Positions 1 through 20,000 of a DNA stretch of 20,000 bases are shown one piece after another. Position 1 is the stretch's first letter; each line of letters begins with the position of its first letter. A program made the translations under genes and the position numbers. The notes beneath the pieces were generated by a model. The model did not search any database. It saw only the letters and a list, made by a program, of their open reading frames with translations, and was not told where the DNA came from. Source of the DNA: Reclinomonas americana ATCC 50394 (Eukaryota). Where the stretch lies: contig PS015297.1 in NCBI GenBank assembly GCA_048213135.1, forward strand, positions 69,116 to 89,115. The letters are read 5' to 3'.

Positions 1-972
1 ATTACTTCGTTATTGGTGTGGATCCAGATACACTGCTGTCGGCAGGAAGGCAGACACTACAACAACAACAACAGCTTTACGTTATCCAACAGCAACACAG
101 CTGCATGATGATCACCATCTTGAGTGAGCACCAGAAACTCAGACGACACGGAAAATAGCAAGAAAAAGTCGAGATGGCTACATGCTGGCGTTTCTGCAAG
201 AGAAACCACGGCTCATGACAAGCATGGATTTGACGCCGAATTCCACACGGCCCTCTTCGATGGAAAGTGTAGCGCCAAGCGCTGTCACCAAGACCACATG
301 TGCAAGTAGATCATGAGGAAAGCGTGTGCATGGGTGTGAGTCAGTCTCGGTGCGGCCACACATGCGGGTTTATGCTTCTGCGTTCGAATGCAGCCATCCG
401 CGGCCGTTTGCTTGCTTCGCGGATCCGGACCCGGCTTTGCTTTGTGTGCGTTGCTACGGCCTTTCCCCGAATTCGATGTGCCGTGTATGATCGCAGAAAA
501 CGCTATGCGTCTTTGCAAGCGCGTCAAATCCACTGGTCAACCACGCTTATGCTGTGAAGATCGCAGTTCTCGACTTGTTCGGAGCTCCGAGAGCGAACAC
601 ACACACACAAGGGACCTGCTGCTGCCTCAAGATTGGTGTCTGTGTTGATGTTTTGAAAATGTGGGCTTGGTCATCAAGGCAGCTGTTGCTTGTTTGTTGG
701 TGAATGAATTTGTTGTTGTTGTTGCTGCTGCCTGATCATGAATGAATTTGTGAACGTTGTTGCATCTCGGACTCCCGTTGCATCGATATCTTAAGCTTGG
801 ACTCAATTCGAACACGCGTAATTATAAATGAATGCTAAGGCACAGTGCAAGGCATGCCGCACCTCGCACCCTCCAGCCATTTTGAGATTGTGCGATCGGT
901 GCTTTGTTCGATCCAAAATTCCCGCCCATTTGTTGGTTTGCATCACTTTTCGCGCACGCGCCACACACACAA

Positions 973-1045
973 ATGCGTCTTCTCACGCTCTCGTGCGTTC
1001 TCCTCGCGCTTCTCTGCGCTGCTTGCATCGTCAGCGTGGCACATG
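973..1045 (+). CDS. Exon 1: signal peptide MRLLTLSCVLLALLCAACIVSVAH
   Basis: ATG at 973, basic residue plus hydrophobic core, then canonical donor GTGAGT at 1046 (phase 1), frame-compatible with the phase-1 acceptor at 2040. Small intervening exons within 1174-1680 cannot be excluded. Confidence 0.8.
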
Positions 1046-1496
1046 GTGAGTCACACGCACACCACCAGCACACACATTCTCGGGCACACACAACACTTGT
1101 TGTTGCGCAGCACACGCTGCAAGTATGTTCACACTCACACACTCGTCTCTCTCTCTTTCCTCTGGCGTGGCAGTGATCCTTCTGCACACTCGTTGCACAT
1201 TGTGTGTGTGAGGCACTGCTTTGTGTGTGAGATTGGGGCTTGGTGTGCTGGCGAAAATGTCCGCGTGCGCGCACTTGGTTTCCGAGTCTCCCTCAGATTC
1301 TGAGAGATACCCACGCCGCGTCTGCACGCGGAGGAGGTGGGGAACATGCAGCGCGCGCGAGAGAGGACACTGAGTGAAGAAAAAAGTAAAGAGAGAGAGA
1401 GAGAGAGAGGAGTGAGAGAGAAAGAAAACAGACACGCGCTGCGACTTGTACAATTCGGGCATGCATGGGTGTGAAAAAAACGAGACGTGTGTGTGT

Positions 1497-1534
<38 letters not shown>

Positions 1535-3892
1535 GATGATGGAGGCGAATGCACATGCTAATGCATTGGGCGAGCAGTGCGCGTCGCATATCGTGTCTCG
1601 CCAGTCGCAGTGTCGACGACGATTTGTCATTTGTCCGTCTAGTGGCTCGGGGAATGTGCTGCGTGTGAGACAAGAACCTCGGGTCATTCTCTCTCTCTCT
1701 CTCACACACACACTCACTCTCTCTCTCTCTCTTCACACGCACCCCACTCTCACTCTCTTTATGTCAATGATGTTGCTGTGAGGGCGTCTTGAAGCAGCTG
1801 CATTCTAGTGTCTCACGTGCATTGTCACCACGCATAGCACACTCGCTCACATGCACACCCGAAATGCGAATTCTCTCTCTCTCTCTCTCACTCTCTCTCC
1901 CCCCTCCCTCCCCTCCCTCACCCTTGCGCTATATCCATTCGCCTGTCGCAGCCTCTCTCTCTCTCTCCTCTCTCTCCCCTTCTCCCGTCCCCCCTTATTC
2001 TTCTCTCACCCTGGTGCTCATCCCGTTCGTCTCCCACAGCTTCTTCGGCGACGACCAACGCCGCCACCTCCATCTCGACTGTGACGGCGACGCTCAACGC
2101 GTCCGTCGACAACACGTCTGCTTCGCCGAGCAACAACTACTTTGAGCTGGCCGTCGATAGCACGGATTTCACCACGGCGTCGGTGGTCAGTACTTTTGCC
2201 GGCAGCATTGGAACGCACGCGTTCCAGAACGACGATCGACTGCATGCGACGTTTGATAGCCCTGTCGTTGAGTGTCACCTGCTGAAGATCATCACGGGGA
2301 TATTCGTTGTTGAATTCGAATCACTAACACACACACGCACACGTGTTGTGTGCGAGTAGGGGATGACGTCGGATGCACGCGGCAATCTATATGTCGCCGA
2401 CTACCAGTTGCGTAGATGTCTGCATGTATTGCCGTGAGGATGATGCCTTGATTTGATGCTGACTTGTGCGGGCGTGCAGCAATCAATGCATTCGATTCGT
2501 TGATATTCACTCGGGAGATGTGTCGACATACACGGGCGGATGTGGCCAGCCGTACGGCTACGTGAATGGCGGTCCCTCTGCTGCGCTTTTTTACAAGTTG
2601 CGTTGATCGGCTCTTGTGTACGTGTGGGGTATTCTCTCTCACGGGGGCTTCACGATGCTGACGTCGACACGATGCTGCTACAAAACACAGTCCTGTGGGA
2701 TTAGACATGGATCGGCAGACGACGACGCTCTATGTTGGTGATGTGCGTTCCTCACAGTGAGGCGTGAGCGCTATGTGTGGTATCTGTTCTGGCCTTCTCT
2801 AAGTGCGGTGCCTGCTGTCGTGTGGCTTGGTGGACCGTTTTGGTTGACGCCATTTCACTTTGTTTGTTGCGCTTTTATTATATCGTTCCTGATGCGCGGT
2901 TGAAGAGCTGTTTCATCTGTTCAACGTGCTATCGTCTCTCTCTCTCTCTCCCTCTCTCTCTCCCTCTGCTGTACGGCCAAGGCGATCGTACGTACAGCAG
3001 ACACACTCGTCTCTCTCTCTTTCCGTGGCGTGGCAGTTATCCTTATGACACTCGTCGTTCTATATNNNNNNNNNNNNNNNNNNNNNNNNNNNNNNNNNNN
3101 NNNNNNNNNNNNNNNNNNNNNNNNNNNNNNNNNNNNNNNNNNNNNNNNNNNNNNNNNNNNNNNNNNNNNNNNNNNNNNNNNNNNNNNNNNNNNNNNNNNN
3201 NNNNNNNNNNNNNNNNNNNNNNNNNNNNNNNNNNNNNNNNNNNNNNNNNNNNNNNNNNNNNNNNNNNNNNNNNNNNNNNNNNNNNNNNNNNNNNNNNNNN
3301 NNNNNNNNNNNNNNNNNNNNNNNNNNNNNNNNNNNNNNNNNNNNNNNNNNNNNNNNNNNNNNNNNNNNNNNNNNNNNNNNNNNNNNNNNNNNNNNNNNNN
3401 NNNNNNNNNNNNNNNNNNNNNNNNNNNNNNNNNNNNNNNNNNNNNNNNNNNNNNNNNNNNNNNNNNNNNNNNNNNNNNNNNNNNNNNNNNNNNNNNNNNN
3501 NNNNNNNNNNNNNNNNNNNNNNNNNNNNNNNNNNNNNNNNNNNNNNNNNNNNNNNNNNNNNNNNNNNNNNNNNNNNNNNNNNNNNNNNNNNNNNNNNNNN
3601 NNNNNNNNNNNNNNNNNNNNNNNNNNNNNNNNNNNNNNNNNNNNNNNNNNNNNNNNNNNNNNNNNNNNNNNNNNNNNNNNNNNNNNNNNNNNNNNNNNNN
3701 NNNNNNNNNNNNNNNNNNNNNNNNNNNNNNNNNNNNNNNNNNNNNNNNNNNNNNNNNNNNNNNNNNNNNNNNNNNNNNNNNNNNNNNNNNNNNNNNNNNN
3801 NNNNNNNNNNNNNNNNNNNNNNNNNNNNNNNNNNNNNNNNNNNNNNNNNNNNNNNNNNNNNNNNNNNNNNNNNNNNNNNNNNNNNNNNNNNN

Positions 3893-3925
<33 letters not shown>

Positions 3926-5640
3926 TCTCTCTCTCTCTCCTCTCTACCTCTCTCCTCTCCTCTCGTCTACTTCCTTTCCTTCTCTTACTTCTCTCGTCTC
4001 TCCTCCTCCTCCTCCTCCTCCTCCTCCTCCTCCTCCTCCTCCTCCTCCTCCTCCTCCTCCTCCTCCTCCTCCTCCTCCTCCTCCTCCTCCTCCTCCTCCT
4101 CTTCCTCCTCCTCTCTCTCTCTCTCACTGATCGCTGCCACCACCCAGGCCGACAACAACGCCGTTCGCTCGGTGACCTCTGATCGGACGACGTCCACCTT
4201 GGTGGACAACAGCACCAACTTGAATGGCTCGCCTGCGCTTGACAGTGTGTTCAATGTCGCCTTCGATTCGTCGTCGCAGAGTGTGTACTTTATCTCGTAC
4301 AACACGCACACCATTCGGTACGTGTGATTGTGTGAATTCGCCCATCGACTGTATTTCGGATGTTCACTTGGTGGTCGGTGTATGTAGTCGCATCAAGAAT
4401 GACGGAACTGGCGCGATGGTGTTCTGCGGACAGCACAATACGAGCGGAACAACCAATGGTGACTGTGGGACGGCCACGTTCACTCAGCCGTCTTCAATTG
4501 CGGTGGACCAGGCACGAAATGTGCTGTACGTTGGCTCCGGTACTAACATGGTCATTCGGCAAATCGATTTGGCTTCGAACCAAGTGACGACAATTGCGGG
4601 CACTGGGGCGACTGGATCGGCGGACGGGTCTGCGCTGAGCGCGACGTTTCAGTCGACGATTAGCGTGGTTCTGGATGTCACGCGCGACGTGTTGTACGTT
4701 GGCGAACGCAACAACGGAAGTATCCGCCAACTTGACCTGTCGAGCGCGAACGTCTCGACCATTGTCAATGGACCGAGTGGCACTGTGAATGGCTCGCTTG
4801 CAAGTGCGCGATTCCAGTATGCGGTAAGCGATTCTCATCCATTTTGTGTTGGCTGATCTATGCTGTGACTCAACAGCAATCGATCTGACACTGTTCTGTT
4901 TGTGCAGTTCGGCATGGTCGTCAACGGTAATCGGTTGTACGTCACCGGTGAGCTGAGCAGAATGAAGAGGAGAGTGAGTAATCCATTGGTTGTGTAGTGC
5001 ATCTGACGATGGTCTTTTGTGCAGACTTTTCCGGGAGTGTGATACATGTTATCAAGTTTCAACCATCGTCTACGCGGCTCACGGCATCGCCGAGCACCAC
5101 CGGGGCCACCACTTCGGTGTCGGTATCCAAGGCTGTCTCGCAGCTCAACAGCGGAGCGACGTACTATTACCGTGCGGTGACCGTGCTCTCCGACTCGACG
5201 GTGTTGAATGGGTCGACGCTGTCGTTCACAAGTGCGTCTCCGCCGAGCTTGTACATTTACTCGTGNNNNNNNNNNNNNNNNNNNNNNNNNNNNNNNNNNN
5301 NNNNNNNNNNNNNNNNNNNNNNNNNNNNNNNNNNNNNNNNNNNNNNNNNNNNNNNNNNNNNNNNNNNNNNNNNNNNNNNNNNNNNNNNNNNNNNNNNNNN
5401 NNNNNNNNNNNNNNNNNNNNNNNNNNNNNNNNNNNNNNNNNNNNNNNNNNNNNNNNNNNNNNNNNNNNNNNNNNNNNNNNNNNNNNNNNNNNNNNNNNNN
5501 NNNNNNNNNNNNNNNNNNNNNNNNNNNNNNNNNNNNNNNNNNNNNNNNNNNNNNNNNNNNNNNNNNNNNNNNNNNNNNNNNNNNNNNNNNNNNNNNNNNN
5601 NNNNNNNNNNNNNNNNNNTTGTGTAATACTTCTTCCTCTC

Positions 5641-5691
<51 letters not shown>

Positions 5692-6142
5692 CTTCTCGTG
5701 GATTCAACAGCTGCACTTGCGACGAGCAGCGCGGCGACTGCAGTGGCGACTTACACGGCGACTGTGAATGGGTCTATCACGAACAACTCGGGTGCCACTA
5801 GCAGCAACTTTTTCGAACTGGCGCGATCGAGCAGCGACTTCACGACTGTGTCATCGGTGACGACATATGCTGGTACCCTGAACACTCCTGGAACTACCAA
5901 TGGCCCACGCGCGAGTGCACTATTCAATGATCCGCGAGTTACGTCTCGACTGCCATTGCTGGCAGTTGTGTACGACCATGAATGATGTTTCTCCTGACAC
6001 ATGTGACGCATCGTGATGTGCTGGCACTGCAGGCTATTGTTGGCGACTCTGAGGGCAGTTTGTATCTGGTGGAATCAGGGTTGCGTGCTCGTGTCGTTTC
6101 GTGTTCGGCGAAGCTGTCGGTTTGTACGCTTACTGTCTTGCT

Positions 6143-6220
<78 letters not shown>

Positions 6221-7537
6221 TGTGTTGTTCTGTTCTCTCGAGTAGCAATAGCTGCATTCGATACATTGATGCGTCGTCCGGCATGGTGTCGACGTTTGCC
6301 GGCGTGTGTGGTGCAAGTGGTGCACTGGTGGATGGCGCGGCGTCTACGGCGCGGTTCAACAGGTGCGTGCGGGTTTGTGGTATCTGAAATCATTTCATTT
6401 GACTGACATGATGCCGATAATGCTTTGTGCTCGTGTGCAGTCCACGAGGCATCGCCATTGATCTGGAGTCGAGCACGCTGTTTGTTGCTGATGTGCGTGG
6501 GTTCATTATCTTCACATGCTTGCTTTCTCTCTCTTACAAACACTATGTACACGGCGTGCACTCTCCATTCCTGTCTCACCATCCTGTCGCTTTGGGACTT
6601 GGGATTCCCTTCGTTGCTGCATGATTTGTTCACCTCTGCTTGACTGAAGGTGTTGGCTATCAGTGTCTCTGTGAGCTCACTCTTCTTTCACCACAGACCG
6701 CAAACAACGCACTTCGACGAGTGTCATCGACTGGGTACACGACGACGCTGGTCACAAGCAGTAGCGCCTCACCGGCTCCAGACTTCATCTACAGCGTTGT
6801 TTACGATGCGAGCAACCAGGTGTTGTACTTTTCCGAATTCAACCAACATACTGTGCGGTGAGTGGCGCGTGGAAAGTGAGCATGGTGCAATAGAGGAAAG
6901 ATGTGACTTATGTATTACTGAGTTGCTCGGATAATAGTAGTATTTACCAGGTTGACTGCCTTCGTTGTGACTTTCGTTTTGTGGTAGTCTTCTTCCATTT
7001 TCTTTTTGCTGATGTGTCATTTGCATTTGCTGACTCTTGTTTGCTACCGGTCACAGGCGTGTGAACGTCGACGGCTCGTCCATCACCCTGCTGTGCGGTC
7101 AGTATGGTACTTCTGGTGCTGATGACGGCGACTGCTCGACTACTACACCAACTTTCAACGAACCCGCGGGACTGGTACTCGATCTGTCGGTCAATATGCT
7201 ATACGTGGGATCGAAGAGCGGACGCAAGGTTAGGCAGCTGGACTTGGCGGCGAGTCCCATCCAGCTTGGCACTCTTGTTGGCCAAAATACCAGTGGGTTC
7301 ATCGTGGGTGCCGCTGCCGCTGCCCTGTTTGTGGAACCGCGCTCGCTATATCTGGACGAAGTGCGACGGATTCTGTACATTGGGGATTCTTCAGTGGGCA
7401 TCAAGCAGCTCGATCTCACCACCATGATCGTGTCTGCTCTCACAATGCCTGCACTGGGTGCTCTCCCTGTCGATGGGCCAATGACAGATGCGATTGTTGC
7501 CACACCGGTGCGTGTATACTGTGCTGAGTGTGTGTTG

Positions 7538-7569
<32 letters not shown>

Positions 7570-7633
7570 NNNNNNNNNNNNNNNNNNNNCGTACGTACGT
7601 ACGTACGTACGTACGTACGTACGTACGTACGTA

Positions 7634-7672
<39 letters not shown>

Positions 7673-7680
7673 TCGTCGTC

Positions 7681-7769
<89 letters not shown>

Positions 7770-10700
7770 TCTCTCTCGCGTGTTCGTTTGTCAAGTGCAT
7801 TTGAATGCATGTGCGCGTGTATTTTTGCTTGCTTGTCTTTGAATGCTGTGCGCTTTCCCACCCGTGCACTGGCTGATTGCCGCATTGCGTGTTGCAATTT
7901 GTGTCACTTATCTGCTCAATTTTGCAGCATGGCATGTACTTGGCGCAAGGCAATCAACTCTATGTTACCGGTGAGTTGGGAAGTTCTTTTCTTGCACTTG
8001 ATAGATAATGGAAACTGTGCGACTCATTGTGTTTCATTTGTATCAGAGTTTTCCGGTTTGACTGGAGTCGGTCACACGGTTCGATTGATCACGTTGCAGC
8101 CTGGGGAGTGCCGAATCACTGGTGGTCCATCGACGAGCGCGTCAGGATCGACCAGCAGCATCAGTGATGCACTGTCGCAGCTGACGCCTGGATCCGTCAG
8201 CTATTTCCGTGCAGTGACTGTGCTGTCGGATTCGACCGTGGTGGTTGGATCGACGCTGTCGTTCACGACGAGTTGCGTTGGCGATTGAGTGGTTCTCCTC
8301 TTGACTGTCATGGTTTCTGAATCCACTTCGCCTCGTCTTAGATGTTGCACCGTCCGTGACAAGCTTTTCGCCGAGCAGCATTATTGCGGAGACGAGTGGC
8401 GCGCAAATTGTGTTGACGGGCACGGCGTTGCAGGCAGCAGATGTAGTACAAGTGCAGATGGGAGCGGACTGCACGGGTGGCGGCACAGCACTGTCGTCGG
8501 TGTCTGTGACCGGGGATGGAATGACGAAGACGGTGCAGACGAACAGCCTGTCTCTGGCAGTGGGATCGTATGTTTTGTGGTGCGTTTTGTGACGGAGAGG
8601 AAGCAAGAGTGTGACAGTGAAGGAGTGCCGGAGATAGAAAGAAATGGGAAGGCGCGATGTACGAATGTTAGTGCCTGTTTCCCTGCGGTTTAGAAGAGAA
8701 AGGGAGCGAGCATAGGCGAATCATCGAATTTGATAGTTGTTGTTAGTAGTGGGTGTAGCTGTTCTCTAGAGTGTTTGTTTGTAAGCAATTGTGGTCTATG
8801 GAAAGTCATGGGAGAAAGATGAATGAGGGGCAGTTTGAAGGCTGGTATCGAGCCGAGTCGATATGAAACTGACTGCTTGATCTCAACAGCATCCAGTTTG
8901 GAGGAACGGGACTGTGGAGCACTGTGCCGGGGACGTTGTCTGTAGGTGAGCGTGTGTTGCGTGCGAGTTTGTGTATGCGCGCGTTTGCGTGCGAGTGTGT
9001 TTGTGCTTGTCAGACTATACAAGGCTCACGCTACTGTTGATGTTCGGCGCATGCAGTACCGTCTGCGGACTCGTACACACCGGCGAGCATCACGAGCGAG
9101 ACGACGGGACAGAGTGTGACGGTGACCGGCCATGGTCTCACGGCCAGTGACGACGTGAAGCTTGTGTCTGGAACTGGGTGCTCTGGATCGCCGTCGTACA
9201 GCATGACGAGTGGATCGCTGGGCGGGTCAGCGGGTGCACGGACGTTGACGGTGACGACAAGTGATGTGAATCTGACGCCGGCGGGACAGTATTCTGTGTG
9301 GTATGTTTGCACCATGGGTGGTGGTTGTGGGTTGTTCTTGTCTCTTTGCACATACTGCTCTTGCTTGGAAAGGAAAAGTCGCATTGCCACTAACTTGATG
9401 TGGTTGTGTGTGTGTGTGTTTTTCTTCGTGTTCTGTGTCCGACAACCATGCAGCTATCGATTCAACGGCACGGCGTCGTATGTGCAAGTGACATCGACGC
9501 TGGTGACAGTCAGTTTCGTCATTGTATGGAAGCGGGGAGAGAGAGAAAGAGAAAGAGAGAGAGGGAGAGAGAAANNNNNNNNNNNNNNNNNNNNNNNNNN
9601 NNNNNNNNNNNNNNNNNNNNNNNNNNNNNNNNNNNNNNNNNNNNNNNNNNNNNNNNNNNNNNNNNNNNNNNNNNNNNNNNNNNNNNNNNNNNNNNNNNNN
9701 NNNNNNNNNNNNNNNNNNNNNNNNNNNNNNNNNNNNNNNNNNNNNNNNNNNNNNNNNNNNNNNNNNNNNNNNNNNNNNNNNNNNNNNNNNNNNNNNNNNN
9801 NNNNNNNNNNNNNNNNAACGTACAATCGATTGCCGGTGACAAGGAAGCCATACTGAACACAAAACAACGATGAGAGATACGGTGGTCACCCGCACTTGAG
9901 ACATATCAACCGAAATAAAACAGTGCTTACCGGATTCGGTATCCGCGCATTTGCAAGTGAACCGTACCGAAGACCGCCGCCCGAGAGGATAGTCGACACA
10001 GTCATACTCGATAGGTCGAGCTGCCGAATTCTGTTTAGTGAGCCTTCGCTAATGTACAACACATCGCGGTTGGCGTCGAAGCCAATATAGGGTGTCTGGA
10101 AGAATCTTGCGCTGAGTGCAGATCCGTCTGTCGATCCAGTGCTGCCAGTGCCCGCAATCGTCGTCACTTGATTCGTGGCAAGGTCAATTTGTCGAATTAC
10201 CGGAGATAGTCCAGAAGAGCCCACATACAGCACATTGCGTGTTTGATCCAATGCAAGCGACATCGGGAGGTTGAACTTGGCTTGCGTCACACAATCGCCA
10301 TTGACAGTTCCAGTAGAACTCTGTTGGCCACAAAACAACGTCATGCCAGTCCCGTCACTCTTGATTCGTCTAATGCATCGGCAAACAAGTCAGAGTTGAC
10401 ACAACAACAAAAACTTAGTCAGTGGCGCGCGTACCGAATATTACTCGAGTTATACACAACGATGTATACGTACTGCGTCGACGAATCGTACGCGACATCG
10501 AATACATTCAACATCACCGGTGAGCCATTCAAGTTGGTGCTGTTGTCCACCAAAGTCGACGTCGTCCGATCTGAGGTCACTTTGCGCACCGCGTTGTTGT
10601 TGTTCTGCAGATGACAAAAATTGAGGTCATNNNNNNNNNNNNNNNNNNNNNNNNNNNNNNNNNNNNNNNNNNNNNNNNNNNNNNNNNNNNNNNNNNNNNN

Positions 10701-13700
10701 NNNNNNNNNNNNNNNNNNNNNNNNNNNNNNNNNNNNNNNNNNNNNNNNNNNNNNNNNNNNNNNNNNNNNNNNNNNNNNNNNNNNNNNNNNNNNNNNNNNN
10801 NNNNNNNNNNNNNNNNNNNNNNNNNNNNNNNNNNNNNNNNNNNNNNNNNNNNNNNNNNNNNNNNNNNNNNNNNNNNNNNNNNNNNNNNNNNNNNNNNNNN
10901 NNNNNNNNNNNNNNNNNNNNNNNNNNNNNNNNNNNNNNNNNNNNNNNNNNNNNNNNNNNNNNNNNNNNNNNNNNNNNNNNNNNNNNNNNNNNNNNNNNNN
11001 NNNNNNNNNNNNNNNNNNNNNNNNNNNNNNNNNNNNNNNNNNNNNNNNNNNNNNNNNNNNNNNNNNNNNNNNNNNNNNNNNNNNNNNNNNNNNNNGTGCT
11101 GTCGGATTCGACTGCTGTGGCTGGATCGACGCTGTCGTTCACGACGAGTTACTTCGCGGAATGCGTCGTTCTTTATGCGCAGAGTCGCTGGTTTCTTACT
11201 CCGCTCTCCCCGCACCAGATGTTGCACCGGCCGTGACGAGCTTTTCGCCGAGCAGCATCATCGCGGAGACGAGTGGCGTGCAAATTGTGTTGACGGGTAC
11301 GGCGTTGCAGGCAGCAGATGTTGTGCAAGTTGAACTGGGACTGGATTGCACGGGTGGCGGTACATCACTGACGTTTGTGTCGGTGGCGGGGGATGAATCG
11401 ACAGAGACTGTGCAGACGAACAGCCTGTCTCTGGCAGTGGGATCGTATGTTTTGTGGTGCGTTTGCGGTGGCGACAAGAGGGGAGGCATTGAGGGTGGAA
11501 GAGGAAATGTAGGGCGAGATGAGTAGGATTGAGAAGCCAGATCGCATGCGTCATCTTGCGGGGCAGGCAGAGAGAGACAGCAAGGCCGAAGGAAACAGTA
11601 AGTGTGTTCGAAAGTGGTCGTTGTTTGGGGGAACAGTGTTTGTGTCGGCGAGGTAGAGATTTGCGTGAGTGACGGATGACACGTGTGGTTAAAAGAACAA
11701 GTGTGCGTAATGGAGAGACTTGAAAGTGTGGGAGTGAGTGTGAGTATGTGATCAATCGTGTTTGTGGATGGAGTATCTCACCGAGACTTGTTGTTCTGCG
11801 CTGTCCTCAACAGCATCAAGTTTGGCGGAACGGGACTGTACAGTACAGTGCAGGGGACGCTGTCTGTTGGTGAGTGTGTGTTTATATGCGTGTGCACTCG
11901 GTGGTTGGCAAAACGAGAAGAGTTCATACTGACGTTGATGTTCGACGCTTGCAGTGGCATCTTCGGACTCGTATTCACCGTCGTATATCGCACCATTAAC
12001 GACTGGGCAGACGATGACTGTGACTGGACGAGCGTTGGCCGCGAGCGATAAAGTGCGGTTGGTATCTGGTGGCACATGCACGAGTGGCACGACGACGTAC
12101 AACATGACGAGCGGAGCAGTGGGTGGATCGGCGGGAGCGCGCACACTGTCAGCGTCGACTGGTAGCAGTACTCTTGCGGCCGGCTCGTATCTCGTGTGGT
12201 GCGTTTTGTTGCTTGATGTGCCAGTTCTGCAGCTGCTTCTCGTTTCCCGCGCTTGGCTCATGTGTTTGCGTATTTCTCGTCGCAGTTATCAGTACAATGG
12301 GGTGGGTTCGTTTGTGCAAGTCGGCAGTACGTCACTTGTCGTTGCAGCAGGTTTNNNNNNNNNNNNNNNNNNNNNNNNNNNNNNNNNNNNNNNNNNNNNN
12401 NNNNNNNNNNNNNNNNNNNNNNNNNNNNNNNNNNNNNNNNNNNNNNNNNNNNNNNNNNNNNNNNNNNNNNNNNNNNNNNNNNNNNNNNNNNNNNNNNNNN
12501 NNNNNNNNNNNNNNNNNNNNNNNNNNNNNNNNNNNNNNNNNNNNNNNNNNNNNNNNNNNNNNNNNNNNNNNNNNNNNNNNNNNNNNNNNNNNNNNNNNNN
12601 NNNNNNNNNNNNNNNNNNNNNNNNNNNNNNNNNNNNNNNNNNNNNNNNNNNNNNNNNNNNNNNNNNNNNNNNNNNNNNNNNNNNNNNNNNNNNNNNNNNN
12701 NNNNNNNNNNNNNNNNNNNNNNNNNNNNNNNNNNNNNNNNNNNNNNNNNNNNNNNNNNNNNNNNNNNNNNNNNNNNNNNNNNNNNNNNNNNNNNNNNNNN
12801 NNNNNNNNNNNNNNNNNNNNNNNNNNNNNNNNNNNNNNNNNNNNNNNNNNNNNNNNNNNNNNNNNNNNNNNNNNNNNNNNNNNNNNNNNNNNNNNNNNNN
12901 NNNNNNNNNNNNNNNNNNNNNNNNNNNNNNNNNNNNNNNNNNNNNNNNNNNNNNNNNNNNNNNNNNNNNNNNNNNNNNNNNNNNNNNNNNNNGTGTTTTT
13001 GCGGCACTGCATCATGTTGTTCGTTGTACGTGGATTGTTTCATTGTGTGTTTGACATATTCTGTGGGCGTCTCTCCTTGTGTTCCTGTGGTGCAGTGATG
13101 AGCTTCTCGCCGAGCAGCATCATTGCGGAGACGAGTGGCGTGCAAGTGACTGTGAGTGGCAGCGGTCTGTCGGATGCGGATGTTGTGCAAGTCGAGAGTG
13201 CGGGTGCGTGCACGGGTGCTGGCACTGTGCTGGCTCTTGTTTCGACGCCAGTCAATCGGCTTACGACGATTCGACAAACGACGAGCACGTCGCTGGGTGT
13301 TGGATCGTATTGGGTGTGGTGCGTGTCATGTTTTTTGTGAGCACGAGTTGGGGAGGTGATAGCGAGAAGCGCGCTGTCTGTCAAGTGAGAACAGTACATG
13401 TGACAGAGGCGGAGGAAGAGGCAGAGAGAAACGATGAAGAAAGGAAGTCTTTTTAGTGTCGCGCATATGAAAACACACGACGCTTTGGGTTTTTGTCATA
13501 CACTAATTGGTGTGTTTTTGTTGCACAGTATTCATTTTGCGGGTACGGATGCTGGAGTGTGGCTGCAAGTTCCTGGCGTGTTGGATGTTGGTGCGTGTAT
13601 ACGTCATTCGGAAGTGTGTTATGAGGTGCAGGGTTGCGACTCATTTTTTGAGTACTATTGTTGTTGCTTTGGTTTATGTGTATGTGTGTAGTACCGTCTG

Positions 13701-13995
13701 CGGACTCGTACACACCGGCGAGCATCACGATTGAGACGACGGGTCAGAGTGTGACGGTGACTGGCCATGGTCTCACGGCCAGTGACGATGTGAGGCTTGT
13801 GTCTGGATCTGGGTGCTCTGGATCGCCGTCGTACAGCATGACGAGTGGATCGCTGGGCGGGTCAGTGGGTGCATGGACGCTGACGGTGACGACGAGTGAT
13901 GTGAATCTGACGCCGGCGGGACAGTATTCTGTGTGGTTCGTCTTTCGCTATCCGCATTGGTGTTGCTGAGAAGAGAGTCGGCTTGTCACTGACCC

Positions 13996-14036
<41 letters not shown>

Positions 14037-15043
14037 GCGGTGACAACCGTGCAGCTATCGGTTCAACGGCGCGGGGGCATATGTGCAAGTGACATCGACG
14101 CTTTTGAATGTCAGCTGAGTGATTATGTGTAAAAGAATGTGTGTGCGAGAGAGAAAGAATGTGTGTGTTAGAGAGAGAATGTGAGTGCGGGAGAGTTAGT
14201 GTGATTTAAGTTGTACATGTCGAAGGATCTAACATATATGCGCCTCCACTCCTCCCCTCTCCCTTTCGGTTTTCTTCCGTTTTCTCTCCTCCCATTTTTG
14301 CAGACAAATTGGCGGAGTCATTCACGCCGAGTTCGATTGTGGCGGAGACGAGTGGACAGACGATTACGGTGACTGGACGTGGTCTGACGACGGCCGATGC
14401 GATTCGTCTGGTGCTCGGTGCTTCGTGTGGCGGAGCGACGACGTACGATCTGACGGTGGGATCGGCGGGTGGTGTTGCTGGAGCACGGACTGTGGTTGGT
14501 ACAGTGTCGGATGTGAATCTGACGCCGGCCGGATCGTATGTGGTGTGGTGAGTGTGTGTGGAGATGAGATGTGATGAGGTGTAGAGGGATTTATAGTTAT
14601 TGTTGTTGTTTGTTGTCGTTATTTTTAATGTGAGTCTTTGCATTTAATGCGATTTTCTGCTGTTTCGACTGAACGTGTTGTGCATGGAACAGCTACCAGT
14701 ACAACAACACTGGATCGATTGTGGCGCTGTCGGGAGCACTGAGCGTGTGTTGCGTACTGTTTCTTTCATTGTAGTTGTTTTGTGTTGTTGTGATGTTGTT
14801 GGATTGTGTTTCATTGTGAATGGGATTACAGCCAAGCTGGCGGAGTCATTCTCTCCAGCTGCAGTCGGTGCCAGTACAGCCGGAGAGACGGTGACTGTGA
14901 CTGGACGCGCGTTGACAGCAACTGATGTTGTGCGATTGGTGTCTGGCGGCGGTGGCACGTGTACGACTGGCACGACGACGTACGACATGGNNNNNNNNNN
15001 NNNNNNNNNNGTTAGTTGTAGTAGTGTTGTTGTTTGTTTGTTG

Positions 15044-15120
<77 letters not shown>

Positions 15121-16352
15121 ATTGGTTTGTGTTCAGTTACTTGTATGGCGGTGTTGGCACGCCTGTGCAAGTCGGCAGCACTTCGTTGCTTGTTGCTGCA
15201 GGTCTGTGTGTCTTCGCGGTGATAAATATTCGATCGTCTGTGTCTTGTGTTGCTGACATTTGTGTGTGATTGCAGTGACGAGCTTCTCGCCGAGCAGCAT
15301 CGTTGCGGAGACGAGTGGCGTGCAAGTGACTGTGAGTGGCAGTGGTCTGTCGGATGCGGATGTGGTGCAGGTGCAGAGTGCGGGTACGTGCACGGGTGCT
15401 GGCACTGTGCTGGCTCTTGTTTCGACGGCAGTCGATGGTCTGACGACGATTCGACAAACGACGAGCACCTCGCTTGGTGTTGGATCGTATTGGGTGTGGT
15501 GCGTGTCATGGGTTTTTGTGAGCACGAGTTTTTGGAGGCGACAGTAAGAAGCGCGATGTCTGTCAAGTGAGAACATTGCATGTCGTTGAAAGAGAGAGCG
15601 AGAGAGAGAGAGAGGGAGAGAGAGGGGAAGACAATAGGGGAAGAGAGAAAGAGTGTTTCGTGGGATGCTCTTCTTTTTCTCCAGGCACTGATCGTTGCAT
15701 GTTGTTTGCGTTCTCAGCATTCACTTTGGAGGAGCGCAAGCCGGAGTGTGGCTGCAAGTTCCTGGCGTGTTGGCTATCGGTACGTGTGTGCTGTGCGTCC
15801 ATGGATGTATGTTATGAGGCGACTCATTTTTTGAGTACTGTTGTTGTTGCATTGGTTCATGTGTGTGTGTGTGTAGTACCGTCTGCGGACTCGTACACAC
15901 CGGCGAGCATCACGAGTGAGACGACGGGACAGAGTGTGACGGTGACTGGCCGTGGTCTCACGGCCAGTGACGATGTGAGGCTTGTTTCTGGAACTGGGTG
16001 CTCTGGATCGCCGTCGTACAGCATGACGAGTGGATCGCTGGGCGGGTCAGCGGGTGCATGGACATTGACGGTGACGACAAGTGATGTGAATCTGACGCCG
16101 GCGGGACAGTATTCTGTGTGGTATGTTTGCACCATGGGTGGTGGTTGTGGGTTGTTCTTGTCTCTTTGCACATACTGCTCTTGCTTGGAAAGGAAAAGTC
16201 GCATTGCCACTAACTTGATGTGGTTGTGTGTGTTTGTTTTTTCTTCGTGTTTTGCGTCTGACACCAATGCAGCTATCGATTCAACGGCACGGGGGCATAT
16301 GTGCAAGTGACATCGACGCTGGTGACAGTCAGTTTCGTCATTGTATGGAAGC

Positions 16353-16412
<60 letters not shown>

Positions 16413-19400
16413 AATGGGGAGCATGTGTCGTTGCATGCTGTTTGCTACTCCTCTCTTCCTGTCTAGTCCCTTTCTCTTTTCTTTATTTCTTCTTTTTCTT
16501 CTTATTGTTGATTGTTCTGCAGACAAACTGGCGGAGTCATTCACGCCGAGTTCGATTGTTGCGGAGACGAGTGGACAGACGATCACGGTGACTGGACGTG
16601 GTCTGACGACGGCCGATGCGATTCGTCTGGTGCTCGGTGCTTCGTGTGGCGGAGCGACGACGTACGATCTGGCTGTGGGATCGGCGGGTGGTGTTGCGGG
16701 AGCACGGGCTGTTGTTGGCACAGTGTCGGATGTGAATCTGACGCCGGCCGGATCGTATGTGGTGTGGTGAGTGTGTGTGTGTTGAGATGAATGGGGTGAG
16801 ATGGAGGGATTTTGATGGTCGTGCTTGTTGTTGCTCTGTTGTGTTTGCAAATATTGTCTTTTTTATGCAATTTTCTGCTGGTCCGACTGACGTGTTGTGC
16901 ATGGAACAGCTACCAGTACAACAGCACTGGATCGTTTGTGGCGCTGATGGGAGCACTGACCGTGTGTTGCGTCCTGTATATTTTGTTTCATCGTGTAGTG
17001 TCGTTCGTTTCTGTCTCTTTGTCTCTCTCTCTGTCTCTCTGTCTCTCTCTCTCTGTCTCTCTCTCTGTCTCTCTCTCTCTCCCCACGATTGCTCATTTCG
17101 TCTTGTCGGTTTGTAACTCGCATCGTAGCCAAGCTGGCGGCGTCTTACACCCCGGCTACGATTCTGCCGAATAGCACTGGAAGGACAGTGACTGTGACTG
17201 GACGCGCGTTGACAGCAATTGATGTTGTGCGATTGGTCTCCGGTGGCGGCGGTACGTGCACAAGTGGCACGACGACGTACGACATGACGAGCGGAGCAGT
17301 GGGTGGATCGGCGGGAGCGCGCACACTGGCGACGTCGACTAGTAACAGCAGTCTCGCGGCTGGATCGTATCTCGTGTGGTACGCTCATGGCGCCTGCATT
17401 TTGTGTCTCTCCTCTGCTCGGTTTGTTTGACATCCTCGTGATTTTGTGCAGTTACTTGTACGATGGAGTGGGCACGCCTGTGCAAGTCGGCAGCGCATTG
17501 TTGCTTGTGGCCGCAGGTCTATTTTCTTCGCTTTTGTTGTTTTGCCTGGCCCGTGGCACTCACGTCTGTGTTCTGTTCGCACTAGCGTCATCGGCGACTA
17601 CCAGCGCTGTCTCTTCTGTTTCGACACAGACTGCGACACTGAACGGCCTTGTTACCAATATTTCTGCGTCGGCGAGCAGCAACTACTTTGAGCTGGCCGT
17701 CGACAGCGCAGATTTCTCGGTAGCGTCGGNNNNNNNNNNNNNNNNNNNNATGCCCTCAATGCTTGTCATCGCCCACCGTACAGAACAACAACAACGCGGT
17801 GCGCAAAGTGACCGCTAATCGGATGACGTCAACTTTGGTGGACAACAGCACCAATTTGAATGGCTCGCCGGCGATGTCACGTGTGTTCGATGTCGCGTAC
17901 GATTCGTCGACGCAGTACGTTTATATCGTTGTGAACAACTCGAGTAATATTCGGTACGCGCGCCACTAGTGCACTGACTAAGTTTTCGTTGTTGTGTCAA
18001 CTCTGACTTGTTTGCCGATGCATTAGACGAATCAAGAGTGACGGGACTGGCATGACGTTGTTTTGTGGCCAACAGAGTTCTACTGGAACTGTCAATGGCG
18101 ATTGTGTGACGCAAGCCAAGTTCAACCTCCCGACATCGCTTGCATTGGATCAAACACGCAATGTGCTGTATGTGGGCTCTTCTGGACTATCTCCGGTAAT
18201 TCGACAAATTGACCTTGCCACGAATCAAGTGACGACGATTGCGGGCACTGGCAGCACTGGATCGACAGACGGACCTGCACTCAGCGCAAGATTCTTCCAG
18301 ACAACATATATTGGCTTCGACGCCAACCGCGATGTGTTGTACATTGGCGAAATCTCGCAAAACAGAATTCGTCAGCTCAATCTATCTACTATGACTGTGT
18401 CGACTCCCCTCTCGGGCGTCGGTATTCAGTACGGTTCACTGACAAGTGCGCGGATACAGAATGCGGTAAGCACTGTTTTATTTCGGTTGATATGTCTCAA
18501 GTGCGGGTGACCACCGTATCTCTCATCGTTGTTTTGTGTTCAGTATGGCTTCCTTGTCAACGGCAATCGATTGTACTTTNNNNNNNNNNNNNNNNNNNNN
18601 NNNNNNNNNNNNNNNNNNNNNNNNNNNNNNNNNNNNNNNNNNNNNNNNNNNNNNNNNNNNNNNNNNNNNNNNNNNNNNNNNNNNNNNNNNNNNNNNNNNN
18701 NNNNNNNNNNNNNNNNNNNNNNNNNNNNNNNNNNNNNNNNNNNNNNNNNNNNNNNNNNNNNNNNNGCTCGATATGATTCGCTGTTTGCTCACTATCATCT
18801 CCCGCCCTTCCCCGCCCTTCCCTCAACATTTATTCACAGACCGCAAACAACGCCCTTCGGCGAGTGTCTTCAACTGGATACACAAGGACGTTGGTCAGGA
18901 GCACCAGCGCAACGCCGGCTCCGGACTTCATCTACAGTGTGGCATACGACGCGGGGAATCAGGTGGTGTATTTCTCCGAGTTTGACATGCACACTGTGCG
19001 GTGAGTGACACACAGCAAACGAGCGTGGTGAAATAGAGCAAGTGAGAGTGGAGTCAGTGGAACAAAACATTCTGATTGTGTCACAGACGTGTGAATGCCG
19101 ATGGCTCGTCCATCACACTGCTGTGTGGTCTATACGGAAGTTCTGGTTCTACCGATGGCTCCTGCTCGTCCACTACGACGAGGTTTAACGAACCCGCGGG
19201 GTTGGCGTTGGATTTGACAGCCAACAAGCTGTATGTGGGATCGAGGCAAGGCTACAAAATTCGGCAGCTGGACTTGGCATCTTCTCCGATGCAGCTTGGC
19301 ACTCTTGCGGGCACGAATACACAGGGGTACGCTGTGGGTCCAGCTGCAACTGCCGAGTTCCAGACTCCACTCGCACTATATTTGGACGACGTGCGACGGA

Positions 19401-20000
19401 TCCTGTACATTGCTGATGCTACCGTTGGCGTCAAACAACTCGATCTCAACACCATGCTGGTCTCAATTGTCTCAGCGCCTGCGCTGACTGTTGGCCCAGT
19501 GGACGGACCATTGACAGACGCCATCGTGCATTCGCCGGTGTGTTCAATTGTATGTAGTTGCAAGTAGTGAGCAGTTGCTTTGCGCGTATTTGGTTGTGCA
19601 CCTGTCAGTCTTGTTGGTCCATCGCGAGCAGGCATCGCCATCTATGTGGGCCAGTTAGGGTCTGCACACAGTATTGTGATTCAGTGTCTTTTGCTGAGTC
19701 GTGCTTCACATTTACAGTTTGGCATGTACTTGGCGCAAGGCAATCTACTCTATGTGACCGGTGAGTTGAAAAATGTGTTGTCCATCTTTACAACTACACT
19801 TCCACTTATCGGATCTCTTTCCATCAGAATATCTCGTGTCTACAGGTTTGGGTCACGTTATTCGATTGATCACGCTGCAGCCCAGTGATTGCCGCATCAC
19901 TGCTGGCCCATCGACAAGCGCGTCTGGATCGACCAGCAGCATCAGTGACGCACTGTCGCAGCTGACGCCTGCATCGGTCAACTATTTCCGTGTGGTGACC
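973..20000 (+). CDS. Giant multi-exon secreted/cell-surface protein with repeated FN3::NHL-propeller modules and IPT/TIG-like Ig repeats; 3'-partial and gap-interrupted
   Basis: Exons bounded by YAG acceptors and GT (one GC) donors splice in frame without stops. Paralogous exons have matching lengths (e.g. 227/47/117/52 nt in modules 1 and 2; 244/59 nt in three Ig-B copies). Branch-point-like CTGAC/CTAAC precede many acceptors (e.g. ~2324, 2459, 4885, 7030, 15253). The gene continues past the window end. Continuity across gaps is inferred. Confidence 0.85.
1390..1985. repeat. Intronic (GA)n tracts (~1390-1421, 1501-1529) followed by (CT)n/pyrimidine tracts (~1687-1735, 1872-1985)
   Basis: Directly visible simple repeats. 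Confidence 0.9.
2040..5231 (+). CDS. Module 1 (type a): split FN3-like domain containing a six-bladed NHL beta-propeller, 432 aa
   Basis: Exons 2040-2266, 2360-2406, 2480-2596, 2691-2742, 4148-4317, 4388-4823, 4908-4947, 5025-5231 (sum 1296 nt). NHL motifs include FDSPVGMTSDARGNLYVADYHNQCIR, FYNPVGLDMD..TLYVGDADNNAVR, FTQPSSIAVD..VLYVGS and VTTIAGTGATGSADG. FN3-like ends are ATTNAATSISTVTATLN..YFEL and LNSGATYYYRAV..GSTLSFT. Confidence 0.85.
3893..4125. repeat. Intronic (CT)n + (CCT)n microsatellite
   Basis: A (CCT)n run at ~4001-4110 flanked by CT repeats, just upstream of the acceptor at 4147. Confidence 0.95.
5643..5688. repeat. Intronic (CT)n microsatellite
   Basis: Direct observation; upstream of the acceptor at 5710. 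Confidence 0.95.
5711..8271 (+). CDS. Module 2 (type b): split FN3-like domain containing a six-bladed NHL beta-propeller, 441 aa
   Basis: Exons 5711-5937, 6033-6079, 6246-6362, 6441-6492, 6697-6857, 7057-7507, 7928-7970, 8047-8271 (sum 1323 nt), with the same intron positions and phases as module 1. Motifs include FNSPRGIAIDLESSTLFVADTANNALR, FNEPAGLVLD and LTPGSVSYFRAV..GSTLSFTT. Confidence 0.85.
6144..6218. repeat. Intronic (GT)n microsatellite
   Basis: Direct observation. Similar (TG)n runs occur at ~13997-14031 and ~15045-15119. Confidence 0.95.
7541..7776. repeat. Compound intronic microsatellite (CT)n-gap-(GTAC)11-(GTC)n-(CT)n
   Basis: Direct observation. Confidence 0.95.
8342..8945 (+). 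CDS. IPT/TIG-like Ig domain subtype A, copy 1 (98 aa)
   Basis: Exons 8342-8579 and 8890-8945: PSVTSFSPSSIIAETSGAQIVLTG..DC..GSYVLC|IQFGG..GTLSV. The start resembles the IPT/TIG P-x-V/I-T-S-x-S-P..V-T-I/L-T-G pattern (by eye). Confidence 0.75.
9057..9512 (+). CDS. IPT/TIG-like Ig domain subtype B, copy 1 (101 aa)
   Basis: Exons 9057-9300 and 9454-9512: VPSADSYTPASITSETTGQSVTVTG..GC..AGQYSVC|YRFNG..LVTV. Confidence 0.75.
9817..10604 (-). CDS. Inverted fragment of a type-a NHL propeller module (blades 2-6, partial)
   Basis: Minus-strand exons 10604-10435, 10369-9931 and 9852-9817 with GT-AG introns. Lengths (170, 439 nt) and sequence match + strand 17784-18579. Flanked on both sides by N-gaps. 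Confidence 0.85.
11096..11147 (+). CDS. 3' end of an FN3-closing exon (VLSDSTAVAGSTLSFTT) of a module otherwise lost in the gap
   Basis: Near-identical to 8220-8271; followed by donor GTTACT at 11148 and an Ig-A exon, as at 8272-8342. Confidence 0.8.
11219..11869 (+). CDS. IPT/TIG-like Ig domain subtype A, copy 2
   Basis: Exons 11219-11456 (238 nt) and 11814-11869 (56 nt), the same lengths as copy 1. Confidence 0.75.
11955..12350 (+). CDS. IPT/TIG-like Ig domain subtype D with a B-like N-terminus (103 aa)
   Basis: Exons 11955-12198 and 12286-12350: VASSDSYSPSY..GGTCTSG..AAGSYLVC|YQYNG..LVVAA. Confidence 0.75.
13096..15201 (+). CDS. Ig block 1: subtypes E-B-C-D (four IPT/TIG-like domains)
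   Basis: E 13096-13318 + 13529-13590; B 13692-13935 + 14055-14113; C 14304-14547 + 14693-14748; D 14832-14990 (cut by gap) + 15137-15201. All junctions are in frame. Confidence 0.8.
14114..14303 (+). other. Probable GC-AG intron with donor GCTGAGT
   Basis: Paralogous 59-nt exons end at the same base (GTC A|gtttcgt at 9513 and 16332). Read-through hits TGA immediately, and the next exon requires phase 1. Confidence 0.75.
15276..17516 (+). CDS. Ig block 2: subtypes E-B-C-D (tandem duplicate of block 1)
   Basis: E 15276-15498 + 15718-15779; B 15877-16120 + 16273-16331; C 16523-16766 + 16910-16965; D 17129-17378 + 17452-17516. Offset from block 1 is about 2.2-2.3 kb. Confidence 0.8.
16352..16413. 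repeat. Intronic (GA)n microsatellite
   Basis: Direct observation. A paralogous tract lies at ~9538-9574 and another GA tract at ~15590-15630. Confidence 0.9.
17586..18579 (+). CDS. FN3::NHL module, type a (partial, gap-interrupted)
   Basis: Exons 17586-17729 (SSATTSAVSSVSTQTATLNGLV..NYFELAVDSADF, cut by gap), 17784-17953, 18027-18465 and 18544-18579; paralogous to module 1. Confidence 0.85.
18840..20000 (+). CDS. FN3::NHL module, type b (partial, continues beyond window)
   Basis: Exons 18840-19000, 19087-19537, 19718-19760 and 19828-20000+. Lengths 161/451/43 nt are identical to module 2 exons. Confidence 0.85.

Follow-up and report, generated by a model that had tools for sequence, protein, structure and literature searches.

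A candidate second class of 5' splice sites, displaced by one nucleotide, in an internally repeated gene of Reclinomonas americana

The window analysed is a stretch of 20,000 nucleotides from Reclinomonas americana ATCC 50394 (assembly GCA_048213135.1, contig PS015297.1, positions 69,116 to 89,115 of the forward strand), and all positions given here count from its first letter. From 973 to 20000 the + strand carries a single long gene with internal repeats, or several copies of it in tandem, which begins with a signal-peptide exon (973-1045) and continues with NHL-like (NHL/YncE-like) propeller units and IPT/TIG-like modules. The assembly of the window is a draft; nine runs of N interrupt the gene, and three of these measure exactly 20 N. 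An independent exon model was built for the + strand; it comprised eight blocks between the N runs and 46 donors, and the reading frame was open in all eight blocks. An inverted near-copy at 9817-10630, in which 765 of 814 bases equal the reverse complement of 17750-18579, holds two more donors, and together with the 46 modelled sites these account for the 48 donors placed by an earlier, sequence-only reading of this DNA.

The NHL and TIG matches of the repeat gene in Pfam were weak and fell under the curated cut-offs. An exhaustive phmmer search with the repeat-gene protein returned 11121 proteins at E<=0.001, which were multi-repeat propeller giants, the best of them about 30% identical; identity was at most 39% among the best 150 of these 11121 matches. 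Ten of the best 150 were looked up and proved to be nameless or to be YncE, YvrE or mucin-like metagenome proteins. An Atlas search yielded NHL clusters only. In a separate homologue search none of 1256 candidates reached E<=0.001, and a metagenome scan with the exon at 7058-7507 gave 382 pattern matches and no relatives. The gene product is probably a secreted protein built of propeller and Ig-type modules.

The sequence-only reading had proposed that in 11 donors the usual local motif is displaced by one extra base. All 11 heptamers were found where it had placed them, and every one is a donor of the independent model, so that the displaced class makes up 11 of 46 donors (about 24%) of one gene. 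All lie on the + strand and are written here with a slash at the cut. The donor GTC/GTTGAGT (2267..2273, phase 0) is the paralogue of CGA/GTTACGT (5938..5944, phase 0), and CCA/GTTGCGT (2407..2413, phase 2) is the paralogue of AGG/GTTGCGT (6080..6086, phase 2), which alone among the 11 has G at -1. CAA/GTTGCGT (2597..2603, phase 2) has a normal paralogue, CAG/GTGCGT (6363..6368). This switch of class between paralogues, also part of the earlier claim, was borne out; the paralogous exons at these two sites are equal in length in both units (47, 117 and 52 nt). CGA/GTTGCGT (8272..8278, phase 1) has two paralogues, a normal donor at 5232 (A/GTGCGT) and CGA/GTTACTT at 11148 (11148..11154). TCA/GTTTCGT at 9513 (9513..9519, phase 1), whose acceptor lies in a gap, is a recent copy of TCA/GTTTCGT at 16332 (16332..16338, phase 1), with 51 of 55 bases after the donor identical; the paralogue of both is a GC donor, TCA/GCTGAGT (14114..14120, phase 1). 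The remaining two, TGT/GTTGCGT at 14749 (14749..14755) and TGT/GTTGCGT at 16966 (16966..16972), are paralogues of each other and both in phase 1.

Three donors with T at +3 were found beyond those listed earlier. The donor at 13936 (GTG/GTTCGT, 13936..13941) has G at -1 and is in the normal register, the donor at 11148 is an exception to the class with the G/T pair absent at both +5/+6 and +6/+7, and the donor at 12351 reads GTTT and then runs into a gap. The same gene also contains two donors with C at +3, GTCTGT at 15202 and GTCTAT at 17517.

Base composition was compared between the displaced donors and the other readable donors. In the displaced class (n=11), +3 was T in all 11, +4 was G in 8, A in 1 and T in 2, +5 was C in 9 and A in 2, and +6 was G and +7 was T in every donor. 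Among the other donors (n=34), +3 was G in 22, A in 8, C in 2 and T in 2, +4 was C in 16, A in 13 and T in 5, +5 was G in 32, and +6 was T in 28 and C in 6. Positions +4 to +7 of the 11 donors thus mirror positions +3 to +6 of the others, as expected of a motif displaced by one base. Within this one gene, GT occupied +6/+7 in 11 of 13 readable +3T donors versus 0 of 32 donors with another base at +3 (Fisher p = 7.7e-9), and in 6 of 8 versus 0 of 9 when donors were collapsed to homologous intron positions (p = 0.002). The heptamer GTTGCGT occurs seven times on the + strand of the window, six times as a donor and once within an intron (8956), and once on the - strand. Since GTTGCGT lies mostly at donors and GT at +6/+7 is confined to +3T donors, the pattern exceeds chance. 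All 11 displaced sites belong to one internally repeated gene and represent about six independent intron positions, and the three found at the borders of IPT modules may have a common origin.

The exonic side of the junction also differed between the two classes. The base at -1 of the displaced donors was A in seven, T in two, C in one and G in one, which agrees with the earlier count of ten sites lacking G and seven with A. G at -1 was present in 1 of 11 displaced donors versus 30 of 34 others (p = 3e-6; collapsed, 1 of 7 versus 7 of 9, p = 0.04). A was enriched: 7 of 11 displaced donors have it at -1, compared with 7 of 34 normal ones that have it at -2 (p = 0.02). Normal donors with A or T at -1 (2743, 6493 and 5232) indicate that a base other than G at this position does not force the extra U.

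Cut sites were placed by reading frame and paralogy, not from RNA. The eight exon blocks are open only when the displaced junctions are spliced as GT/GC..AG introns, and in recent paralogues sequence identity ends at the modelled donor and restarts directly past the modelled AG. The donors at 8272 and 11148 illustrate this, with 29 of 30 exon bases identical before the cut, a diverged intron, and nearly all of 25 exon bases identical past the AG. The modelled junctions are also consistent with a split Cys codon (TG before the junction, C or T after it) and with the conserved K of a 'KLAES' motif. The 11 displaced introns begin with GT in ten cases and GC in one, and AG was present at all ten acceptors that lie outside gaps. 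The placement and the terminal dinucleotides suggest that ordinary U2-type introns, ten GT-AG and one GC-AG, probably start at the displaced sites. The degenerate branch motif YTRAY, a loose one counted without a chance control, was present within 60 nt of the 3' end in 6 of 10 displaced and 21 of 32 other introns.

Several other assignments were tried and rejected. None of the 46 donors matched the rigid U12-type string RTATCCTT. A cut 3 nt further on, before a GC (GTT/GCGT), has no GC to use in 5 of the 11 displaced donors and in the one at 11148, and a cut one base downstream would give a TT..AGN intron with both ends non-canonical and a patternless base after AG. Sliding of the intron by 1 nt was discarded on the ground that the class switch leaves exon lengths the same. 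The upstream GTNNGT strings at 14745, 16962 and 16328 each consist of a Val codon plus the real GT, and their use would need a second AG and delete conserved residues.

The extent to which the displaced state has been kept was examined in paralogues. Old donor pairs share only 12-14 of the last 30 exon bases, and the 60 nt that follow the donor match at 35-39 of 60, no better than in the "unrelated" pair 2597/6363. Within these sequences, 2407/6080 and 14749/16966 have all seven donor bases in common, and 2267/5938 have the frame G-T-T-x-x-G-T in common. From this evidence we regard the displaced donors as real, and they appear to form a selected second donor class, G-Y-U-(R/U)-N-G-U. Selection has probably preserved the displacement in these paralogues while the remainder of their introns was randomised.

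Potential pairing was counted against the textbook 5' end of U1, from which the host's own U1 may differ. Displaced donors formed on average 4.36 bp in the canonical register, 6.82 in the shifted and 7.00 in the bulged register, the last two values being too close to separate a shift from a bulge, and normal donors formed 7.71 bp in the canonical register. In these donors one extra U follows the GU, and the R-N-G-U block sits at +4..+7 instead of +3..+6. According to the mechanism proposed as most likely, the spliceosome would be offset by one nucleotide in reading such sites, and the cut would stay at the G of GU. U1 could accommodate this by a +1 shift, in which intron G+1 would replace exon G-1 and exon A-1 would replace A-2, or by bulging out U+2 or U+3. 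Loss of G and excess of A at -1 fit a shifted register, and for this reason the shift is slightly favoured over the bulge. As the invariant G now sits at +6, the U6 ACAGA box, which pairs later, would also have to bind one base further away from the cut and leave one nucleotide in a loop. A search of the 20,000-nt window with Rfam at the gathering threshold gave no matches and hence no snRNA gene.

The best explanation, to which we assign a probability of roughly 0.6, is that this one gene carries a second U2-type donor class read one nucleotide out of register, with the pairing registers themselves being predicted. The earlier proposal of a shifted or bulged register is partly supported: the displacement, its conservation in paralogues, the gain of about 2.5 bp with textbook U1 and the change at -1 all favour it, for a scope of one gene. 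Use of the displaced sites in vivo, and their frequency in the genome, are what we infer.

It was also considered that no special register is involved, any base being tolerated at +3 and +4, with the sites recognised by GU and exon-definition factors and the G and T at +6/+7 read otherwise or inherited. Such tolerance could be argued from the same gene, which contains the +3 C donors at 15202 and 17517, the normal-register +3T donor at 13936 and the GT-less one at 11148, and the three IPT-border groups may descend from a single intron. Tolerance would nevertheless leave unexplained why the G/T pair has moved by exactly one base in nearly all +3T donors and in no others, why +4/+5 copies the normal composition of +3/+4, and why the 7-mer frame persists in old paralogues with randomised intron bodies, and we consider this account unlikely. 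We give less credence to a specialised form of U1 and/or U6, changed at the 5' end or in the ACAGA box respectively, that would pair perfectly with the GUU class and provide two major-type recognition modes. The displaced class is discrete and conserved, and variant U1 snRNAs are described from human cells in the literature consulted; the gain of about 2.5 bp that a standard U1 makes in an offset register renders a variant unnecessary.

Misplacement of some or all junctions, with a neighbouring GT or GC or another acceptor used and the GTT motif incidental, was likewise judged improbable. Frame-keeping GT/GC..AG combinations within 30 nt are plentiful (3 to 17 per intron, the model included, at each of the 10 displaced introns with both ends), GTTGCGT always has a GC 3 nt downstream, and GTGTGT is available at 14745 and 16962 with an AG 5 nt further on. 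Three of these alternatives are length-neutral (6055/6220, 14754/14836 and 16971/17133); they have donors without G at +5, and the latter two depend on the second AG at the cost of the conserved K. In general, the alternatives add or remove residues relative to paralogues, bypass the first AG or use GC donors without a consensus, and no GC option exists at GTTGAGT, GTTACGT, GTTTCGT or 11148. Equal exon lengths between units, and paralogue identity footprints that stop at the model boundaries, further support the modelled cuts. An artefact, in which a surplus T was called after GT, would be in keeping with a draft assembly whose gaps include runs of exactly 20 N. It is very hard to reconcile with an extra T that recurs at all 11 sites, old paralogues of little flanking exon identity among them, covaries with the exonic -1 base and amounts to a change from one base to two, not to a long homopolymer, and we assign it almost no weight.

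If a second donor class is the correct explanation, it could extend the known shifted or bulged register and may be much commoner in this organism than in human. The distance from U6 to the cleavage site has long been regarded as fixed, according to the parts of PMC11162779 consulted, and a quarter of a gene's donors kept at a +1 offset through long divergence would amount to a natural experiment in cut-site measurement. The class would also show how exon ends unable to carry G at -1 are handled. More tentatively, a second major-type donor class G-Y-U-R-N-G-U might occur genome-wide in at least a tenth of introns, with U1 and U6 both offset and cleavage six, not five, bases upstream of the U6-paired G; we hold this to be possible and somewhat doubtful. 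Were it true, the distance rule from the U6 helix to the catalytic centre would be elastic in nature. In practice, gene finders trained on one donor matrix would score introns of the displaced class wrongly, or overlook them, in the host genome. The literature searched offered no precedent for a U6 helix at a distance of six bases from the cut instead of five, and full-text searches of articles found neither an organism-wide displaced donor class nor these heptamers at splice sites.

The closest known counterparts are certain human 5' splice sites with a shifted register (Roca and Krainer 2009, NSMB, as cited in PMC4856993 and PMC11162779). As described there, these sites resemble the displaced donors in having U at +3 and the remaining consensus moved inward by one base; U1 pairs with them one position downstream and the cut stays at GU, as is proposed here. 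They differ from the present class, which comprises 11 of 46 donors of one gene and has a local consensus of GYGU/GAGU type, loss of G at -1 and an invariant G at +6. Both the shifted and the +2/+3-bulge U1 registers (PMC4856993), and one non-canonical U6 register (PMC11162779), are reported in the available text as proven in human cells. Sites of the +2/+3 and +3 bulge registers are similar to the displaced donors in that they read like consensus sites with a nucleotide added between +2 and +5; in them one U is bulged from the helix with U1, as may also be the case here (PMC4856993). Predicted human bulge sites number 68 (+2/+3) and 51 (+3) of 201,541, about 0.06% (Tan et al. 2016, PMC4856993; after Roca et al. 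2012), and all validated non-canonical registers are given there as 1.5% of human sites, in contrast to about a quarter of the donors of this gene. A bulged helix should keep G at -1, and its near absence here argues mildly against a bulge. In Ostreococcus, the donor consensus is GTGCGTG and branch sites are ACTGAC (Irimia and Roy 2008, PMC2483917, in the portion consulted), and GTGCGT(G) among donors and CTGAC-type sequences among branch motifs likewise prevail in the normal class of this intron-rich window; the Ostreococcus consensus is atypical but, as presented there, in the normal register rather than displaced. A tandem donor of STAT3 uses a non-canonical U6 register (Kramarek et al. 2024, PMC11162779), in which, as is predicted for the displaced donors, the G/U that pairs with the U6 ACAGA box is off by one base relative to the cut. 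According to the same text, the pair in STAT3 is nearer to the cut by one base (GT at +4/+5, cut 4 rather than 5 nt upstream), whereas here it is predicted to lie further away (GT at +6/+7, cut 6 nt upstream), and STAT3 is a single human site, whereas the displaced donors of this gene form a class.

The window, 20 kb from a draft eukaryotic assembly, contains 2771 N in 9 runs and has a G+C content of about 50-55% outside gaps; Rfam gave no match in it. Exons were placed independently of the sequence-only reading, and each of the 8 blocks between gaps formed one open frame once joined through GT(GC)..AG introns, with 46 donors. Copies of two introns supply two more donors in 9817-10630, a segment between two N runs that is an inverted near-copy of 17750-18579 (765/814 identical as reverse complement). 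This segment is an inverted paralogue unless its contig was scaffolded in the wrong orientation. Together with the 46, these two donors match the 48 placed earlier. Three features support the model: paralogous exons of units 1 and 2 were equal in length (47, 117 and 52 nt), all IPT modules have a Cys codon divided in the same way, and in recent paralogues identity footprints ended at the proposed donor and restarted right after the proposed AG.

The model describes a single long, internally repeated gene on the + strand, in which a signal-peptide exon opening at 973 is followed by units of NHL/YncE-like propeller blades and strings of IPT/TIG-like modules. Single-exon Pfam matches were weak (NHL, E = 0.005; TIG, E = 0.0006-0.002; all under curated cut-offs). 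Exhaustive phmmer returned 11121 relatives, all giant multi-repeat proteins, the best about 30% identical. Each propeller unit starts with a Ser/Thr/Ala-rich 'NYFELAVDS' exon; its three copies (2040-2266, 5711-5937 and 17586-17729) indicate a tandem array of propeller-plus-IPT super-units, which may extend beyond the window. Every IPT-like module has a conserved Cys codon split TG|C or TG|T by a phase-2 intron (8580, 9301, 11457, 12199, 13319, 13936, 14548, 15499, 16121, 16767 and 17379), its synonymous third base differing among copies. Module borders carry phase-1 introns throughout, which makes the exons symmetric in the way that exon-shuffling duplications typically are. Microsatellites, namely (CT)n, (GT)n, (GA)n, long (CCT)n, (ACGT)n and (CGT)n, crowd the introns (1370-2000, 3893-4110, 5640-5690, 6140-6215, 7540-7770, 14000-14030, 15040-15120, 16350-16410 and 17020-17080). 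Since several N runs adjoin them, the gaps probably conceal further repeat.

The sequence-only reading had reported 11 displaced donors, in which the usual motif is moved one base into the intron; all 11 heptamers were found at their positions, and all were donors of the independent model. Base composition was tabulated for these 11 and for the 34 other readable donors. Displaced donors had A7, T2, C1 and G1 at -1 (others G30, A2, T2), T10 and C1 at +2 (T34), T11 at +3 (G22, A8, C2, T2), G8, A1 and T2 at +4 (C16, A13, T5), C9 and A2 at +5 (G32), G11 at +6 (T28, C6) and T11 at +7 (T13), so that displaced +4 to +7 mirrors +3 to +6 of the larger class. GT occurred at +6/+7 in 11/13 readable +3T donors versus 0/32 others (p = 7.7e-9, within one gene), and in 6/8 versus 0/9 when collapsed by homologous intron position (p = 0.002). 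GTTGCGT had 7 copies on the + strand of the window, 6 of them at donors, and 1 on the - strand; the loose pattern G[TC]T[GAT]NGT was frequent, with 11 donors among its 49 + strand matches. The signal resides in the exact heptamers and not in the loose pattern. The displaced pattern itself is confirmed and beyond chance.

For the 10 displaced introns with both ends, all GT/GC..AG pairs up to 30 nt from each end that kept the frame open were enumerated, giving 3, 5, 8, 16, 17, 6, 5, 16, 9 and 9 pairs, the modelled one included. Most alternatives would add or remove residues relative to paralogues. Three were length-neutral (6055/6220, 14754/14836 and 16971/17133), with donors lacking G at +5; the latter two also bypass the first AG and drop the conserved Lys of the KLAES stretch. 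A GC three bases downstream is always available at GTTGCGT, but not at GTTGAGT, GTTACGT, GTTTCGT or the paralogue at 11148. Cleavage one base downstream would require TT..AGN introns, with N lacking any pattern. From these comparisons we judge the predicted placements sound. GTNNGT pseudo-donors lie 4 nt upstream of real phase-1 donors (14745, 16962, 16328 and 14110) because a Val codon plus one base directly precedes the donor. Splicing from them would disrupt the frame except where it also moved to a second AG 5 nt further on, so they may give rise to unproductive alternative transcripts.

The 11 sites represent about six intron positions: three in propeller units (2267/5938, 2407/6080 and 2597), one at the propeller-to-IPT border (8272) and two types at IPT-to-IPT borders (9513/16332/14114 and 14749/16966). 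Border introns are phase 1 without exception, at homologous module edges, and may descend from a common origin. The copying that links 9513 to 16332 is recent (51/55 bases after the site identical), and the other pairs are old. Only 12/30 (2267/5938) and 14/30 (2407/6080) of the last exon bases are identical, and the 60 bases past the heptamer match at 35-39/60 with gaps, no better than the unrelated-looking 2597/6363. Despite these diverged flanks the G-T-T-x-x-G-T frame is preserved, while +4/+5 (GA, GC, AC, TC) vary just as +3/+4 of normal donors do, which looks like purifying selection on the displaced signal. The class switch noted earlier between paralogous introns 2597 (AA|GTTGCGT) and 6363 (AG|GTGCGT) held, with exon lengths unchanged on both sides; this points to a one-base intronic indel plus a -1 substitution and rules out intron sliding.

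Base pairs were counted against the textbook U1 5' end, which may not match the host's own U1. On that measure displaced donors averaged 4.36 bp in the canonical register, 6.82 bp shifted by +1 and 7.00 bp with a +3 bulge, and normal donors 7.71, 4.91 and 5.74 bp, respectively, indicating that pairing is regained in an offset register. The earlier interpretation is partly supported: an offset register fits the displaced donors, while its further elements, routine use across the genome and variant snRNAs, are hypotheses. The pair counts do not tell shift from bulge. Exon-side bases lean towards the shift. The reported loss of -1 G was borne out (30/34 normal, 1/11 displaced; p = 3e-6; collapsed by intron position, 7/9 and 1/7; p = 0.04), and A stood at -1 in 7/11 displaced donors versus at -2 in 7/34 normal ones (p = 0.02). 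Both would be expected if, in a shifted register, intron G+1 stood in for G-1 and exon -1 for -2, whereas a bulged helix would rather retain -1 G. The exon-side case for the shift loses some force to codon constraints and paralogy. A or T also stands at -1 in some normal donors (5232, 2743 and 6493), so such an exon end does not require the extra U. In displaced donors the near-invariant G moves from +5 to +6, so its later pairing with the U6 ACAGA box would fall six, not five, bases from the cut.

Among the remaining +3T donors, 13936 (GTTCGT, -1 G) keeps the normal register and 12351 is cut off by a gap, while at 11148 (GTTACTT) a G/T pair is missing from both registers. Donors 15202 (GTCTGT) and 17517 (GTCTAT), within the same open gene, have C at +3, and two donors among these and 11148 lack G at +5 or +6. 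The organism thus seems to set loose donor demands at +3 and to allow departures at +5.

In human cells, U1 pairing in shifted and in bulged registers is well documented. Tan et al. 2016 (PMC4856993) give 68 predicted +2/+3-bulge and 51 +3-bulge sites among 201,541, and 1.5% of human sites for all validated non-canonical registers together, as against 11/46 donors in this one gene. A literature search of article full texts found no organism-wide displaced donor class described; per-species data in supplements may be relevant here. The only non-canonical U6 register found in the literature searched is in one human gene (PMC11162779), displaced to four bases, the opposite direction to the six proposed here. 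The normal class, with GTGCGT(G) and CTGAC-like branch motifs, resembles the atypical consensus reported for Ostreococcus (PMC2483917), which, unlike the displaced class, follows the normal register.

Follow-up and report, generated by a model that had tools for sequence, protein, structure and literature searches.

The window analyzed here is the whole 20,000-nt stretch of Reclinomonas americana ATCC 50394 DNA taken from contig PS015297.1 (assembly GCA_048213135.1, positions 69,116 to 89,115, forward strand). Its sequence suggests a long plus-strand array of NHL propellers and IPT/TIG-like domains, belonging either to one giant gene or to several tandem genes. Two segments, referred to as B and C, are by sequence partial copies of the first NHL β-propeller module (P1; the second propeller of a unit is P2). 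The introns of B and C are predicted from their GT-AG ends, the continuity of the reading frame, and the presence of the same break in a more distant paralog, A. The features used in the analysis are as follows.

17750-18579, plus strand: copy C, part of an NHL β-propeller gene segment.
17750-17783, plus strand: 3′ end of the intron upstream in copy C, a 34-nt fragment after a 20-N gap, whose CAG end precedes the open frame.
17784-17953, plus strand: exon 1 of copy C, one predicted NHL blade (NNNNAVRKVT...NSSNIR), an open frame followed by GT at 17954.
17954-18026, plus strand: intron 1 of copy C, 73 nt (65 nt in B), with GT...AG ends.
18027-18342, plus strand: conserved part of exon 2 of copy C, blades 1-2 of the exon.
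18343-18465, plus strand: variable patch of exon 2 of copy C, spanning a blade's end and the linker to the following blade.
18466-18543, plus strand: intron 2 of copy C, 78 nt, GTAAGC...TTCAG, with 0/78 differences from B.
18544-18579, plus strand: first 36 nt of exon 3 of copy C, frame YGFLVNGNRLYF; the contig stops here before a 186-N gap.
9817-10630, minus strand: copy B, a contig of 814 nt with an N gap on either side, and the end-to-end homolog of 17750-18579.
4151-4823, plus strand: paralog A-P1 (exon 1, 4151-4318; exon 2, 4389-4823), used as the outgroup.
7058-7507, plus strand: A-P2, the homologous exon in the second propeller of the A unit, with 39% amino-acid identity to exon 2 of C.
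19088-19537, plus strand: C-P2, the homologous exon in the second propeller of the C unit, with 42% amino-acid identity to exon 2 of C.
8305-17430, plus strand: array of IPT/TIG-like exons between the propellers, with copies at 8352, 11229, 13091, 15271, and elsewhere.

Aligned globally over 814 bases, copy C and the reverse complement of copy B differ by 49 substitutions and two 8-nt indels (blastn identity, 93.5% across 796 nt). Open frames and GT-AG ends are kept in both. An earlier sequence-only reading had called attention to identical introns beside a hypervariable exon, and its description was borne out by the alignment: the 78-nt intron 18466-18543 is the exact reverse complement of 9853-9930, within a stretch free of differences from 18464 to 18559, and the previous intron (17954-18026) departs from that of B by one substitution (17987; 1/65 aligned sites) and one 8-nt indel (17964-17971). 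The 439-nt exon between them (18027-18465) contains 25 base differences in 20 codons and, as had been counted, 16 amino-acid differences, 13 of which lie within the last 41 residues; the quoted peptides were also recovered. Its conserved part accounts for 5/316 substitutions in three codons (T36M, P83S, and T93P), and its patch for 20/123, with 13/41 residues replaced. The reported multi-base codon changes ACA/ATG, ACA/CCC, and ATC/GGC are present in exon 2 along with CCC/ATC and AAT/GAC, and the AMSR/VMLN and VNN/VYN changes are present in exon 1, which has 17/170 substitutions (10%). At the two extremities, the upstream intron fragment is substituted at 4/26 aligned nucleotides (15%) and carries an 8-nt indel, and the start of exon 3 is substituted at 2/36 (18560 and 18577).

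The exons belong to the NHL family. A phmmer search returned 103 proteins at E ≤ 0.001, nearly all with PF01436/PF25021 and several joining NHL with IPT/TIG (PF01833), and a profile built from five copies in the window matches SOQ1 and NHLRC2 in the PDB at E ~1e-27. Lone exons fall below the Pfam cut-off (TEN_NHL, E 0.063; NHL, E 0.12); the remainder of the propeller module falls in N gaps (17730-17749 and 18580-18765). The AF2 model of the 146-residue exon (mean pLDDT 69) contains eight strands forming two full blades, and these modeled four-stranded blades superpose on solved NHL propellers. Its best Foldseek matches are NHLRC2 (6gc1, 6g7w) and SOQ1 (7djj-7djm), with TM 0.67-0.71 and rmsd 1.7-1.9 over 112-117 columns, but the identity to these proteins is just 23-29%, and they combine a thioredoxin-like domain with a single propeller, whereas the locus here has a tandem multi-propeller array with TIG-like domains. 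A HMMER scan matched 36,133 library proteins at E ≤ 0.001; the best 150 of these, giant multi-propeller NHL proteins from public genomes and metagenomes, have 635-7518 residues, most more than 2000, and 8-44 matched stretches. In the protein collections searched, no close paralog (blastp against 255 proteins; best local identity to the exon, 45%) and no member of the organism's own NHL family was found; homologous-protein searches returned longer proteins with at best 47% identity over short stretches, and the near set gave two matches at 35-38%. The papers listed by a literature search for an NHL plus TIG family in choanoflagellates concern teneurin evolution and HGT, and none of those listed is about such an array.

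Divergence between B and C is distributed in blocks. Two blocks are nearly identical (17937-18345 and 18464-18579, ~1% diverged) and two are diverged by 10-16% (17753-17936 and 18346-18463). The contrast is one of block against block, not of exon against intron: the left diverged block crosses the border between the upstream intron and exon 1. The patch (20/123) differs from the remainder of exon 2 (5/316; Fisher p = 4e-8) and from introns 1 and 2 (1/143; p = 1e-6). In the B/C alignment, the two-breakpoint maximum chi-square was equaled in 2/300 permutations and the longest identical run, 146 nt, in 1/300; by both kinds of test the variable sites are clustered rather than randomly distributed.

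Silent sites follow the same blocks. Exon 1 has a dS of 0.29 and a dN of 0.067 (omega 0.23), with 9 synonymous differences in 38 sites compared with 1/143 in introns 1 and 2 (p = 3e-6). The patch has a dS of 0.17 and a dN of 0.19, with 5 synonymous and 15 non-synonymous changes, and both its silent sites (5/33; p = 0.0009) and the upstream intron fragment (4/26; p = 0.002) exceed the same introns. Since silent sites are themselves diverged in the diverged blocks, the blocks differ in ancestry. Point mutation with positive selection after a very recent duplication is ruled out for both diverged islands by this silent divergence (0.17-0.29 against ~0.007 in introns 1 and 2), and targeted adenine-specific (DGR-like) or RIP-like mutagenesis by substitutions that affect every one of the four bases in B and C alike (27 transitions, 22 transversions).

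Sequence constraint as the cause of the identical intron is likewise ruled out. The counterparts in paralog A mismatch intron 1 at 17/54 and intron 2 at 32/76 aligned nucleotides, and in TIG units U3 and U4 the 60-column windows that cover exons are 92-100% identical, whereas identity in those that cover introns is mostly 40-75%, a single conserved stretch at 14664-14723 (56/60) being the exception. Because homologous introns diverge both in paralog A and in the TIG units, the identity of the B and C introns reflects recency and not constraint.

We give about an even chance to B and C being a mosaic produced by non-reciprocal exchange among tandem NHL-propeller/IPT-TIG modules. Repeated modules would exchange sequence by gene conversion or unequal crossing-over, that is, undergo concerted evolution. 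Such exchange may have homogenized the bulk of the segment except for two islands, or it may have introduced a pair of short tracts from other paralogs into one copy. The exon 2 island falls within the least constrained stretch of the module, where the frequency of replacement changes equals that of silent ones. Of the two mechanisms proposed from sequence, patchwise gene conversion is thus the one that agrees with the divergence in blocks, silent sites included, and we infer it to be the process; diversifying selection fares worse at an omega of ~1, as detailed below.

The sequence elsewhere in the locus also points to exchange. TIG2 of unit 1 (9052-9574) matches 15872-16400 at 95% identity, a match that takes in non-coding sequence and has a sharp edge of homology at 9052. 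The adjoining TIG1 exons did not pair in blastn. The TIG-like array as a whole comprises repeat families D5, D7, D9, and D15 (blastn pairs, 78-95%), its exons scoring just under the cut-off for Pfam TIG (E 0.0006-0.004); against the family reference at 13091-13336, the repeat finder placed 8352-8597 at 64% and 15271-15516 at 93%. When A-P1 (63% identical to C over the amino acids of exon 2 and, depending on the block, 25-43% diverged in nucleotides) serves as the outgroup, each block places B with C (2-16% from each other against 25-43% to A), so that the blocks differ in depth alone and phylogenetic incongruence between them was not seen. Inside the patch, B agrees with the outgroup at seven consecutive differing sites (18379-18419; run probability 0.017), which looks like a sub-tract of ~40 nt. 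A donor for either diverged tract was not found within the window.

Conversion may also have been opposed by selection. In this alternative, which we consider rather unlikely, frequent conversion homogenizes the modules while diversifying or divergent selection on the loops of blades 2 and 3 keeps or promotes the differences at 18346-18463, carrying linked silent differences along. Divergence in exon 1 and the exon 2 patch exceeds that in introns 1 and 2, the pattern described for primate L/M opsins (PMC3213168). The patch also has an omega of 1.12, for which values of 0.2 (p = 0.0003) and 0.3 (p = 0.006) are rejected, compared with 0.16-0.39 in four further exons of the locus that diverged recently (5:15 silent to replacement changes against 29:24; Fisher p = 0.035). 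Its right edge is equally suggestive: the last difference, at 18463, lies 2 nt from the end of the exon at 18465, and a patch that ends with the exon is predicted by selection on coding sequence and not by a neutral tract. Given this edge and the raised ratio of replacement to silent changes, selection against homogenizing the patch is therefore possible, and neutral conversion by itself may fall short as a full account. However, the dN/dS above 1 that diversifying selection had been expected to leave did not appear: the 5:15 ratio equals the neutral expectation (binomial p = 1.0), exon 2 as a whole has an omega of 0.97, and the other island, exon 1, has an omega of 0.23 and extends into an intron. 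In older paralog pairs, the same segment appears to be under purifying selection (omega 0.2-0.33 with dS saturated; 0.31-0.32 in both exon parts for A-P2 against C-P2).

On the predicted structure, 12 of the 16 replaced residues lie outside modeled strands and the other four at strand edges. With 46/146 residues of the model in strands, this amounts to no enrichment of the changes at non-strand positions (p = 0.78). By topology, the changes may fall in ligand-face loops of the model, in which residues 130-146 have a pLDDT below 50. Selection for variable binding loops is possible, and any role for it would have to be read from a comparison of two sequences (n = 2), each a 0.8-kb contig in one draft assembly.

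The evidence that B and C contribute to the mosaic comes from gap-bounded contigs with coincident ends. N gaps surround C (17730-17749, 20 N; 18580-18765, 186 N) and B (9575-9816 and 10631-11095), and both contigs begin 3 nt outside the first difference and stop 2 nt past the last, their ends thereby coinciding in the alignment. B is the sole minus-strand module in the window, the rest of the 18-kb array being on the plus strand, and is separated from C by 7.1 kb (7173 nt between the arms 10421-10607 and 17781-17967). By the logic of contig breaks, the collapsed flanks of B and C are probably near-identical too.

It is unlikely that these features reflect an artefact in which the contigs are a chimeric or collapsed consensus of a multi-copy repeat, B was misplaced or flipped by the scaffolder, and the linkage of the patches, perhaps with the identical stretches, does not represent two real copies. 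Such an artefact would fit the coincident ends, the lone inverted orientation of B, and gaps with too little room for the exons that ought to lie in them: contig 8 breaks off inside an exon at 17729, contig 6 starts at 11096 with a propeller tail, and the 186-N gap would need to accommodate both the remainder of P1 and the beginning of P2. Phase switches cannot create differences, however, and the reads must contain two or more variants of each patch; frames and splice ends are intact in both copies, and the internal identical runs, at 146 nt or less, could be spanned by Sanger or 454-type reads. We infer that B and C are paralogous rather than allelic. It is very improbable that they are haplotypes of a single locus from a sample that was heterozygous or non-clonal, one arm of a bubble having been dropped into a nearby gap, as the coincident ends at the outermost differences and the proximity of B to C might suggest, since C lacks its flanks (gaps on both sides, exons missing), which points to repeated rather than unique flanks, an inverted orientation is unexpected for an allelic arm, and the place occupied by B is one where a P1 module should be. 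That expectation arises because contig 6 opens with a second-propeller tail, so that a P1-P2 pair should occupy the gaps around B, and this order of modules fits B being a paralog.

The striking picture of an identical intron beside a hypervariable exon, drawn from a pair of 0.8-kb contigs in a region of collapsed repeats, is by itself no proof of adaptive diversification, and its main practical value at present is as a warning about reading such patterns from collapsed repeats. If B and C are true paralogs, the mosaic would be a clean, small case of a tandem multi-propeller gene that evolves in concert yet retains divergent islands, and the exon 2 patch a candidate specificity-determining segment of an otherwise uncharacterized NHL/TIG surface-protein family. 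We regard as quite improbable the wider proposal that the array is a repertoire of NHL-propeller "heads" whose blade 2-blade 3 loops are kept different between modules or alleles by selection against constant homogenizing exchange, forming an extracellular variable recognition system in a microbial eukaryote; it is equally a long shot that such a system would be the analog of the fungal HNWD WD40 repeats, built on NHL and IPT/TIG domains. Any resemblance of these propellers to immune, prey-recognition, or allorecognition receptors would be by analogy.

Two known systems offer the closest comparisons. In the tandemly duplicated L/M (red/green) opsins of primates, introns are more alike than exons and diverge less than synonymous sites, which was explained by homogenizing gene conversion together with selection preserving functional differences between exons (Hiwatashi et al. 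2011, PMC3213168). B and C share with them paralogous introns (1 and 2) that are less diverged than the synonymous sites of the exons. The opsin evidence comes from numerous individuals and species, with tracts identified by GENECONV, compared with two sequences from one draft assembly here; unlike in the opsins, one of the two diverged blocks of B and C runs into an intron. In the HNWD family of Podospora anserina (het-d/het-e), WD40 repeats exchange sequence within and between loci in concerted evolution, the variation is proposed to sit on an interaction surface, and positive selection acts on four codons per repeat over a large number of repeats (Paoletti et al. 2007, PMC1805685); B and C, a single pair, show instead an omega of ~1 over one patch of 41 codons. 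The propeller families also differ, those of Podospora being WD40 repeats of intracellular NLR-like proteins and those of the present locus NHL repeats accompanied by IPT/TIG-like domains, but both systems consist of β-propeller repeats, with sequence exchange described in Podospora and proposed here.

Within the 20-kb window the scaffold is a draft eukaryotic assembly of 10 contigs and 9 N gaps with a G+C content of 52.5%, and its coding potential is modular and lies nearly all on the plus strand. The sole minus-strand module is an 814-nt contig (9817-10630), designated copy B.

Layout of the locus (window positions)
2038-8290, plus strand: unit A, NHL-type propeller exons (first propeller, P1, and second, P2)
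Between units A and C, plus strand: IPT/TIG-like exon array, copies at 8352, 11229, 13091 and 15271, and further families
17584-20000, plus strand: unit C, NHL-type propeller exons (P1, then P2)

The TIG array matched Pfam TIG with E of 0.0006-0.004, slightly short of the cut-off. Each propeller is closed by a conserved tail (5164-5229, 8201-8266 and 19851-20000; …ITLQP..C.IT.GPSTSASGSTSSISDALSQLTP…YFR.VTVLSDSTV..GSTLSFTT), which matches nothing in Pfam and may be a small uncharacterised domain. Long microsatellites occur at 4000-4113 ((CTC)38), 6144-6225 ((GT)41), 7590-7777 ((CGTA)12, then (CGT)16 and (TC)48), 15045-15119 ((TG)37) and 16353-16412 ((GA)30), and several contig ends coincide with microsatellites, e.g. 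9525-9574 and 7537-7569.

When copy C (17750-18579) was aligned to the reverse complement of copy B, the 814 aligned bases contained 49 substitutions and two 8-nt indels. An identical intron beside a hypervariable exon, as described in the sequence-only reading, was confirmed: the 78-nt intron at 18466-18543 is identical between the copies, the previous intron (17954-18026) differs by one substitution and one 8-nt indel, and the 439-nt exon between them carries 16 amino-acid differences, 13 of them within its last 41 residues. The peptides and multi-base codon changes reported there were right on re-alignment, and AMSR/VMLN and VNN/VYN are present in the preceding exon. The differences are clustered rather than randomly spread, with 20/123 substitutions in a patch at 18343-18465 versus 5/316 elsewhere in the exon (p=4e-8) and 1/143 in the two introns combined (p=1e-6); in a permutation test, the max-chi-square was matched in 2/300 and the 146-nt identical run in 1/300.

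Blocks of the B/C alignment (substitutions/sites)
17750-17783, plus strand: upstream intron fragment, 4/26, plus 8-nt indel
17784-17953, plus strand: exon 1, 17/170
17954-18026, plus strand: intron 1, 1/65
18027-18342, plus strand: exon 2, first part, 5/316
18343-18465, plus strand: exon 2, patch, 20/123
18466-18543, plus strand: intron 2, 0/78
18544-18579, plus strand: start of exon 3, 2/36

The contrast is block versus block rather than intron versus exon, and the left diverged block spans an intron/exon border, since both the upstream intron fragment and exon 1 are divergent. Silent-site divergence tracks its own block: dS is 0.29 in exon 1 (dN 0.067, dN/dS (omega) 0.23) and 0.17 in the patch (dN 0.19, omega 1.12), and synonymous differences at 9/38 and 5/33 sites, respectively, exceed the 1/143 in introns 1 and 2 (p=3e-6 and p=0.0009). 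The blocks thus have ancestries of unequal depth. Selected point mutations arising since a very recent duplication are ruled out, because silent sites have diverged along with their blocks, and sequence constraint as the cause of the intron identity is ruled out by the homologous introns of paralogue A, which mismatch B/C at 17/54 and 32/76 aligned nt.

The best reading, to which we give an even chance, is a mosaic formed by conversion or exchange between tandem NHL modules; the block heterogeneity and block-wise silent divergence are what patchwise gene conversion, proposed from the sequence, predicts. Mosaic similarity is a general feature of the locus. TIG2 of unit 1 (9052-9574) and 15872-16400 form a further mosaic pair, 95% identical over 530 nt including non-coding sequence, with an identical run of 170 nt (9245-9413), clusters of changes on either side and an abrupt stop of homology upstream of 9052; their adjoining TIG1 exons were not paired by blastn. 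Against the family reference 13091-13336, a repeat finder scored 8352-8597 at 64% and 15271-15516 at 93%. Two TIG units, U3 (13040-14990) and U4 (15220-17290), display the reverse of the B/C pattern: exon-covering 60-column windows are 92-100% identical (exon dS 0.08-0.135, omega 0.16-0.39) versus mostly 40-75% for intron-covering windows, except one conserved stretch at 14664-14723, which suggests homogenisation limited to exons, or strong constraint.

That selection maintains the patch as an island is unlikely. The patch ends with the last difference at 18463, 2 nt short of the exon end, and omega is raised in the patch only, both of which lean towards selection; the other island, however, has the low omega of exon 1 and extends into an intron, and at seven successive differing sites in the patch (18379-18419) B equals A (p=0.017), resembling a short tract, which together lean towards neutral exchange. 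Diversifying selection, also proposed from the sequence, was not borne out in the sense of omega above 1, the patch's 5 synonymous and 15 non-synonymous differences being exactly the neutral expectation (p=1.0). A fixed omega of 0.2 (p=0.0003) or 0.3 (p=0.006) was rejected and one of 0.5 retained (p=0.085), and replacements were relatively more frequent than in the pooled counts (29 synonymous to 24 non-synonymous) from four further exons of the locus that also diverged recently (p=0.035). Older comparisons of the same segment point to purifying selection, with omega of 0.21-0.33 for the P1 of unit A (4151-4823) versus B or C and 0.31 for the P2 of unit C versus that of unit A, values that are probably lower in truth because dS is saturated. 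Within the P1 lineage, this segment has a dN ~2x that of the remaining exon, and the patch block is the most divergent from A (40-43% versus 25-32% for other coding blocks). From these values and omega, the patch is the module's least constrained part, without any sign of constraint in the B/C pair; relaxed or diversifying selection could produce this, as could selection against homogenisation, and two sequences are too few to tell these apart.

An assembly artefact is likewise unlikely. Gaps flank C (17730-17749 and 18580-18765) and B (9575-9816 and 10631-11095), and both contigs extend past their outermost differences by 3 nt at the start and 2 nt at the end, which is assembler behaviour at a collapsed-repeat border or a heterozygous bubble; the B/C differences, however, could not arise from phase errors, although B and C as paralogues, their copy number and their linkage are putative. 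Sequence is clearly absent from the scaffold. Contig 8 breaks off at 17729 within the propeller's first exon, and, going by unit A, the 186-N gap at 18580-18765 would need to contain whatever is left of P1 as well as the beginning of P2. The opening sequence of contig 6, at 11096, is the final exon of a second propeller (VLSDSTAVAGSTLSFTTS..., 84% to 8220-8587), and no propeller precedes this tail (11096-11200) in the scaffold; a P1-P2 pair should therefore lie at B's place, and the 242-N and 465-N gaps around B must conceal several kb, scaffold gap lengths being unreliable and here underestimates. We accordingly take B to be P1 sequence from an adjacent tandem unit; the orientation of B may be a scaffolding error. 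That B and C are alleles, for which the bubble-like contig ends would speak, is very unlikely given the pair expected at B's place.

The exon is a member of the NHL family: it matches 103 database proteins at E<=0.001, almost all bearing PF01436/PF25021, a PDB profile search matched SOQ1 and NHLRC2 (E ~1e-27), and an AlphaFold model (mean pLDDT 69) has a TM of 0.67-0.71 to both; single exons fell short of Pfam's own cut-off. The replacements occupy the strand-B/C loop and the long linker that leads to the following blade, which, by general propeller topology, would be the face usually used for binding. The concentration in binding loops suggested from the sequence is putative: 12 of the 16 replaced residues lie outside modelled strands and 4 within them (all at strand edges), which is no enrichment given that strands hold 46/146 residues (p=0.78); residues 130-146, with 7 replacements, are modelled at pLDDT <50. 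Giant multi-propeller NHL proteins are common, as 36,133 proteins match the 146-aa exon at E<=0.001 and the top matches listed have 2,000-7,500 aa, 15-44 NHL stretches and ~35% identity; no close relatives of the window's family were found in the protein collections searched.

For variable binding heads, the closest analogue is the Podospora het-d/het-e WD40 family, whose propeller repeats undergo concerted evolution with four surface positions positively selected (PMC1805685). The B/C case has the mosaicism but lacks the support for omega above 1. The closest documented pattern to this mosaic is the primate L/M opsin pair, in which exons have diverged more than introns, and introns less than synonymous sites, a pattern attributed there to conversion together with selection against homogenisation (PMC3213168).
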